DNA from: an uncultured Clostridia bacterium
GTDB taxonomy: Bacteria; Bacillota; Clostridia; TANB77; CAG-508
Length of the DNA stretch: 64,000 nucleotides
NCBI GenBank assembly: GCA_944386325.1
Contig: CALXAP010000003.1
Span: 2,488 to 66,487 of the forward strand
Reading direction: 5' to 3'
In this document: piece after piece, positions 1 through 64,000 of the stretch
How positions within the stretch are numbered: position 1 is the first letter of the stretch
Layout of the letters: each line of letters begins with the position of its first letter
Program-made: the position numbers and the translations under genes
The notes under the pieces: generated by a model
The model's input: only the letters and a program-made list of their open reading frames with translations
What the model was told of the DNA's origin: nothing
Database searches by the model: none

Positions 1-1495
1 GAAGAAGTAATAAAAAAACGGAAAAAAAGCTATTATGCTTGTGCCAGAAATATCATTGACACCTCAAATGGTCAATAGATTCTTAGCAAGATTTGGTGAT
101 ATTATTGCTGTTTTACATAGTAAATTATCAGTAGGAGAAAGATATGATGAATGGAATAAAATAAAAGAAAATAAAGCAAACATTATAATAGGAGCTAGAT
201 CTGCAATTTTTGCACCAGTTCAGAATTTAGGAATTGTTATAATAGATGAAGAACATGATTCTTCATATAAATCTGATATGACTCCAAGATATAATGCAAA
301 AGATATAGCTAGATATCTATGTAAAAAAAATAATGTGCCTTTAATATTAGGAAGTGCTACTCCAGATATAAATACATATTTCAAAATGAAAAATGGAGAA
401 ATAAAATTATTATTATTAAAAAATAGAGCTAATAATTTAAGTTTACCAAATGTAGAGATTATAGATTTAAGAGAAGAATTAGCAATGGGGAATAAATCTA
501 TGATAAGTAATAGATTGTATGAGTGTATAGAAAAAAACATAGAAAATAAAATGCAAACAATATTATTTTTAAACCGAAGAGGATATTCTACTTTTGTAAT
601 GTGTAGAGAATGTGGCTTTACAGCTAAGTGTAAAAATTGTAATATTACATTAACATATCATGCAGATGAAAACAAATTAAAATGTCACTATTGTGGATAT
701 CAAACTAATAATTTTTATAAATGTCCTATATGTGGAAGTAATAAAATAAAATATTTTGGAGCAGGAACACAAAAACTAGAAGAAGAAATAAAAAAAATAT
801 TTAAAGGCGTAAAAACAATAAGAATGGACATAGATACTGTAACAAAGAAAAACTCACATGAAATTATTTTAGATAAGTTTAAAAACGAAGATATTGATAT
901 TTTAATAGGTACACAGATGGTAGTTAAAGGACACCATTTTCCTAAAGTAACTCTTGTGGGCGTTGTAGCTGCTGATGGAAGTTTGAATACAAATGATTTT
1001 AGAGCAGGTGAAAGAACATTTCAAATTTTAACTCAAGTTGCAGGAAGAGCAGGTAGAGAAAGCCAAAATGGAAAAGTAATAATACAAACGTATAATAAAG
1101 ACAATTATAGTATACAATATGCAAAAGAGCAAAATTATGAAAAGTTTTATGAAGATGAGATAAGTATTAGAAGACAGTTGAATTATCCGCCATATTGCGA
1201 TATAATTTTATTTAGCTTAGTTTCCAAGTATGAAAAAGAGGTAAAAGAAGTTTCAAATTATATACATAGGTTACTAAAAAAAGAATTTAATAAATATAAT
1301 AATGTAATTATTATGAATCCACTTCCAGCTCCAATCAATAAAATAAAAAATAGATATAGATGGAGAATTATAATGAAGTGTAAATTTAGTAATAATATAA
1401 TTGATGTAATAAATAAAGTATTGGATGAATTCTATAGTAAAAAATATAAAAATACTAGGATAATTGTAGATGTAAATCCAACAAATATGTATTAA
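1..1495 (+). CDS. priA: primosomal protein N' (PriA replication-restart helicase), C-terminal ~2/3; the 5' end is off-window and the frame is broken in the A-run at 22-28
   Basis: Motifs LVPEISLTPQMVNRF, IIDEEHD, zinc-finger cysteines CRECG..CKNC..CHYCG..CPICG and GTQMVVKGHHFP. Nt 1-27 in another frame read EEVIKKRKK, which joins AIMLVPEIS only if one A is removed. Confidence 0.9.
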
Positions 1496-1507
1496 AGGAG
1501 TGGTATT

Positions 1508-1993
1508 GTGGCTATACGAAATATAAGAGAAGAAGATGATGAGATATTAAGAAAAAAATCTAAAGAAGTTTTAGAATTAGATGAAAAAACAAGAATACTT
1601 ATAGATGATATGGTTGAAACTATGCATAAATATAATGGATTAGGTTTAGCAGCAGCACAAGTTGGAGTTTTAAAAAGAATTGTTGTTATAGATTTGTATG
1701 ATGGAAAAGGTGTTATTGTTCTAATAAATCCTGTTATAAAAAAACAAAAAGGAACACAGATTGTTGAAGAAGGTTGTTTAAGTTTTCCAAATAAGTTTGC
1801 TAAAATTGAAAGACCTGAACAAATATGGGTAGAAGCAAAAAATATTAATTGGGAAGATATAAAATTAAAAGGTACAGGTTTATTAGCACAAGCATTATCA
1901 CATGAAATAGATCATTTAAATGGAGAACTATTTATAGATAAAATTATACCTGGAACTTTAGAAATAATAAAAGAAGATACTAATAATGAGTAA
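1508..1993 (+). CDS. def: peptide deformylase
   Basis: Motifs GLAAAQVG, EGCLSFP and HEIDHLNG. GTG start 8 nt after AAGGAG. Confidence 0.95.
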   Translation: MAIRNIREEDDEILRKKSKEVLELDEKTRILIDDMVETMHKYNGLGLAAAQVGVLKRIVVIDLYDGKGVIVLINPVIKKQKGTQIVEEGCLSFPNKFAKIERPEQIWVEAKNINWEDIKLKGTGLLAQALSHEIDHLNGELFIDKIIPGTLEIIKEDTNNE

Positions 1994-2002
1994 GGAGAAA
2001 AT

Positions 2003-2977
2003 ATGTCAAAAATTATATTTATGGGAACACCAGATTTTGCAGAAAAATCTTTAAGAAAATTAAATGAATCAGATAATAATATAATAGCAGTAGTAACAAA
2101 TACAGATAAACCAAAAGGAAGAGGAATGAAATTATTTCAATCACCAGTTAAACAGTATGCATTAGAAAACAATTTAAAAATATACCAACCAGAAAAAATA
2201 AAAGAAAATAATGACTTTATAGAGACATTAAGAGCTATGAAACCAGATTTTATATGTGTTGTAGCATATGGAAAAATATTACCAAGAGAAATATTAGAAA
2301 TACCTAAATATGGCTGTATAAATGTTCATGCATCTTTATTACCTAAATATAGAGGTGCAGCTCCAATACAATGGTCTATAATAAATGGCGAAGAAATAAC
2401 AGGTGTTACAACAATGTATATGGATACAAAAATGGATACTGGTGATATTATATTAGAAAAAGAAGTGAAAATAGGTGAGAATGAAACAACAGGAGAGCTA
2501 TGGAATAGATTAGGTGATATTGGTGCAGAATTATTATTAGAAACTATAGAAAAGATAAAAGCTGGTATTGCTCCTAGAAAAAAACAAGGTGATAATTATA
2601 CTATGGCACCGATGTTAAATAAAGAAATTTCAAAAATTAATTGGAATGAATTAAAAACAAAAAATATAAAAAACTTAGTAAGAGGTTTAAATCCAATTAT
2701 GGGTGCATATTCTACTTTAAATAATAAAAAAATTAAATTTTGGAAAGTAGATATTATAGAAAAAGAAGAATTTTTAGAAAAATATAAAATAGAATATGAT
2801 ATAGAAAAATTAGAACCTGGATGTATAATATATGCAAATTCCAAAGATGGACTTTATATAAAAACAATTGATGGAATAATATCTGTTTTAGAAATACAGG
2901 GGGAAAATTCAAAAAAAATGAATATTTTTGATTTCTTAAGAGGAAACAGGTTAGAAAAAGGAGAAATATTTGTATAA
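2003..2977 (+). CDS. fmt: methionyl-tRNA formyltransferase
   Basis: Motifs IIFMGTPDFA and HASLLPKYRGAAPIQ. Conserved def-fmt order. Confidence 0.95.
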   Translation: MSKIIFMGTPDFAEKSLRKLNESDNNIIAVVTNTDKPKGRGMKLFQSPVKQYALENNLKIYQPEKIKENNDFIETLRAMKPDFICVVAYGKILPREILEIPKYGCINVHASLLPKYRGAAPIQWSIINGEEITGVTTMYMDTKMDTGDIILEKEVKIGENETTGELWNRLGDIGAELLLETIEKIKAGIAPRKKQGDNYTMAPMLNKEISKINWNELKTKNIKNLVRGLNPIMGAYSTLNNKKIKFWKVDIIEKEEFLEKYKIEYDIEKLEPGCIIYANSKDGLYIKTIDGIISVLEIQGENSKKMNIFDFLRGNRLEKGEIFV

Positions 2978-3086
2978 ATTATTAAAAAATGGTTGTAAAA
3001 ATTAATCTATATTGATATACTTATATACAGCAATATAGAATTTATATCTTAAATAATATAATAAAATGTTTAGGAGGAAATTTATT

Positions 3087-3494
3087 ATGGAAAATGAAAA
3101 TTTAGAAAATATTAAAGAAGAATCTATAAATGAGGATAACACTATAAGAATAGCAGATGATGTTGTAGCTGTTATAGCAGGTGTAGCTGTTTCTGAAATA
3201 CCTGGTGTATATGGAATGGCAGGAAGTTTTGCAGGAGGGATAACTGAAGTTTTAAGTGGTAAGAAAAACTTAAGTAAAGGTATAAAAGTAGAAGTAGGAG
3301 AAAAAGATACTAAAATAGATGTTAACATTATAGTTGAATATGGTACAAGAATACCTGATATTGCATACGAAATACAAAATAGAGTAAAAAAAGCTGTTGA
3401 AAATATGACAGGATTAAAAGTATTAGAAGTTAATGTACATGTACAAGGTGTAAATACAGAATTTGATAAAGATACTAAAAAAACAGAAGACTAA
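3087..3494 (+). CDS. Asp23/Gls24 family envelope stress (alkaline shock) protein
   Basis: IADDVVAVIAGVAVSEIPGV is typical of Asp23. ATG at 3087 follows TAGGAGG; the track start at 3066 has no RBS. Confidence 0.85.
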   Translation: MENENLENIKEESINEDNTIRIADDVVAVIAGVAVSEIPGVYGMAGSFAGGITEVLSGKKNLSKGIKVEVGEKDTKIDVNIIVEYGTRIPDIAYEIQNRVKKAVENMTGLKVLEVNVHVQGVNTEFDKDTKKTED

Positions 3495-3518
3495 TAAAAA
3501 TTAATATTGGAGGATAAA

Positions 3519-4076
3519 ATGAGAATAATAGAAAAAATAGCCTTGATAATTTTTTCTTATATAGTATTAATTTTATCTATTATAATGTGTTTATTAGTAT
3601 TTGGATGGTTAGATACAGAGTTAGTTAGAAATTTTATAGAAAATATAAAAATGAATTCTACTTTATCTGCAATAACTTTAGTTGTTTCAGTAATAGCAAT
3701 TTTATTAGCAATAAAATGTATATTCTTTGATTCTACTGGTAAAGAAATTGCAAAACAAAGAGAAGGAATACTATTAGAAAATACTGATGGAAAGCTATTA
3801 ATTTCAAAAGAGACTATAGAAAATCTTATTGCTTCTGTTGCAAAAGGTTTTGATGGTGCTGAAAATGTAAATAGCAAAGTATATGTAGATAAAGAAAACA
3901 ACTTAAGTGTTTATGTTACTTTATTTGTACATCCAGATGCAGTTATAAAAGATTTATCAAATAATTTACAAAATAAAATTAAAGAGGCTGTAAAGAAATC
4001 ATCAGATTTAGATGTTAAAGAGGTAAATATAAAAGTAAGAAATATTACTCAAGAAAAATCTGATATTCAGGAATAA
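3519..4076 (+). CDS. amaP: alkaline shock response membrane anchor protein AmaP-like
   Basis: N-terminal TM segments, located directly after asp23. ATG at 3519 follows GGAGG. Confidence 0.7.
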   Translation: MRIIEKIALIIFSYIVLILSIIMCLLVFGWLDTELVRNFIENIKMNSTLSAITLVVSVIAILLAIKCIFFDSTGKEIAKQREGILLENTDGKLLISKETIENLIASVAKGFDGAENVNSKVYVDKENNLSVYVTLFVHPDAVIKDLSNNLQNKIKEAVKKSSDLDVKEVNIKVRNITQEKSDIQE

Positions 4077-4093
4077 ACCATTGGAGGTTTTGT

Positions 4094-4297
4094 ATGGACA
4101 ATTTTAAGCAATTTTTGACACAATATAGAGGAGCAATAATAGGTGCTATAGTAGCAATATTAATATTATTTACAGAATTATACAAATTAATAATAGGAAT
4201 AATATTAATATTTGTTGGAATATATGTAGGAAATTATATTCAGAATAATAAATACAATGTAAAAGAAAAATTAAAAAGATTTATAGATAAGTGGTAA
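4094..4297 (+). CDS. small membrane protein (DUF2273-like), third gene of the asp23 operon
   Basis: 67 aa with two hydrophobic helices. The order asp23-amaP-small membrane protein is conserved. Confidence 0.65.
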
Positions 4298-4301
4298 AAT
4301 T

Positions 4302-4328
4302 GGGGCGAGGCAAGCTAGTCTTCGCCCT
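4302..4328. repeat. GC-rich hairpin GGGCGA..TCGCCC, a degenerate member of the B repeat family
   Basis: GGGCGA at 4303-4308 pairs with TCGCCC at 4322-4327. It has no adjacent T-run and shares the GTCTTCGCCCTAAAT tail with the loop of the inverted repeat at 46671-46770. Confidence 0.5.
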
Positions 4329-4358
4329 AAATTAAGATTATATGGGGGAATAAATATT

Positions 4359-4778
4359 ATGAATAGATCTAATGCTAGGGAATTATTATTTAAATTATTA
4401 TATGAATTAGAAATACAAAAAGATGATGTTAGTGGACAAGTTGATTTATTTATAGAAAATAATAATATATATGATTCAAATGTTCAAGAATATATAAAAA
4501 GTGAAGTAAATGGAATATATGAAAATATAGATGATATAACTAATTTAATATCAAATAATTTAAAAAAAGATTGGCAAATAGAAAGATTATCAAAAATAAA
4601 TCTAGCATTGCTTAAACTTGCAATATATGAAATAATATATGTGAAAATCCCATATAAAATTATAATAAATGAAGTTGTGGAGCTAGCTAAAAAATATGGT
4701 GAAGATTCATCACATTCATTTATAAATGGAGTTTTAGCAAGTGTGGTTAAAGAAAATAATTTAAATGAGGAGGCATAA
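4359..4778 (+). CDS. nusB: transcription antitermination factor NusB
   Basis: Size matches. N-terminal [13 protein letters not shown] and C-terminal FINGVL motif. Lies upstream of xseA, as in many Firmicutes. Confidence 0.9.
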
Positions 4779-4781
4779 TAA

Positions 4782-5969
4782 GTGAGACCAGAGCCTATTA
4801 CAGTTACTCAATTAAATAAATATATGAAAGATAAAATAGCAGGGGATGAATTCTTAAATAATGTATTTATAAAAGGTGAAATTTCAAACTTTAAACATCA
4901 TTATACAGGACATATGTATTTTACTTTAAAAGATGAAAATTCACTTATAAAATGCATAATGTTCAAATCTGCAACTGTTAATTTAGATTTTAAACCACAA
5001 GATGGTATGAAAGTTTTAATTTTAGGTACAGTTTCAGTATATGAAAGAGATGGAGTATACCAAATTTATTGCAAAGCAATGAAGGAAGATGGTATAGGAA
5101 TATTGTATAAAGCATATGAAGAATTAAAAGCAAAACTTGAAAAAGAAGGTTATTTTAGCAAAGAACATAAAAAAAAGATACCATTTATGCCTAAGACAAT
5201 AGGAGTTTTAACATCTAGGACAGGTTCTGTAATTAGAGATATTATAAATGTTTCAACAAGAAGAAATCCGAATGTACATATAAGATTGTTACCTGTTCCA
5301 GTACAAGGAGAAGGAGCTGCTGAAAAGATAGAACAGGCTATAAAAATAATGAATGAGCAAAAATTAGCTGATGTATTAATACTTGCAAGAGGTGGAGGTT
5401 CATTAGAGGATTTATGGCCTTTTAACGAGGAAATAGTTGCAAAAGCTATATATAATTCGGAAATTCCAATAATATCTGCGGTAGGACATGAAACAGATTT
5501 TACAATTGCAGATTTTGTTGCAGATTTAAGAGCTCCTACACCATCTGCTGCTGCAGAACTGGCTGTTGCTGATGTAAATGAATTAGTTAATAGATTAAAT
5601 ATAGATGTGTCAAGATGTAAAATGGCACTTACTAAAAAAATAGAATTAATGAAATTACAATATGAAAAGTGCATGAAATCAACAGTATTTACAGAACCAT
5701 TGCAAAAAATAAATGAGTATTATTTAAATATTGATAATTGTATCAAAAAAATTGAAAATAATATAAATATAAAATTAAGAGATTCAAAAATAGAATCTAC
5801 AAATTTAATTTCTAAATTAGATGCATTAAGTCCTTTAAAAACATTAGTTAGAGGTTATTGTATAGTAGAAATAGATGGTAAAGTTGTTTCAAAGGCAGAA
5901 AATTTAAATAAAGATGATAAAATAGATTTAAGATTTACTGATGGAATAAGGAAAGCAATAGTTGAATAA
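4782..5969 (+). CDS. xseA: exodeoxyribonuclease VII large subunit
   Basis: OB-fold N-terminus (VTQLNKYMKDKI, GEISNFKHHYTGHMYFTLKD) plus LARGGGSLEDLWPFNEE and SAVGHETDFTIADFVAD. Confidence 0.95.
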   Translation: MRPEPITVTQLNKYMKDKIAGDEFLNNVFIKGEISNFKHHYTGHMYFTLKDENSLIKCIMFKSATVNLDFKPQDGMKVLILGTVSVYERDGVYQIYCKAMKEDGIGILYKAYEELKAKLEKEGYFSKEHKKKIPFMPKTIGVLTSRTGSVIRDIINVSTRRNPNVHIRLLPVPVQGEGAAEKIEQAIKIMNEQKLADVLILARGGGSLEDLWPFNEEIVAKAIYNSEIPIISAVGHETDFTIADFVADLRAPTPSAAAELAVADVNELVNRLNIDVSRCKMALTKKIELMKLQYEKCMKSTVFTEPLQKINEYYLNIDNCIKKIENNINIKLRDSKIESTNLISKLDALSPLKTLVRGYCIVEIDGKVVSKAENLNKDDKIDLRFTDGIRKAIVE

Positions 5970-5990
5970 TTAATAAATGGGGTGTAAGAT

Positions 5991-6470
5991 TTGAAAAGTT
6001 TATTAAATAAAAAAAGTATTATTATAACAGTTTTAGTAATTATAGCAGTGGCACTAGCGATTTTTTTAACAGCTAAATTATCTAATACAGAAAATAAAGA
6101 AGATAATATAGTAAGTATGGAGAAAATAGATGAAACTAATTTATTAGATGGTCAAAATATTATAGATAATAAAAATATTATAGAAGAAAATGTAGTAAGT
6201 AATACTGTAGAAAATAATACAAATAATAATACTGAAAATACTAATTCTAGTTCTGATGTATCAAGTGAAATGACAGATACAGAAGATTACAAAGAAAAGG
6301 CAATCAGACTTGTAAAAGAAGATTGGGGAGAAGATGACAGTGTATATTTTGATATAGCAGAAATAGAAGAAAATGGTATTTATAAAATTTGTGTTAGAGA
6401 TAAAAATACAACAAATGAAGTAATGTGGTATGAAGTTGATGTTGTAAATAATACTGTAAAAATGTTATAA
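5991..6470 (+). CDS. membrane-anchored hypothetical protein (N/T/E-rich linker, small C-terminal beta-rich domain)
   Basis: TTG start after GGGGTG. N-terminal TM helix. No recognisable catalytic motif. Confidence 0.6.
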   Translation: MKSLLNKKSIIITVLVIIAVALAIFLTAKLSNTENKEDNIVSMEKIDETNLLDGQNIIDNKNIIEENVVSNTVENNTNNNTENTNSSSDVSSEMTDTEDYKEKAIRLVKEDWGEDDSVYFDIAEIEENGIYKICVRDKNTTNEVMWYEVDVVNNTVKML

Positions 6471-6484
6471 TATGGAGGAAGTAA

Positions 6485-6712
6485 ATGGAAAGTATAGAAA
6501 ATCTGAATTTTGAAGAAACAATTAAAAAATTAGAATTGATTGTTAATGAATTAGAAAAAGGTAATTTAAGTTTAGATGAATCAGTAAAAAAGTTTGAAGA
6601 AGGAATAAAATTATCAAAATTATGTAATGAATTTTTAAATAATGCAGAAAAGAAAATAAATATATTAATTAATAATGAGGGAAAATTAGAAGAAGAAAAA
6701 TTCGAAATATAA
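6485..6712 (+). CDS. xseB: exodeoxyribonuclease VII small subunit
   Basis: FEETIKKLELIVNELEKGNLSLDESVKKFEEGIKL is typical of XseB. Confidence 0.9.
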   Translation: MESIENLNFEETIKKLELIVNELEKGNLSLDESVKKFEEGIKLSKLCNEFLNNAEKKINILINNEGKLEEEKFEI

Positions 6713-6748
6713 TAATCATTACAATTTTAAATAAAAGGGGTTATTAAA

Positions 6749-7192
6749 GTGGATTATTTTATAAGTTTTATTACTAATAAATATATTTTTATACCATTTT
6801 GTTTGTGGCTTGGAATACAAATTTTCAAAGTTTTATGGGACTATGGAAAATACAAAAAATTTAATTTAAAAAGATTTTTGGGAGCAGGAGGTATGCCAAG
6901 TTCTCATTCAGCAGTAGTTTGTTCTTTAGCTACATTAATTGGAAAAGAATATGGATTAGATTCTGCAATATTTGGTTTATCTGTTATATTTGCATTAGTT
7001 GTAATGTATGATGCTGCAGGAGTTAGAAGAGCTGCTGGAAATCAAGCAAGATTATTAAACAAAATAATAGAAAATCCAGAATTAAATGTACCAACCATTC
7101 AACAAGGAAGGTTAGTAGAAGGGTTAGGGCATAAACCAAAAGAAGTGTTTGTAGGAGCTCTAATAGGAATATTTGTTGGTGTATTATTATAG
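6749..7192 (+). CDS. divergent PAP2 family membrane protein (DUF212, acid phosphatase/vanadium haloperoxidase-related)
   Basis: Motifs GGMPSSHSA, MYDAAGVRR and GHKPKEV. Confidence 0.8.
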   Translation: MDYFISFITNKYIFIPFCLWLGIQIFKVLWDYGKYKKFNLKRFLGAGGMPSSHSAVVCSLATLIGKEYGLDSAIFGLSVIFALVVMYDAAGVRRAAGNQARLLNKIIENPELNVPTIQQGRLVEGLGHKPKEVFVGALIGIFVGVLL

Positions 7193-7209
7193 TTAATGGA
7201 GGTACTTAG

Positions 7210-8871
7210 GTGAGTGATATTCAAATTGCAAGAAAAGCAAATCTTAAAAATATATTAGAAATAACTGAAAAATTAAAAATAGATGATAAATATATAAATC
7301 AATATGGAAAGTATAAAGCAAAAATATCATATGATATATATAGTAATATAAAAAATAATAAAAATGGAAAATTAATATTAGTAACATCTATTAATCCAAC
7401 TCCTATGGGAGAGGGAAAGACGACAGTATCAATTGGTTTAGCTGATGCAATAAATAGAATTAATAAAAATGTAATTTTAACTTTAAGAGAACCATCATTA
7501 GGTCCTGTATTTGGACTAAAAGGTGGGGCTACAGGTGGTGGATATGCACAAGTTGCACCAATGGAAGATATAAATTTGCATTTTACAGGTGATATTCATG
7601 CTATAACTTCTGCTAATAATTTATTATCTGCAATGATAGATAATCATATATATTTTGGAAATAAATTAAAATTTAAAAAAGTAATATGGAAAAGATGTTT
7701 AGATTTAAATGATAGAGCATTAAGAAAAGTAGAAATAAATTTAGAAGAAGGAAAAAAATATGTACCAAGGATTGATGGTTTTGATATATCTGTTGCATCA
7801 GAGATAATGGCAATATTATGTTTAGCAAAAGATTTAGATGATTTAAAAAATAGACTTTCTAACATTATTGTTGGATATAATGACATGGAAGAACCAATAT
7901 ATGCAAAAGATTTAAAAGCAGAAGGTGCAATGATTGTTTTACTTAAGGAAGCCTTTAATCCTAATGTTGTTCAAACATTGGAAAATACACCAGCCATTAT
8001 TCATGGTGGTCCATTTGCAAATATTGCTCATGGATGTAACAGTATAATAGCTACAAAAATGGCTTTAAAATTAAGCGATTATGTTGTAACTGAAGCTGGA
8101 TTTGGTGCTGATTTAGGTGCTGAAAAATTTCTAGATATAAAGTGTAGAATAGGAAATATTAAACCAGATGCTACTGTTTGTGTAGCTACTGTAAAAGCAT
8201 TGAAATATCATGGAGGAATGCCAAAGGAAGAGTTAAAAGAAGAGAGCATAGAATATTTAAAAATAGGTATAAATAATTTATTTAAACATATTGATAATTT
8301 AAAAAATAAATTTAATTTAAATGTAATTGTAGCAATAAATAAATTTGATACAGATACAGAAAATGAGATAAATTTTTTAACAGAAAAATTAAATGAAAAT
8401 AATATAGAAAACAGTATAGTAGAAGCATGGGGAAAAGGAAGTAAAGGAGCGATAGATTTAGCTCAAAAAGTAGTGAAATTATGTGATATACAATCAGATT
8501 TAAATTATATTTATGATTTAAATGATGATATATGCACAAAAATTAATAAAATATCTAAAAAGATATATGGAGCAGATGAAGTTGAATTTTCAGAAGAAAG
8601 TAAAAAAAATATAGAAAAAATTAATTCATTAGGATATGGAAATTTACCTGTATGTATAGCAAAAACTCAATATTCATTTTCTGATGATCCAAAGAATTTA
8701 AAATGTGATAAACCTTTTAAAATTCATATTAAAGATATAATTTTAAAAAATGGTGCTAAATTTATAGTAGCATTAGCAGGAAATATATATACAATGCCAG
8801 GATTACCAGAAAAACCAGCTGCCGAAGAAATAGGATTAGATGAAAATAATGATATTATTGGAATTTTTTAA
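7210..8871 (+). CDS. fhs: formate--tetrahydrofolate ligase
   Basis: Motifs INPTPMGEGKTT, EPSLGPVFGLKGGATGGGY and IHGGPFANIAHGCNS. Confidence 0.95.
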   Translation: MSDIQIARKANLKNILEITEKLKIDDKYINQYGKYKAKISYDIYSNIKNNKNGKLILVTSINPTPMGEGKTTVSIGLADAINRINKNVILTLREPSLGPVFGLKGGATGGGYAQVAPMEDINLHFTGDIHAITSANNLLSAMIDNHIYFGNKLKFKKVIWKRCLDLNDRALRKVEINLEEGKKYVPRIDGFDISVASEIMAILCLAKDLDDLKNRLSNIIVGYNDMEEPIYAKDLKAEGAMIVLLKEAFNPNVVQTLENTPAIIHGGPFANIAHGCNSIIATKMALKLSDYVVTEAGFGADLGAEKFLDIKCRIGNIKPDATVCVATVKALKYHGGMPKEELKEESIEYLKIGINNLFKHIDNLKNKFNLNVIVAINKFDTDTENEINFLTEKLNENNIENSIVEAWGKGSKGAIDLAQKVVKLCDIQSDLNYIYDLNDDICTKINKISKKIYGADEVEFSEESKKNIEKINSLGYGNLPVCIAKTQYSFSDDPKNLKCDKPFKIHIKDIILKNGAKFIVALAGNIYTMPGLPEKPAAEEIGLDENNDIIGIF

Positions 8872-8883
8872 TTAGGGGGAAAT

Positions 8884-9804
8884 ATGGATATAAATGATAG
8901 CATATACAAAAATATCAAAAAAATAGTAGGAGAGGAAAATATTCTTATAAATGAACCTATGAAAAAACATACATCAATAAAAGTTGGAGGAAATGCAGAT
9001 ATTTTTGTTAAGGCAAACACAATAGAAAAAGTTAAAGCAATATATTCATTATCAAAAAAAGAAAATATAAAATTAAGTGTACTTGGAAATGGTACAAATG
9101 TATTAGTAAAAGACAATGGAATAAGAGGTATAGTATTAAAAATTGATATAGATGAAATAGATGTAAGAAAAGAAGGAAATAAAATATACATAAGAGCAGG
9201 TGCGGGGGTACCTATAATTAAGTTATCAAAAATTGCATATGAGAATTCAGCAACAGGCTTAGAATTTGCTATTGGAATTCCAGGAACACTTGGTGGAGCA
9301 ATAAAAATGAATGCAGGTGCATATGGATCTGAAATGAAAAATATTGTAAGAAATACAACTTATCTTGATAATAATGGTAATACAAGAAAAATAACAAACT
9401 TAGAGCAAAAATTCGAATATAGAAGTAGTATTTTCTTTAAGATTGATGGCATTATATTAGAATCTGAGTTGGAATTAGAACTAGGAGATAAAGAGAAAAT
9501 TGAAAATAAAATGAAAGAAAATTTAATAAGTAGAAATGAAAAACAACCTTTAGATAAACCTAGTTGTGGAAGTACTTTTAAGAGAGGTAACGATTTTATA
9601 ACAGCTAAATTAATAGATGATTGTGGTTTAAAGGGATTGTGCGTAGGAGGTGCTATTGTATCTACAAAACATGCTGGATTTGTAATGAATAATGGAAATG
9701 CTACAGCAAAAGATTTTATAGAATTAACAAATCAAGTAAAAAATGAAGTTTATGATAAATTTAATAAAAATATAGAACTTGAAGTACAGATAATGGGAGA
9801 ATAA
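8884..9804 (+). CDS. murB: UDP-N-acetylenolpyruvoylglucosamine reductase
   Basis: Motifs MKKHTSIKVGGNAD, LGNGTNVLV, PSCGSTFK and HAGFVMN. Confidence 0.95.
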   Translation: MDINDSIYKNIKKIVGEENILINEPMKKHTSIKVGGNADIFVKANTIEKVKAIYSLSKKENIKLSVLGNGTNVLVKDNGIRGIVLKIDIDEIDVRKEGNKIYIRAGAGVPIIKLSKIAYENSATGLEFAIGIPGTLGGAIKMNAGAYGSEMKNIVRNTTYLDNNGNTRKITNLEQKFEYRSSIFFKIDGIILESELELELGDKEKIENKMKENLISRNEKQPLDKPSCGSTFKRGNDFITAKLIDDCGLKGLCVGGAIVSTKHAGFVMNNGNATAKDFIELTNQVKNEVYDKFNKNIELEVQIMGE

Positions 9805-9821
9805 AAGGAGGAAAGCAATTA

Positions 9822-11426
9822 ATGAAAGGATTTCTTACATGGTTTAAAGGTAGTACTAAAATGAAAAGATGGATGTTTTTAATATTAGTAGGTGTAGTAC
9901 TAGTTTGTTTTGGATTTTCAAATCTATTAATTTATGATGAAATGGGAGTTGTTGATGTAATAAAAGTAGTTGCTTCATTTGTTTTTGGATTTATATTTGT
10001 AACATTAGGTATTGTTTATATACAAAAAAGGACATTGGAACTCTTAATAGAAGCAAATGATACATTACCAGAAACAAGGAAAAATGCAGGTGTAAATATT
10101 CAATCATTAATTTTTAATAAAAAGGTATATGAAAAAGGACCAAAAATTGTTGTAATAGGTGGCGGAAATGGATTAAATATGGTTATTGAAGGGCTTAAAA
10201 ATTATACAAGCAATATTACAGCAATAGTAATGGTTACAGATTATGGCAATGCACCTTCAGATTCTAGAATGCAATTAAATTTACTGCCAATGGATGATAT
10301 AAAAGATAGTATAGCAGCTTTATCAGAAAATAAAGAAGTTATGGAATATCTGTTAAAATATAAGTTTAAAAATGCTAGAATGAAAAATTTAGTATTTGGT
10401 GATGTTTTATTATCAGCAATGGAAGAAATTTATGGTAATGTTTCTGATAGTGTTGAGAATACATCAAAAGTTTTAAATATGGTAGGAAGAGTTTTACCAG
10501 TAACTTCTGATAAGATTGATATATGTGCAGAATTAGAAGATGGAACTATTGTAAAGGAAAAAAATAAAATACCAGAAGTAGTATATGATAAGGTTTCAAA
10601 GATAAATAGAATATTTATAAATCCAACAAATTGTGTTGTAGCACCTGGAGTACTTGAGGCAATAAAAGAAGCTGATGCAATTGTAATTGGACCAGGAAGC
10701 ATTTATACAAATGTTATACCTAGTTTATTAGTAAAGGGAGTAGCAAGAACAATAAAAGAGAGTAAAGCATTTAAAATATATGTTAGCAATATAATGACAC
10801 AACCTGGTCAAACAGATAATTATAGTTTATCAGATCATATAGATGCTATTGTAGAACATGCAGGAGAAGGAATAATAGATTATTGTATATGTGATACAGG
10901 TGAGATTGTACCTGAATTTGTAAGAAGATATAATAAATTAGGTTCTGATATAGTAGAAAGAAATTATCAAGATATAAAAAATAAAAATATGAAAATAATA
11001 CAGAAAAATTTATCTAGAATAGAGGGAGAATATATAAGACATGATCCAGATATGGTTGCAAGTACAATAATGGAATTAATATGTACAGATTTGAAATTTA
11101 AAGATCAACAATATAATACTCAATATGTTCTTCTAAATTCTAAATTGAAAAAGCAAAAGAAAGATGAAAAATCTAAAAAGAAAATAAATGATGCAGTAAA
11201 CAAAGAAAATAGAAAAAGCCAAAAAAGCACAGAAGATAAATATAAAACAAAAAGTAAATTTAATAAAAAATATAGTGATAGAATAAGGGATATAAAAAAT
11301 AGTGATAAAATGAGAGAGAAAAATAAAAAAATATTTGAAGAAACAGGATCATTATATAGAGTTGAAAGCGAAATTGAAAAACAGGAAGGAAACTACACAC
11401 CAAGGAGACAAAAACATAAACATTAA
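9822..11426 (+). CDS. yvcK: YvcK/CofD-family (gluconeogenesis factor-type) protein with an N-terminal two-TM extension and a Lys-rich C-terminal tail
   Basis: Motifs VVIGGGNGL and GPGSIYTNVIPSLLV. Two hydrophobic helices in the first ~70 aa. The last ~110 aa are K/R/E-rich and of low complexity. Confidence 0.85.
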   Translation: MKGFLTWFKGSTKMKRWMFLILVGVVLVCFGFSNLLIYDEMGVVDVIKVVASFVFGFIFVTLGIVYIQKRTLELLIEANDTLPETRKNAGVNIQSLIFNKKVYEKGPKIVVIGGGNGLNMVIEGLKNYTSNITAIVMVTDYGNAPSDSRMQLNLLPMDDIKDSIAALSENKEVMEYLLKYKFKNARMKNLVFGDVLLSAMEEIYGNVSDSVENTSKVLNMVGRVLPVTSDKIDICAELEDGTIVKEKNKIPEVVYDKVSKINRIFINPTNCVVAPGVLEAIKEADAIVIGPGSIYTNVIPSLLVKGVARTIKESKAFKIYVSNIMTQPGQTDNYSLSDHIDAIVEHAGEGIIDYCICDTGEIVPEFVRRYNKLGSDIVERNYQDIKNKNMKIIQKNLSRIEGEYIRHDPDMVASTIMELICTDLKFKDQQYNTQYVLLNSKLKKQKKDEKSKKKINDAVNKENRKSQKSTEDKYKTKSKFNKKYSDRIRDIKNSDKMREKNKKIFEETGSLYRVESEIEKQEGNYTPRRQKHKH

Positions 11427-11443
11427 AATGTTAATTAAAAGTT

Positions 11444-11517
11444 GTTACAATTTATGCTATATGAATTTGATATAATAATATTTCATAAATTTTTCGGCTC
11501 AATACGATATTTAAGAA
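11444..11517. repeat. partial (left-half) copy of palindromic repeat element A
   Basis: GTTACAATT..TTTGATATAATAATATTTCATAAATTTTTCGGCTCAATACGATATTTAAGAA is nearly identical to the left halves at 32705 and 34449. Confidence 0.85.
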
Positions 11518-11593
11518 AAAGACTTTCCTTAAGAATATAATATTTATCAATGTAATAATTGCAAACATGAGATAAAAAAATGGAGGTATACAT

Positions 11594-13654
11594 ATGAAAT
11601 TTTTAAATAAAGAAATAGAATTAAAAGATGCATTACAAAGAGAATGGCTAATAACAAATGGAATAGGTGGATACTCATCATCAACAATAGTGGGGGCAAA
11701 TACAAGAAAATATCATGGACTTTTAGTTGCACCTTTAAATCCACCAGCAAATAGATATTTAATACTATCAAAAGTAGATGAAAGTATACAAATAGATGGA
11801 AAAAACTATATATTATATACTAACTTATGTAAAGATTATACATCAGAAGGTTATAAAAATTTAAGTTCATTTGAAAAAGATTATTTGCCTGTTTTTAAAT
11901 ATAATATTCAAGATATTGAAATTACAAAAACAATATGTATGCAACATTCAAGAAACACAGTATGTATATTATACAAAATTAAAAACAAAGATAAAAAAGC
12001 TAAATTTACAATAACACCTCTTTTAAATTTTAGAGATTTTCATACAATAAGTAGTGGAAAAAACTTTGATTTAAGAGAAATTATAAAAAATAGAAAAGTA
12101 AAAGTAGTTATAGACAATAATTCTGTAGTACCTGTATATATGAATTGTTCAGAAGGAAAATATATAGAACATAAAAATGATTCTTTTAAAAATATGTTTT
12201 ATATAAAAGAAGATGAAAGAGGATTTTATCCAGAGGAAAATCATTGTATACCTGGTAGATATGATATAGAAATTGATGAAAATGAGGAAAAAGAAATTAC
12301 TTTCACATGTTCATTAGAAGAAAATATTGATGAATTAGATGCAAAAGTGGTTATAGATAATGAAATAAAAAGAATAAAAGATATGATTAATAAAACAGAG
12401 ATATTTAAAGATTATCATATAGATAGAAGATCTAAAGATGCAAAATTTATAAAAGATTTAATTATGGCAACAGATAATTTTATTGTATATAGACCAAGTT
12501 TTAGATTACATACTATAATAGCTGGATATCCATGGTTTTTAGATTGGGGAAGAGATGCTTTAATTGCATTTGAAGGATTATTACTTGTAACAAAAAGATA
12601 TGATATTGCAAAAGAGGTTTTATATACATTTATAAGAAATATAAAATATGGATTAGTTCCAAATGGTTATTCAGGATTTGATAGTAGACCTTTATATAAT
12701 AGTGTAGATAGTTCATTATTATTATTTGAACAAATAAATAAATATTTAGAATATACAAATGATTATAAATTTGTAAAAAATGATATATTTTTAATATTAG
12801 AGAAAATAATAGATTCTTATACAAAAGGAATAGACTTTGATAATAATAATATATATCTAGATGAAGATAATTTAATTGTCAGCGGAACAGAAACTACACA
12901 AAATACATGGATGGATGCTAAAATTGATGGAAAGGCAATTACACCTAGAAATGGAAAAGCAGTTGAAATAAATGCTTTATGGTATAATGCATTAAAAACA
13001 ATGGAGAATCTTTGTTTAGAATTCAAAGAAAACGAAAAAGCCGAAAAATATAAAAAGATGGCATTAGCTACAAAAAAATCTTTTAATAAGAAATTTTATA
13101 ATCATCCAAAAAGAACTCTTTATGATGTTTTGGGTGATGATAAAATAAGACCTAATCAATTATTTAGTTTGTCTTTAACATATCCTGTGCTAGATCCTTC
13201 TTGTAAAAATGCAGAACATATAATGAAAACAGTAAGAATGAAATTATTAAATAAGTATGGATTAAAGACTTTAGCAAAAAATGAAAAAGGATATGTGGAT
13301 ATATATGAGGGAAGTCCATTTAAAAGAGATTCATCATATCATCAAGGTATAACATGGCCATGGCTTTTGGGATTATATAGTTCAGCACAAAAAAATATGA
13401 TAAAATATGAGAAAAGAAAAACAATAAAAAGACAATTGGAAGAAGAGCATTATGCATTTTTATTAAAAATAAAAAATAATTACAAAAAAGCATTATATAA
13501 TGATGGTGCAGTAGGATTTATATCTGAAATATATGATTCAGTTCCTCCATATAAGGCAAGAGGAACAATTGCACAAGCTTGGAGTGTATCTGAAGTTTTA
13601 AAAATTATTTTAGAAGAAAAGAAGGTAAATGGGAATGAGAATTCTAGGTATTGA
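11594..13654 (+). CDS. glycogen debranching enzyme (amylo-alpha-1,6-glucosidase family)
   Basis: GIGGYSSSTIVGANTRKYHGLLVA at the N-terminus. GYPWFLDWGRDALIA and QAWSVSEVL are typical of the GDE C-terminal domain. Confidence 0.85.
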   Translation: MKFLNKEIELKDALQREWLITNGIGGYSSSTIVGANTRKYHGLLVAPLNPPANRYLILSKVDESIQIDGKNYILYTNLCKDYTSEGYKNLSSFEKDYLPVFKYNIQDIEITKTICMQHSRNTVCILYKIKNKDKKAKFTITPLLNFRDFHTISSGKNFDLREIIKNRKVKVVIDNNSVVPVYMNCSEGKYIEHKNDSFKNMFYIKEDERGFYPEENHCIPGRYDIEIDENEEKEITFTCSLEENIDELDAKVVIDNEIKRIKDMINKTEIFKDYHIDRRSKDAKFIKDLIMATDNFIVYRPSFRLHTIIAGYPWFLDWGRDALIAFEGLLLVTKRYDIAKEVLYTFIRNIKYGLVPNGYSGFDSRPLYNSVDSSLLLFEQINKYLEYTNDYKFVKNDIFLILEKIIDSYTKGIDFDNNNIYLDEDNLIVSGTETTQNTWMDAKIDGKAITPRNGKAVEINALWYNALKTMENLCLEFKENEKAEKYKKMALATKKSFNKKFYNHPKRTLYDVLGDDKIRPNQLFSLSLTYPVLDPSCKNAEHIMKTVRMKLLNKYGLKTLAKNEKGYVDIYEGSPFKRDSSYHQGITWPWLLGLYSSAQKNMIKYEKRKTIKRQLEEEHYAFLLKIKNNYKKALYNDGAVGFISEIYDSVPPYKARGTIAQAWSVSEVLKIILEEKKVNGNENSRY

Positions 13655-14129
13655 TCCTGGGTTTGCAATAACTGGTTATAGTGTAATTGATTATATTGGA
13701 AATAAATTTAAACTTATTACTAGTGGAGCGATTACAACAGAAGCTGGTTTAGCATTTCCAACTAGATTGACAATTATATATGATGAATTAGGTGAAATAA
13801 TACATAAATATAATCCAGAAGTTATAGCAGTTGAAGAGCTGTTTTTCAATCAAAACATAAAAACAGCAATAAATGTAGCACAAGCAAGAGGAATAGTATT
13901 AGTAGTAGGATGTAAAAATTCAATTCCAACATATGAATATACTCCTTTGCAAATTAAACAAGCTGTTGTTGGATATGGAAGGGCAGAAAAAAAACAGGTT
14001 CAACAAATGGTTAAAGCAATATTAAATGTTAAAGAAGTTCCAAAGCTAGATGATATTACAGATAGTATGGCAGCTGCAATATGTCATGCACATTCATCAA
14101 AGTTTTCAGAAGAATTTAGAGTAAGATAG
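13629..14129 (+). CDS. ruvC: crossover junction endodeoxyribonuclease RuvC
   Basis: Motifs ILGIDPG, AVEELFF and DDITDSMAAAICH. The start is 13629 or 13635. It overlaps the 3' end of the preceding gene. Confidence 0.9.
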   Translation: MGMRILGIDPGFAITGYSVIDYIGNKFKLITSGAITTEAGLAFPTRLTIIYDELGEIIHKYNPEVIAVEELFFNQNIKTAINVAQARGIVLVVGCKNSIPTYEYTPLQIKQAVVGYGRAEKKQVQQMVKAILNVKEVPKLDDITDSMAAAICHAHSSKFSEEFRVR

Positions 14130-14137
14130 GTGAAATT

Positions 14138-15148
14138 ATGACACTTAGTGAACTAGATAAATTTATAAAAAATCCTAATGGAATAGTTTTATTTTATGGT
14201 GATAATACATATTTACTAGAGCAATATGTAAGAAAAATAAAAAAGTCTTTTGGTGAATGTGTACAAGGTATAAATTATATAGTAGTAGATGAAGGTAATA
14301 TAGATAATATTGTATCTGATATATCTACACCAGCTTTTGGATATGAGAAAAAATTAATTATAGTAAAAAAATGTAATTTATTAAAAAAAGAAGCTAAAAC
14401 AAAAAGTAAAAATCTTTCTATTAAGAGTAAATTAAATGATTATATAAAAGAAAATATTGAGCAGATTAAAGAATCTACAATTGTTTTGATTATAGAAGAT
14501 GATGTAGATAAAACTGAATTACTTTCTACAATAGAAAAATATGGTTTTGTCTATAATTTTAAGGAGTTAAAGATTAATGATATTATAAAAAATATAGTAA
14601 ATATATTTAATATGTACAATATGAAAATATCTAACGAGAATGCAAAATATATTGTAGAATTAGTTGGAACTGATATGCAAGATATTATAAATGAAATATG
14701 GAAATTGGTTTCTTATAAAAATAATACAGGTGAAGTTGTAAAAGAAGAAATAGATTTGATAGTTACAAGAAAAGTGGAAGCAGTAATATTTGATTTAACA
14801 GATAATCTTGGAAATAAAAATATAGCAAAAGCAATAGATGTATTAAATGGATTATTATATAATAAAGAGCCAATTCAAAAAATTTTAATAACACTATATA
14901 ATCATTTTAAAAGATTATATATATATAAATTATCAGAAGAATATAATATGAATGCCTTAGAGTGTTTAAACTTAAAACCTAATCAAACTTTTTTAGTATC
15001 AAAATATAAAAAGCAATCAGCATATTTTAATGAGAAAGAATTAGACAATATATTAAAAGAGTTTAGAGATTTGGATTATAAATATAAAATTGGATTAATT
15101 GATTTAAATATAGGTTTAGAATCAATTCTTTGTAAATATTGTAGTTAA
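14138..15148 (+). CDS. holA: DNA polymerase III subunit delta
   Basis: Size and N-terminal pattern (VLFYGDNTYLLEQ) fit. holA-gpr neighbourhood. Confidence 0.75.
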   Translation: MTLSELDKFIKNPNGIVLFYGDNTYLLEQYVRKIKKSFGECVQGINYIVVDEGNIDNIVSDISTPAFGYEKKLIIVKKCNLLKKEAKTKSKNLSIKSKLNDYIKENIEQIKESTIVLIIEDDVDKTELLSTIEKYGFVYNFKELKINDIIKNIVNIFNMYNMKISNENAKYIVELVGTDMQDIINEIWKLVSYKNNTGEVVKEEIDLIVTRKVEAVIFDLTDNLGNKNIAKAIDVLNGLLYNKEPIQKILITLYNHFKRLYIYKLSEEYNMNALECLNLKPNQTFLVSKYKKQSAYFNEKELDNILKEFRDLDYKYKIGLIDLNIGLESILCKYCS

Positions 15149-15157
15149 ACATGTATA

Positions 15158-15200
15158 AAAATCTCTCTTTTGTAAAATATTACAAAAGAGAGATTTTTTT
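15158..15200 (+). terminator. rho-independent terminator after holA
   Basis: AAATCTCTCTTTTGTA / TACAAAAGAGAGATTT stem followed by a T-run. Confidence 0.85.
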
Positions 15201-15258
15201 CAATAGTAGATTAGTTATAAATTTAATAGAAAGCATTTTTGCTTGAATGGAGGTTTTT

Positions 15259-16191
15259 ATGATAAATTTTAAAACAGATTTAGCTGATGAAAGAAGAGAC
15301 ATATATAGAAAAGCAAATAATATTGCAAATGAAATTCCTGGAATTGAGACTTCTGAAAAAGAAGAAAATGGAATTAAAACTACAAAAGTAAAAATATTAA
15401 ATGATGAAGGGGCAAATGCAATTGGTAAACCAATAGGAAATTATATAACAATTGATATTAAAAATTTAAGAATTGCACAAAAAGATGAGATAGAAAATGC
15501 AGCACAAGTTTTAAATGGTGAATTAAAAGAATTGTATAATAGCCATATAAATAATGGGGAAGATATTTTAGTAGTAGGACTTGGAAATATTCAAGTAACA
15601 CCAGATGCTTTAGGACCAAGAGTTATAAATGATATAGATGTAACAAGACATTTATTAAATTATGCTCCACAGTATTTAGAGCCGGGAACAAGATGTGTTA
15701 GTGCTATTTCTCCAGGAGTTTTAGGTACTACTGGTATTGAAACACAGGAAATACTACAAGGAATAGTTGAGAGAATTAAACCAAAATTAATAATAGTTAT
15801 TGATAGTTTAGCATCAAAGAGTATGGAAAGAATAAGTAGTACAATTCAAATTGCAGATACTGGTATTGTTCCAGGTGCGGGTGTTGGAAATAAAAGAAGA
15901 GAATTAACAGTTAATACACTAGGTGTTCCAGTTATTGCATTAGGTGTGCCCACTTGTGTTGATGCAGCTACATTAACTTCTGATTGTTTAGATATTTTTA
16001 TTGAGAAATTGCAAGAAGAGGCAAAATCTAATGATTATTTAAATAATTTGAAAAATGAAGATAAATATACAATGATAAAAGAGGCTCTTTTACCAAAGGA
16101 TTTTAATTTTATTGTTACTCCAAAAGAAATAGATGATTTAATTGAAAATATGTCATCTGTTATTGCAAGAGGAATAAATTTATCATTATAA
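15259..16191 (+). CDS. gpr: GPR endopeptidase (spore germination protease)
   Basis: Motifs TDLADERR, VVGLGNIQVTPDALGP and IVIDSLA. ATG at 15259 follows GGAGG. Confidence 0.9.
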   Translation: MINFKTDLADERRDIYRKANNIANEIPGIETSEKEENGIKTTKVKILNDEGANAIGKPIGNYITIDIKNLRIAQKDEIENAAQVLNGELKELYNSHINNGEDILVVGLGNIQVTPDALGPRVINDIDVTRHLLNYAPQYLEPGTRCVSAISPGVLGTTGIETQEILQGIVERIKPKLIIVIDSLASKSMERISSTIQIADTGIVPGAGVGNKRRELTVNTLGVPVIALGVPTCVDAATLTSDCLDIFIEKLQEEAKSNDYLNNLKNEDKYTMIKEALLPKDFNFIVTPKEIDDLIENMSSVIARGINLSL

Positions 16192-16277
16192 TGCTTTATG
16201 TGAGTGTAACTTTTTTTGATTTAAATTGTATTAAAGTAAATGATATAATTTATAATAACTTGGAAAGGGAGTATAAA

Positions 16278-16844
16278 ATGATAGATGATATAGTATTAGA
16301 AGATAAAACTGATATAGATTTATATAAAGAATTTATAAATGGAAATAAAGATGCTTTTAATGAAATTGTAAATAGATATAGAGATATATTAATATTATTT
16401 ATACTAAGATATGTGAAAAATATGGAAATAGCAGAAGATTTAGCACAAGATACTTTTGTATATGTTCTTATAAATAAGAAGGAGTATGATTTTAAATACA
16501 GTTTAAAAACATATTTATTTACTATTGCTAAATGTAGATCGATAAATTATATAAAAAAACAAAAGAAAAATGTACAATTTTCAGATATTAATTTAGAAGA
16601 TTTAAACAGTATAAGTATTGATGAAAGTTTAATAAGACAAGAAAATAGAGAAATTATATTAAATGCTATGACAAAAATAAAAGATGAATATCAAGTATTG
16701 ATTTATTTAAGAGATATACAAGGATTTAATTATAAAGAAATTTGTAAAATATTAGACAAAACTATGGCACAAGTTAAAATTTCTATATATAGAGCAAGAA
16801 AATCTCTTGAAAAAATTATAAGAAAGGAGGGAGAAATATGTTAG
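16278..16844 (+). CDS. ECF-type RNA polymerase sigma-70 family factor
   Basis: Region 2 (AEDLAQDTFVYV) and region 4 HTH (YKEICKILDKTMAQVKISIYRARKSL). ATG at 16278 follows GGAAAGGGAG; the track start at 16191 is unsupported. Confidence 0.85.
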   Translation: MIDDIVLEDKTDIDLYKEFINGNKDAFNEIVNRYRDILILFILRYVKNMEIAEDLAQDTFVYVLINKKEYDFKYSLKTYLFTIAKCRSINYIKKQKKNVQFSDINLEDLNSISIDESLIRQENREIILNAMTKIKDEYQVLIYLRDIQGFNYKEICKILDKTMAQVKISIYRARKSLEKIIRKEGEIC

Positions 16845-17932
16845 ATAATAAGGAGTTTTTAGATGGGGTTTGGAAAAAATATTCAGATTATAGTAAAAAC
16901 AAAACAAATGATAAATTTTATACAAAACATTATTACAAAAATACAGAAGGAAATAGGATAATAAGAAGTTTAGCAATGGTAATGCTAGTTGTAACATTTG
17001 GATTTGGTGTGACATATGCAGGTACATATATATATGAAAAAATTTGGAAGCAGCCAGAAACATATAGTAGTGAAGAAGTTAGACAAATAACACCAAATGA
17101 TGTAGATGAGAGTTTAACTAAAGATGAAGCAATAAATATAGCAAGAAAGATAACAGAAAATTTAGGAAAAAATTTTGGAAATGTTGTAAGAGCTGAAATG
17201 AATAAAATAGATATTTATGATTTAAATTGGTATATTGATACAGATACTAAAATTTCTGTTAGTATTGATGCAAAAACAGGAAAATTAAAACAGATTTCTG
17301 ATTGGGGAATAGATGATACAAAAATAGAATCAAAGGTTTCAAAAGATGAAGCAGAAAGAATTGCAAAACAAATTTATAATGAACTAGGATATAAAGATGG
17401 AGAATATGAATTAGCTTCTCTTAAGAAAAATGCATTAACAGATGATACTAATCTTTGGGGAGCGGATTTCTGTAAAAAATATGATGGAATATATAATATA
17501 TATCAATGTGTTAGAATAACTTTTATTCCAGAAATTAAACAATTAACAATATATACACTATTTGATGATGAATTTGAGAATAATCCAATTATTATAAGTA
17601 AAGAACAAGCTATTGAAACTGCAAAAAATAAAGCTATAAGTATGAGACCTGAAGGAATAATTGAGAGTATAGATGCAAAACTTGATATTAGAAAAATGAA
17701 TGCATTTGTTTATTCACAAGAACAATCAATAATAGAAAGGGATAATAATATAATATCTAACACAATAACAATTCAAAATACAGATGATAATCAAGTATAT
17801 GTAACAAATGAGACAGTAAGAAAAGTTTGGGTAGTAGAAATTGTATACAAAAGTGATTTATTTGCTGATAAAAATAGTTATTTTGTAGATTGCACAACAG
17901 GTGAAATAATAGGTGGAGATAGTGTTAAGTAA
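16838..17932 (+). CDS. membrane-anchored putative anti-sigma factor with three PepSY-like repeats
   Basis: Overlaps the sigma gene stop. One TM helix. Repeated (T/S)K(D/E)EA..IAK modules. Confidence 0.6.
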   Translation: MLDNKEFLDGVWKKYSDYSKNKTNDKFYTKHYYKNTEGNRIIRSLAMVMLVVTFGFGVTYAGTYIYEKIWKQPETYSSEEVRQITPNDVDESLTKDEAINIARKITENLGKNFGNVVRAEMNKIDIYDLNWYIDTDTKISVSIDAKTGKLKQISDWGIDDTKIESKVSKDEAERIAKQIYNELGYKDGEYELASLKKNALTDDTNLWGADFCKKYDGIYNIYQCVRITFIPEIKQLTIYTLFDDEFENNPIIISKEQAIETAKNKAISMRPEGIIESIDAKLDIRKMNAFVYSQEQSIIERDNNIISNTITIQNTDDNQVYVTNETVRKVWVVEIVYKSDLFADKNSYFVDCTTGEIIGGDSVK

Positions 17933-17940
17933 TATATAAA

Positions 17941-17985
17941 TCAAGAAGAAACTAAGAATTATTATTCTTAGTTTCTTCTTGATTT
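17941..17985. terminator. bidirectional terminator hairpin between convergent genes
   Basis: 19-bp perfect stem TCAAGAAGAAACTAAGAAT / ATTCTTAGTTTCTTCTTGA, flanked by A/T runs. Confidence 0.85.
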
Positions 17986-17987
17986 AA

Positions 17988-18179
17988 TTATGTAATTTTA
18001 TTTAATATTGTATTTATTGTTTCTTTATTTTCTTTTTGTAAATTATTTGAATAGTCAAGTTCTTCTAAGATATTATCTAAAGCAGAAAGAGCTAATTTAA
18101 AGTCCTCATATTTTTTGTTAATATCATTTCTTAAATTGTCTATTTCAGCAAGTATAATTTTTACATTTTCATCACTCAT
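17988..18179 (-). CDS. small coiled-coil hypothetical protein; the only minus-strand gene I accept
   Basis: GGAGG lies 6 nt upstream of the ATG on the minus strand. 63 aa, helical and charged. Confidence 0.6.
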   Translation of the reverse strand: MSDENVKIILAEIDNLRNDINKKYEDFKLALSALDNILEELDYSNNLQKENKETINTILNKIT

Positions 18180-18324
18180 AAAAAAACCTCCATTTCTGTC
18201 CGCTAGGACTATATATTAAAAATTTTTGTAAAAGTATAACATTATTTTTACAAAAAGTCAAAAGGTTTAAATACATAAATTAGGATATAATAATGATAAA
18301 TACTATAGTAAAAAGGAGAATGCT

Positions 18325-20031
18325 TTGAAAAAAGTAGGAAAAATAATAAAAAAATATAAAAAAGAATTAATAATAGGTCCAATATTAAAATTAGTAGAAG
18401 CTATAATAGAAGTAATTATTCCAATAATAATAGCTAAAGTTATAGATAATATATTTACATACAGTATCGATGACAAAATAAAAATTGGTTCTATAATATT
18501 ATTAATAACTATATTTGGATATGTTTTTGCTTCGATAAGTCAATATATAGCTACTAAAGTATCACAGAGTATTGGAAAATCGCTAAGATTAGAATTATTC
18601 AAACATATTTTTAAAATTCCAAATAAATATGTAGATAAAATAGGTTCTTTAGCAATTGTAAATAGATTAACAAATGATATTTTTAATATTGAAATTGCAA
18701 TTGCTATGTGGATAAGGCTTGTAATAAGAGTTCCTTTCATATGTATAGCTTCACTTGTAATGATAGGCTTTATAAATATGAAAATTGCATTAATGGTTTT
18801 TGTCTCAACAATAATATTTTCATTAGCAATATATATTATTATAAAAGTAACAATTCCATTATTTAAAAAAGCTAATAAAGCATTAGATAAATTATTAGCA
18901 AAAACTAAAGAAGAAATTATTAATATTAAAATTATAAGAAGTTTTGTAACAGAAAATAGCGAGTTAAATAAATTCGACAAAATAAATGAAGAAAATTTTA
19001 AATATTCTAAAAAAGCAAATATATTTTCTTCATTGCTTAGTCCAATAACAAGTATAATATTAAATATTACTATAATTTTAATATTGATTAATGGAAATAT
19101 TCAAATAAAATCTAATTTATTAACACAAGGAGAATTAATTGCAATAATTAACTATGTTACTCAAATTTTAATATCTGTAATAATATTATCTAATCTAATA
19201 AGTATATATACTAAAGCTTTTTCTTCTATAAATAGAGTTAATGATATATTTGATGTAGAAGAAGAAAAAGAAACTGGAACAATAGAAAAAGTAATTGAAG
19301 GAGTAAAAGATATAATAAGATTTGAAAATGTAAATTTTTCATACAATAACAAAAATTTATTGCTTAAAAATATTAATGTAAATATAAAAAAAGGAGAAAT
19401 AATAGGAATAATTGGAACAACAAGCTCAGGTAAATCTACTTTTTTAGAATTGATAAACAGAAGTTATATACCTAATTCAGGTAATATATTTTTTTATGAT
19501 TTAAATTTATCTGAATATACAGATTCTTATATTAAGAAAAATATAAAAATAATAGAACAAAATCCAATATTTTTAAGAGATTCAATAAAAAATAATATAA
19601 AGTTATCTTATAAAGCAGATAATAATGAGATAAATAAAGCAGTAGTTTTATCAGAAGTAGATGAATTTATAAAAACAAAATCAGAAGGTTTAGATTATAT
19701 AATAAAAAATGATGGTAATAATTTATCTGGAGGTCAAAAGCAACGAATTGCTTTAGCTAGAATGTTTATGGGAAAACCAAAGATTATAATACTAGATAAT
19801 ATAACTAGTGCATTAGATTTAAAAACAGAAAGTAGAGTAATAAATAATATAATAAATTATGTAAATAAAAATGATATAACATTATTAATAGCATCTCAAA
19901 AAGTAAATATAGTAAAAAAATGCGACAAAATATTAGTGTTTGATTCAGGTTATATTGTTGGATACGGAACTCATGAAGAGTTATTAAAAAATTGCGATTT
20001 ATATAATTATATAAATATGTTACAAAATTAA
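18325..20031 (+). CDS. ABC exporter permease/ATPase subunit with degenerate Walker B and H-loop
   Basis: Walker A GTTSSGKST and canonical LSGGQKQR. Walker B is IIILDN (N in place of the catalytic E). The H-loop is IASQ (Q in place of H). Confidence 0.9.
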   Translation: MKKVGKIIKKYKKELIIGPILKLVEAIIEVIIPIIIAKVIDNIFTYSIDDKIKIGSIILLITIFGYVFASISQYIATKVSQSIGKSLRLELFKHIFKIPNKYVDKIGSLAIVNRLTNDIFNIEIAIAMWIRLVIRVPFICIASLVMIGFINMKIALMVFVSTIIFSLAIYIIIKVTIPLFKKANKALDKLLAKTKEEIINIKIIRSFVTENSELNKFDKINEENFKYSKKANIFSSLLSPITSIILNITIILILINGNIQIKSNLLTQGELIAIINYVTQILISVIILSNLISIYTKAFSSINRVNDIFDVEEEKETGTIEKVIEGVKDIIRFENVNFSYNNKNLLLKNINVNIKKGEIIGIIGTTSSGKSTFLELINRSYIPNSGNIFFYDLNLSEYTDSYIKKNIKIIEQNPIFLRDSIKNNIKLSYKADNNEINKAVVLSEVDEFIKTKSEGLDYIIKNDGNNLSGGQKQRIALARMFMGKPKIIILDNITSALDLKTESRVINNIINYVNKNDITLLIASQKVNIVKKCDKILVFDSGYIVGYGTHEELLKNCDLYNYINMLQN

Positions 20032-20040
20032 GTAATTTAA

Positions 20041-21747
20041 ATGGGGGAAGATGTGAAAAAAGATATAAATATTATATTTAAGGATAATAAAAAATTATTT
20101 TTAATTATATTGGTATTTTCGTTTATATATGGCATTGGAAATGTATTTGTCCCTATTTTTATAGGAAATGGATTGAATAATATAGTAAACAATAACATTT
20201 TGAGCATTATATTGATTTTATTTTTTTCTTATATAATATTATTTTTAAGTGAAATATTTGCAAGTATTAGTTTAAATAAGATTTCAAGTAGTTTATCTAA
20301 GAAATTAAGACATAATATATTTAAAAAGATAAATACTATTAAAATTTCATATATAGATGATATGCAAATTGGTGATATATTAAATTTAATAAATGTCGAC
20401 ATAGAAAATATTATAAGAGTGGTAAATCAGACTTCATTTAAAATTTTATCTGGTATTGTAACAATATTAGGAATAACAATTGTAATAATAAACATTAATC
20501 TAATACTAGCTATAATATTAATTACTTCTGCACCTATAATGTTTATCATATCTAAATTTATAGTAAATAAGACTAATATATATTTTATTAGAAGAGCAGA
20601 TAAAATATCAGATTTAAATGAATATTCAGAAGAAATTATTTCTAAATATAAAAGTATTAAAAACTACATGTATGAGAAAGAAGCAATTCAGAAATTTGAA
20701 CAAATAAATAACAATTTATATAATATATCGTTAAAAGCACAATTTTTTTCAGCATTAACTAATCCAAGTTCTAGATTCGTAATAAACATAATATATATAT
20801 TAATAGGTATAACGGGAGCTATTTTAGCCCAAAAAAATATAATATCTGTTGGAGAAATTTCTACTTTTTTAATATATGTAAATATATATACAAGACCATT
20901 TAATGAGATAACATCATATATTACAGAAATACAAACAGGAATTGTATCAATAAACAGAATAAAAGCTATTTTAGATAAAGAAGATGAGTCTAATATTGAG
21001 AATAATAATATGATTAAATTAAAAAAATGTATAGAATTTAAAAATGTAGAGTTTTCTTATAAAAACAACAAGAAATTTATTGAAAATTTAAATTTTGTAG
21101 TTAATAAAAATGAAAAAATTGCAATTGTTGGAAAAACAGGATCTGGAAAAACAACATTAATCAATTTACTTATGAAGTTTTATAATATAAATAATGGAAG
21201 TATAATGATTGATGGTGTAGATATAGAAAATATACCAAATAAAATTTTAAGAAAAAATATAGGTGTTGTTTTACAAGATAGTAAATTATTTTTTGGTACT
21301 ATAAAAGAAAATATTTCTTATGGAAATGAAATTATAGATGAAAGTGATATAAGAAATCTAGAAGAAAAAATGAATTTAGATTCTTTTATAAATAGATTAT
21401 ACAATGGTTATGATACCATTATAGAAAATGAAAATATGTTATCTATTGGAGAAATACAATTAATAAATATTGCAAGATTATTGTTATTAAAACCACAAAT
21501 AGTTATTTTAGATGAGGCTACAAGTGATTTGGATATTGTTACAGAAAAGAAAATTCAAAATGCTATAAAAGAAATAACAGAAAATGCAACATCATTTATT
21601 ATAGCTCATAGATTATCTACTATAAAAAATGCAGACAAGATATTATATATGGAGGATGGAAATATAATAGAACAAGGTTCACATGAGGAGCTAATGAGAA
21701 AAAAAGGAAAATATTTTGAATTATATAGTTACTATAATACTAAATAA
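20041..21747 (+). CDS. ABC exporter permease/ATPase subunit with a consensus ATPase site and a degenerate signature
   Basis: Walker A GKTGSGKTT, Walker B VILDEATS, H-loop IAHRLST. The signature is LSIGEIQ instead of LSGGQ. The start may instead be GTG at 20053. Confidence 0.9.
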   Translation: MGEDVKKDINIIFKDNKKLFLIILVFSFIYGIGNVFVPIFIGNGLNNIVNNNILSIILILFFSYIILFLSEIFASISLNKISSSLSKKLRHNIFKKINTIKISYIDDMQIGDILNLINVDIENIIRVVNQTSFKILSGIVTILGITIVIININLILAIILITSAPIMFIISKFIVNKTNIYFIRRADKISDLNEYSEEIISKYKSIKNYMYEKEAIQKFEQINNNLYNISLKAQFFSALTNPSSRFVINIIYILIGITGAILAQKNIISVGEISTFLIYVNIYTRPFNEITSYITEIQTGIVSINRIKAILDKEDESNIENNNMIKLKKCIEFKNVEFSYKNNKKFIENLNFVVNKNEKIAIVGKTGSGKTTLINLLMKFYNINNGSIMIDGVDIENIPNKILRKNIGVVLQDSKLFFGTIKENISYGNEIIDESDIRNLEEKMNLDSFINRLYNGYDTIIENENMLSIGEIQLINIARLLLLKPQIVILDEATSDLDIVTEKKIQNAIKEITENATSFIIAHRLSTIKNADKILYMEDGNIIEQGSHEELMRKKGKYFELYSYYNTK

Positions 21748-21869
21748 TGGTTTAAAAGTACTTTATTTTCTTTGCTTATTATGGTATGATAAAATATGTG
21801 TGAAAATGTATAAAAATTATATATATTAAATATAAAATAAAAATAAGATACTCAAAATAGGAGGGTTTA

Positions 21870-23510
21870 ATGAAAATAATTTATGAAAATAGAGAGTTTG
21901 AAGTAGAAGAAGGTACTAAAGTAAAAGATATTTTAAAAGAAGAGATAGATAAATCTAACAAAAAAATAATCGCATGTATGGTAAATAATGAAGTTAAAGC
22001 ATTAGATTATAAAATAAATAAAAATTCAAGAATTTCTTTAATAGATTTTACACATAAAGATGGGAAAAGAGTATATGTAAGGGGTCTATTATATATAATG
22101 GGAAAGGCCTTTAGTGAGACATATAAAGATGCTTTACTTACAGTTGATTATCAATTAAATAATGCAATGCTATGCGAAGTAGACAATATGAAAGTAACAG
22201 ATAAAATGATTGAAAAAGTAAAGAATAAAATGATTGAAATTGTAAAAAAAGATATACCAATAATAAAAAAAGAAATGACAAAAGAAGAAGCAGAAGAATT
22301 TTATAATAAAGAAAAAACTTTAAAAGGAAAATTACAATTAGATTTAAGAGATAATAAAGATGTAACAGTTTATTATTGTGAAGATTATTTTAATTATTTT
22401 TATGGTGTAATGCCACAATCAACAGGATATATAAAAGTTTTCGATATAATAAAATATAGAAATGGTTTTTTAATAAGGTATCCAAGTAAAAATAATCCAG
22501 ATGAATTAGGAGAATACAAAGAGTGTAATAAATTAATAGAAACATTAGATGATTATGAGAAACTTCATAGAATATTAAATGTAAATACAATTTACAAATT
22601 AAATACTATTGTAAATGAGAGAAAAGAAAAAGAATGTATTTTAGTTGATGAAGCATTACATGAAAAAAGAATAATAGAAATTGCAAATCAGATAAAACAA
22701 AGAAAAAATACAAAAGTTATATTAATTGCAGGACCATCATCTTCTGGTAAGACAACTTTTGCAAAAAGATTGGGTATACAATTAAGATTAAATGGTTTAA
22801 AACCTGTTACAATATCAGTAGATAATTATTTTTTAGAAAGAGAAGAAACTCCAAAAGATGAATTCGGAAAGTACGATTTTGAATCTATAAATGCAATAGA
22901 TTTAAAACTATTTAATGATCATTTAAGAAAATTAATAGCAGGAGAAACTATACTTGCTCCTACTTTTGACTTTATAACTGGAAGAAAAGTGTATAAAGGA
23001 AATACGATGTCATTATCAAAAGATGAAGTGCTTGTAATAGAGGGAATTCATTGTTTAAATGATGAACTTACAAATGAGATAGATAAAGATTTAAAATTTA
23101 AAATATATATAAGTGCACTTACAGTACTTAATATAGATTACTACAATAGGATTTCTACAACAGATACTAGATTGGTTAGAAGAATTGTTAGAGATTATAA
23201 TTTTAGAGGTTATTCAGCATATCATACTCTTTCAATGTGGGATTCTGTAAATAGGGGAGAAAAGAAAAATATATTTCCATATCAAGAACAAGCTGATGCC
23301 ATGTTTAATTCATCTTTAGTATATGAATTAGGAATTTTAAGAAATTATGCAATGCCTTTACTTTTGAAAATAGATAATTATCAACCAGAATATTCAGAAG
23401 CTAAAAGACTATATAGATTATTAAGCTATTTTGAACCAATAAATCCTAAGTATATACCTAATCAATCATTACTTAGAGAGTTTATAGGTGGTAGTGTATT
23501 TGAGTATTAA
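21870..23510 (+). CDS. nucleoside/uridine kinase family protein with an N-terminal TGS-like domain
   Basis: P-loop AGPSSSGKTTFAKRL, plus EGIHCLND and a PRK-type fold pattern. Confidence 0.75.
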   Translation: MKIIYENREFEVEEGTKVKDILKEEIDKSNKKIIACMVNNEVKALDYKINKNSRISLIDFTHKDGKRVYVRGLLYIMGKAFSETYKDALLTVDYQLNNAMLCEVDNMKVTDKMIEKVKNKMIEIVKKDIPIIKKEMTKEEAEEFYNKEKTLKGKLQLDLRDNKDVTVYYCEDYFNYFYGVMPQSTGYIKVFDIIKYRNGFLIRYPSKNNPDELGEYKECNKLIETLDDYEKLHRILNVNTIYKLNTIVNERKEKECILVDEALHEKRIIEIANQIKQRKNTKVILIAGPSSSGKTTFAKRLGIQLRLNGLKPVTISVDNYFLEREETPKDEFGKYDFESINAIDLKLFNDHLRKLIAGETILAPTFDFITGRKVYKGNTMSLSKDEVLVIEGIHCLNDELTNEIDKDLKFKIYISALTVLNIDYYNRISTTDTRLVRRIVRDYNFRGYSAYHTLSMWDSVNRGEKKNIFPYQEQADAMFNSSLVYELGILRNYAMPLLLKIDNYQPEYSEAKRLYRLLSYFEPINPKYIPNQSLLREFIGGSVFEY

Positions 23511-23839
23511 TGGAGAGAGTAGTTGTGAAGAAATTTTTAGAAATAGATGAAGAATTTATATGCGAAAATTGTGGGAAAAAAGTAGAAAAACTAGGATATT
23601 CATGTAGAAATCATTGTCCTTATTGTTTATATTCAAAACATTTAGATATTAATCCAGGAGATAGAAAAGAGGATTGTCATGGAATGTTAGAGCCAATTGG
23701 AATAGAGATTAATAGTAAAAAAGGTTATGTAATTGTTTATAAATGTAAAAAGTGTGGAGCTATAAGAAAAAATAAAGCAGCAAGAGATGATGATATGGAT
23801 GTAATAATAAAATTAAGTTCAAATAGTAATATTTATTAA
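23510..23839 (+). CDS. RNHCP domain-containing protein
   Basis: The literal RNHCPYC motif together with CENCG and CKKCG zinc-ribbon pairs. Confidence 0.8.
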   Translation: MERVVVKKFLEIDEEFICENCGKKVEKLGYSCRNHCPYCLYSKHLDINPGDRKEDCHGMLEPIGIEINSKKGYVIVYKCKKCGAIRKNKAARDDDMDVIIKLSSNSNIY

Positions 23840-23865
23840 ACAAAATTTATTAAAGGAGAGTATTA

Positions 23866-25221
23866 ATGCGAAAAGGTTTAGTTGTTTTTAAAAAAATAAT
23901 ATCATGGTTACTTTTAATATTAGCTATTTTTGCATTATATAAAACTTTTACTATATATAAACAAAAAGACTATAATAATTTTGTTAGAGCAGAAAGAAAT
24001 GTATATACTTCAGAATTTACTAGAGATAAAGAAGTAAAATATAATGATTATGCAAGTTATAAAATACAATCTAATACATTTAATGATGCAATGTTTTATA
24101 AAACAGTAAAAGTTGAACCAAATACTCCATATAAAATAACATGTAAAGTTAAAACATTAAATGTTGAAAAACAAGAAAATAATAATGGTGGTGGTGCACA
24201 GATTTCAATAGAAAATACAACAGAAAGATCAAAAATTATTAGTGGAACTAATGATTGGACAGAGCTAACACTATATTTTAATTCTAAAAATAGGAATGAG
24301 ATAAATATAGGTTTTAGATTAGGTGGATATGATAATATGTGTACAGGAACAGCTTGGTTTTCGGATTTTATGTTGCAAAAAGGAGTAGAAGATAATAGTA
24401 ATATATGGAATATAGCATGTTTTATTTTTAAAAATACAGATGTAAATATAAATGATAAAGAATATAAATTTCAAATAGATGAAGATGAAATTGAATTAAT
24501 GGAAAATGATATGGAAAGATTTAAAAAGACATGTGAAGAATTTTCAGAAGGTAAAATGAAAGTTAATTATGAAATAATTGAAATAAATGAATCAATTAAT
24601 TCTATATCTTATGATCAAGAAAATGAATATTATATAAATCCAACAGATGTAGAACATATAATACAAACTTATGTAGACAATAATGAATATGATCATATTT
24701 TTGCAGTAGTAAAATTAGGAGATTTATCTAAAAATTTGGAGATACCTGTTAATGATTGGATAGGTCTTGGAGGCATGGAATATCAAAACATAGGTTTTTC
24801 TAATATTAGACTACCAAACGATAAAAATAGTTATATGTACAGATATGAGTATTATGTAAATAGATTTCCAGAAGAAGTATTTTTACATGAGTTTTTACAT
24901 TCTTTAGAAAAAAATGCTACAGATTTTGGATATATTGTTCCTGCGTTGCATGATAATTCGAAATATGGATATGAAAGTGAAATGTATATTAGCTTAAAAA
25001 ATTGGTATAAAGATTATATGCAAAAGAAAATTAGTTATCAAGGAGAGTATATAGGTTTACCAGAAGAAATATATAGTAAAAAACCAGTACATGAAAGCGA
25101 ATTTTTATATTCAGAAATTATAACAATAAATGATGAACCACAAAATATTATAGAAGAAATTAGTAATTTGACACATAATTTAGTAAATGTATTTATGAGA
25201 ATTTTAAATTATAATACTTAA
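23866..25221 (+). CDS. membrane-anchored protein with a CBM-like beta-sandwich region and a C-terminal HExxH segment
   Basis: N-terminal TM helix. GGGAQISIENT..WTELTLYFNS..GTAWFSDFML resembles CBM4/9-type modules. HEFLH lies at about aa 340. Confidence 0.5.
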   Translation: MRKGLVVFKKIISWLLLILAIFALYKTFTIYKQKDYNNFVRAERNVYTSEFTRDKEVKYNDYASYKIQSNTFNDAMFYKTVKVEPNTPYKITCKVKTLNVEKQENNNGGGAQISIENTTERSKIISGTNDWTELTLYFNSKNRNEINIGFRLGGYDNMCTGTAWFSDFMLQKGVEDNSNIWNIACFIFKNTDVNINDKEYKFQIDEDEIELMENDMERFKKTCEEFSEGKMKVNYEIIEINESINSISYDQENEYYINPTDVEHIIQTYVDNNEYDHIFAVVKLGDLSKNLEIPVNDWIGLGGMEYQNIGFSNIRLPNDKNSYMYRYEYYVNRFPEEVFLHEFLHSLEKNATDFGYIVPALHDNSKYGYESEMYISLKNWYKDYMQKKISYQGEYIGLPEEIYSKKPVHESEFLYSEIITINDEPQNIIEEISNLTHNLVNVFMRILNYNT

Positions 25222-25242
25222 AATAAAAAGAGGTAATAATAA

Positions 25243-26268
25243 ATGAAGTTAGAAGAATTTGATTATAATTTACCAGAAGAGTTAATTGCACAACATCCAA
25301 ATGATAAAAGAGATGAAGCAAGATTAATGGTTTTAAATAGAAAAAATAGAACCATAGAAGATAAGATTTTTAAAGATATAATTGAATATTTAAATGAAGG
25401 TGATTGTTTAGTAATAAATAATACTAAAGTTATTCCAGCAAGATTATATGGTAAAAAAGTAGATAGTGATATAAATGTAGAAATACTACTTTTGAAAAGA
25501 GTAGAAGAAGATATATGGGAAGTAATTGTAAAGCCAGGAAGGAGACTTAAAACAGGAGCAAAAATAATATTTGGAGATGGACTATTAAAAGGAGAAATAA
25601 TAGATGTTTTAGAAAATGGAAACAGAAAAATTAAATTCGAATATAAAGGAATATTTAACGAAATTTTAGATCAAATAGGCTTAATGCCTTTACCACCATA
25701 TATAAAAGAAAAATTAAAAGATAAAAATAGTTATCAAACAGTTTATGCAAAATATGAAGGCTCATGTGCAGCACCTACAGCAGGACTTCATTTTACAAAA
25801 GAACTTTTAGAAAGAATTAAACAAAAAGGTATTGTAATTGCAAATGTAACATTACATGTAGGAATAGGAACATTTAGACCAGTTAAAGTAGAAAATATTG
25901 AAGAACATAAAATGCATACAGAACATTATTATATAAAAAAAGAAGATGCTGAGAAAATAAATGAAGCAAAGAAAACTGGAAAAAGAGTTATTGCTTGTGG
26001 TACAACTTCATGCAGAGTGCTTGAAACTGTTTCAGATGAGAATGGATTTGTTAAAGAAGTAGAAGGCGATACAGGAATATTTATATATCCAGGATATAAA
26101 TATAAATGTGTAGATGCATTAATAACAAATTTTCATTTACCAAAATCTACTTTAATAATGCTAGTATCTGCACTAGCAGATAAAGAATTTATAATGGAAG
26201 CATATAATAGAGCTGTAAAAGAAAAGTATAAATTTTTTAGTTTTGGTGATGCTATGTTTATTGAGTAG
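25243..26268 (+). CDS. queA: S-adenosylmethionine:tRNA ribosyltransferase-isomerase
   Basis: Motifs [24 protein letters not shown] and [10 protein letters not shown]. Confidence 0.95.
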
Positions 26269-26277
26269 AAAATGTAA

Positions 26278-27429
<1,152 letters not shown>

Positions 27430-27440
27430 GGGGGTAATAT

Positions 27441-28922
27441 ATGAATTTAGTAAGTGATGGAATAGATTTAAAAACAGAAAGAACTAAAAAAATAATAAAA
27501 ATATCTATTATATTAGCTGTTATATTATTTTTTATAGTATTAGCAATAATGTTATATTATAATTATGTAGAATCGCAAACATTAAAATTATATATAGATA
27601 GAGAGAGAATGGAAATACCACAAAATTTATTTTCATATGATCAAAATTCAGGAACGCTTTATGTTTCTATAGAGGATTTGGCAAGTATTGCTGGATATGA
27701 ATACTATAGGGGTGATTATAATAAGCTAACTGAGGAAAATACAAAATGCTATGTTAATAATAAAGAAGAAGTTGCTGGATTTGAATCTGGTTCAAATCAA
27801 ATGTATAAAGCAGATCCAACTTCAAATTCTACAGATTATGACTGGTATACTATGACTGAGCCAGCTAGAACTATAAATGGAAAGATATATGTAGATGCAA
27901 AAGATGCTGGAATTGGTTTAAATGTAAAAATAAATTATAATCAAGAATACAATAGAATAGAAATTGTTACATTAGATTATTTAGTATCATATTATGAATC
28001 TATAGTTACATCAGATTATGGATATGCGGGAGTAGCTCAAGAATTTAAAAATCAAAAAGCTTTATTATATGACTTAATTGTTGTAAGAAAACAAGAGGAT
28101 AAAAATACTTATAAATATGGAGTAATAACAGTTGACAATAAAGATGTTATTGGAACTAGATATGATGCGATAGAATTTATAGAAGTTTCTCAAGATTTTT
28201 ATGTAACAACAAACAAGAAAGTTGGAATATTATCAAATGAAGGAGCTCAAAAAATAGAGCCAAATTATGATGATATAAAAGTACTAGATAATGATTTAAG
28301 ATTATATTATGTAAAAAATGGTAATTACTATGGTGTATTAGATAGAAATGGAAAAAGAATTGTATATATAGAGTATGAAAAGATTGGTGTAGATACAACA
28401 CAATTTCAAAATGATGATATAAAAAATAGTATGCTATTATTTGAAAATTGCATACCTGTAATGAAAGCAAAAAAATGGGGAGCATTTGATATAAATGGAA
28501 ATCAAATAATACCAACTAATTTTGATAGTTTTGGATGTATTAATTCAACTCAAAAAGATACAACAAGAAATAATGTTCTTGTAATACCAGAAATTGAAGG
28601 AATAGTAGTATGTCAAAATGGAAAGTATGGTATTATAGATGCAAGAGGTAATTATATAGCACCTTGTGCTTTTGATAGTATATATTCTATAACTAATTTA
28701 GGAGAAAACACATATTATTTAGAATATAATGGTCAACAAGTACTTATATCAGATTATGTGAAATTAAATCAATCACAAACTGGTGATAATCAAGGACAAA
28801 CAAATACAGTACAGCCAAGTAATACAAATACTGTTGGAAATGATGTAAATAATAACAGCAATGTAACAGTAGATAATAATATAAATGTAAATAATACTAA
28901 CACAGCAGTGCCTGTTCAATAA
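27441..28922 (+). CDS. membrane-anchored WG-repeat protein with a copper-amine-oxidase-N-like domain and an Asn-rich tail
   Basis: Five (K)(Y/W)G(V/I/A).D..G..I.P..(Y/F)D repeats. N-terminal TM helix. Confidence 0.7.
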   Translation: MNLVSDGIDLKTERTKKIIKISIILAVILFFIVLAIMLYYNYVESQTLKLYIDRERMEIPQNLFSYDQNSGTLYVSIEDLASIAGYEYYRGDYNKLTEENTKCYVNNKEEVAGFESGSNQMYKADPTSNSTDYDWYTMTEPARTINGKIYVDAKDAGIGLNVKINYNQEYNRIEIVTLDYLVSYYESIVTSDYGYAGVAQEFKNQKALLYDLIVVRKQEDKNTYKYGVITVDNKDVIGTRYDAIEFIEVSQDFYVTTNKKVGILSNEGAQKIEPNYDDIKVLDNDLRLYYVKNGNYYGVLDRNGKRIVYIEYEKIGVDTTQFQNDDIKNSMLLFENCIPVMKAKKWGAFDINGNQIIPTNFDSFGCINSTQKDTTRNNVLVIPEIEGIVVCQNGKYGIIDARGNYIAPCAFDSIYSITNLGENTYYLEYNGQQVLISDYVKLNQSQTGDNQGQTNTVQPSNTNTVGNDVNNNSNVTVDNNINVNNTNTAVPVQ

Positions 28923-28941
28923 TGTGTTATTGTATTGATAA

Positions 28942-28981
28942 AAGACTAAATTCTAAAATAAAAGAATTTAGTCTTTTTTTG
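28942..28981 (+). terminator. rho-independent terminator
   Basis: AAGACTAAATTCT / AGAATTTAGTCTT stem followed by T7. Confidence 0.85.
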
Positions 28982-29068
28982 TCGTACGATTTAGTTAAAA
29001 ATAAAAAGGATAAAATTACCAAAAATTGTATATATATTATATAGACATGTTAAGATGGAGGTTTTTAT

Positions 29069-29386
29069 ATGAATATTGAATATGATAATAAGGACAAGTT
29101 ATTAACTATAAAAATCAATGAAGAGATAGATCATCATGCAGTAGAAAAAATAAGAAGGAGGGCAGATTATGAAATTCAAAGATATATGCCAAAAAGAGTT
29201 GTATTTGATTTTAATAATGTTTCTTTCATGGATAGTTCAGGAATAGGAATGGTAGTTGGAAGATATAAACTTATATCAATGCTAGGGGGAGAATTATCAA
29301 TGATAAATGTAAAAGAAAATTTATATAAAATTTTAAAAATGTCGGGGGTATCAAATATTATTCCTATAAAAGAAGCAAAAATTTAA
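29069..29386 (+). CDS. spoIIAA: anti-sigma F factor antagonist
   Basis: STAS domain with FMDSSGIG. First gene of the spoIIA operon. Confidence 0.9.
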
Positions 29387-29409
29387 CTAAGAAGATGGGA
29401 GAGATAAAA

Positions 29410-29889
29410 ATGAAAGATTTATATGAAAATGAAATGAAATTAGAATTTTTAAGCAAGTCAAATAATGAAGCTTTTGCAAGAATAACAGTTGCAGCATTTG
29501 CTGCACAATTGGATCCAACAATTGAAGAATTATCAGATATAAAAACTGCAGTTTCAGAAGCTGTAACTAATTGTATTATTCATGGATATGAAGATAGTGA
29601 AGGAATTATAAAAATAATTACAAAAATTTATCATAATACAATAATTATTGAAATATCAGACACAGGTAAGGGAATTGAAAATATCGATAAAGCAAGAGAG
29701 CCATTATATACATCAAAACCAAATCTAGAAAGATCTGGCATGGGATTTACTATTATGGAAAGTTTTATGGACGAGGTTAATATTGAATCAATAGTAGGAT
29801 TAGGTACAAAAGTAACAATGAAAAAGAAAATAAAGCTATTAAAAAAAGAAAGTGAGGAAGAATTAAAAAATAATTTATTATTTACTTAA
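29410..29889 (+). CDS. spoIIAB: anti-sigma F factor (serine kinase)
   Basis: Motifs [21 protein letters not shown] and [11 protein letters not shown] at 29410 follows GGGAGAG. Confidence 0.9.
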
Positions 29890-29941
29890 AATTAGAAAAT
29901 CTTATTAATAAATACATATTAAAAAATAGAGAGGAGTATAT

Positions 29942-30670
29942 ATGTATGAAACTAAAATAGAAGATATTATAAAAGCCCAAAATGGAGATGAAGAAGTTAT
30001 GGAGGAAATATTAAGAAATAATGAAGGATTAACATGGAGTATTGTAAAACGTTTTACTGGAAGAGGTCATGAAGTTGAAGATTTATACCAAATAGGTTGT
30101 TTGGGTTTTATCAAAGCTATAAAAAGATTTGATGTTAATTTTGAAGTTAAAATATCTACATATGCAGTACCATATATACTAGGAGAAATAAAAAGATATA
30201 TAAGAGATGATGGATTAATAAGAGTAAGTAGAAGTATAAAAGAACTTTTAATTAAAATAAAAGAAGTACAAAGAGAATATATTATGAAAGAAGGAAGAGA
30301 AGTAGGAATAATAGAATTAGCAGAAAAATTAAAAGTAAGTAAAGAGGAAATAGCAGTAGCTTTAGATTCAGATAGGCAGCTTGAATCTATAAATGATGAT
30401 GCATATTCAGGTTCATCAAATGAAGGAAAAACAAGTAAATTAGAGAAAATAAATATAGGAAAAGATGAAACAAGTGCAGTAATTGATAAAATATGTATAA
30501 AGGAATTAATAAATGATTTAGATAAAAGGGAAAGAGAAATAATATTACTTAGATATTATAAAGAAAAGACTCAAACTGAAGTAGCCAAAATATTAGGAAT
30601 TACTCAGGTACAAGTATCTAGAATAGAAAAAAAGATATTAAATTCTATGAGAACTAAATTAATAGTATAA
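29942..30670 (+). CDS. sigF: sporulation sigma factor F
   Basis: Sigma-70 regions 2-4 (DLYQIGCLGFIKAIKRFD, TQTEVAKILGITQVQVSRIEKK). Third gene of the spoIIA operon. Confidence 0.9.
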   Translation: MYETKIEDIIKAQNGDEEVMEEILRNNEGLTWSIVKRFTGRGHEVEDLYQIGCLGFIKAIKRFDVNFEVKISTYAVPYILGEIKRYIRDDGLIRVSRSIKELLIKIKEVQREYIMKEGREVGIIELAEKLKVSKEEIAVALDSDRQLESINDDAYSGSSNEGKTSKLEKINIGKDETSAVIDKICIKELINDLDKREREIILLRYYKEKTQTEVAKILGITQVQVSRIEKKILNSMRTKLIV

Positions 30671-30687
30671 TACTATGTAGGTGATTT

Positions 30688-31686
30688 ATGAGAAAATTGA
30701 TTATATATATTTTATTAATTATAGTAATTTGTTTTACTATACCAGTTCTTTTTACTAAATCATTTCAAACTAATAATGTATCAGCTGAAGCTCAAGAAAA
30801 TGTAGCTCAATCAAGCATTTCAAATTATAATTACAAAGAATATGATACAATATCTCTATTACATAAAAAAGACAATACTATAGAAGAAGTAAAATTAGAT
30901 GAATATTTGTATGGTGTTGTTTCTGCAGAAATGCCAGTAGATTTCGAATTAGAGGCATTAAAAGCACAAGCAGTTGTTGCAAGAACTTATACTATTTATA
31001 AAATAATAAATAGTGGCAAAAAGCATGGAGAAGCTTATATATGTGATGATTCTACATGTTGCCAAGCATGGATTTCAAAAGAAGATAGATTGAATAGATG
31101 GGAAGAACAAAAAAGAGAAGAAAATTGGAATAAAATTGTTAATGCAGTTAATAGTACACAAGGAAAAATTATTACATATAATGGAGAACCAATAAATGCA
31201 TTTTTTCATTCAAATAGCGGTGGAAAAACAGAAATGCCAATAAATGTTTGGGGAGGAAGTGGATATCCATATTTACAGTGTGTAGAAACATCTGGTGAAG
31301 AAAACTATTCTCAGTATGCTTCAGAAGCGGAATTTAGTAAAGAAGAATTATCAGATAAAATTAAATCTAAGTATTCAGATTTAGTAATAGATAATTTAAA
31401 TGAAGAAAACATTAAAATATTAGAATATACAGATTCAGGAAGAGTAAAGACTTTAAAAGTGGGAAATAAAAATATATCTGGAGTTGAAATTAGAACATTA
31501 CTAGGATTAAGATCTACGAACTTTAAAATTAGTTTTAATAATGATAAAGTAAAATTTGAAGTTATAGGTTATGGTCATGGAGTAGGCTTGAGTCAAACAG
31601 GAAGTGATAGTTTAGCTAAGCAAGGATTAAGTTATGAAGAAATTATAAAACATTTTTACAGTGGTGTAGAAATAATAAATTATTAA
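30688..31686 (+). CDS. spoIID: stage II sporulation protein D (lytic transglycosylase)
   Basis: Motifs AQAVVARTY, FFHSNSGGKTE and GHGVGLSQ. Confidence 0.9.
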   Translation: MRKLIIYILLIIVICFTIPVLFTKSFQTNNVSAEAQENVAQSSISNYNYKEYDTISLLHKKDNTIEEVKLDEYLYGVVSAEMPVDFELEALKAQAVVARTYTIYKIINSGKKHGEAYICDDSTCCQAWISKEDRLNRWEEQKREENWNKIVNAVNSTQGKIITYNGEPINAFFHSNSGGKTEMPINVWGGSGYPYLQCVETSGEENYSQYASEAEFSKEELSDKIKSKYSDLVIDNLNEENIKILEYTDSGRVKTLKVGNKNISGVEIRTLLGLRSTNFKISFNNDKVKFEVIGYGHGVGLSQTGSDSLAKQGLSYEEIIKHFYSGVEIINY

Positions 31687-31751
31687 ATTATGTATAATCT
31701 TCAAAAAAAAGGAAATACTTTTGATAAAGACTAATTTTGAGGAGGAAAATA

Positions 31752-32621
31752 ATGAGAAGAGATAATAGAATTAAAAATAATGAAAATTCTAAATCTATAT
31801 TGTATATAGGTTTATCAGTAGGTACAATTGTACTGCTTGTAATATTAGCTTTAGTATTTGTAAATACAAATAGTTCACAAAAGGAGGAAGATAGTAAACT
31901 GATTACTTCAAAAGTTACAGATTTAGTTCCAAATAATAATGTAATAGAAAATAATTCAAAAGAAACAAGTAGTGCTATTGGAAAAAATGTAACTGAATCT
32001 GAAAAAGCACTAAATGAACAAAATAGTTCAAATAATACAAATAGTAGTGTGTCAAATACAAATGCAATAAATACTACGAAAGAGCAAAACACAATTGCAA
32101 ATAATAATTCTACTAATAATACAAATACAAGTAAGACAAAAGAAACTACTAATGCTACAGAAAACAATATAAAAGATGAAAAAGAAGAGGTTAAAGAAGA
32201 AAAGGTTGAAGCCCCAATTTTTGTTAAACCTGTTGAAGGTGAAACTTTAAGAGAATATGCAAAAGATAAATTAGTATATTCAGAAACTTTAAAAGAATGG
32301 GTAACACATCCAGGGATAGATATAAAAGCTGAAAAAACTAGTGTTGTAAAATCAGCAGCAGATGGAAAAGTGGTATCAATAAAAAATGATCCAAGATATG
32401 GATTAACAGTAGTAATAGAACATCAGAATAATTTTAAAACAGTATATTCAAATTTATTAACAGCTGAATTTGTAACAGAAGGAGAAGAAATAAAAAGTGG
32501 ACAAACAATAGGAACAGTTGGAAATACTGCTATATTTGAAATATCAGATGAGCCGCATTTACATTTTGAAATATTAAAAGATAATGTGAATGTAGACCCT
32601 GGTATATATGTACAACAATAG
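31752..32621 (+). CDS. M23 family metallopeptidase, membrane-anchored, with an N/T-rich linker
   Basis: HPGIDI and HLHFEI motifs of the LytM domain. ATG at 31752 follows GAGGAGG. Confidence 0.85.
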   Translation: MRRDNRIKNNENSKSILYIGLSVGTIVLLVILALVFVNTNSSQKEEDSKLITSKVTDLVPNNNVIENNSKETSSAIGKNVTESEKALNEQNSSNNTNSSVSNTNAINTTKEQNTIANNNSTNNTNTSKTKETTNATENNIKDEKEEVKEEKVEAPIFVKPVEGETLREYAKDKLVYSETLKEWVTHPGIDIKAEKTSVVKSAADGKVVSIKNDPRYGLTVVIEHQNNFKTVYSNLLTAEFVTEGEEIKSGQTIGTVGNTAIFEISDEPHLHFEILKDNVNVDPGIYVQQ

Positions 32622-32642
32622 ATAAAGATGGAATAAATGCAT

Positions 32643-32678
32643 GGGTGAACAATGTTCGCCCGCTTTTCATCTTATTTT
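32643..32678 (+). terminator. GC-rich hairpin (B-family variant) plus T-rich tail, the likely terminator of the M23 gene
   Basis: GGGTGAACA-A-TGTTCGCCC followed by GCTTTTCATCTTATTTT. Confidence 0.5.
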
Positions 32679-32704
32679 ATTAGCTGTAAATTGTAACTAA
32701 TAAT

Positions 32705-32935
32705 GTTACAATTCACGGCTATATGATTTTGATATAATAATATTTCATAAATTTTTCGGCTCAATACGATATTTAAGAATTTGTAAAATAATTTAATGAG
32801 CCTCTTTCATTCAGGCTCAAAATCAAAGATTTTGCCCATGAACATTCCTCATTAAATTATATAACAAATTCTATAAACATCTCCAATCGCATTCAAAATT
32901 TATTCAATATTATTATATCAAATTCTTCATCTTGT
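32705..32935. repeat. palindromic intergenic repeat element A, full copy 1 (MITE-like; core 32728-32922)
   Basis: Terminal inverted repeats TTTGATATAATAATATTTCATAAATTTT / AAAATTTATTCAATATTATTATATCAAA. The whole element is an imperfect palindrome. No ORF. Confidence 0.85.
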
Positions 32936-32954
32936 TTTATAACATTAATAAATA

Positions 32955-32982
32955 AAACTCTTGTTTTTTAAAACTTTTGTTT
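32955..32982. promoter_or_regulatory. two tandem AAAC-N4-GTTT palindromes, candidate LexA operators
   Basis: AAACTCTTGTTT at 32955-32966 and AAACTTTTGTTT at 32971-32982. The second overlaps the -35 of the lexA promoter. Confidence 0.4.
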
Positions 32983-33009
32983 GACTTATTATTTTTTATA
33001 TGTTATACT
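32981..33009 (+). promoter_or_regulatory. sigma-A type promoter of lexA
   Basis: TTGACT, a 17-nt spacer, then TATACT. It lies about 45 nt upstream of the TTG start. Confidence 0.6.
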
Positions 33010-33052
33010 TTTGAAAAAATAAGTAAAAAAATAAGTGAAAGGATGAATTATT

Positions 33053-33709
33053 TTGAGAAAAAAGAAAAATAATGATAAAGTTGAACTAAATGATAGAGAA
33101 AAGGCTATTTTAAAATTTATTCAAAAACAAGTAAAATCAAATGGATATCCACCATCTGTAAGAGAAATAGGTAAAGCTGTTGGATTAAAATCTACAGCAA
33201 CTGTACATAGTTATTTAAGAAAATTAGAAGAAAAAGGGTTCATTAAAAAAGAACAACAAAAGGGTAGAACATTAAAATTATTAAAAGGTGGATTAGAGGA
33301 GAAAAATTCAGAAAAAGAAGTATACACAAGTAAAGAAATGGTTAATGTTCCGGTAGTTGGAAAGATAACTGCAGGAGCTCCTATTTTGGCAGTAGAAAAT
33401 ATAACAGATACTTTTCCTATACCAATAGATTTTGTGGGTAATAGTGAAAGCTTTATGCTTACAGTTAGAGGAGAAAGTATGATTGAAGCTGGAATTTTAG
33501 ATGGAGATTATATATTAGTAAGAAAACAAAATACAGCTGAAAATGGACAAATTGTAGTTGCTTTAATAGAAGATGAAGCAACAGTAAAAACATTTTATAA
33601 AGAAAAAGATCATATAAGATTACAACCAGAAAATAGTTCAATGAGTCCTATTATTGTAGATGATTGCAAAATTTTAGGCAGAGTAAGTGGTGTTTTCAGA
33701 AAAATATAG
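33053..33709 (+). CDS. lexA: LexA repressor
   Basis: Winged HTH ([34 protein letters not shown]), S24 peptidase Ser (VRGESM) and Lys (EATVKTF). Confidence 0.95.
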
Positions 33710-33808
33710 AAGAATATATTGAAAATAATTCAATAATTTCAAATAGTATTAGAAATGTATTTCTAATTAATAATAAATTATAAAAAATGAAAATTAATTT
33801 TTATAAGA

Positions 33809-33853
33809 ACCATTAATAATTAAGGAAAACTTAAGAATTAATGGTATTTTTTT
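33809..33853 (+). terminator. rho-independent terminator after lexA
   Basis: ACCATTAAT..ATTAATGGT stem with an inner TTAAG/CTTAA extension, then a T-run. Confidence 0.8.
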
Positions 33854-33988
33854 ACCTAAAATACAAAAAACATTCACCAAAAATACATAAAACATGGATA
33901 AAATAATTACAACAATTAAGAAAGGAGTGGTTAAGAAAGATGTATTGTAAATTTGTAAAAAATTTATTATAGAAATGGTGGTGAATGG

Positions 33989-34219
33989 ATGAATATAAAA
34001 ATTATAGGTTCGAATTGTAGTAATGGCATGAAATTGTATAAAATGATTACAAGATTGTCAGATGAGATAAATCAAAATATAGAAGTAGAGAAATTAGATG
34101 ATAAAAAGTCATTAGATAAATATGGTGTAAAAAATATTCCTGGACTAGTTATAAATGATAAATTAGTTAGCCAAGGAAAAGTTTTAACGACAAGAGAAAT
34201 TTCAAAATATATTGCATAG
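33989..34219 (+). CDS. small thioredoxin-fold protein (MTH895/TM0996-like) with a single Cys in place of CxxC
   Basis: 76 aa with KIIGSNCSNG where the family has G.GC..C. KNIPGLVINDKLVSQGKV matches the cis-Pro loop region. Confidence 0.6.
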   Translation: MNIKIIGSNCSNGMKLYKMITRLSDEINQNIEVEKLDDKKSLDKYGVKNIPGLVINDKLVSQGKVLTTREISKYIA

Positions 34220-34393
34220 GAAATATAGAAAAATATTTTAATTTATATTTGAAAGAAAGGAGAGATGCGATATAAGTTGGTGATTAAATTATTTTAATTA
34301 ATATTAAAATTTATTAAATTATATATCCCCTTTTAAGTTATTTAAAACTTTTTAAAAACTTATATAAATGTTATATAAGTTCATATGAAAAAA

Positions 34394-34430
34394 AGAAATG
34401 TATAAAAATATTTGTACATTTCTTTTTTTT
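34394..34430 (+). terminator. rho-independent terminator
   Basis: AGAAATGTA / TACATTTCT stem followed by T8. Confidence 0.7.
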
Positions 34431-34448
34431 AAAATAAAGTATGTAAAA

Positions 34449-34665
34449 GTTACAATTCACGGGAAAAGAATTTGATATAATAATATTTCATAAATTTTTT
34501 GGCTCAATACGATATTTAAGAATTTGTAAAATAATTTAATGCGACTCTTTCATTCAGGCTCAAAATCAAAGATTTTGCCCATGAATATTCCTCATTAAAT
34601 TATATAACAAATTCTAAAAACATCTCCAATCGCATTCAAAATTTATTCTATATTATTATATCAAA
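34449..34665. repeat. palindromic intergenic repeat element A, full copy 2 (core 34471-34665)
   Basis: Same orientation as copy 1. I count 6 mismatches over the 195-nt core. Confidence 0.9.
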
Positions 34666-34689
34666 ATCTATTAAACATAATATATAAAA

Positions 34690-34759
34690 AATCTAATAAA
34701 ATAGCTGTAGGGGAAAGCAGTGTTCGCCCGACCTACAGAGATATTTCTCAAAAAATTTA
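34690..34759. repeat. B-family GC-rich hairpin module
   Basis: AATAAAATAGCTGTAGGGGAAAGCAGTGTTCGCCCGACCTACAG, with an outer stem CTGTAGG/CCTACAG and the tail AGATATTTCTCAAAAAATTT. Confidence 0.8.
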
Positions 34760-34816
34760 AGATATTAATTCTACTTCTAAATAGTTACCAATAAAAAAAT
34801 AAAGTATAAAATACTA

Positions 34817-34845
34817 TTGATTTTATAAAATAATAGTGTTATTAT
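34817..34845 (+). promoter_or_regulatory. sigma-A type promoter of the valS leader
   Basis: TTGATT, a 17-nt spacer, then TATTAT, immediately upstream of the T-box Stem I. Confidence 0.45.
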
Positions 34846-34850
34846 AAATA

Positions 34851-35102
34851 AGCGATTGTTAAAAACTGTGAAAAAGAGGAGTATGTTTACAAATTTAACA
34901 GGGAGAAAAGATCATCGACTGAAAGTCTTTTTTAAATAATGTAAACAGAAGGTAGCTTTGGAGTTGGTATATTGAAATAATAGTAGATATACTCGTATTA
35001 GTTGCGTTAAAACTATTGAGATATAAAATTAATATAATTTTATAAATAAGGTGGTACCGCGTTAATATAATGCCCTTATGCTTTTTAGCATAAGGGCTTT
35101 TT
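34851..35102 (+). promoter_or_regulatory. T-box riboswitch leader (Val specifier GUA) controlling valS
   Basis: Stem I has AGAGGAGUA on the 5' side. The upper stem is UGUUUAC / GUAAACA. The specifier loop is GAAG-GUA-G with GUA at 34952-34954. The T-box sequence AAGGTGGTACCGCG is at 35048-35061. The terminator GCCCTTATGC / GCATAAGGGC plus T5 is at 35072-35102. Confidence 0.9.
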
Positions 35103-35121
35103 GGTACAAGGGGAGGTTTAA

Positions 35122-37797
35122 ATGGAAAATAATTTAAGTGAAAAGTATAATCCAAAGGAATTTGAAGACAAAATTTATAAACATTGGGAGGAAAATGGTT
35201 TATTTAAACCAAGTATGGATAAAACAAAGGAGTCATATTGTATAATGATGCCTCCACCTAATGTTACAGGAAAATTGCATATGGGTCATGCATTAGATGG
35301 AACAATTCAAGATATATTGATTCGTTTTAAAAGAATGCAAGGATATAATACTTTATGGCTTCCTGGAATGGATCATGCATCTATTTCTACAGAAATGAAA
35401 GTTGTTCAAAAACTACAAAAAGAAGGAAAAACAAAAAAAGATTTAGGAAGAGAAAAATTTATTGAAGAAGCTTGGGATTGGACTCGTCTATATGGTGGAA
35501 CAATACAAAAACAACAAAGAAAATTAGGTTGTTCTTGTGATTGGGATAGATGTAGATTTACTTTAGATGAAAATTTATCTAAAGCTGTTGTAGAACAATT
35601 TGTTAATTTATATAATGAAGGTCTAATTTATAGAGGAAAAAGAATGGTTAATTGGTGTACTAATTGCAATACATCTATATCTGATGCTGAAGTTATATAT
35701 AAAGAAGAAGAGACATGTTTGTGGTATATACGTTATAAAATTTCTGGAACAAAAGATAGATATATTACAGTTGCAACAACAAGACCAGAAACTATGTTAG
35801 GAGATACTGCTGTAGCAGTTAATCCTGAAGATGATAGATACAAAGATTTAATAGGAAAAACTTGTATCTTACCTATTATGAATAAACAGATACCTATAAT
35901 TGCAGATAAGTTTGTAGAAAAAGAATTTGGAACAGGTTGTGTTAAAATAACTCCAGCACATGATATGAATGATTATCAAGCTGGATTGAGACATAATTTA
36001 GATATAATTGAGGTTTTTGATGAGAATTTTAAAATGGGCAATTTACATCCAGATTATAAAGGAATGGACTTATTAGATGCAAGAAAGAAGATTGTAGAAG
36101 AGTTAAAGAAAAATGGAAATTTAGTAAAAGAAGAAAAATATATACACAATGTAGGAAAATGTGAAAGATGTAAAAATACTATAGAGCCAAAAATTTCTAC
36201 ACAATGGTTTGTAAGTATGAAAGAATTAGCAAAACCTGCAACTGATATTGTAAGAAAAGATATAATTAAATTTATACCTAAGAAATATGAGAAAATATAT
36301 TTTAATTGGATGGATAATATTCAAGATTGGTGTATATCTAGACAGTTGTGGTGGGGACATCAAATACCAGCATATTACTGCAAAGAATGTAAACATATAA
36401 ATGTTGCAAAACAAAAGCCTGATAAGTGTGAAAAATGTGGAAGTACTAATTTATATCAAGATCCAGATACATTAGATACTTGGTTTAGTTCAGCATTATG
36501 GCCATTTTCTACACTTGGATGGCCTAATAAAGATGCAGAAGATTTAAAAACTTTTTATCCAACAAATGTATTAATAACAGGATATGATATTATATTTTTC
36601 TGGGTTGCTAGAATGATATTTTCTGGTTTAAAAGTAATGGGAGAAAAGCCTTTTAGTGATGTATTAATACATGGAATTGTGCGTGATAGCCAAGGAAGAA
36701 AAATGTCAAAAACTCTTGGAAATGGTATTGATCCAATAGAGGTCATAGATGAATATAGTGCAGATGCTTTAAGATTTTCATTACTTTCAGGAACAACAAT
36801 GGGAAATGATATAAGATATATGCCAGAAAAATTAGAACAAGCATCAAATTTTGCAAATAAAATTTGGAATGCGGCTAAATTTATTTTAATGAATAGGACT
36901 TCTAAAGAAGATATTTTGAACTTTAGAAAAGAAAATTATAATGATAAAAATAACAAATATAATGATAAAGCTTTAAATATTGAAGATAAATGGATTTTGA
37001 GTAAATTAAATAATTTGATAAAAGAAGTAACTAATAATATTGAACACTATGATGTTGGTGTTGCAATTGATAAAATTTATAATTTTATGTGGAATGAGTT
37101 TTGCGATTGGTATATAGAAATGGCAAAAATAAGATTATATTCAGATGATGAAAAATCAAAAATACAAGTATCATATGTTTTAAATGAAGTATTTATAAAT
37201 TGTCTAAAATTATTACATCCATTTATGCCTTTTGTTACAACAGAAATATATAATAAAATGATAACTTATGGAGAAGAGGAATTAATAATAAGCAAATGGC
37301 CAGAAGTGAAGGAGAATGATTATTCTTATGAAGAAAGATTAATAGAAAAAATTAAAAATATAATTGTAGAAATAAGAAATATAAGAAATACAAAAAATAT
37401 ACATCCAAGTAAAAAATCTGGTTTGATATTTGTTACAGAAAAATATGAAAACGAATTAAAACAATTAGAAAACATATTAATGAAATTTGGATTTGGTAAT
37501 AATATAAAAATATATTCAAAAAAAGAGAATTTACCAGATAGAGTAGTTAGTATATTAAACGAAGGAATAGATTTATATTTGCCTTTAGATGAGTTGATTA
37601 ATATAGAAGAAGAAAAGAAAAGATTAGAAACAGAAAAGAAAAAATTAGAAGCAGAAGTATCAAGATGCGAAAAAATGTTAGCAAATAAAGGATTTATATC
37701 TAAAGCACCAGCTAATAAAATAGAAGAAGAAAAGGAAAAATTAAAAAAATACAAAGAACTGCTTAATGCTACAGAAAAACAAATTAATACTTTATAA
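35122..37797 (+). CDS. valS: valine--tRNA ligase
   Basis: Motifs PPPNVTGKLHMGHAL and KMSKTLGN, a CP1 editing domain, and a C-terminal coiled coil. Confidence 0.97.
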   Translation: MENNLSEKYNPKEFEDKIYKHWEENGLFKPSMDKTKESYCIMMPPPNVTGKLHMGHALDGTIQDILIRFKRMQGYNTLWLPGMDHASISTEMKVVQKLQKEGKTKKDLGREKFIEEAWDWTRLYGGTIQKQQRKLGCSCDWDRCRFTLDENLSKAVVEQFVNLYNEGLIYRGKRMVNWCTNCNTSISDAEVIYKEEETCLWYIRYKISGTKDRYITVATTRPETMLGDTAVAVNPEDDRYKDLIGKTCILPIMNKQIPIIADKFVEKEFGTGCVKITPAHDMNDYQAGLRHNLDIIEVFDENFKMGNLHPDYKGMDLLDARKKIVEELKKNGNLVKEEKYIHNVGKCERCKNTIEPKISTQWFVSMKELAKPATDIVRKDIIKFIPKKYEKIYFNWMDNIQDWCISRQLWWGHQIPAYYCKECKHINVAKQKPDKCEKCGSTNLYQDPDTLDTWFSSALWPFSTLGWPNKDAEDLKTFYPTNVLITGYDIIFFWVARMIFSGLKVMGEKPFSDVLIHGIVRDSQGRKMSKTLGNGIDPIEVIDEYSADALRFSLLSGTTMGNDIRYMPEKLEQASNFANKIWNAAKFILMNRTSKEDILNFRKENYNDKNNKYNDKALNIEDKWILSKLNNLIKEVTNNIEHYDVGVAIDKIYNFMWNEFCDWYIEMAKIRLYSDDEKSKIQVSYVLNEVFINCLKLLHPFMPFVTTEIYNKMITYGEEELIISKWPEVKENDYSYEERLIEKIKNIIVEIRNIRNTKNIHPSKKSGLIFVTEKYENELKQLENILMKFGFGNNIKIYSKKENLPDRVVSILNEGIDLYLPLDELINIEEEKKRLETEKKKLEAEVSRCEKMLANKGFISKAPANKIEEEKEKLKKYKELLNATEKQINTL

Positions 37798-37800
37798 TGA

Positions 37801-37829
37801 TTGACATAATTCTATATAAGTGTTAGAAT
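37801..37829 (+). promoter_or_regulatory. near-consensus sigma-A promoter
   Basis: TTGACA, a 17-nt spacer, then TAGAAT. Confidence 0.6.
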
Positions 37830-37907
37830 ATTCACATAGTTTTTTTAAAAAATCCTCGTTTTGCAAATTAGAATATACTTTATGAAAAATTTTGGAGGAA
37901 AATAATT

Positions 37908-38321
37908 ATGTTTACAGAAATTTTTTTAATTACAGTTGTATGTTTAATATGTTTTATTGTTCATCAAATAAGAATATTAATACCAATTAATAGGTTCTTA
38001 AATCGGTCTTCTGCAGCAATTGATTTATCAATAATTGCCTGCTTTATTGGGAAAGAACAATTAATAAAAGAAGGGGTATTGCATAAAAATGGAAATACTA
38101 CAATAAAAGCAGATGTTTATACTATAGAAATAGGAAAAGATATTTCTGAAAAAGAAATGTTGATTAGAGTAGTAGAAATAATAAAAGATGCAATGAAATA
38201 TGCAGAAAAGGTCAAAGAGATGAAACATAGTGAAAACTATGAATTATTAATTTACTTAAAAAGAGAAATAATAATGCAGCTCTGGGAAAAACATGGAGTT
38301 AGGCCAATTGAATTAACATAA
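37908..38321 (+). CDS. hypothetical protein with an N-terminal TM helix
   Basis: GGAGG lies 8 nt upstream of the ATG. 137 aa. No recognisable motif. Confidence 0.6.
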   Translation: MFTEIFLITVVCLICFIVHQIRILIPINRFLNRSSAAIDLSIIACFIGKEQLIKEGVLHKNGNTTIKADVYTIEIGKDISEKEMLIRVVEIIKDAMKYAEKVKEMKHSENYELLIYLKREIIMQLWEKHGVRPIELT

Positions 38322-38335
38322 AGAGGTGGTTTAAA

Positions 38336-38569
38336 ATGGCTGTACTAGGGGTTATAGATATTGAAGAAATTAAACAGGTAAGAAAATTAATAGAAGAAGC
38401 ATATAAAAATAAAATAGGAGAAAGAAACATTCGGTGTATAACTCTTAAAAAATTAGAGAATATATGCAAAGATTATCCTATTAGAATATATATTTTTATA
38501 GATGATTATGGAAATGTATATACTGTTAAGAAATTTGCAACTGGGGAACTTAAATTAAAAATTATTTAA
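38336..38569 (+). CDS. small hypothetical soluble protein
   Basis: GAGGTGG RBS. 77 aa. Likely co-transcribed with 37908-38321. Confidence 0.55.
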   Translation: MAVLGVIDIEEIKQVRKLIEEAYKNKIGERNIRCITLKKLENICKDYPIRIYIFIDDYGNVYTVKKFATGELKLKII

Positions 38570-38576
38570 CAAAAAT

Positions 38577-38605
38577 TACTGTCAATAAATATTGACAGTA
38601 TTTTT
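38577..38605 (+). terminator. rho-independent terminator
   Basis: TACTGTCAAT / ATTGACAGTA stem followed by T5. Confidence 0.8.
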
Positions 38606-38703
38606 AAATTTTCATATTTCTTGCTAAAAAGTAATTGAAAGAACAATTTATATATGATATAGTATACAAATGAAATTTATACTATAGAAAAAAGGAGTAA
38701 ATT

Positions 38704-40407
38704 GTGGGAAAAGGTAGAAGAATAGAAGAGAAAAATGTAAGTAAAATTAAATTTATAAGGAATATAATAATTGTATTAATAGTTTTAGGGATAATAGCTT
38801 TTATATTGTGGATATCTCCAGATTATGCTGTGCCAAAACAAGAAGGAATAAGCTTAATTATAAATAATAGAAATGTAACAAGTAGTGAGAGGCTAAAACA
38901 AGATGTTATAATAGAAAATGGTATTATTTATTTATCTAAAGGCGATTTATCAAATTTCTTTGATAAATATTTATATTATGACCAAAAATATAATCAATAT
39001 ATAACTACTTCAGGAACAAAAGAAGCAAGTATAGTCATAGGTGAAAATAAGATGACTGTAAATGGAATAACTTCAAATATAAAGGGTACTATTATACAAA
39101 GAGGAGATGTTACATATTTTCCTATATCTGATATGAATGAAGTTTATGATATAGAAATAAAAAATATAAGTAACACAAATACAGTAACTATAGATTCATT
39201 AGATAGACAACAAATACAAGCACAGGTAAGTAAAAAAGTCTCTGTGAAATATAAAGCAAAATTTCTTTCTGCAACATTAGAAAAGTTGGAAGAAGGTGCA
39301 AATGTAATTGTTATTTCTGAAGATGAGAATTGGGCAAAAATAAGAACTGAAAACGGAACAATAGGATATGTAAAAGTAAAAGATTTAACAAATAAGAAAA
39401 CTGTAAGAGAAGATAAAAAAGAGATAGATCCATTAAATGGTCAAAAAGTTAGTTTAGTATGGGATTATTATTCAGAATATGCTAAAGCTCCAAATAGAAA
39501 TGGAACAACTATTAATGGAGTAAATGTTGTTTCACCTACATTTTTTGCTTTAGAACAGTTAGGACAAGGCAATATAATAGATAAAGTTGGACAAGAGGGA
39601 ATAGAATATATAAATTGGGCAAAACAAAATAATTATCAAATTTGGCCTATTGTATCAAATGAATCAAGAATAGAAACTACAAGTGAAGTGTTAAATGATT
39701 ACAAATTAAGACAAAAATTAATAAATAATATTATGGAATTAGTTGAAAAATATAATCTTGACGGAATAAACATGGATTTTGAAAATATGTATAAAGATGA
39801 TAAGGATATGTATTCTAGATTAATAATAGAATTATATCCAAGATTAAAAGAAAAAGGATTAAAATTATCTGTTGATGTAACTGCACCAGATGGTTCAGAA
39901 ACATGGTCTTTATGTTTTGATAGAAATGTAATTGCAGATAATTCAGATTATATAATTTTTATGGCTTATGATCAACATACAGCAAGTAGTACAGAAGCTG
40001 GAACAGTTGCAGGTTATAATTGGGTTAAGACTAATGTAGATAAATTTTTAGGACAAGAAGGAGTAGAAAAGGAAAAATTAATATTAGCTATACCTTTCTA
40101 TACAAGAGTTTGGACTGAAAATGCAAATGGTGAATTAATTGGGAAAAATGCAGAACCTATGAATGAAATATATTCAATTATACCAGCAAATGTAGAAAAA
40201 AAATGGGATGAAGATTTAAGACAATATTATGTTGAATTTGCAGATGGAGCAAATTTAAAGAAAATATGGATAGAAGATGAGGCTTCAATAAAGGAAAAAT
40301 TGTTATTAGCTAGAGATTATGATTTAGCAGGTGTAGCTTTCTGGGAGAAAGATAGAGAAACAGAAGAGGTATGGAATTTAGTAAATGAAATTATTTTCAA
40401 TAAGTAG
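38704..40407 (+). CDS. glycoside hydrolase family 18 protein, membrane-anchored, with an SH3-like domain (YaaH/SleL-type peptidoglycan hydrolase)
   Basis: GH18 catalytic motif LDGINMDFE. SH3-like WAKIRTENGTIGYVKVKDL. N-terminal TM helix. Confidence 0.8.
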   Translation: MGKGRRIEEKNVSKIKFIRNIIIVLIVLGIIAFILWISPDYAVPKQEGISLIINNRNVTSSERLKQDVIIENGIIYLSKGDLSNFFDKYLYYDQKYNQYITTSGTKEASIVIGENKMTVNGITSNIKGTIIQRGDVTYFPISDMNEVYDIEIKNISNTNTVTIDSLDRQQIQAQVSKKVSVKYKAKFLSATLEKLEEGANVIVISEDENWAKIRTENGTIGYVKVKDLTNKKTVREDKKEIDPLNGQKVSLVWDYYSEYAKAPNRNGTTINGVNVVSPTFFALEQLGQGNIIDKVGQEGIEYINWAKQNNYQIWPIVSNESRIETTSEVLNDYKLRQKLINNIMELVEKYNLDGINMDFENMYKDDKDMYSRLIIELYPRLKEKGLKLSVDVTAPDGSETWSLCFDRNVIADNSDYIIFMAYDQHTASSTEAGTVAGYNWVKTNVDKFLGQEGVEKEKLILAIPFYTRVWTENANGELIGKNAEPMNEIYSIIPANVEKKWDEDLRQYYVEFADGANLKKIWIEDEASIKEKLLLARDYDLAGVAFWEKDRETEEVWNLVNEIIFNK

Positions 40408-40422
40408 GAAGGGGTAATTTAT

Positions 40423-42189
40423 ATGGAAACATATAGAACACATAATTGTTCAGAAATAAGAGAAGAACATGTAGGACAAAAAATAAAATTAGCAGGATGG
40501 GTACAAGTAGTACGTGATTTAGGTGGAGTTGTTTTTATTGATTTAAGAGATCAATATGGTATAACACAAATTGTTTTTTCAGGTAATGATAAATTAGTAG
40601 AAACTGCTAAGAGAATACCTAATGAATCAACTATAAGTGTATCTGGAACAGTTAGAAAAAGAGATGAAGAAACAATAAATAAAAATATTGTAACTGGATA
40701 TGTTGAATTAGCTGCAGAAAGTGTAGAAATATTAGGAAAAAGATTAAAAAATTTGCCTTTTGAAATTAATTCAGGAAAAGAAGTAAGAGAAGATTTGAGA
40801 TTACAATATAGATTTTTAGATATTAGAAATGATAGAATTAAAGAAAATATAATTTTTAGAGCAAAAGTAATTCAATATTTAAGAAATCAAATGATACAAA
40901 GAGGTTTTTTAGAGGTTCAAACACCAATATTAACTAGTTCATCACCAGAAGGCGCAAGAGATTATTTAGTACCTAGTAGAATTTACCCAGGAAAATTTTA
41001 TGCATTACCACAGGCACCGCAACAATTTAAACAATTATTAATGGTATCTGGAATAGATAAATATTTTCAAATCGCACCTTGTTTTAGAGATGAAGATGCT
41101 AGAGCAGATAGAGCTCCAGGAGAGTTTTATCAATTAGATATGGAAATGGCTTTTGCAACACAGGAAGATGTGTTTAATGTAATGGAAGAAGTAATGTATA
41201 ATGTTTTTAAAGATATGTCAGATATAGAAGTTGCTCAATATCCATTTCCAAGAATACCATATTTAGAAGCAATGGAAAAGTATGGTTCAGATAAGCCAGA
41301 TTTAAGAAATCCATTAATTATACAAGATGTTACAAATATATTTGAAAATTTAGATTTTAATGCTTTTAAAAATAAAACAGTAAAAATAATCTGTGTACCA
41401 AACGGAGGAGAAAATCCAAGAAGTTTCTTTGAGGGAATGACTGAGTATGCAATAGAAGAATGTAAAGCAAAAGGGCTAGCTTGGCTTAAAGTAAATGAAG
41501 ATTTAACACTTCAAGGACCTATTGCAAAATTTATAACACCTGAATATACAGAAAAATTATTAAATCAAATTGGTGCAAAGGCAAATGATGCATTATTCTT
41601 TATAGCCGAGCAAAAAGCAATTGCTCAAAAATTAGCAGGTCAAATTAGACAAGAATTAGGAAAAAGATTAGATTTAATAGAGAAAAATATTTATAAATTC
41701 TGTTGGATTGTAGATTTTCCAATGTATGAATTAAATGATGAAGGAAAAATTGATTTTTGTCATAATCCTTTCTCAATGCCACAAGGAGGGTTAAAAGCTT
41801 TAGAGGAAAAAGAGCCACTTGATATAGTTGCATATCAATATGATATTGTTTGCAATGGTATTGAATTATCTTCAGGAGCTGTTAGAAATCATGATCCAGA
41901 AATTATGATAAAAGCTTTTGAAATTGCAGGATATGATAAAAATGTAATTGAAGAAAAATTTCCAGCATTATTTAATGCATTTCATTATGGAGCACCACCA
42001 CATGCTGGAATAGCACCTGGAATTGATAGAATTATTATGATGCTTAGAAATGAGGAAAATATAAGAGAAATTATTGCATTCCCAATGAATAGTAAAGCAC
42101 AAGATTTATTAATGGGAGCACCAGGAAAAGTAACACAAAAGCAATTAGATGAAGTCCATATAAAAATAGATGTGAAAGATAAAAAATAA
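40423..42189 (+). CDS. aspS: aspartate--tRNA ligase
   Basis: Motifs FRDEDARADR, GIELSSGAVRNH and GAPPHAGIAPGIDR. Confidence 0.97.
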   Translation: METYRTHNCSEIREEHVGQKIKLAGWVQVVRDLGGVVFIDLRDQYGITQIVFSGNDKLVETAKRIPNESTISVSGTVRKRDEETINKNIVTGYVELAAESVEILGKRLKNLPFEINSGKEVREDLRLQYRFLDIRNDRIKENIIFRAKVIQYLRNQMIQRGFLEVQTPILTSSSPEGARDYLVPSRIYPGKFYALPQAPQQFKQLLMVSGIDKYFQIAPCFRDEDARADRAPGEFYQLDMEMAFATQEDVFNVMEEVMYNVFKDMSDIEVAQYPFPRIPYLEAMEKYGSDKPDLRNPLIIQDVTNIFENLDFNAFKNKTVKIICVPNGGENPRSFFEGMTEYAIEECKAKGLAWLKVNEDLTLQGPIAKFITPEYTEKLLNQIGAKANDALFFIAEQKAIAQKLAGQIRQELGKRLDLIEKNIYKFCWIVDFPMYELNDEGKIDFCHNPFSMPQGGLKALEEKEPLDIVAYQYDIVCNGIELSSGAVRNHDPEIMIKAFEIAGYDKNVIEEKFPALFNAFHYGAPPHAGIAPGIDRIIMMLRNEENIREIIAFPMNSKAQDLLMGAPGKVTQKQLDEVHIKIDVKDKK

Positions 42190-42413
42190 TATTTAGAATA
42201 TTTATACTATTGCCAAAATAGAATTGATTGTAAAAGGATGGTGGTAGTATAAATATTTGTTATATAAAAGAATTAGAAATAGATGATTTAAGTAATATTA
42301 GAAATAAATATAAAAAAATTATTTATTTTTTTAGAAATTTATTTTTCATAATTGGTATAGGCAAAATAGATAATAATATAATTTGTTATATACCAAAAAA
42401 TTATATAAGTTTC

Positions 42414-43196
42414 ATGAATAATTATTATTACAAAATTATAATGAGTAAAGTATGTAAAATACTATATAACAATAATATAGGAAGTGTAGTTTTATCAAAA
42501 AATTTAAAATTAAATAAGAGTATTGTAAATATAATTGAGAGTGAAGGAATAGACATTCTAGATGGAAGAGAGATATTTAAAGATTTAATTTTTAAAATTA
42601 CAAAATATATTTGTGAAATAAAAAATGAAAATATTAGTAAATGTGAATTAACATTACTAACAAATAATTTGAATAATGATATTGTAAATAATATTATGTA
42701 TTTGACAGGTAATGTTAAAGTAGTAAATATAGTTACTAATAATATAAAAGAATATAAAAATTTAGAAGAAAAAATATATGAAAAGTTTGGAATATTAATA
42801 AGAATAACTAATAATAAAAGAAAAAGTTTAGCAAGTTCTAAACTAATATTTAATTTAGATTTCCCAGAAGAAATTTTAAATGAATATTATATATATGATA
42901 GAGCAATTATAATAAATATACATAAAAAAATCAAAATTTTATCAAAAAAGTTTAATGGTATAAATATAAATTATTATAATATAGAGTTATCAAATAAATA
43001 TAAAGAATATTTTAAAAAATATAATATTTACAATAATTTTAGTAACAATGAATTATTAGAAAGTATATTGTATAATGGAAAAGATTTTTATAATAGAATT
43101 GATTTTTTAGAAGATAATAATGTTATTATATTAAATTTAATTGGTGAAAATGGAATTATAAATGAAAATAATATAAAAGATATTGACAAATTTTAA
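42414..43196 (+). CDS. hypothetical Asn/Ile-rich protein; the frame is open for about 60 more codons upstream with no canonical start
   Basis: ORF track. In-frame coding-like sequence runs from 42234. No motif recognised. Confidence 0.5.
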   Translation: MNNYYYKIIMSKVCKILYNNNIGSVVLSKNLKLNKSIVNIIESEGIDILDGREIFKDLIFKITKYICEIKNENISKCELTLLTNNLNNDIVNNIMYLTGNVKVVNIVTNNIKEYKNLEEKIYEKFGILIRITNNKRKSLASSKLIFNLDFPEEILNEYYIYDRAIIINIHKKIKILSKKFNGININYYNIELSNKYKEYFKKYNIYNNFSNNELLESILYNGKDFYNRIDFLEDNNVIILNLIGENGIINENNIKDIDKF

Positions 43197-43251
43197 AGAT
43201 TGTCTTAATATTATTAAATTAATAAGATAAGAAAAAAGGAAGGTAATATAA

Positions 43252-43728
43252 ATGGATGATAAAGAAGTTTTATTAACACAAGAAGGTTATGATAATTTAG
43301 AAAAGGAATTGGAATATTTAAAAACTGAAAAAAGAGCAGAAATTTCAGAAAGAATAAGAGTTGCTTTAGGATTTGGAGATTTGTCTGAGAATTCAGAATA
43401 TGATGAAGCAAAAAATGCACAAGCATCTAATGAAATAAAAATAACAGAATTAGAAAATAAATTAAGATATGCTAGAATTATAGATGAATCTGAAATAGAT
43501 AATAAAGTTGTTCAAGTTGGTAATAAAGTAAAAATATTAGATATTGAGTATAATGAAGAGATAGAATATACAATAGTTGGTTCAACAGAGGTTGATTTAG
43601 CACAAAATAGAATTTCAAATGAATCACCTATAGGAAAAGCTTTAATAGGTGCAAAAAAGAATCAAACAGTAGAAGTTAATGCACCTGCAGGAATTATAAA
43701 GTATAAAGTTTTGGAAATTTCTAAATAA
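43252..43728 (+). CDS. greA: transcription elongation factor GreA
   Basis: Motifs [30 protein letters not shown] and [13 protein letters not shown]. Confidence 0.95.
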
Positions 43729-43808
43729 ATTAACATAAAATGCTTTATTTGGTAACAAGAATATGTTATAATATATATGTTAAATATAAGGAGAAAAGAG
43801 TTGATATT

Positions 43809-44735
43809 ATGGAAAATATAAATAAAACTTTTATTTTTGGACATAAAAATCCTGATACTGATTCTATATGTTCATCAGTTGTTATGGCAAATTTAAGGGC
43901 AAAATTAGGAGAAAATGTTGAGGCTGTTAGATTAGGTGAATTGAATAAAGAAACACAATTTGCATTTAAACATTTTGATATAGAACCACCTCGTTTAATT
44001 GATAAAGTACAACCAGGATGTAATGTTATTATGGTTGACCATAATGAGTTTTCACAAAGTGCAGATGGAATCGAAAATGCTAATATTAAAATGTTAGTAG
44101 ATCATCATCGTATTTCTGATTTTAAAACAAAAGAACCTGTTTTTTGTTTTGCAGAGCCAGTTGGTTCTACAGGTACAATATTATATAAATTATATAATAT
44201 GAACAATGTAGAAATAGATAAAAAAACAGCTTCATTAATGTTAAGTTCTATTGCTTCTGATACATTATTATTTAAATCTCCAACATGTACAGAAGAAGAT
44301 AAAAGAATTGCTAAACAATTAGAGAAAATAGCAGGCGTTGATATTAATGAATATGGTTTAGAAATGTTAAAAGCAGGAACTGATTTATCAGATATAAATG
44401 AAGATGATTTAATTAGTTTAGATGCAAAAGAATTTAATGTAGATGGAGTTAAATTTGTAATTGCTCAAATTAATACAGTTAGTATTGATGATGTATTAAA
44501 AAGACAAGAAAAAATAGAAAAAGCTATGAGCAATAAAATAAAAGAAGACAAATTAGATTTATTCTTATTTACAATAACAGACATTTTAAATGGTGACTCA
44601 GAATTCATAGCATTAGGAGATAGAACAGACTTAGTAGATAAAAGCTATAAATTAGAAGATAATAAAGCATTTGCAGAAGGTGTTGTTTCAAGAAAGAAAC
44701 AAATATTACCTATGGTTACAAAAAATATTGGTTAA
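43809..44735 (+). CDS. ppaC: manganese-dependent inorganic pyrophosphatase (family II, DHH)
   Basis: Motifs FGHKNPDTDSICS, MVDHNE and VDHHR. ATG at 43809 follows AAGGAGAA. Confidence 0.93.
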   Translation: MENINKTFIFGHKNPDTDSICSSVVMANLRAKLGENVEAVRLGELNKETQFAFKHFDIEPPRLIDKVQPGCNVIMVDHNEFSQSADGIENANIKMLVDHHRISDFKTKEPVFCFAEPVGSTGTILYKLYNMNNVEIDKKTASLMLSSIASDTLLFKSPTCTEEDKRIAKQLEKIAGVDINEYGLEMLKAGTDLSDINEDDLISLDAKEFNVDGVKFVIAQINTVSIDDVLKRQEKIEKAMSNKIKEDKLDLFLFTITDILNGDSEFIALGDRTDLVDKSYKLEDNKAFAEGVVSRKKQILPMVTKNIG

Positions 44736-44750
44736 AATAAATAAAACGAA

Positions 44751-44793
44751 AAATATAGTCAAAGATAAAAAATTATCTATGGCTATATTTTTT
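44751..44793 (+). terminator. rho-independent terminator
   Basis: AAATATAGTC..GGCTATATTT long stem followed by a T-run. Confidence 0.75.
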
Positions 44794-44915
44794 GCATTAT
44801 AGGAAATGAAATTTATTATAATGTAAAAAATATTAATAAAAACTGCTACCTTTTATAAAAATGTGTCAATATATATATATAAGGTATCTTAAATAAAAAG
44901 GAGTTTAGATCTAAA

Positions 44916-45464
44916 TTGGAAGGTAAAGAAATAAAATACTATAAAAATGATGGAATACTAGATATAGAAAAAATAATTCAAGAATATAGTGCATATGTAT
45001 ACAAGATAGTAACAAATATTTCATTGAATAAATTATCTAATGAAGATATTGAAGAAATAATTTCAGATACATTTTTTATATTATGGAAAAATAAAGATAA
45101 ATTGTATGAGGATAGATTAATTAGTTCATATATAGCAGGTATTACAAAAAATTTGATTAAGGAAAAGTTTAGAAAAGTAAAGATAAATTCTAATATAGAA
45201 GATTATGAAAATAATATATTAGATTTTAGGCAGATAGATATGATATATGAACAAAGAGAAAAAATAAGAGTAATTGAAAAAATTTTAAAAAGTATGAAGA
45301 AAGAAGATATTGATATATTTAATATGTATTATTATTTAGGAATGAAAATAAAAGATATTTCAAATAAATTAAATGTTTCTGAATTTAAAATAAAATCTAA
45401 ATTATATAGAATAAGAAAAAATATAAGAAAAGAATTTAAGGAAGGTGGGTATAGTAATGAATAA
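44916..45464 (+). CDS. ECF-type sigma-70 family factor
   Basis: Region 2 (EEIISDTFFILWKN) and region 4 HTH (IKDISNKLNVSEFKIKSKLYRIRK). Confidence 0.8.
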   Translation: MEGKEIKYYKNDGILDIEKIIQEYSAYVYKIVTNISLNKLSNEDIEEIISDTFFILWKNKDKLYEDRLISSYIAGITKNLIKEKFRKVKINSNIEDYENNILDFRQIDMIYEQREKIRVIEKILKSMKKEDIDIFNMYYYLGMKIKDISNKLNVSEFKIKSKLYRIRKNIRKEFKEGGYSNE

Positions 45465-46578
45465 GAATTTAGAAAACTCAATAAAAGATAAGGTGAAATT
45501 AAAAATATCTATATCCAATTTCCAAAAGGAGGATATAGGGTATATGAAAAAAGGTAGTAGAAATATTATGAAGTCAGCAGCTGTAGCTTGCTTATTAGTA
45601 GTTTCTGTAACAGGAGTTGCTTTTGCAGGAAGTATTTCTGATTTTGTAAAAAATTTATTTGGATTTAATGTAAGTAATGGAGTAGATTCAGCTGTTGAAA
45701 ATGGTTATGTAGCAAATGTTAATACAGAATATCAAAATGCAGATGGAATTGAAATAAGTGTAGATTCAATGATAATGGATGATTTTAATTTCGCAATGAA
45801 TTTTAATGTGAAATTAGACTCTAATAAATATAAAATAGATGATTTTGAAAATATGACTTTTGAGGATTTAAAAATAGTAGATGAGACAGGAAAGATTGTA
45901 TTTAATACAAGAAGTGTTTTTGATACAGATGAAGAGGTAGAAAATTCATATAAAGGTTCTTACAGTATAGTTCCAACAAAGAAAAGTGATAGTGAAATAA
46001 TAGTTTATTTAACTGCGACAACAGGCAATACAGAAGAATTTCCTAAAAGTAAACATTTAACTGTTAATTTACCTAAAATAGTTATAAAGGAAAATGGATT
46101 AGAAGAAAGTAAAGCTATAGAATATGAAGGAAATTGGAAATTTGATATTGATGTTCCAAAAGATATATATAATAGAGAAACTATAATATATAAAGCAAAA
46201 AATTGTAGTGATAGTGGCATAAATATAGAAAATATAAATGCAGTTTTATCTGTTACTTCATTAAAAATATCAATTCCTGAAATAGTGACAGATAAGGTAG
46301 ATTATGAATTATATCGTGGTACGCCAACTAACATTAGTGATAAAATGGCAATTCAAAGAGAATATGTAGAAACATCAGATGGAAAAATATTCGAAACATC
46401 ACAAAGAAGTGACGGTGATGGAGGATATGGAGTACCAAAAGGGGAAAACAAAATAGTAGATTATCATCAAACATTCAATTTAACAAAATATGATGCGACA
46501 GACACAATAAAAGTTCACATGTTTACAAATAAAGGAGAGGAAATAATAATTGAATTAGAAAAAACAATATTAGAATAA
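45457..46578 (+). CDS. putative anti-sigma factor (DUF4179-like), single-pass membrane protein
   Basis: Overlaps the sigma gene stop by 8 nt. TM helix SAAVACLLVVSVTGVAFA. Beta-rich ectodomain. Confidence 0.65.
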   Translation: MNKNLENSIKDKVKLKISISNFQKEDIGYMKKGSRNIMKSAAVACLLVVSVTGVAFAGSISDFVKNLFGFNVSNGVDSAVENGYVANVNTEYQNADGIEISVDSMIMDDFNFAMNFNVKLDSNKYKIDDFENMTFEDLKIVDETGKIVFNTRSVFDTDEEVENSYKGSYSIVPTKKSDSEIIVYLTATTGNTEEFPKSKHLTVNLPKIVIKENGLEESKAIEYEGNWKFDIDVPKDIYNRETIIYKAKNCSDSGINIENINAVLSVTSLKISIPEIVTDKVDYELYRGTPTNISDKMAIQREYVETSDGKIFETSQRSDGDGGYGVPKGENKIVDYHQTFNLTKYDATDTIKVHMFTNKGEEIIIELEKTILE

Positions 46579-46670
46579 TGTATAATAATAGCAAATCGGA
46601 AAGTCTTATAATTAATATTAAATTTAAAATTTCACTTTGGCTTTCAGTAAATTTGTATAAAAGATAAACC

Positions 46671-46770
46671 GTGTAAGAAGGATATATATAATGATTCATT
46701 GTCAAAATGATAGCTGGGGTCTTCCTAAATGCCTTTGACTTCTAAATCATTATATATATCCTTCTTACAC
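46671..46770. repeat. perfect 26-bp inverted repeat around a 48-nt spacer
   Basis: GTGTAAGAAGGATATATATAATGATT at 46671-46696 and AATCATTATATATATCCTTCTTACAC at 46745-46770. The spacer holds an inner GTCAAA/TTTGAC stem. Confidence 0.9.
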
Positions 46771-46845
46771 TACTCTATTTATTAAAACAATATGTAAAAA
46801 GTTTGTAAATAATATAAGAAATTCAAAATTTGTTCAATATTAAAT

Positions 46846-46940
46846 CCTCCGGACACATGAGTATATTTAAAATAATCAAAAATTATTCACCATTCACTAT
46901 TCATTATTCACCGCAACCGAAGGTTGCACTCATAACCCTA
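46846..46940 (+). repeat. leader cassette C, copy 1 (ATG 46857, 4 ATTCAYY heptamers at 46885-46912, GCAACCGAAGGTTGC hairpin)
   Basis: Direct repeat of 47053-47143. Encodes MSIFKIIKNYSPFTIHYSPQPKVALITLP, ending at TAG 46944-46946. Confidence 0.85.
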
Positions 46941-46984
46941 CCATAGCAAAATACAATATTTAACACATATAAATAGTAGAAAAA

Positions 46985-47040
46985 CAGCTGTAGGGGCGAA
47001 CAGTGTTCGCCCGCGCTCCAAAGATATTTCTCGAAAAAAT
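46985..47040. repeat. B-family GC-rich hairpin module
   Basis: AGCTGTAGGGGCGAACAGTGTTCGCCCGC followed by AAAGATATTTCTCGAAAAAAT. Confidence 0.85.
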
Positions 47041-47052
47041 GAAAAACAAAAA

Positions 47053-47143
47053 CCTCCAAACACATGCGCATACTTAAATTATTCATCATTCACCATTCAC
47101 TATTCATCATTCATCGCAACCGAAGGTTGCAGTCATAACCCTA
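47053..47143 (+). repeat. leader cassette C, copy 2 (ATG 47064, 5 ATTCAYY heptamers at 47081-47115, GCAACCGAAGGTTGC hairpin at 47116-47130)
   Basis: Lies 207 bp downstream of copy 1. It runs directly into the in-frame TM-anchor coding sequence of the LRR gene. Confidence 0.85.
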
Positions 47144-47221
47144 ATCCTGCTACTAATACTAGCAGGGCTAACAATAAGCTACATAACAGGAGGGGGCTTA
47201 ATAGACAAAACACAGGTTGCA

Positions 47222-48388
47222 ATGAACGAATATGAAAATGCAGATAAAAAACAGCAAGATATAATAGATGAAATAAACGAAAAAAATAAAGAAGAAATAG
47301 ATCTAGAACCAGTATATAGTGAAGAAGGAGCAGAAGACAATATAGCACCAGCAGATTTATTTGAATATGAAATAATAAATGATGGGTCAGTTGCAACAAC
47401 ATATATGGATAAATTGCCAACAAAAACAGTAAGAATAAAAGGAATAAAACCAGAATATTGTAATGTAAATGGATATGATCCAATAAAAGATGAAACAAAT
47501 CCAGAATTAACAAATACATTTTATGAAATAATTTATAATGGAAACAAAATAGAAGATGTATTAATTATACCATATGAGGTAGAATTAGATGAAAATGCAA
47601 ATGTAACAGAAAATGGAGAAATGTATAAAGTAACAGAAGTAGATTTGTCTGTTATATCACATTATTCATATATGGATCGAAAATATGGTTCAGTGTTTCC
47701 AGATGTAAAAAAAATAGTATATCCTAATACAGTAGAAAAAATAAATATAAGAAATGATTATTCTATTACATTATATGCAGGAAATAATCAATTATCAACT
47801 AAACCACAAGAGTTTATATTGTCTAGAAGTTTAACTAACATACCGAATTATACATTTGCAGCCTGCAAAGATTTAAAAAGTATAGATATACCAGATAGTG
47901 TAACAAGCATAGGAAATTATGCATTCAATAGAGCTGGTATAACAAATATAAAGATATCAGATAGTGTAACGAATATAGGTAGTTATGCATTTTCAGAGTG
48001 TGATGCATTAAATAATATTATTATACCATATGGAGTAACAAGTATAGAAAATGGTACATTTTCAGATTGTTCTTCATTAAGTAATATTATAATACCAAAT
48101 AGTGTAACCAATATAGGTGATTATGCATTCAGGTGGTGTGATAAATTAAATAATATTATTATACCTGATGATGTAACAAGCATAGGAGAAAGTGCATTTG
48201 ATAGCTGCAATTCATTAAATAGTATAGTAATACCAGATAGTATAGAATATATAGGAGACGGTGTTTTTTGGGATTGGGAATCTAATCAAACAATATATTT
48301 TAAATGTCCAGAAAGTAGCTCAGAAAATTGGGATCCTAATTGGGATAATGGTTGCGATGCAAAAATAGTTTGGGATTATAAGGAATAA
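47222..48388 (+). CDS. BspA-type leucine-rich repeat surface protein; the true 5' end is unresolved
   Basis: Repeats IPDSVTSIGNYAF, ISDSVTNIGSYAF, IPYGVTSIENGTF, IPNSVTNIGDYAF and IPDDVTSIGESAF. ATG 47222 has no RBS, and the frame stays open back to 47078, encoding a TM helix. Confidence 0.8.
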   Translation: MNEYENADKKQQDIIDEINEKNKEEIDLEPVYSEEGAEDNIAPADLFEYEIINDGSVATTYMDKLPTKTVRIKGIKPEYCNVNGYDPIKDETNPELTNTFYEIIYNGNKIEDVLIIPYEVELDENANVTENGEMYKVTEVDLSVISHYSYMDRKYGSVFPDVKKIVYPNTVEKINIRNDYSITLYAGNNQLSTKPQEFILSRSLTNIPNYTFAACKDLKSIDIPDSVTSIGNYAFNRAGITNIKISDSVTNIGSYAFSECDALNNIIIPYGVTSIENGTFSDCSSLSNIIIPNSVTNIGDYAFRWCDKLNNIIIPDDVTSIGESAFDSCNSLNSIVIPDSIEYIGDGVFWDWESNQTIYFKCPESSSENWDPNWDNGCDAKIVWDYKE

Positions 48389-48391
48389 TGA

Positions 48392-48440
48392 AAAATACTC
48401 ATCATATGTTATTTTATATAATATATGGTGAGTATTTTTT
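48392..48440 (+). terminator. rho-independent terminator
   Basis: AAATACTCATCATAT / ATATGGTGAGTATTT stem followed by a T-run. Confidence 0.8.
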
Positions 48441-48522
48441 ATTTTAATATTTACAATAATTTAAAAAATAAGTATAATGTTAATGAAAAGATTACAAAAG
48501 AAGGGAAAAAGAGAATATAAAT

Positions 48523-50748
48523 ATGGACAAAAAAAATATTATAGATAAAATAGGCTTTTTTGTAATTATAGTTACAATTATAATGTTAAATATGTTTATA
48601 GGTTCTAATATAAAAGAACCTATATGGATAATACAAGCAATAGTAAGTGCATTTACAGCAATTTATTTAATCATCAAAAAAATTCAAAAAACAAAAAATA
48701 TTATTATAAAACGAAAAATAGATATAGCAGTACTAGTTTTTATGATTTCTACTACGATACCTTTAATTTTTAATACATATGTATCACTTGAGGGAACAAT
48801 AAATTTTATATTAAAATATTGGTCTATTTATGGATTATATATTTTAGTAAACAATATAGTAATTGGCGATAATAAGAAAATAAATATAGTAGTAAATACT
48901 CTTATTTTTTCTTCAGTAATAGTAATAATTTTTGGATTTGATAAATTTACATTTAATATTTTTACAAAAATATATGAGATATTAAATTCTGTTAATATAG
49001 AAGATACTAGAATGATTTCAACATTTGGTTATGCAAATACTTTGGCTGCATATTTAAGCTTTGTAATAGTATTAGCAATTGGGCAATTTGTCAAAAATAA
49101 AGATAATATAAAAAATAGAATAATATATGGTATATATATTTTATTAGCTATAATAACTATAATATTAACACAATCAAAAATGGTTTTAGCAATAGATGCC
49201 TTAATAATTTTACTTTTTATTATATTTCAAATAAAAAATAAGAAAATATCTAAAAAATGGATTTTCGTAGGAATAATAGGAATAGAATTATTTTTTATTT
49301 ATTTTCTTATAGCTATAAATATAGATAAACCTTTAGTTGTTACTGATGAAGAGAAAACATGTGTAATAAGAGGAATAGAATCTAATATAGATTATAATTT
49401 ATATTTTAATATAGATGCAAACACAGATAAAACATATGATGTTTTTAAGATAAAAATAGTTGAGGTAAATAGATATTTTACAGAAAAAGTTCTTGCAAGA
49501 TTTAATTTAGGGGATTTTACAGGCACAAAAAGTTTAAATATTCATACAGGGGATTTAGTTGATCATATAGAAATAAGAATTGAAAATGAATTAAATCAAG
49601 AAATAACAATAAATGATTTTAGAATAAATGGAAAAAAATATATACTTGAGTATAAAATAATACCAGAGCCATTAGTAAGAGTATTTACAACATTTAATTT
49701 TAAAAACTCAAGTGTATGGCAAAGAGCAGATTTCTGGCAAGATAGTTTAGATATAATAAAGGATAATTGGGTATTTGGAGCAGGCGGAAATGCTTGGAGA
49801 ATGTTATATGGACAAGTACAAGATTATTTATATTATGCGAAAGAGGCACATTCATATATATTAGAAGTATGGATGTCATTTGGTATAGTGGGAATAGCTA
49901 GTTATATAATTATAATTATATTAACTATAAAAAGTGTTATAAATATTTTTAAGAAACAGGATAAAAAGAATAATAATATTTTAATTATTGCTATAGGATT
50001 AAGTATAATTTTGATTCATTCTTGCATGGATTTTGATATGTCATATTTAATTATAGAAATGATTGTATTTATGTTTATAGCAATATTAAACAAAGATGAA
50101 ACTGAAATTAAATCTGATTTGAAAATTATAGATATAATAATTTCAATTGCTTTTCTAGCAGTAGGAATAGGAAATATTTTAGGTTTGGTAGCAGATAATA
50201 TAAAAGATGAAAATATGTATTATGGAAATAAGTTAGCTAGTTGGGTAAGTAAATATAATTATAATGAAATAATTTACTATGAAAATAACAATATTCAAGA
50301 TGAAGATAAAATAAATAAAATTAAGAAATTCATTAAGGAAGAACCATATTTATATCAAAATATTATGTATGAAATCATGTCAAATCAAATTATAAAAGAT
50401 TTTAACAATGGAAATATAGATAGAGCAAAAACTAATATAGATTATTTAATTAATGTGTTAAATAATGTAAAAGTGGAAAGAATTTATGAAATAGAATCAA
50501 TACAAAAAAGATCAGAAATATTATTAAATTTGTCTCAAAGTTTAGATACATTATATAAAGAAACACAAGATGATTATTATAAAAGTACTATGGAAAAGGT
50601 TATAGATATTATAAAAAAAGATTATGAAAAATATAGATATAAAGCATATGATTTTGAAAAATCACAATTTGATGAATTGATAACACAATATAAAATAGAG
50701 TTTTATGATAGAACATATAATGATGCATTAAATTTATTAGGTAGTTAG
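48523..50748 (+). CDS. O-antigen ligase/polymerase (Wzy_C) family membrane protein with a long C-terminal soluble extension
   Basis: Many TM helices. The AHSYILEVWMSFGIVG motif is typical of Wzy_C. The extracytoplasmic insertion and ~200-aa helical tail are my inference. Confidence 0.75.
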   Translation: MDKKNIIDKIGFFVIIVTIIMLNMFIGSNIKEPIWIIQAIVSAFTAIYLIIKKIQKTKNIIIKRKIDIAVLVFMISTTIPLIFNTYVSLEGTINFILKYWSIYGLYILVNNIVIGDNKKINIVVNTLIFSSVIVIIFGFDKFTFNIFTKIYEILNSVNIEDTRMISTFGYANTLAAYLSFVIVLAIGQFVKNKDNIKNRIIYGIYILLAIITIILTQSKMVLAIDALIILLFIIFQIKNKKISKKWIFVGIIGIELFFIYFLIAINIDKPLVVTDEEKTCVIRGIESNIDYNLYFNIDANTDKTYDVFKIKIVEVNRYFTEKVLARFNLGDFTGTKSLNIHTGDLVDHIEIRIENELNQEITINDFRINGKKYILEYKIIPEPLVRVFTTFNFKNSSVWQRADFWQDSLDIIKDNWVFGAGGNAWRMLYGQVQDYLYYAKEAHSYILEVWMSFGIVGIASYIIIIILTIKSVINIFKKQDKKNNNILIIAIGLSIILIHSCMDFDMSYLIIEMIVFMFIAILNKDETEIKSDLKIIDIIISIAFLAVGIGNILGLVADNIKDENMYYGNKLASWVSKYNYNEIIYYENNNIQDEDKINKIKKFIKEEPYLYQNIMYEIMSNQIIKDFNNGNIDRAKTNIDYLINVLNNVKVERIYEIESIQKRSEILLNLSQSLDTLYKETQDDYYKSTMEKVIDIIKKDYEKYRYKAYDFEKSQFDELITQYKIEFYDRTYNDALNLLGS

Positions 50749-50756
50749 GAGAAAAT

Positions 50757-51506
50757 ATGGAATATGTAGATATTATAATGCCTGCATATAATTGTGAAAA
50801 ATATATTAAATTTGCAATACAGTCTGTAAGAAAACAAACTATAAGTAATTGGAGATTAATTATAATAGATGATAAATCTACAGATAATACTGTTAAAGAA
50901 ATCGAAAAGGCTATAAATAAAATAGAAGAAAAAGTAGTATTTATAAAATTAGATAAAAATAGAGGTGTTGCAAATGCAAGAAATGTAGGTATAAATAATT
51001 CGAGAAATAGATATATTGCTTTTTTAGATGCTGATGATATATGGAGAGAAGATAAATTAGAAAAACAATTAAACTATATGAAGAAAAATAAATATATTTT
51101 TACATATACATCATATAGATATTTAAAAAATTCAAAGTATAAAAATATAAAAAAAATGCCAAAATATTTAAGTTATAAGTCAGCATTAAAAAATACTTTT
51201 ATATTAACTTCTACAGTAATAATAGATACAAGAAATATACGAAAAAATGAGTTAATTATGCCTAATATAGGAAGTGAAGATACAGCTACTTGGTGGAATA
51301 TATTAAAAAATGGATATACAGCATATGGATATAATGAGATTTTAACAACATATAGAATTACTAAACATGGGTTATCATATAATAAATTTATTAATATAAG
51401 AAAAACATGGAATTTGTATAGAAGAAATGAAAAGTTAAATATATTTAAATCTACATATTATTTTTTAAATTATATATATAATGCCGTAAAAAAAAGAGTT
51501 GTATAG
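50757..51506 (+). CDS. glycosyltransferase family 2
   Basis: Motifs IIMPAYNCEKYI, IDDKSTDNT and FLDADD. Confidence 0.9.
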   Translation: MEYVDIIMPAYNCEKYIKFAIQSVRKQTISNWRLIIIDDKSTDNTVKEIEKAINKIEEKVVFIKLDKNRGVANARNVGINNSRNRYIAFLDADDIWREDKLEKQLNYMKKNKYIFTYTSYRYLKNSKYKNIKKMPKYLSYKSALKNTFILTSTVIIDTRNIRKNELIMPNIGSEDTATWWNILKNGYTAYGYNEILTTYRITKHGLSYNKFINIRKTWNLYRRNEKLNIFKSTYYFLNYIYNAVKKRVV

Positions 51507-51513
51507 GTGAGAA

Positions 51514-52341
51514 ATGGAAAAAAATATAGAAGTTTTATTATCAGTTATGAATATAAAAAATAAGGAAGAATTTAAAGAGAAAATAAAAGAAAATAATATT
51601 AAATCAAATGTATTAGCAATAAATCAAGTTAATAATATTAAATATAAATTTGATTATGTAGAAAAAAATAAATGTATATATTCATATATGGAGAGGGGAG
51701 CAAGCAATAGTAGAAATAGATTGCTTGAAAATGCAAATGGTGATATTTGCATTTTTGCAGATGATGATGTTGTATTTGATAACAATTACGAAGAAATAAT
51801 TATTAATGAATATGATAAAAATCCTGATGCTGATATTATAGTATTTTATGTTAAAAGTATGGGAAAAGAAAGAGAGAAAAATAAAAAAATAGGAAATAAA
51901 AAAATAAATAGCTTAGATATTATGAGAGTTAGAGCATATGAGGTTGCTTTAAAAAAAGATACTATAGAAAAAATAAAAAAGAATAATATAAAATTTGATA
52001 AAAATTTTGGCCCAACAGGTATATTTAAAAAAGGTGAAGAGACAATATTTTTCTCAGATTTATATAGAAAAAAATTTAAAATGTATAGTAGTAATAAATT
52101 AATAGGAATAGTAAGACATGGTGAGAGTTCATGGTTTAAAGGATTTAATAAAAAGTATATGTTCGATCAAGGAGCTATATTTTATAGAATGAATCCTAAG
52201 TTATATAAATTATTAATATTACAATATATAATAAGAAAATTTAGCTTATATAATAAAAATATGAGTATGATTCAAGCATATAAGTATATGCTTATAGGTT
52301 CTATTAAATGTAAAAAAATATATGGAGAGAAAAGTGATTAA
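51514..52341 (+). CDS. glycosyltransferase (GT-A fold)
   Basis: Motifs GASNSRN and FADDDV (DxD). Confidence 0.65.
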   Translation: MEKNIEVLLSVMNIKNKEEFKEKIKENNIKSNVLAINQVNNIKYKFDYVEKNKCIYSYMERGASNSRNRLLENANGDICIFADDDVVFDNNYEEIIINEYDKNPDADIIVFYVKSMGKEREKNKKIGNKKINSLDIMRVRAYEVALKKDTIEKIKKNNIKFDKNFGPTGIFKKGEETIFFSDLYRKKFKMYSSNKLIGIVRHGESSWFKGFNKKYMFDQGAIFYRMNPKLYKLLILQYIIRKFSLYNKNMSMIQAYKYMLIGSIKCKKIYGEKSD

Positions 52342-53392
52342 TAAATTAATTAGTATAATTATTATTGTATATAATACAAAGGAAGAATATTTAAGAAGAG
52401 CTTTAGAAAGTGTGTTAAATCAGACAATCAGGGATATAGAGATTATTTTAGTAAATGATGGTTCTGATAAAAATACGACTGATATATGTAAAGAATATAG
52501 TACAAAAGATAAACGAATTAAATTGATAAATCAATCAAATATGGGAGAATCTGTTGCGAGAAATGTTGGAATAGAAAATTCAACAACAGAATATATAACT
52601 TTTTTAGATAGTGATGATTGGTTAGAACCAAATATGTGTGAAGATTTAATAAAATACATAAATGAAATAAATGCCGATTTTGATATAATAGTTTTTAATT
52701 GTTTTGTTAATATTAATAAAAAACAATATAAAAATGAATTTTATTGTAAAAATGGATTATTAAATAAAAATGATATAGAAGATTTGCAGCTTCAAAACAT
52801 AGAAAAAGGCATTTCTAAATATTATCCATCAAAAGTAAATGTTTCAGTTGTTTGGTCAAAAGTATATAATAAAAATTTTATAATAGAAAATAATTTAAAG
52901 TTTATACCAAATGTAGTAAGAATGCCTGATGCAATATTTAATATGTATGCTTTAGAAAAGGCAGAAAAAATATATGTATTAAATAAATATTTGTATCACT
53001 ATAGGATAAATAGATATTCTATAACACAGAAATTTTCTATTAATACAATAAATTATTTTGAAACATATATAGAGTATGTAAAAAAGTATATAATTGAATA
53101 TAAAAAAAATAAAAAATTTGAAGATATACTTAATATAAAGATATTTACAAGTATAGATAATTATATGACAAATTATTTTTTTCATAATGATAATAATAAA
53201 AATAGAAAAACTCTAAAAAAAGAATTTATAAACTTATTAGATAAACCATTATATAAGGATGCCATAAATAAAATAAAAAAAGAAAGATTATCTTTATATC
53301 AAAGATTAGTTTTAAAATATGTAATTAAAAAAAATTTTTTTGTATTAAAAATACTTAAAAAAATAAAAAGTATAATAAAATCATTAATATAG
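52322..53392 (+). CDS. glycosyltransferase family 2
   Basis: Motifs SIIIIVYNTKEEYL, VNDGSDKNT and FLDSDD. The start may be GTG at 52334. Confidence 0.9.
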   Translation: MERKVINKLISIIIIVYNTKEEYLRRALESVLNQTIRDIEIILVNDGSDKNTTDICKEYSTKDKRIKLINQSNMGESVARNVGIENSTTEYITFLDSDDWLEPNMCEDLIKYINEINADFDIIVFNCFVNINKKQYKNEFYCKNGLLNKNDIEDLQLQNIEKGISKYYPSKVNVSVVWSKVYNKNFIIENNLKFIPNVVRMPDAIFNMYALEKAEKIYVLNKYLYHYRINRYSITQKFSINTINYFETYIEYVKKYIIEYKKNKKFEDILNIKIFTSIDNYMTNYFFHNDNNKNRKTLKKEFINLLDKPLYKDAINKIKKERLSLYQRLVLKYVIKKNFFVLKILKKIKSIIKSLI

Positions 53393-53480
53393 CTATTGGA
53401 AATAATTAAAAAAATAGATATTGTGAATTAAATTTATAAAAAAGGTTAACCTAAAATTAAAACAGATTTTAGGAGTTATT

Positions 53481-54708
53481 ATGAAAAGATTAAAAATATC
53501 TATTTTACTTATTATTTTAACAATAGCTTTAATTTATGCATCAAATATAAATTCTATTCCTGGTAATATAATACTTTTTGAAGGCGAAAAATTAAATATA
53601 AATATGCTTATAGGAATGAGTATAAAAAGTGAAGATGAGTATGCAGCAATACAAACATCTTCTGAAAATAATGATAAGACAGTAAAAAAAGAAACATATA
53701 ATGTAGAATTATTAAATACAATACCTATAAAAACAGTTACAGCAAATATAATACCTAAAACTGAGGTTATACCTATAGGAACTACTATAGGATTAAAATT
53801 ATATACAGATGGAGTATTAGTAGTAGGAATGTCAGAAATAGAGGATATAAATAATGATTATGTTAAACCATATGAGAAAAGTAATATAAAAGAAGGAGAT
53901 AGAATAGTAGAAGTAAATGATAATATTATAACATGTACTGCAGATTTAATAGAAAATGTAAATAATTCAAATGGAAATGCTGTTAAAATCAAATATATTA
54001 ATTCAGATAATATATATAATACAGAAGAAGTAAAACCAGCTAAAGTGTCAAGTAGTCAATATAAATTAGGATTATGGGTAAGAGATGCTGCTGCAGGAGT
54101 TGGAACAATGACTTTTTATGAACCTAGTACAAAGAGTTTTGGAGCTTTAGGACATGGAATAGTAGATATAGATACAGGTGAATTAATTGATATTGCAAAT
54201 GGCGAGTTAACAACTGCTAATGTTATGTCTGTTGTAAAGGGCGAAAAAGGAAATCCTGGAGAAATAAAAGGTAGTCTTAATGATCAAAATAATATAGGTG
54301 ATATTGCTAAAAATACTAAATTAGGTATATATGGAAAATTAACTAATGTAGCAGCATTAGGAGTAGGAAACGAAGCAAAAATTCCAGTAGCATTAAGAGA
54401 TGAAATTCAAGAAGGAAAGGCTAAAATAATATGTTCATTAGATAATGGTAATAGAAAAGAGTATGAAATAGAAATACAAAGAATATTCAAAAATAATAAT
54501 GAAGATAATAAGAGTATGATAATAAAGGTAACAGATGAAGAATTATTAGAAAAAACAGGAGGAATTATACAACGGAATGAGTGGTAGTCCTATAATTCAA
54601 AATGGAAAATTTATAGGTGCAGTTACACATGTTTTAGTAAATAATCCAACTATGGGATATGCAATTTTTGGTGATTTGATGATTAAACAAATGAAAGAAG
54701 TAGAATAA
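53481..54708 (+). pseudogene. spoIVB: SpoIVB peptidase (S55) interrupted by a +1 frameshift at about 54573
   Basis: PDZ region (KEGDRIVEVND) and catalytic His context (FGALGHGI). Frame 0 ends at TAG 54585-54587. The next frame, 54574-54708, reads [32 protein letters not shown], which contains the catalytic Ser motif. Confidence 0.85.
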
Positions 54709-54769
54709 AGCTATTTCTCAAAAAAATTATGCAATATTAATATATAAAAAAATATAAATCATAACATAG

Positions 54770-54833
54770 AAAAATCCAATAAAATAGTTGTAGGGGCGAA
54801 CAGTGTTCGCCCGCTCAACGAAGGTATTCTTCC
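54770..54833. repeat. B-family GC-rich hairpin module
   Basis: AATAAAATAGTTGTAGGGGCGAACAGTGTTCGCCCGCTCAACG, with outer GTTG/CAAC pairing. Confidence 0.85.
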
Positions 54834-54884
54834 AAAAATTTATTCAATATTATTATATCAAAATCTTTATCTTGTGAACAGTAA
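54834..54884. repeat. solo right end of repeat element A
   Basis: AAAATTTATTCAATATTATTATATCAAAATCTTTATCTTGT matches 32894-32935. Confidence 0.8.
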
Positions 54885-55047
54885 ATAAAATATAACATGT
54901 TCTCCTGAAATTTTATAATATAATTATTGACAAAAAAATATAATATGATATATTTTTAAATTGTACAATTTACAAATAATATTAAAAATATTATTAATAT
55001 GAAAAAATTTAACAGGAAATAATATCTGTTAAAAAGGAGAATTAAAA

Positions 55048-55602
55048 ATGCTTAAGAACATTTTTTTACATACAAAAGTAATATTAAAACATAAGTGGAT
55101 AGTATTTAAACTTTGTTGTATGGCAGGTATACCTTGGAGAGGATTAGTTCATGACTTATCTAAATTTTCGCCTACAGAATTCTGTGAAGGTGTTAAGTAT
55201 TATCAGGGAAATAGAAGTCCTATAACAGCATGTGTAGAAGATAAAGGATATTCAGAAGCTCGTTTACATCATAGAGGTAGAAATAAACACCATGCAGCAT
55301 ATTGGTACGACAGATTTGCTACAAATCCTGCACCTATTATTCCATTTAAATATGTGTGTGAAATGATATGTGATAAAATATCTGCTTCTATTACATATAA
55401 GGGAAAAGAGTGGAAACAATCATATCCAATGGAATATTGGAGCAAAAAAGAAGGCAAAGAAATTTTAAATCCAAAAATAAATAATGTATTAACAGAAACA
55501 TTTTTTCAGGTATCTAAAAATGGTATAAAAAAGACAATAAATAAGAAGAATTTAAAAAATATTTACGATAGATATGTATATAATGATTTAGAAGATGAAT
55601 AG
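55048..55602 (+). CDS. DUF5662-like protein
   Basis: The HDLSKFSP..EF and HH..NKHH pattern is recalled from that family. Not verified. Confidence 0.5.
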   Translation: MLKNIFLHTKVILKHKWIVFKLCCMAGIPWRGLVHDLSKFSPTEFCEGVKYYQGNRSPITACVEDKGYSEARLHHRGRNKHHAAYWYDRFATNPAPIIPFKYVCEMICDKISASITYKGKEWKQSYPMEYWSKKEGKEILNPKINNVLTETFFQVSKNGIKKTINKKNLKNIYDRYVYNDLEDE

Positions 55603-55767
55603 TAAGTGTAATTTATATGTAAATTTATTATTTTACAAAAATATCTAGCATAAAATTTAATAAATGTCTAATAATAAGAATATCTGATAAATGAATTTAA
55701 ATTGATATTAACAAAGATATAATAATAAAAATAATAAAAAATGAAAAAATAATAGCAATTAAGGAGT

Positions 55768-55796
55768 TTGAATAATATTATATGTTATGATAATAT
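55768..55796 (+). promoter_or_regulatory. sigma-A type promoter of the candidate 6S RNA
   Basis: TTGAAT, a 17-nt spacer, then TAATAT. Confidence 0.45.
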
Positions 55797-55814
55797 ATAT
55801 ACAACAAGAGAAAT

Positions 55815-56000
55815 AAATATCCCTGCATGGTGCGTGACATGATGGAAATTTTAGAACCAACAAGATATAAACGGGAGTCTAACTTTATGTATGGCGTGTA
55901 TGCTTAAATTTATTTAAGAAACCCAGAAGTATGTAAGAGGACACCCACCTGTGAAGAACAGGTCCTTAAAATTTCTTTACTTGACGGCTATAGCGGGGTT
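55815..56000 (+). ncRNA. ssrS: candidate 6S RNA
   Basis: A relatively GC-rich ~180-nt island in an ORF-free gap. Closing stem CCCUGC (55821-26) / GCGGGG (55993-98). Long helix 55844-58 / 55961-76. Apical hairpin 55903-18. Side hairpin ACCUGU/ACAGGU at 55947-63. It has its own promoter and terminator. Confidence 0.55.
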
Positions 56001-56034
56001 TAAATTATAAAATAATAAAAATATATATTAAGAT

Positions 56035-56064
56035 ATAGATACTTGTGATGTATCTATTTTTTTT
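56035..56064 (+). terminator. rho-independent terminator downstream of the candidate 6S RNA
   Basis: ATAGATAC / GTATCTAT stem followed by T7. Confidence 0.75.
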
Positions 56065-56239
56065 GCATTATATAATGTGAATGTATATATTCTTTCTATT
56101 TATATTAAATTTTTAAAATTAGTTATTATTTGAATTAATTAGAAAAAATTATAAAAAAATGTTATATTCGACAAATTTTGACAAAAAAATAAAAGATAAA
56201 GTTATATAATGTATAAAAGTTTATTTTGGAGGAATATAT

Positions 56240-56785
56240 ATGAGTTCAAAAAAAATATTAATTGTAACAATTGTAATAATAATATTTATATTATTTTTAT
56301 TATTATATAGAAATTATAAAGATAATGAAGCAAATGTTGTAGGAGCTGGATTTAAATCGATTTTAAATAAAGATAATATATTACAAAAATTAGAAAATGT
56401 TCAAAATGTATTAAATATAGATACTTCAAATATAAAAAATATTGAATTATCAGATATATTTGAAAATGAAGTGTATTGGAATATAGAGTTTGACAATAAT
56501 GTTTTTATTAGATTTGATGCAGTAAATAATAAAATTGAAAGATATATAGATGATAATGATTACACTAAACAAATTTCAGATTATATGAGTTATGAGGAAG
56601 TAAAAAAATTTATAATAGATAAATATATAAAATTAGGTTATAATAATGAATATAGTTTGGATAGTATAGAAAAAAGTAATGATAAATATTTATGGAAAGC
56701 TATATTTATTACAAAAAATGAAAATATTATAATTGAATTTATACCAGAAATAAATAGGATAATTAGTATAAATACAGTTAAATAA
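56240..56785 (+). CDS. membrane-anchored hypothetical protein (PepSY-like small ectodomain)
   Basis: GGAGG RBS. N-terminal TM helix. Confidence 0.55.
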   Translation: MSSKKILIVTIVIIIFILFLLLYRNYKDNEANVVGAGFKSILNKDNILQKLENVQNVLNIDTSNIKNIELSDIFENEVYWNIEFDNNVFIRFDAVNNKIERYIDDNDYTKQISDYMSYEEVKKFIIDKYIKLGYNNEYSLDSIEKSNDKYLWKAIFITKNENIIIEFIPEINRIISINTVK

Positions 56786-56811
56786 TTTATTATGTGGAGA
56801 TGATAAATAAT

Positions 56812-57570
56812 ATGAGAGTTTTAATAACAGGTGCTTCTTCAGGTATAGGTAGGGATTTAGCAAGAGCTTTCGCTAAAAGAGGATATGATTTAGTACTAAT
56901 TGCTAGAAATGAAGAAAGATTAAATAATATTAAAAACGAATTAGAGAATATGGTAAATATAGAAACTGAATTAGTAGATGTGTCATCACTAGAAAATTGT
57001 GTAAATATATATAATAAATATACTAATATTGATATCTTAGTTAATAATGCTGGCTTTGGAGATTGTGGCTATTTTGATAAAACTAATTTAGATAAAGAAA
57101 TGAATATGATAGATACAAATATTAAAGCATATCATATATTAATGAAATTATATTTAGAAAATATGATAAAAAAAGATAGTGGGAGAATTTTAAATGTTGC
57201 TTCTATAGCTGGTTTTATGCCAGGACCATTAATGGCTACTTATTATGCAACAAAATCTTATGTTGTTAGATTGTCTGAAGCTATTAGAGAGGAGTTAAAA
57301 AAAGAAAAATCAAATGTACAAATAAGCATTTTGTGTCCAGGACCTGTTGCAACTAATTTTAACAAAACAGCTAATGTTAAATTTAAAATAAGAGAAGCAA
57401 ATAGTGAAAAAGTAGCAGAATATACAGTAAAAAAACTATTAAAAGGAAAGTTTTATATTGTGCCAGGGATTGATATTAAATTTGCAAAATTTGGTGCAAA
57501 GATTGTACCATCTAATATGATTGCAAAAATAAATTATAAAGTACAAAAAAGAAAAGTATATAATAAATAA
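56812..57570 (+). CDS. SDR family oxidoreductase
   Basis: TGASSGIG, NNAG and YYATK (YxxxK). ATG at 56812 follows GGAG. Confidence 0.9.
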   Translation: MRVLITGASSGIGRDLARAFAKRGYDLVLIARNEERLNNIKNELENMVNIETELVDVSSLENCVNIYNKYTNIDILVNNAGFGDCGYFDKTNLDKEMNMIDTNIKAYHILMKLYLENMIKKDSGRILNVASIAGFMPGPLMATYYATKSYVVRLSEAIREELKKEKSNVQISILCPGPVATNFNKTANVKFKIREANSEKVAEYTVKKLLKGKFYIVPGIDIKFAKFGAKIVPSNMIAKINYKVQKRKVYNK

Positions 57571-57764
57571 AAATATATTATTTTTAACATAGATATTTAT
57601 TTGAAACTTTGTGGCGAAATATGTAGAAAAAAATCTTAATATCTTATATATTGATTTAATATGTTGTTATGATATAATCTATAAAAATGATATGAGATTA
57701 CAATTTTGAAATAATAATATTTCATAAATTGTATAAGTTGTGAATATTAATGATAGGAGAAAAC

Positions 57765-58643
57765 ATGAGAATATTAAAGAGAATATTATTGATACTATTT
57801 ATATTTTTATTCTTATTGATTATTTTTTGTATAAATATAGATAATAAATCATCGATATGTAAAGATATACAGACAAGTTGCAATATAGAAACAATTGAAT
57901 ATGATGGAAGGAGTATTTTTGTATTAACACCAAAAGGTGAAAAAAAGAGTGATATGGTAATATTATATCTACATGGTGGATCATATATGGGAGCAATGAC
58001 AAATGAACATTGGAATTTATATAAAGATTTAATCAATGATTTAGGGTGTACAATTGTGGCACCAGATTATCCACTTACTCCGAAATATAATTATAAAGAT
58101 GTAGAAAATATGATGTATCCATTTTATGAAATGTTTGTAGAAAAAATAAATACAGAAAATTTTGTTTTTATGGGTGATTCAGCAGGTGGAGGATTAGCAC
58201 TATCTATAACCCAAAAAGCAGGTGAAAACAACTTAAAGCTGCCTAAAAGGTTAATATTGATATCTCCATGGTTAGATGTGAGATTAGAAAATCCTGAAAT
58301 TGATGAGGTGCAAAAAAGAGATCCTGTATTATTCAAACCTACATTAAAATTAGCTGGAGAAATTTATGCTGGAGATGATGGTATTGATAATACATTTGTC
58401 AATCCAATAGATGGATATATAGGTAACTTACCAGAGATTACAATTTACACAGGAACTAATGATATATTAAATCCAGATGTTTATAAATTTAAAGAAAGAT
58501 TAAATAATAATGGTATAAATATAGATATAAGAGAAACACAAGGAGCTGTACATATATGGATATTAGAAAGACAAGAGGGGAAAGAAGAATATAAGGCAGA
58601 AGAAGGGTATGAAGATTTAGTAAATTTATTAAATAATATATAG
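57765..58643 (+). CDS. alpha/beta hydrolase (HSL-type esterase/lipase) with an N-terminal anchor
   Basis: HGG oxyanion motif (LHGGSY) and nucleophile elbow GDSAGG. ATG at 57765 follows AGGAG. Confidence 0.85.
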   Translation: MRILKRILLILFIFLFLLIIFCINIDNKSSICKDIQTSCNIETIEYDGRSIFVLTPKGEKKSDMVILYLHGGSYMGAMTNEHWNLYKDLINDLGCTIVAPDYPLTPKYNYKDVENMMYPFYEMFVEKINTENFVFMGDSAGGGLALSITQKAGENNLKLPKRLILISPWLDVRLENPEIDEVQKRDPVLFKPTLKLAGEIYAGDDGIDNTFVNPIDGYIGNLPEITIYTGTNDILNPDVYKFKERLNNNGINIDIRETQGAVHIWILERQEGKEEYKAEEGYEDLVNLLNNI

Positions 58644-58645
58644 GA

Positions 58646-59911
58646 GTGAAAAAATTGCGTGTAAAGAATAAAAGTTGGAGAAAATTAGATAATTCTGCAC
58701 AGATTTTTCCAATAATATCAAATAAAAAATTTAGTACTGTTTTTAGAATATCAACTGTTTTAAATGAAAAAATTTCAGAAGATATATTAAGAAAAGCTTT
58801 GAAAATAGTTTTAGATAATTTTGAATGCTTTAAGGTAAAATTAAAAAAAGGATTTTTTTGGTATTATTTAGAAAATAACAATGAAGAACCAATAGTAGAA
58901 AAAGAAAATAATTATCCATGTAAATATATAAACAAATATACAAATAATGGATATTTATTTAAGGTTACATATTTTGAAAATAAAATAAACTTAGATGTAT
59001 TTCATTCTTTAACAGATGGGAATTATGCAGTAAGATTTTTAAAAGAGATTGTATATACATATTTAGAAATTTCACATCCAAATGATTTGAAAGATAATAT
59101 AAGAATTCAAAGAAAAGTAGAGTATACAGTAGAAGATAGTTATATAGAAAACTATAACAAAAAATTAAATGGTAAACCAAATACTAAAAGAGCGTTTATA
59201 CTTAAAGGAAGAAATTTACCATTTGATGCAATTAGTGTTATACATGGAATAATAGATTTGAAAAAATTAAAGGAAGTAGTAAAAGAAAAAAATGTAACAA
59301 TAACACAATATTTTACCGCTCTACTCATATATTCAATATATGAGGCAAATTATAAAAAATATAATGGCAAAAAACCTATAAAAATATGTATACCAGTGGA
59401 TTTGAGAAAATATTTTAACTCTAAAACAATATCAAATTTTTTTTCATATATAACAGTAGAAAAGAAAATGGATAAAAATGATAATTTTGATAATATATTA
59501 AAATTTGTAAAAGAAGATTTTAAAAGAAAACTTACTGAAGAAGAGATAAAAAAAACAATGTCATCAAATGTAAAATTAGGTACCAATATATTAATAAAAA
59601 TGATGCCATTATTTATAAAAAAATTTACAGTAAAAATTAGTTATGTTGAAATAAGAAAATATACAACAGCTACATTATCTAATATAGGGAAAATAGGAAT
59701 AATATCTGAATATAAAAAATATATAGATAATTTTTTGTTTTTAATTGCACCTGAAGTAGTTGAAAAAATAAAATGCTCTGTGTGCTCATATGAAAATAAT
59801 GTTGTTTTTACTTTTACATCAATATTAGAAGATAAGAATATACAAAATACATTTTTTGAATATTTAAAAAAACAAGATATATCAGTTAAGATAGAAAGTA
59901 ATGGTGTATAA
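58646..59911 (+). CDS. HxxxD acyltransferase (alcohol acetyltransferase / condensation-domain-like)
   Basis: VFHSLTDG motif at about aa 120, about 420 aa. The start may be TTG at 58655. Confidence 0.55.
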   Translation: MKKLRVKNKSWRKLDNSAQIFPIISNKKFSTVFRISTVLNEKISEDILRKALKIVLDNFECFKVKLKKGFFWYYLENNNEEPIVEKENNYPCKYINKYTNNGYLFKVTYFENKINLDVFHSLTDGNYAVRFLKEIVYTYLEISHPNDLKDNIRIQRKVEYTVEDSYIENYNKKLNGKPNTKRAFILKGRNLPFDAISVIHGIIDLKKLKEVVKEKNVTITQYFTALLIYSIYEANYKKYNGKKPIKICIPVDLRKYFNSKTISNFFSYITVEKKMDKNDNFDNILKFVKEDFKRKLTEEEIKKTMSSNVKLGTNILIKMMPLFIKKFTVKISYVEIRKYTTATLSNIGKIGIISEYKKYIDNFLFLIAPEVVEKIKCSVCSYENNVVFTFTSILEDKNIQNTFFEYLKKQDISVKIESNGV

Positions 59912-59913
59912 AT

Positions 59914-60477
59914 ATGTTATATCCTAAAATAATTAATATAAAAAAAAGTAACGAGATTATTGGAATATTAATATTCATATGTTTATTAATTTCAGGAGTT
60001 CTTATAGCAATAGATTTTTTGACAGATGCAAAAATAATGTGGTCATTAATAAGTTCTATAAGTATTGTATATTTATGGGTAACTGTGATATATTCAGTAA
60101 GAAGAGGGACTAATATTGCAAGTAGCATAATGATACAAACTTTGATTATTTCAATTTTTATGATATTATTAGATAAAATTATAGGGTATAAAGGTTGGTC
60201 AGTAGAAATGGCAATACCAATAATATTATCTATTGCAAATATTATGATGTTTGCAATCTTGTTAATTAGTAGAAGAAATTATACTAATTACATAATATAC
60301 CATGTTATAATTTTTGGATTTAATTTATTTATGGTTATATTATTTTTATTTAATATGATAAACAATATAAAAGTATCTGTAATATCTTTAGTAATATCAA
60401 TAATTATAGCAATAATTACAGTAATAATATGTGGCAAAGATATAAAAGAAGAATTATTAAAAAGATTTCATATGTAG
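59914..60477 (+). CDS. multi-pass membrane protein (DUF6320-like)
   Basis: Five or six hydrophobic helices. Starts 3 nt after the acyltransferase stop. Confidence 0.55.
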   Translation: MLYPKIINIKKSNEIIGILIFICLLISGVLIAIDFLTDAKIMWSLISSISIVYLWVTVIYSVRRGTNIASSIMIQTLIISIFMILLDKIIGYKGWSVEMAIPIILSIANIMMFAILLISRRNYTNYIIYHVIIFGFNLFMVILFLFNMINNIKVSVISLVISIIIAIITVIICGKDIKEELLKRFHM

Positions 60478-60487
60478 GGGTGTAAGG

Positions 60488-61234
60488 TTGAAAAATTTAA
60501 TTCTTTTCCAACCGGATTTGTGCCTTAAGGAAGGAATGAGATTAAAAATGGAAGAATATATAGAAGATAGATTAATAGAATTAGCAGATGAAAAATTTAA
60601 AAAATTTCATAGTGGCTTATGTCCAAATGTAGATAATATTATAGGTGTAAAAGTACCTTTATTAAGAAATTTAGCAAAAGAACTATATGAAGAATATGGA
60701 TTAGAATATTTTAATCATACGAAATCAGATTATTATGAAGAAGTCATGTTAGAAGGTATAATGATAGGTTTGTTAGATATAAGAGTTGATAAAGTATTAG
60801 AATATATTAAGAATTTCTTACCTAAAATCAATAATTGGGCTATTTGTGATACATTTTGTTCAGGACTAAAAATTGCAAAAAAGAATAAAAAGATTTTTTG
60901 GGAATTTATAGATTCATATTTAGATTCTGAAAATGAATATGAAGTTAGATTTGCAGTAGTTATGATGTTATATCATTTCTTAGATGATGAACACACAATA
61001 GAAGTAACTAAAAGAATAGAAAGAATCAAGCATCAAGGTTATTATGTAAAAGTTGCTGTAGCATGGCTTATATCAATTATGTATATAAAATATCCTGCAT
61101 ATACATATGGATATTTAGAAGAAGATTGTAATTTAGATGATATAACATTTAACAAGGCAATACAAAAAATAAATGATTCAAAAAGAGTTAGTGATGATGA
61201 TAAGTTTTATATAAAAGATTTAAAAAGAATATAG
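60488..61234 (+). CDS. DNA alkylation repair protein (AlkD-like HEAT repeat)
   Basis: LADEKFKKFHSGLCPNVDNIIGVKVPLLRNLAKE and NNWAICDTFC are typical of the family. The true start is probably ATG 60536 or 60548. Confidence 0.7.
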   Translation: MKNLILFQPDLCLKEGMRLKMEEYIEDRLIELADEKFKKFHSGLCPNVDNIIGVKVPLLRNLAKELYEEYGLEYFNHTKSDYYEEVMLEGIMIGLLDIRVDKVLEYIKNFLPKINNWAICDTFCSGLKIAKKNKKIFWEFIDSYLDSENEYEVRFAVVMMLYHFLDDEHTIEVTKRIERIKHQGYYVKVAVAWLISIMYIKYPAYTYGYLEEDCNLDDITFNKAIQKINDSKRVSDDDKFYIKDLKRI

Positions 61235-61302
61235 TAACTATTGTGTTTTGACATATTTTATAATATAATGCTTTTCAAGTATAAAAGGGAGTGTGTATTA
61301 AT

Positions 61303-63063
61303 ATGAAAGCAATTGATATTAGAAACAAATATTTGAAATTTTTTGAAAGCAAAGGTCATAAAATAATTCCTAGTAGTCCATTAATACCTGAAAATGATCC
61401 TTCAGTATTATTTACAACAGCTGGAATGCAACCATTAGTACCATATCTTTTAGGTGAAAAGCATCCAGAAGGTACAAGGCTTACAGATTATCAAAAATGT
61501 GTAAGAACAGTGGATATAGAAGATGTTGGAGATAATAGACATTTAACATATTTTGAAATGTTAGGAAATTGGTCTTTGGGAGATTATTTTAAAAAAGAAG
61601 CTATAGAGTGGAGTTTTGAATTTTTAACAAAACATTTAAATATACCAGTAGACAAGCTATCTGTTACATGTTTTGCAGGTGATGAAGATGCACCAAAAGA
61701 TGAAGAAGCAATAGAGGCTTGGAAAAAAGCAGGAATACCAGAAGAAAGAATATATTTATTTGGTAAAAATGATAATTGGTGGATTGCCGGAGATGAAGGT
61801 CCTTGTGGTCCTGATACAGAAATGTTTTATGATACAGGAAAACCAAAATGTTCAGAAAATTGTAATCCTTCATGTGATTGTGGTAAATATGTTGAAATCT
61901 GGAATGATGTATTTATGGAATATTATAGACATGCAGATGGAAAATATACAAAATTAAGTAAGCAAAATGTTGATACTGGAATGGGATTAGAAAGAATGGC
62001 AATGCTATTACAAGGTAAAGAAACTCCATATGAAACAGAGTTATTTTCTGCAACAATGGAAAAGTTGAAAGAGTTAGCAAAAAATGATGATATTCACAGT
62101 AGAAGAATAATTTCAGATCATTTAAGAAGTAGTATGATGATAATTGCAGATGGAGGAACACCAAGTAATACAGATAGAGGATATATATTAAGAAGATTAA
62201 TTAGAAGAATGATAAGACATTTAAATAAATTAGAGATTGAGCAATCTAAATTATCAGAATTAATAGATATTACAATAGATAGTTTAAAACATATGTATGA
62301 AGAATTAGATTTAAATAGAGATAGAATAAAAAATATAATAATAGAAGAGCAACAAAAATTTTCTAAAACTCTAGAACATGGAGAAAAAGAGTTTGAAAAA
62401 GCTTTAAATAAGGCAAAATCTGAAGGTAAGGATACAATAGATTCAAGTAGTGCTTTTAGATTATATGAAACATATGGTTTCCCAATTGAAATGACTATTG
62501 AATTGGCAAAAGAAAATGGGATGAATGTTGATGTAAAAGAATTTGATAAACTATTTAAAGAGCATCAAGAAAAATCAAAAATAGGAAGTGAGCACAAATT
62601 TAAAGGAGGACTTGCAGAACAAAATGAAATAACAATTGCATATCATACAGCAACACATTTATTACATAAAGCATTACAAATAGTATTAGGTGAACATGCA
62701 ACTCAAAAAGGTTCTAATATAACAACAGAAAGATTGAGATTTGATTTTGCACATCCTAAAAAAGTTACAAAGGAAGAATTAGAAAAAGTAGAGGAAATAG
62801 TAAATGAGCAAATAAAAAAAGATTTGCCTGTGACATGTGAAGAAATGACATTAGAAGAAGCTAAAAAAGCAGGTGCGACAGGATTATTTGAAAACAAATA
62901 TGGAGATAAAGTAAAAGTATATAGTATAGGAGATTTTAGTAAAGAAATTTGCGGAGGACCACATGTAGAACATACAGGAGTTTTAGGCAAATTTGTTATA
63001 AAAAAAGAAGAGTCTAGTTCTTCAGGAATAAGAAGAATAAAAGCTGTTTTAATAAAAGAATAG
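61303..63063 (+). CDS. alaS: alanine--tRNA ligase, short form (catalytic, tRNA-recognition and editing domains; no C-Ala domain)
   Basis: Motifs FTTAGMQP, YFEMLGNWSLGDYFK, GPCGPDTEMFYD, EIWNDVFMEY and TGMGLERM. Editing-site motifs HTATHLLH and CGGPHV. The stop follows GIRRIKAVLIKE. Confidence 0.85.
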   Translation: MKAIDIRNKYLKFFESKGHKIIPSSPLIPENDPSVLFTTAGMQPLVPYLLGEKHPEGTRLTDYQKCVRTVDIEDVGDNRHLTYFEMLGNWSLGDYFKKEAIEWSFEFLTKHLNIPVDKLSVTCFAGDEDAPKDEEAIEAWKKAGIPEERIYLFGKNDNWWIAGDEGPCGPDTEMFYDTGKPKCSENCNPSCDCGKYVEIWNDVFMEYYRHADGKYTKLSKQNVDTGMGLERMAMLLQGKETPYETELFSATMEKLKELAKNDDIHSRRIISDHLRSSMMIIADGGTPSNTDRGYILRRLIRRMIRHLNKLEIEQSKLSELIDITIDSLKHMYEELDLNRDRIKNIIIEEQQKFSKTLEHGEKEFEKALNKAKSEGKDTIDSSSAFRLYETYGFPIEMTIELAKENGMNVDVKEFDKLFKEHQEKSKIGSEHKFKGGLAEQNEITIAYHTATHLLHKALQIVLGEHATQKGSNITTERLRFDFAHPKKVTKEELEKVEEIVNEQIKKDLPVTCEEMTLEEAKKAGATGLFENKYGDKVKVYSIGDFSKEICGGPHVEHTGVLGKFVIKKEESSSSGIRRIKAVLIKE

Positions 63064-63074
63064 TTAAAGGAGAG

Positions 63075-63425
63075 ATGAAAATGGATTGTCTTTTTTGTAA
63101 AATAATAAATAAGGAAGTACCATCAGATATAGTATATGAAGATGATGAAGTGCTTGCATTTAAAGATATACATCCAGCTGCACCAGTACATGTATTAGTT
63201 ATACCAAAAAAACATATTTCAGCATTAACAGAATTACAAAAAGAAGATGAAGCATTAATTGGAAAAATATATACATGTATTAATGAAGTAGCAAAAAAAG
63301 TAGGAGTATTTGAAAGTGGATATAGAGTAATAGTTAATTGTGGTAAAGATGGATGTCAAGAAGTTAAACATTTACATTTTCATTTACTAGGAGGAAAAAA
63401 ATTAGGAGAAAAAATTGTAGAATAA
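63075..63425 (+). CDS. HIT family (histidine triad) nucleotide hydrolase
   Basis: CLFCKII and HLHFHLLGG. Confidence 0.92.
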   Translation: MKMDCLFCKIINKEVPSDIVYEDDEVLAFKDIHPAAPVHVLVIPKKHISALTELQKEDEALIGKIYTCINEVAKKVGVFESGYRVIVNCGKDGCQEVKHLHFHLLGGKKLGEKIVE

Positions 63426-63560
63426 TTTTATATGATATGGAAAAAGAATTCCTAATATGATATAATATATTATATCGTGTGCAATTTTATTTTGCATATG
63501 AATAATATATTATATTTGTATGTGAATTTTTAAGATTTATATACATAAACAGGAGAAAAG

Positions 63561-64000
63561 ATATGAATATGAGATATAGTAAGTTTTTAACAATATTACT
63601 TGTTATTGTTATAATTGCAATAATAGGTCTATTAGGATTTTGGATATATAATACATACCAAAAGTATAGTATAATGGATGATGCAAGTGAGGCTGTTGAT
63701 GAATTTCAACATGCAGTAGGAGCTGTAACTGATGATACTGATAATAATGAAACTCCAGCTGAAAATGTAACAAATCCATATGATAATCTACAATCTGCCA
63801 CAGATAATAATGATACTGAAAATAATGGAAGTACAGTTAAAACATATAAAGGTTTTGTTCAAGTAGGTTCAATAGAAATACCAAAAACAGGTGTTAAGTA
63901 TCCAGTTTTAGCTGAAGCAAATAAAAAAACGATAGAGGTGGCTGTTGCAGTTTTGTATGGACCAGGATTAAATAAGCCAGGCAATACTACAATAGTAGGG
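63561..64000 (+). CDS. sortase family transpeptidase, N-terminal part (runs off the window)
   Basis: AGGAGAA RBS and a TM anchor. GSIEIPKTGVKYPVL and GPGLNKPGNTTIVG match the sortase N-terminal beta strands. This ORF is not in the track because it has no stop in the window. Confidence 0.65.

Follow-up and report, generated by a model that had tools for sequence, protein, structure and literature searches.

The LRR gene at 47135-48388 of the window, the whole 64,000-nucleotide stretch of DNA analysed here, is probably a silent allele made by recombination at an integration hotspot, a reading to which we assign a probability of roughly 0.6. The gene is a member of a multigene family of BspA-type LRR proteins with a pilin-like N-terminal signal anchor. 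Its upstream region would consist of decayed integrative elements that have accumulated at an integration site within the gene itself, and its expression would depend on whether the gene-adjacent unit carries a promoter and start. Heptamer slippage, which the original prediction had offered as a possible ON/OFF mechanism, does not switch the LRR gene. The gene and the features at its truncated 5′ end are as follows:

47135-48388, plus strand: 5′-truncated CDS of a BspA-type LRR (LRR_5) surface protein, corresponding to codons 17-433 of the complete orthologue P0001
47135-47143, plus strand: core ATAACCC(TA), the start of homology to intact genes; an integrase-bearing element has its 7 bp as target duplication
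47146-47166, unstranded: near-perfect palindrome CCTGCTACTA-A-TACTAGCAGG within the anchor-coding sequence
47222-47224, plus strand: mechanical ORF start ATG, internal Met46 of the complete protein, lacking an SD and replaced by Ile in family member P0008

Domain analysis of P0001 returned 182.7 bits against PF13306 (LRR_5; cut-off 27.7), identifying it as a BspA-type LRR surface protein. Homology of the window to intact genes begins at ATAACCC (47135), which in the complete protein falls at codons Ile17-Thr18. The window sequence lacks codons 1-16 together with the SD and the conserved upstream region (a putative promoter), leaving the gene in its present form without a start, SD or promoter. 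The original prediction had described an in-frame membrane anchor without a start codon, and both observations were confirmed: the frame of ATG 47222 runs without a stop back to TAA 47075-47077 and encodes IIHHSPFTIHHSSQPKVAVITLILLLILAGLTISYITGGGLIDKTQVA, the extension is a real anchor, and 47222 is the first ATG, GTG or TTG of its frame in the ORF listing, with no SD in front of it. The anchor segment is compositionally distinctive, with a GC content of 38-42% versus 24%; the stretch 47135-47170 has six Leu codons, every one of them CTA or CTG, codons that make up 6.8% of Leu codons in the window's genes. From 47154 on, the window is 100% identical to a complete allele (L003 167-234 versus window 47154-47221), which suggests a second recombination boundary at 47146-47166. 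For annotation, the 388-aa ORF that begins at ATG 47222 would, like many MNEYEN... entries in the databases, be a truncated call of a silent gene.

Comparison with relatives revealed what the window gene lacks. Relatives of the LRR protein share the N-terminus MYKNTKEKGITLVVLV-ITIILLLILAG, and 15 family members begin M(Y/N)K(N/D/K)T(K/N)E(K/N)GITLV.LVITII.LLILAG. The native start is the MYKNTKEKGITLVVLV start preceded by the SD AAAGGAGAG, as seen in the same-locus allele (L001, L003) and, as a MYKNTKEKGITLVVLV-type start, in those 15 members, rather than either of the upstream ATGs previously proposed as the lost start. The anchor motif itself reads KG-ITLVVL with Val or Ala at +5, whereas a class III prepilin has G-(F/M)TL(I/L)E with Glu at +5; P0001 gave no N_methyl-type match to the prepilin-type signal (PF07963/TIGR02532) in Pfam or NCBIfam. 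Judged on these motifs, "pilin-like" denotes a resemblance, and the anchor does not appear to be of the class III prepilin type.

At the same locus in other samples, a 98.7% identical allele is complete, with an SD and the conserved upstream region. Both L001 and L003 are complete and share 97% nucleotide identity with the window downstream; the sole structural difference from the window is a ~185-nt indel, which corresponds to an expression module of ~185 bp. This module combines a TATAAT box, set in the conserved upstream region, with the SD AAAGGAGAG and the first 16 codons (MYKNTKEKGITLVVLV). The ON/OFF difference at this locus is a promoter-plus-start module and not a change of 7 nt in either direction. 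The promoter role of the module is putative and is suggested by conservation and position; a consensus sigma-70 scan of the module called no promoter. In the complete allele, transcription would be expected to start downstream of GGGATATAAT and to yield a protein with the N-terminus MYKNTKEKG, and no product would be expected from the silent allele. The right-hand core of the module is ATCACAA or ATTACAA, differing from ATAACCC at three of seven positions. L003 is mosaic relative to the window, with 80% identity in the centre and 97% in the flank.

The missing module is not stored nearby. Neither tblastn nor a motif scan found the MYKNTKEKGITLV coding sequence (MYKNTKEKG) on either strand of the 64-kb window, and models based on an invertible promoter (fim-like, or of the C. 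difficile cwpV type) or a nearby inversion were rejected, the module being absent, not inverted, within the 64 kb. A model in which one promoter serves many genes was also discarded; several paralogues (L006, L008) each come with a start and a conserved upstream region (putative promoter).

The remaining anchor codons directly adjoin two ~200-bp non-coding units in tandem, E′ and E2, both of which end in ATAACCCTA; the features of this array and of the sequence before it are as follows:

46671-46770, unstranded: perfect 26-bp inverted repeat, arms 46671-46696 and 46745-46770, 100% complementary, 48-nt spacer
46842-46940, plus strand: cassette A (unit E′), with CCTCC, ATG 46857, four heptamers and a hairpin, ending in ATAACCCTA (46932-46940)
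46941-47143, plus strand: cassette B (unit E2), 203-bp period, with direct repeats ATAACCCTA at 46932-46940 and 47135-47143
46990-47011, plus strand: GTAG-tagged perfect hairpin GTAG-GGGCGAAC-AGT-GTTCGCCC, a REP-like dispersed repeat in unit E2
47081-47115, plus strand: five ATTCAYY heptamers in tandem, a non-coding part of unit E2
47116-47130, plus strand: inverted repeat/hairpin GCAACC-NNN-GGTTGC, with an invariant stem and a variable 3-nt loop (GAA, AAA, TCC, TCT, TTC)

The layout of unit E2 is that of an integrated gene-less mini-element bounded by the 9-bp direct repeats ATAACCCTA. Cassette A, whose left boundary is uncertain and possibly lies at ~46773, carries its heptamers at 46885-46912 and its hairpin GCAACC-GAA-GGTTGC at 46913-46927; it is 93% identical to cassette B over 59 nt and 78% over 37 nt. 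Tandem Repeats Finder confirmed the 7-nt unit, with 5.0 copies at 47081-47115 and 4.0 copies at 46885-46912, and the window has exactly two occurrences of GCAACCGAAGGTTGC, where shuffles predict 0. The leader had been described as duplicated 207 bp upstream. The duplication holds, the spacing being 207 bp only 5′ of the heptamers and 203 bp 3′ of them because of a 4-nt indel between the copies; the recombination proposed to fuse ATG 46857 to the anchor frame would thus need a deletion of 203 bp, not 207 bp.

Units of this kind are not confined to the silent gene and recur at no fewer than five loci, in front of complete as well as start-less family genes. The E′-E tandem also occurs at another locus (L002, L012-L014), unit E2 and its junction recur in L002, L009 and L012, and copies at other loci contain 2-7 heptamers. 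Since in the complete genes L001 and L008 an E unit precedes the conserved upstream region (putative promoter), and an E unit in L004 has no LRR gene downstream, unit E is non-coding; the heptamers, the small hairpin and both ATGs are parts of this ~200-bp unit and not of a translated, slippage-prone leader. Coding readings of unit E were rejected: the long ORF through E represented by P0009 starts at a GTG inside the REP-like hairpin and is interrupted in other copies (TAA 47075 in the window; L012), and the heptamers would in any case contain no stop in any frame. The idea that unit E and the LRR gene travel together as a mobile gene cassette was likewise dropped, as sequences downstream of LRR genes share only ordinary terminators. 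A candidate minus-strand ORF of 41 aa in E lacks conservation; as for a possible small RNA, folding of E is only modestly better than that of shuffles on both strands (z -3.3 and -2.8).

The GTAG hairpin is dispersed more widely. Additional copies were found at window position 54790, in L003, in L012 and in a GC-rich viral contig, and one 20-kb viral contig contains 10; the E end was absent from viral contigs, where only the GTAG hairpin occurs. A search for E among GTDB species representatives identified one MAG with two loci, and two search patterns gave no match in JGI metagenomes. The 26-bp inverted repeat sits between the anti-sigma gene and the cassette array, and may be an operon terminator or another hairpin-type mini-element; an Rfam scan of 46000-48000 returned only sub-threshold miRNA-hairpin matches to this repeat and none to the cassettes. 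Several metagenome contigs end in or near it.

The point at which homology is lost coincides with a crossover core. Tyrosine-integrase elements of three lineages cross over at ATAACCC or ATAACAA, and the integrase in related loci belongs to PF00589. Occupied and empty versions with a duplicated core, as expected of an att site, were found twice. Comparison of L007 with L008 revealed a 5111-bp integrase element with ATAACCC on both sides, directly beside an E unit; the L005/L046 pair differs by 127 nt of gene-less sequence inserted at this core, where ATAACCCTA forms a 9-bp repeat and the flanks are 100% and 97.9% identical. Related elements use the ATAACAA core (L030, L033) or the same codon position (L036), and two further integrase lineages (65-69% identity) occupy the equivalent codon, with the displaced chromosomal 5′ coding sequence on one side and an element-borne SD and MKRNIQNNGITLIALVIT on the other. 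This element-borne start is fused to at least three different downstream sequences. The integrase elements insert in membrane-anchor codons (Val-Ile-Thr) and bring their own SD and first ~17 codons.

The attP site as reconstructed reads GCATTAGTT-ATAACCC-TTTTCATGC. Only short resemblances to these elements were found: the right end of E (TTGCAYTA-ATAACCC) is similar to TTGCATTAGTT-ATAACCC at the right end of L007, at the left ends TTTTCGTGC of the L001 module is similar to TTTTCATGC of the L007 element, and the 3′ arm (TTGCA) of the hairpin at 47116-47130 resembles the left core-type half-site of the integration site. Unit E may be a decayed element arm or some other repeat. Stacks without recombination or transfer genes, with att-type repeats at both ends and beside the target gene, comprise E′-E2 in the window, L002 and L012 and E1-H in L005; their units measure 127-203 bp and contain no conserved ORF.

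Collectively, these features suggest that the silent state would have arisen through recombination at the core, the expression module having been lost or never acquired. Reversal, itself an inference, could occur in two ways only: recombination with a complete allele or paralogue, and integration of a start-bearing element. That an integrase could cleanly excise the module is doubtful because its right-hand core differs from ATAACCC at three of seven positions. General recombination or gene conversion could explain the pattern of silent and complete alleles as well as site-specific recombination, because near-identity starts at 47154, 19 nt to the right of the core. Of the earlier alternatives, a recombinational ON/OFF switch lies closest to the evidence, although not in the form of a 203- or 207-bp deletion between cassettes.

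The silent gene might instead be an ordinary pseudogene, in which a one-off deletion removed promoter and start, decay is under way and the upstream repeats are unrelated clutter; we regard this as unlikely. It is consistent with a gene that at present has no start, SD or promoter, and with birth-and-death decay in the family (L009 1681-1800, L012 ~7450, L006 ~7100). Only 19 substitutions separate the window gene from its complete partner, too few for a decay test, and the neutral chance of seeing no stop is 0.24. Against simple decay, 11 of the 26 family members retrieved (~40%) are start-less with intact ORFs, mostly without a close complete partner. All 11 have nearly the same 5′ block and a conserved block at the C-terminus, and thereby combine the hallmarks of silent copies, namely no promoter or 5′ coding region, an intact variable region and conserved flanks. 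The start-less alleles L002 and L012, from one locus, are ~200 substitutions apart with no stop (neutral chance <1e-3). The dN/dS is 0.5, equal to that between complete genes. The identical junction, E-ATAACCC-TAAT..TG.TACTAATA.TAGCAGG, occurs at no fewer than five loci (at least the window, L002/L012, L005/L046 and, twice, L009), and the breakpoint is the demonstrated integration core.

A stronger version of the recombination scenario holds that integrases acting in trans move att-bounded cassettes in a programmed, reversible exchange, turning LRR genes ON and OFF within a population. We consider this improbable to a similar degree. The occupied/empty pairs at the core (the 5.1-kb integrase element and the 127-nt mini-element), the SD and leader exon at the gene-facing end of full-length elements, the resemblance of TTTTCGTGC to TTTTCATGC and the high share of start-less genes that are intact all accord with it, as do upstream arrays that differ completely between strains 97% identical downstream. 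It is opposed by the degenerate right core of the module and by the window itself, in which tblastn found no L007-type integrase gene and hence no cognate integrase nearby. The activation product that it predicts, an element-type leader fused to an LRR gene of the subfamily, was not found among 43 candidates. The missing integrase gene and the missing fusion also count against the silent-allele reading itself. Contig breaks in this region, which might be taken as a sign of population heterogeneity, were set aside as such evidence, the broken region consisting of multi-copy repeats that explain them.

Slipped-strand switching, with heptamers in a translated leader and a one-unit change placing ATG 47064 in the anchor frame, is very unlikely. 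The repeat unit of 7 nt is not a multiple of three, one extra unit would indeed fuse the frames, heptamer number varies from 2 to 7 among E copies at different loci, and phase variation of BspA-like genes driven by simple sequence repeats is documented in Ca. Mycoplasma girerdii (PMC5476646). The two upstream frames also read as first described, ATG 47064 giving MRILKLFIIHHSLFIIHRNRRLQS with a stop at 47136 and ATG 46857 giving MSIFKIIKNYSPFTIHYSPQPKVALITLP with a stop at 46944. However, both ATGs are preceded by CCTCC and lack the SD of a functional start, the native start of the orthologues differs, and ORFs from the E-unit ATGs are not conserved between copies. The tract also stands upstream of putative promoters in complete genes and at a site without an LRR gene, and the locus difference is the 185-nt module. 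The length variants of 7 nt that slippage should produce did not appear: the allele has exactly five heptamers in all three of its assemblies (window, L021, L029), the range of 2-7 being seen only among old paralogous copies.

A collapsed or chimeric repeat in the assembly, suggested by the many metagenome contigs that break between the anti-sigma gene and the LRR gene and by the multi-copy makeup of the region, can be set aside with near certainty, since L021 (a 60.9-kb contig) and L029, independent metagenome assemblies from different samples and studies that are among the matches listed (seven further similar places exist), equal the window base for base over 46579-47230, and the same junction type occurs in the L009 contig, whose 'tig' name suggests long-read assembly.

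These findings bear on how surface proteins may vary in gut Clostridia. If silent and complete states interconvert, expression would be set by the mobile cassette that occupies an integration site in the gene's own anchor codons, an undescribed way of surface-protein variation in these bacteria. That the family at large carries such a site within its signal-anchor codons, with exchange of the gene-proximal mobile cassette setting ON and OFF, is a tentative proposal that we consider unlikely. In its fullest form, full-length elements and gene-less derivatives of 130-200 bp may stack at a 7-9-bp core, and one type of derivative may carry a promoter, an SD and the first 16 codons; such an inverted integron, if real, would pair fixed genes with a mobile promoter-plus-leader and so generate surface variation. 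Even without reversibility, three results stand: integrative elements of one family specifically target the 5′ anchor region of genes with pilin-like anchors and supply a new start in place of the old one, very small derivatives without genes (127-203 bp) pile up at the anchor-codon site, and in one adhesin-like family ~40% of the members retrieved have no start but remain intact.

Comparison with known systems places these features in context. Neisseria opa genes undergo coding-repeat phase variation through CTCTT repeats, and in BspA-like genes of Ca. Mycoplasma girerdii dinucleotide tracts have the same role (PMC5476646). The window shares with both a non-triplet tandem repeat near the 5′ end of a surface-protein gene, and with the latter the BspA-type LRR target class. 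Unlike those tracts, the heptamers are not downstream of a functional start, are not conserved as coding sequence and are invariant among the assemblies of the allele. The hairpin at 46990-47011 has the architecture of GTAG-tagged REPs, with an unpaired 5′ GTAG, a perfect GC-rich palindrome and many dispersed copies (PMC3733652). Its copies lie in low-GC Clostridia and viral contigs, groups unmentioned in that survey, and the hairpin is just one component of unit E2; a literature search with its exact sequence found no paper.

Silent pilS copies of Neisseria lack a promoter, an RBS and the codons of the conserved hydrophobic N-terminus, and have conserved 5′ and 3′ blocks around a variable centre. 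The LRR family resembles this system in its silent copies without promoter or 5′ end, its conserved blocks and the mosaic relation of L003 to the window. In contrast to pilS, each copy here is full-length at its own locus, many with their own start, and the LRR family gave no evidence of a single dedicated expression locus or of unidirectional gene conversion as in pilE/pilS, its mosaicism being only suggestive. The vsa genes of M. pulmonis and vpma genes of M. agalactiae combine a tyrosine recombinase, a recombination site in the 5′ coding region and silent genes without promoter and first codons, and they switch by inversion between clustered genes. The site position and the form of the silent genes are alike here, as putatively is the type of recombinase, whereas the window holds no inverted copy of the module, its 51 long ORFs are all co-oriented, and the events observed are insertions and deletions.

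Integrons are arrays of short cassettes bounded by a recombination core, with a tyrosine recombinase and position-dependent expression. Short core-bounded cassettes recur here, as putatively do their movement by a tyrosine recombinase and expression set by position relative to a promoter; no IntI-type integrase or attC structure was identified, and the logic is inverted, with fixed genes and small mobile cassettes, one type of which carries promoter and start.

CIMEs are decayed integrative elements that accrete in tandem where ICEs and IMEs have their att sites, as in the ICESt1 family of Streptococcus thermophilus (PMC5704250). The likeness extends to a tyrosine integrase, a short core that integration duplicates, derivatives without genes that retain nothing but their att-flanked ends, tandem stacking beside the target gene and replacement of the displaced end of that gene by the element end. 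The differences lie in the target, which here is the 5′ signal-anchor region of a surface-protein multigene family rather than a tRNA or housekeeping gene at its 3′ end, and in the stacked units, which are tiny (127-203 bp). Moreover, the element end here supplies the SD and the start codon, and occupancy of the site would therefore decide whether the target gene can be expressed.

Analysis of the region upstream of the LRR gene, a start-less BspA-type surface-protein coding sequence, confirmed what the original prediction had observed. Upstream of ATG 47222, its reading frame is uninterrupted as far as TAA 47075-47077; the frame encodes IIHHSPFTIHHSSQPKVAVITLILLLILAGLTISYITGGGLIDKTQVA and has no ATG, GTG or TTG before 47222. 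The frame of ATG 47064 crosses five ATTCAYY heptamers (47081-47115; 5.0 copies) and the hairpin GCAACCGAAGGTTGC before stopping at 47136, and a second cassette has this hairpin too, behind four heptamers; its own ATG, at 46857, runs into a stop at 46944. The 207-bp spacing reported between the two copies holds 5′ of the heptamers, the distance 3′ of them being 203 bp. The window contains two occurrences of the hairpin 15-mer where none is expected, and the region has a GC content of 34-42% (24% for the window) with negative GC skew. The features concerned are:

44916-46578: ECF-type sigma factor and DUF4179 anti-sigma pair
46842-46940: cassette E′, a unit of the repeated type E
46941-47143: cassette E2, a second E unit
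47135: ATAACCC, the core
47135-48388 (+): LRR gene
48523-53392: Wzy_C O-antigen-ligase-like gene, then three GT2 glycosyltransferases

The neighbourhood of the LRR gene is a cell-surface one.

Relatives were identified by searching with the extended (open-frame) protein, and the N-termini of the matches were read. The family begins with MYKNTKEKGITLVVLVITIILLLILAG(I/L)TISYITGGGLIDKTQVAMNEYEN..., a short leader rich in Lys, after which comes a hydrophobic helix of pilin-like type, and ATG 47222 corresponds to internal Met46 of the native protein. The window's open extension aligns with the family only from Ile17-Thr18 onwards (ITLILLLILAGLTISY...); the proposed membrane anchor, a real one, therefore corresponds to the native signal anchor without its first third. 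The LRR protein matches LRR_5 (BspA type) in Pfam. Neither Pfam nor NCBIfam recognised a prepilin methylation motif at the N-terminus, and Glu+5 is absent, so we term this N-terminus pilin-like only.

Over up to 8.4 kb of downstream sequence, two related contigs, L001 (encoding P0001, a protein 98.7% identical) and L003, are 97% identical to the window at the nucleotide level, which identifies them as the window's locus in other strains. Both carry, between an E-type unit and the anchor codons, a segment of ~185 nt (the expression module) that is absent from the window allele and has no copy on either strand of the 64-kb window. It comprises:

part 1: conserved upstream region ending GGGATATAAT
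part 2: SD AAAGGAGAG
part 3: ATG and 16 codons

This comparison shows that the window allele lacks a promoter-plus-start module, its promoter being putative, that the same locus carries elsewhere. An artefactual window sequence is ruled out, as L021 (60.9 kb) and L029, contigs from other samples, are identical to it over 46579-47230, five heptamers included. Between window 47131-48202 and L003 144-1209, the central LRR region is ~80% identical and the flanks 97-100%; such mosaic alleles suggest recombination among family members.

E units follow the order optional GTAG-tagged GC hairpin, spacer, 2-7 heptamers, GCAACC-NNN-GGTTGC and A(G/C)(T/A)C-ATAACCC. At other loci they precede start-less LRR genes (L002/L012-14, L005/L046 and, twice, L009); in complete genes they sit 5′ of the expression module (L001, L007/L008), and in L004 the unit stands alone. 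The GCAACC-NNN-GGTTGC stem is invariant across copies and its 3-nt loop variable (GAA, AAA, TCC, TCT, TTC), a pattern that suggests a structural or protein-binding constraint rather than a coding one. ORFs across E are unconserved between copies; the long ORF of protein P0009, a candidate for coding by E, begins at a GTG within the GC hairpin and is broken in other copies. Rfam returned no match to E. Comparison across loci shows the heptamers, hairpin and ATGs to be parts of non-coding units. The original interpretation is thus partly supported: its recombinational version is favoured, heptamer slippage is not.

The GTAG-GGGCGAAC-AGT-GTTCGCCC hairpin is a near-invariant dispersed repeat with window copies at 46990-47011 and 54790-54811. 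Besides this low-GC genome, it occurs in several IMG/VR viral contigs and in a GC-rich viral contig (L015-L020), a single 20-kb viral contig having as many as 10 copies (L015/L020); phage copies often precede 7-nt repeats of their own (ATGAATT, TTATGAA). The window hairpin at 46990-47011 has the architecture of GTAG-tagged REPs, a 2013 survey of which does not mention Firmicutes (PMC3733652). Window segments 34638-34834 and 32895-32935 are 73-95% identical to the surroundings of the second GTAG hairpin (L003 7664-7866, window ~54720-54920) and thus constitute further copies of a related intergenic repeat. Just 3′ of the anti-sigma gene, and preceded by ATAAACC, the two 26-bp arms of a perfect inverted repeat enclose a 48-nt loop (46671-46770). 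This repeat may serve as a terminator or represent a further mini-element of the hairpin type. Several metagenome contigs stop within or close to it; four from Logan all stop at one base, 66 nt past the anti-sigma gene. Two neighbouring DnaA-box-like TTATCCACA motifs lie ~100 nt upstream of E′ in L012 (5515-5550; also L002 620-650).

L007 and L008 represent one locus, at which L007 carries a 5111-bp insert between 7-bp ATAACCC repeats, directly beside an E unit; the insert encodes ATPases and an HTH protein as well as a tyrosine integrase (PF00589). Its gene-facing end reads SD-ATG AAA AAC ... GGT ATA ACT TTA ATT GCA TTA GTT/ATAACCC, that is, MKNNIQNKGITLIALV-IT. Two more integrase lineages were found (65-69% identity). 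At one element end in L033, chromosomal SD and 5′ coding sequence remain (...GCATTAGTG/ATAACAA/AACTCATGC); at the opposite end, the element's own MKRNIQNNGITLIALV-IT is joined to the remainder of an intact pilin-like gene. This same end of the element continues into three or more distinct downstream sequences (L030, L033, L034), and in L036-L041 the displaced start MKLNLRKEKGITLVALIVT adjoins the integrase end. What distinguishes L005 from L046, whose flanks are 100% and 97.9% identical, is a hairpin element of 127 nt that holds no gene (H); its insertion separates E from the anchor codons and is accompanied by a 9-bp duplication (ATAACCCTA). Exactly this 9-mer flanks E2 in the window (46932-46940 and 47135-47143), so that what the original prediction took for a duplicated leader is the next att-bounded mini-element upstream in a tandem array. 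Judged from sequence, these joints show the gene-E junction to be an integration core, and the window break falls at this core, which both integrase elements and mini-elements use.

The integrase elements of L030-L035 and L036-L041 differ in cargo: one type (~4 kb) carries a RelB/YafQ toxin-antitoxin pair, another (>9 kb) a primase (DUF927), SNF2 helicase fragments and a DNA methylase. Many of these contigs break exactly at the target-gene-facing element end. In L009 (1681-1800, 3509-3657, 3727-5701), a cassette and junction are followed by a heavily deleted LRR-gene 5′ remnant and then an intact 434-aa pilin-like-anchored gene without a Pfam match; at the next LRR gene, the E′-E array is split by an IS21-family insertion. 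Orphan promoter/SD/5′ coding remnants (MKKEKYIIKNKGITLIALIITIK*) ending at the core-equivalent codon occur in L012 (~7430-7480) and L006 (~7080-7130), and hence the reciprocal relic type, a start without a gene, exists.

To the left of 47135, the window and the complete alleles are unrelated; 47135-47153 consists of diverged anchor codons (7 differences in 25 nt), and from 47154 the sequence is 100% identical to L003. The segment ATAACCCTAAT..TGCTAC accompanies E at all loci, and the change-over point is the centre of a near-perfect palindrome, CCTGCTA-CTAATAC-TAGCAGG. All six Leu codons in 47135-47170 are CTA or CTG, against 76% TTA, 6.4% CTA and 0.4% CTG in the window's genes, a bias that points to foreign origin or a DNA-level constraint. 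Two superimposed events may be recorded here, one being the integration-type joints at ATAACCC and the other a boundary ~19 nt further in, left by either site-specific or homologous recombination.

Among the 26 family members in the top matches, 15 are complete and 11 start-less, the latter called from MNEYEN... or from chance starts within E. Every start-less gene retains an intact ORF, and a close complete partner is absent for most. L002 and L012, start-less alleles of one locus, differ by ~200 substitutions (dS 0.35, dN/dS 0.53) without a stop codon; in simulation, the probability of an ORF remaining open after 100 random substitutions was 7.5e-4. The many intact start-less ORFs and the open L002/L012 frames argue against genes simply decaying in isolation: they may be expressed periodically, trade sequence with expressed copies, or have been silenced recently and repeatedly. 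For the window gene, which differs from P0001 at 19 positions, the probability of an open ORF is 0.24, leaving this test without power. At the L002, L012 and L009 junctions, TTG occupies the codon equivalent to window CTG 47147; some gene callers take it as a start, yielding database proteins MLLILAG... (P0242-P0244, P0246) that are probably artefactual calls.

We infer that the upstream array would be a pile-up of decayed integrative elements, with gene expression set by the presence of a promoter and start in the gene-proximal unit. The expression module may itself be a decayed element end, since its left end in L001 (TTTTCGTGC) resembles that of L007 (TTTTCATGC). For re-activation, the gene would have to recombine with a complete copy or receive an integrating element that bears a start. 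Against reversibility count the lack of an L007-type integrase in the 64-kb window, the degenerate right core of the module (ATCACAA), and the failure to find the predicted element-leader/LRR fusion among 43 candidates scored. Contig breaks at the region, considered as a sign of switching, are accounted for by multi-copy sequence.

The silent copies of pilS and mycoplasma vsa/vpma lack the promoter and first codons, a property shared with the present system; neither an inversion nor a dedicated expression locus was found for this LRR family. The window locus lacks the defining features of opa-type coding-repeat switches. SSR phase variation of BspA-like genes is known elsewhere (PMC5476646), with a mechanism that differs from the window locus. 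The closest functional likeness is CIME accretion, in which decayed integrative elements accumulate in tandem at att sites, as described for streptococcal elements (PMC5704250). Unlike the CIME norm, the site here is embedded in the signal-anchor codons at the 5′ end of genes from an adhesin-like multigene family; also unusual is that the start is supplied by the element end. Three features of this system are noteworthy: an integration site that falls within anchor codons, mobile units of very small size, and a high proportion of intact start-less genes.
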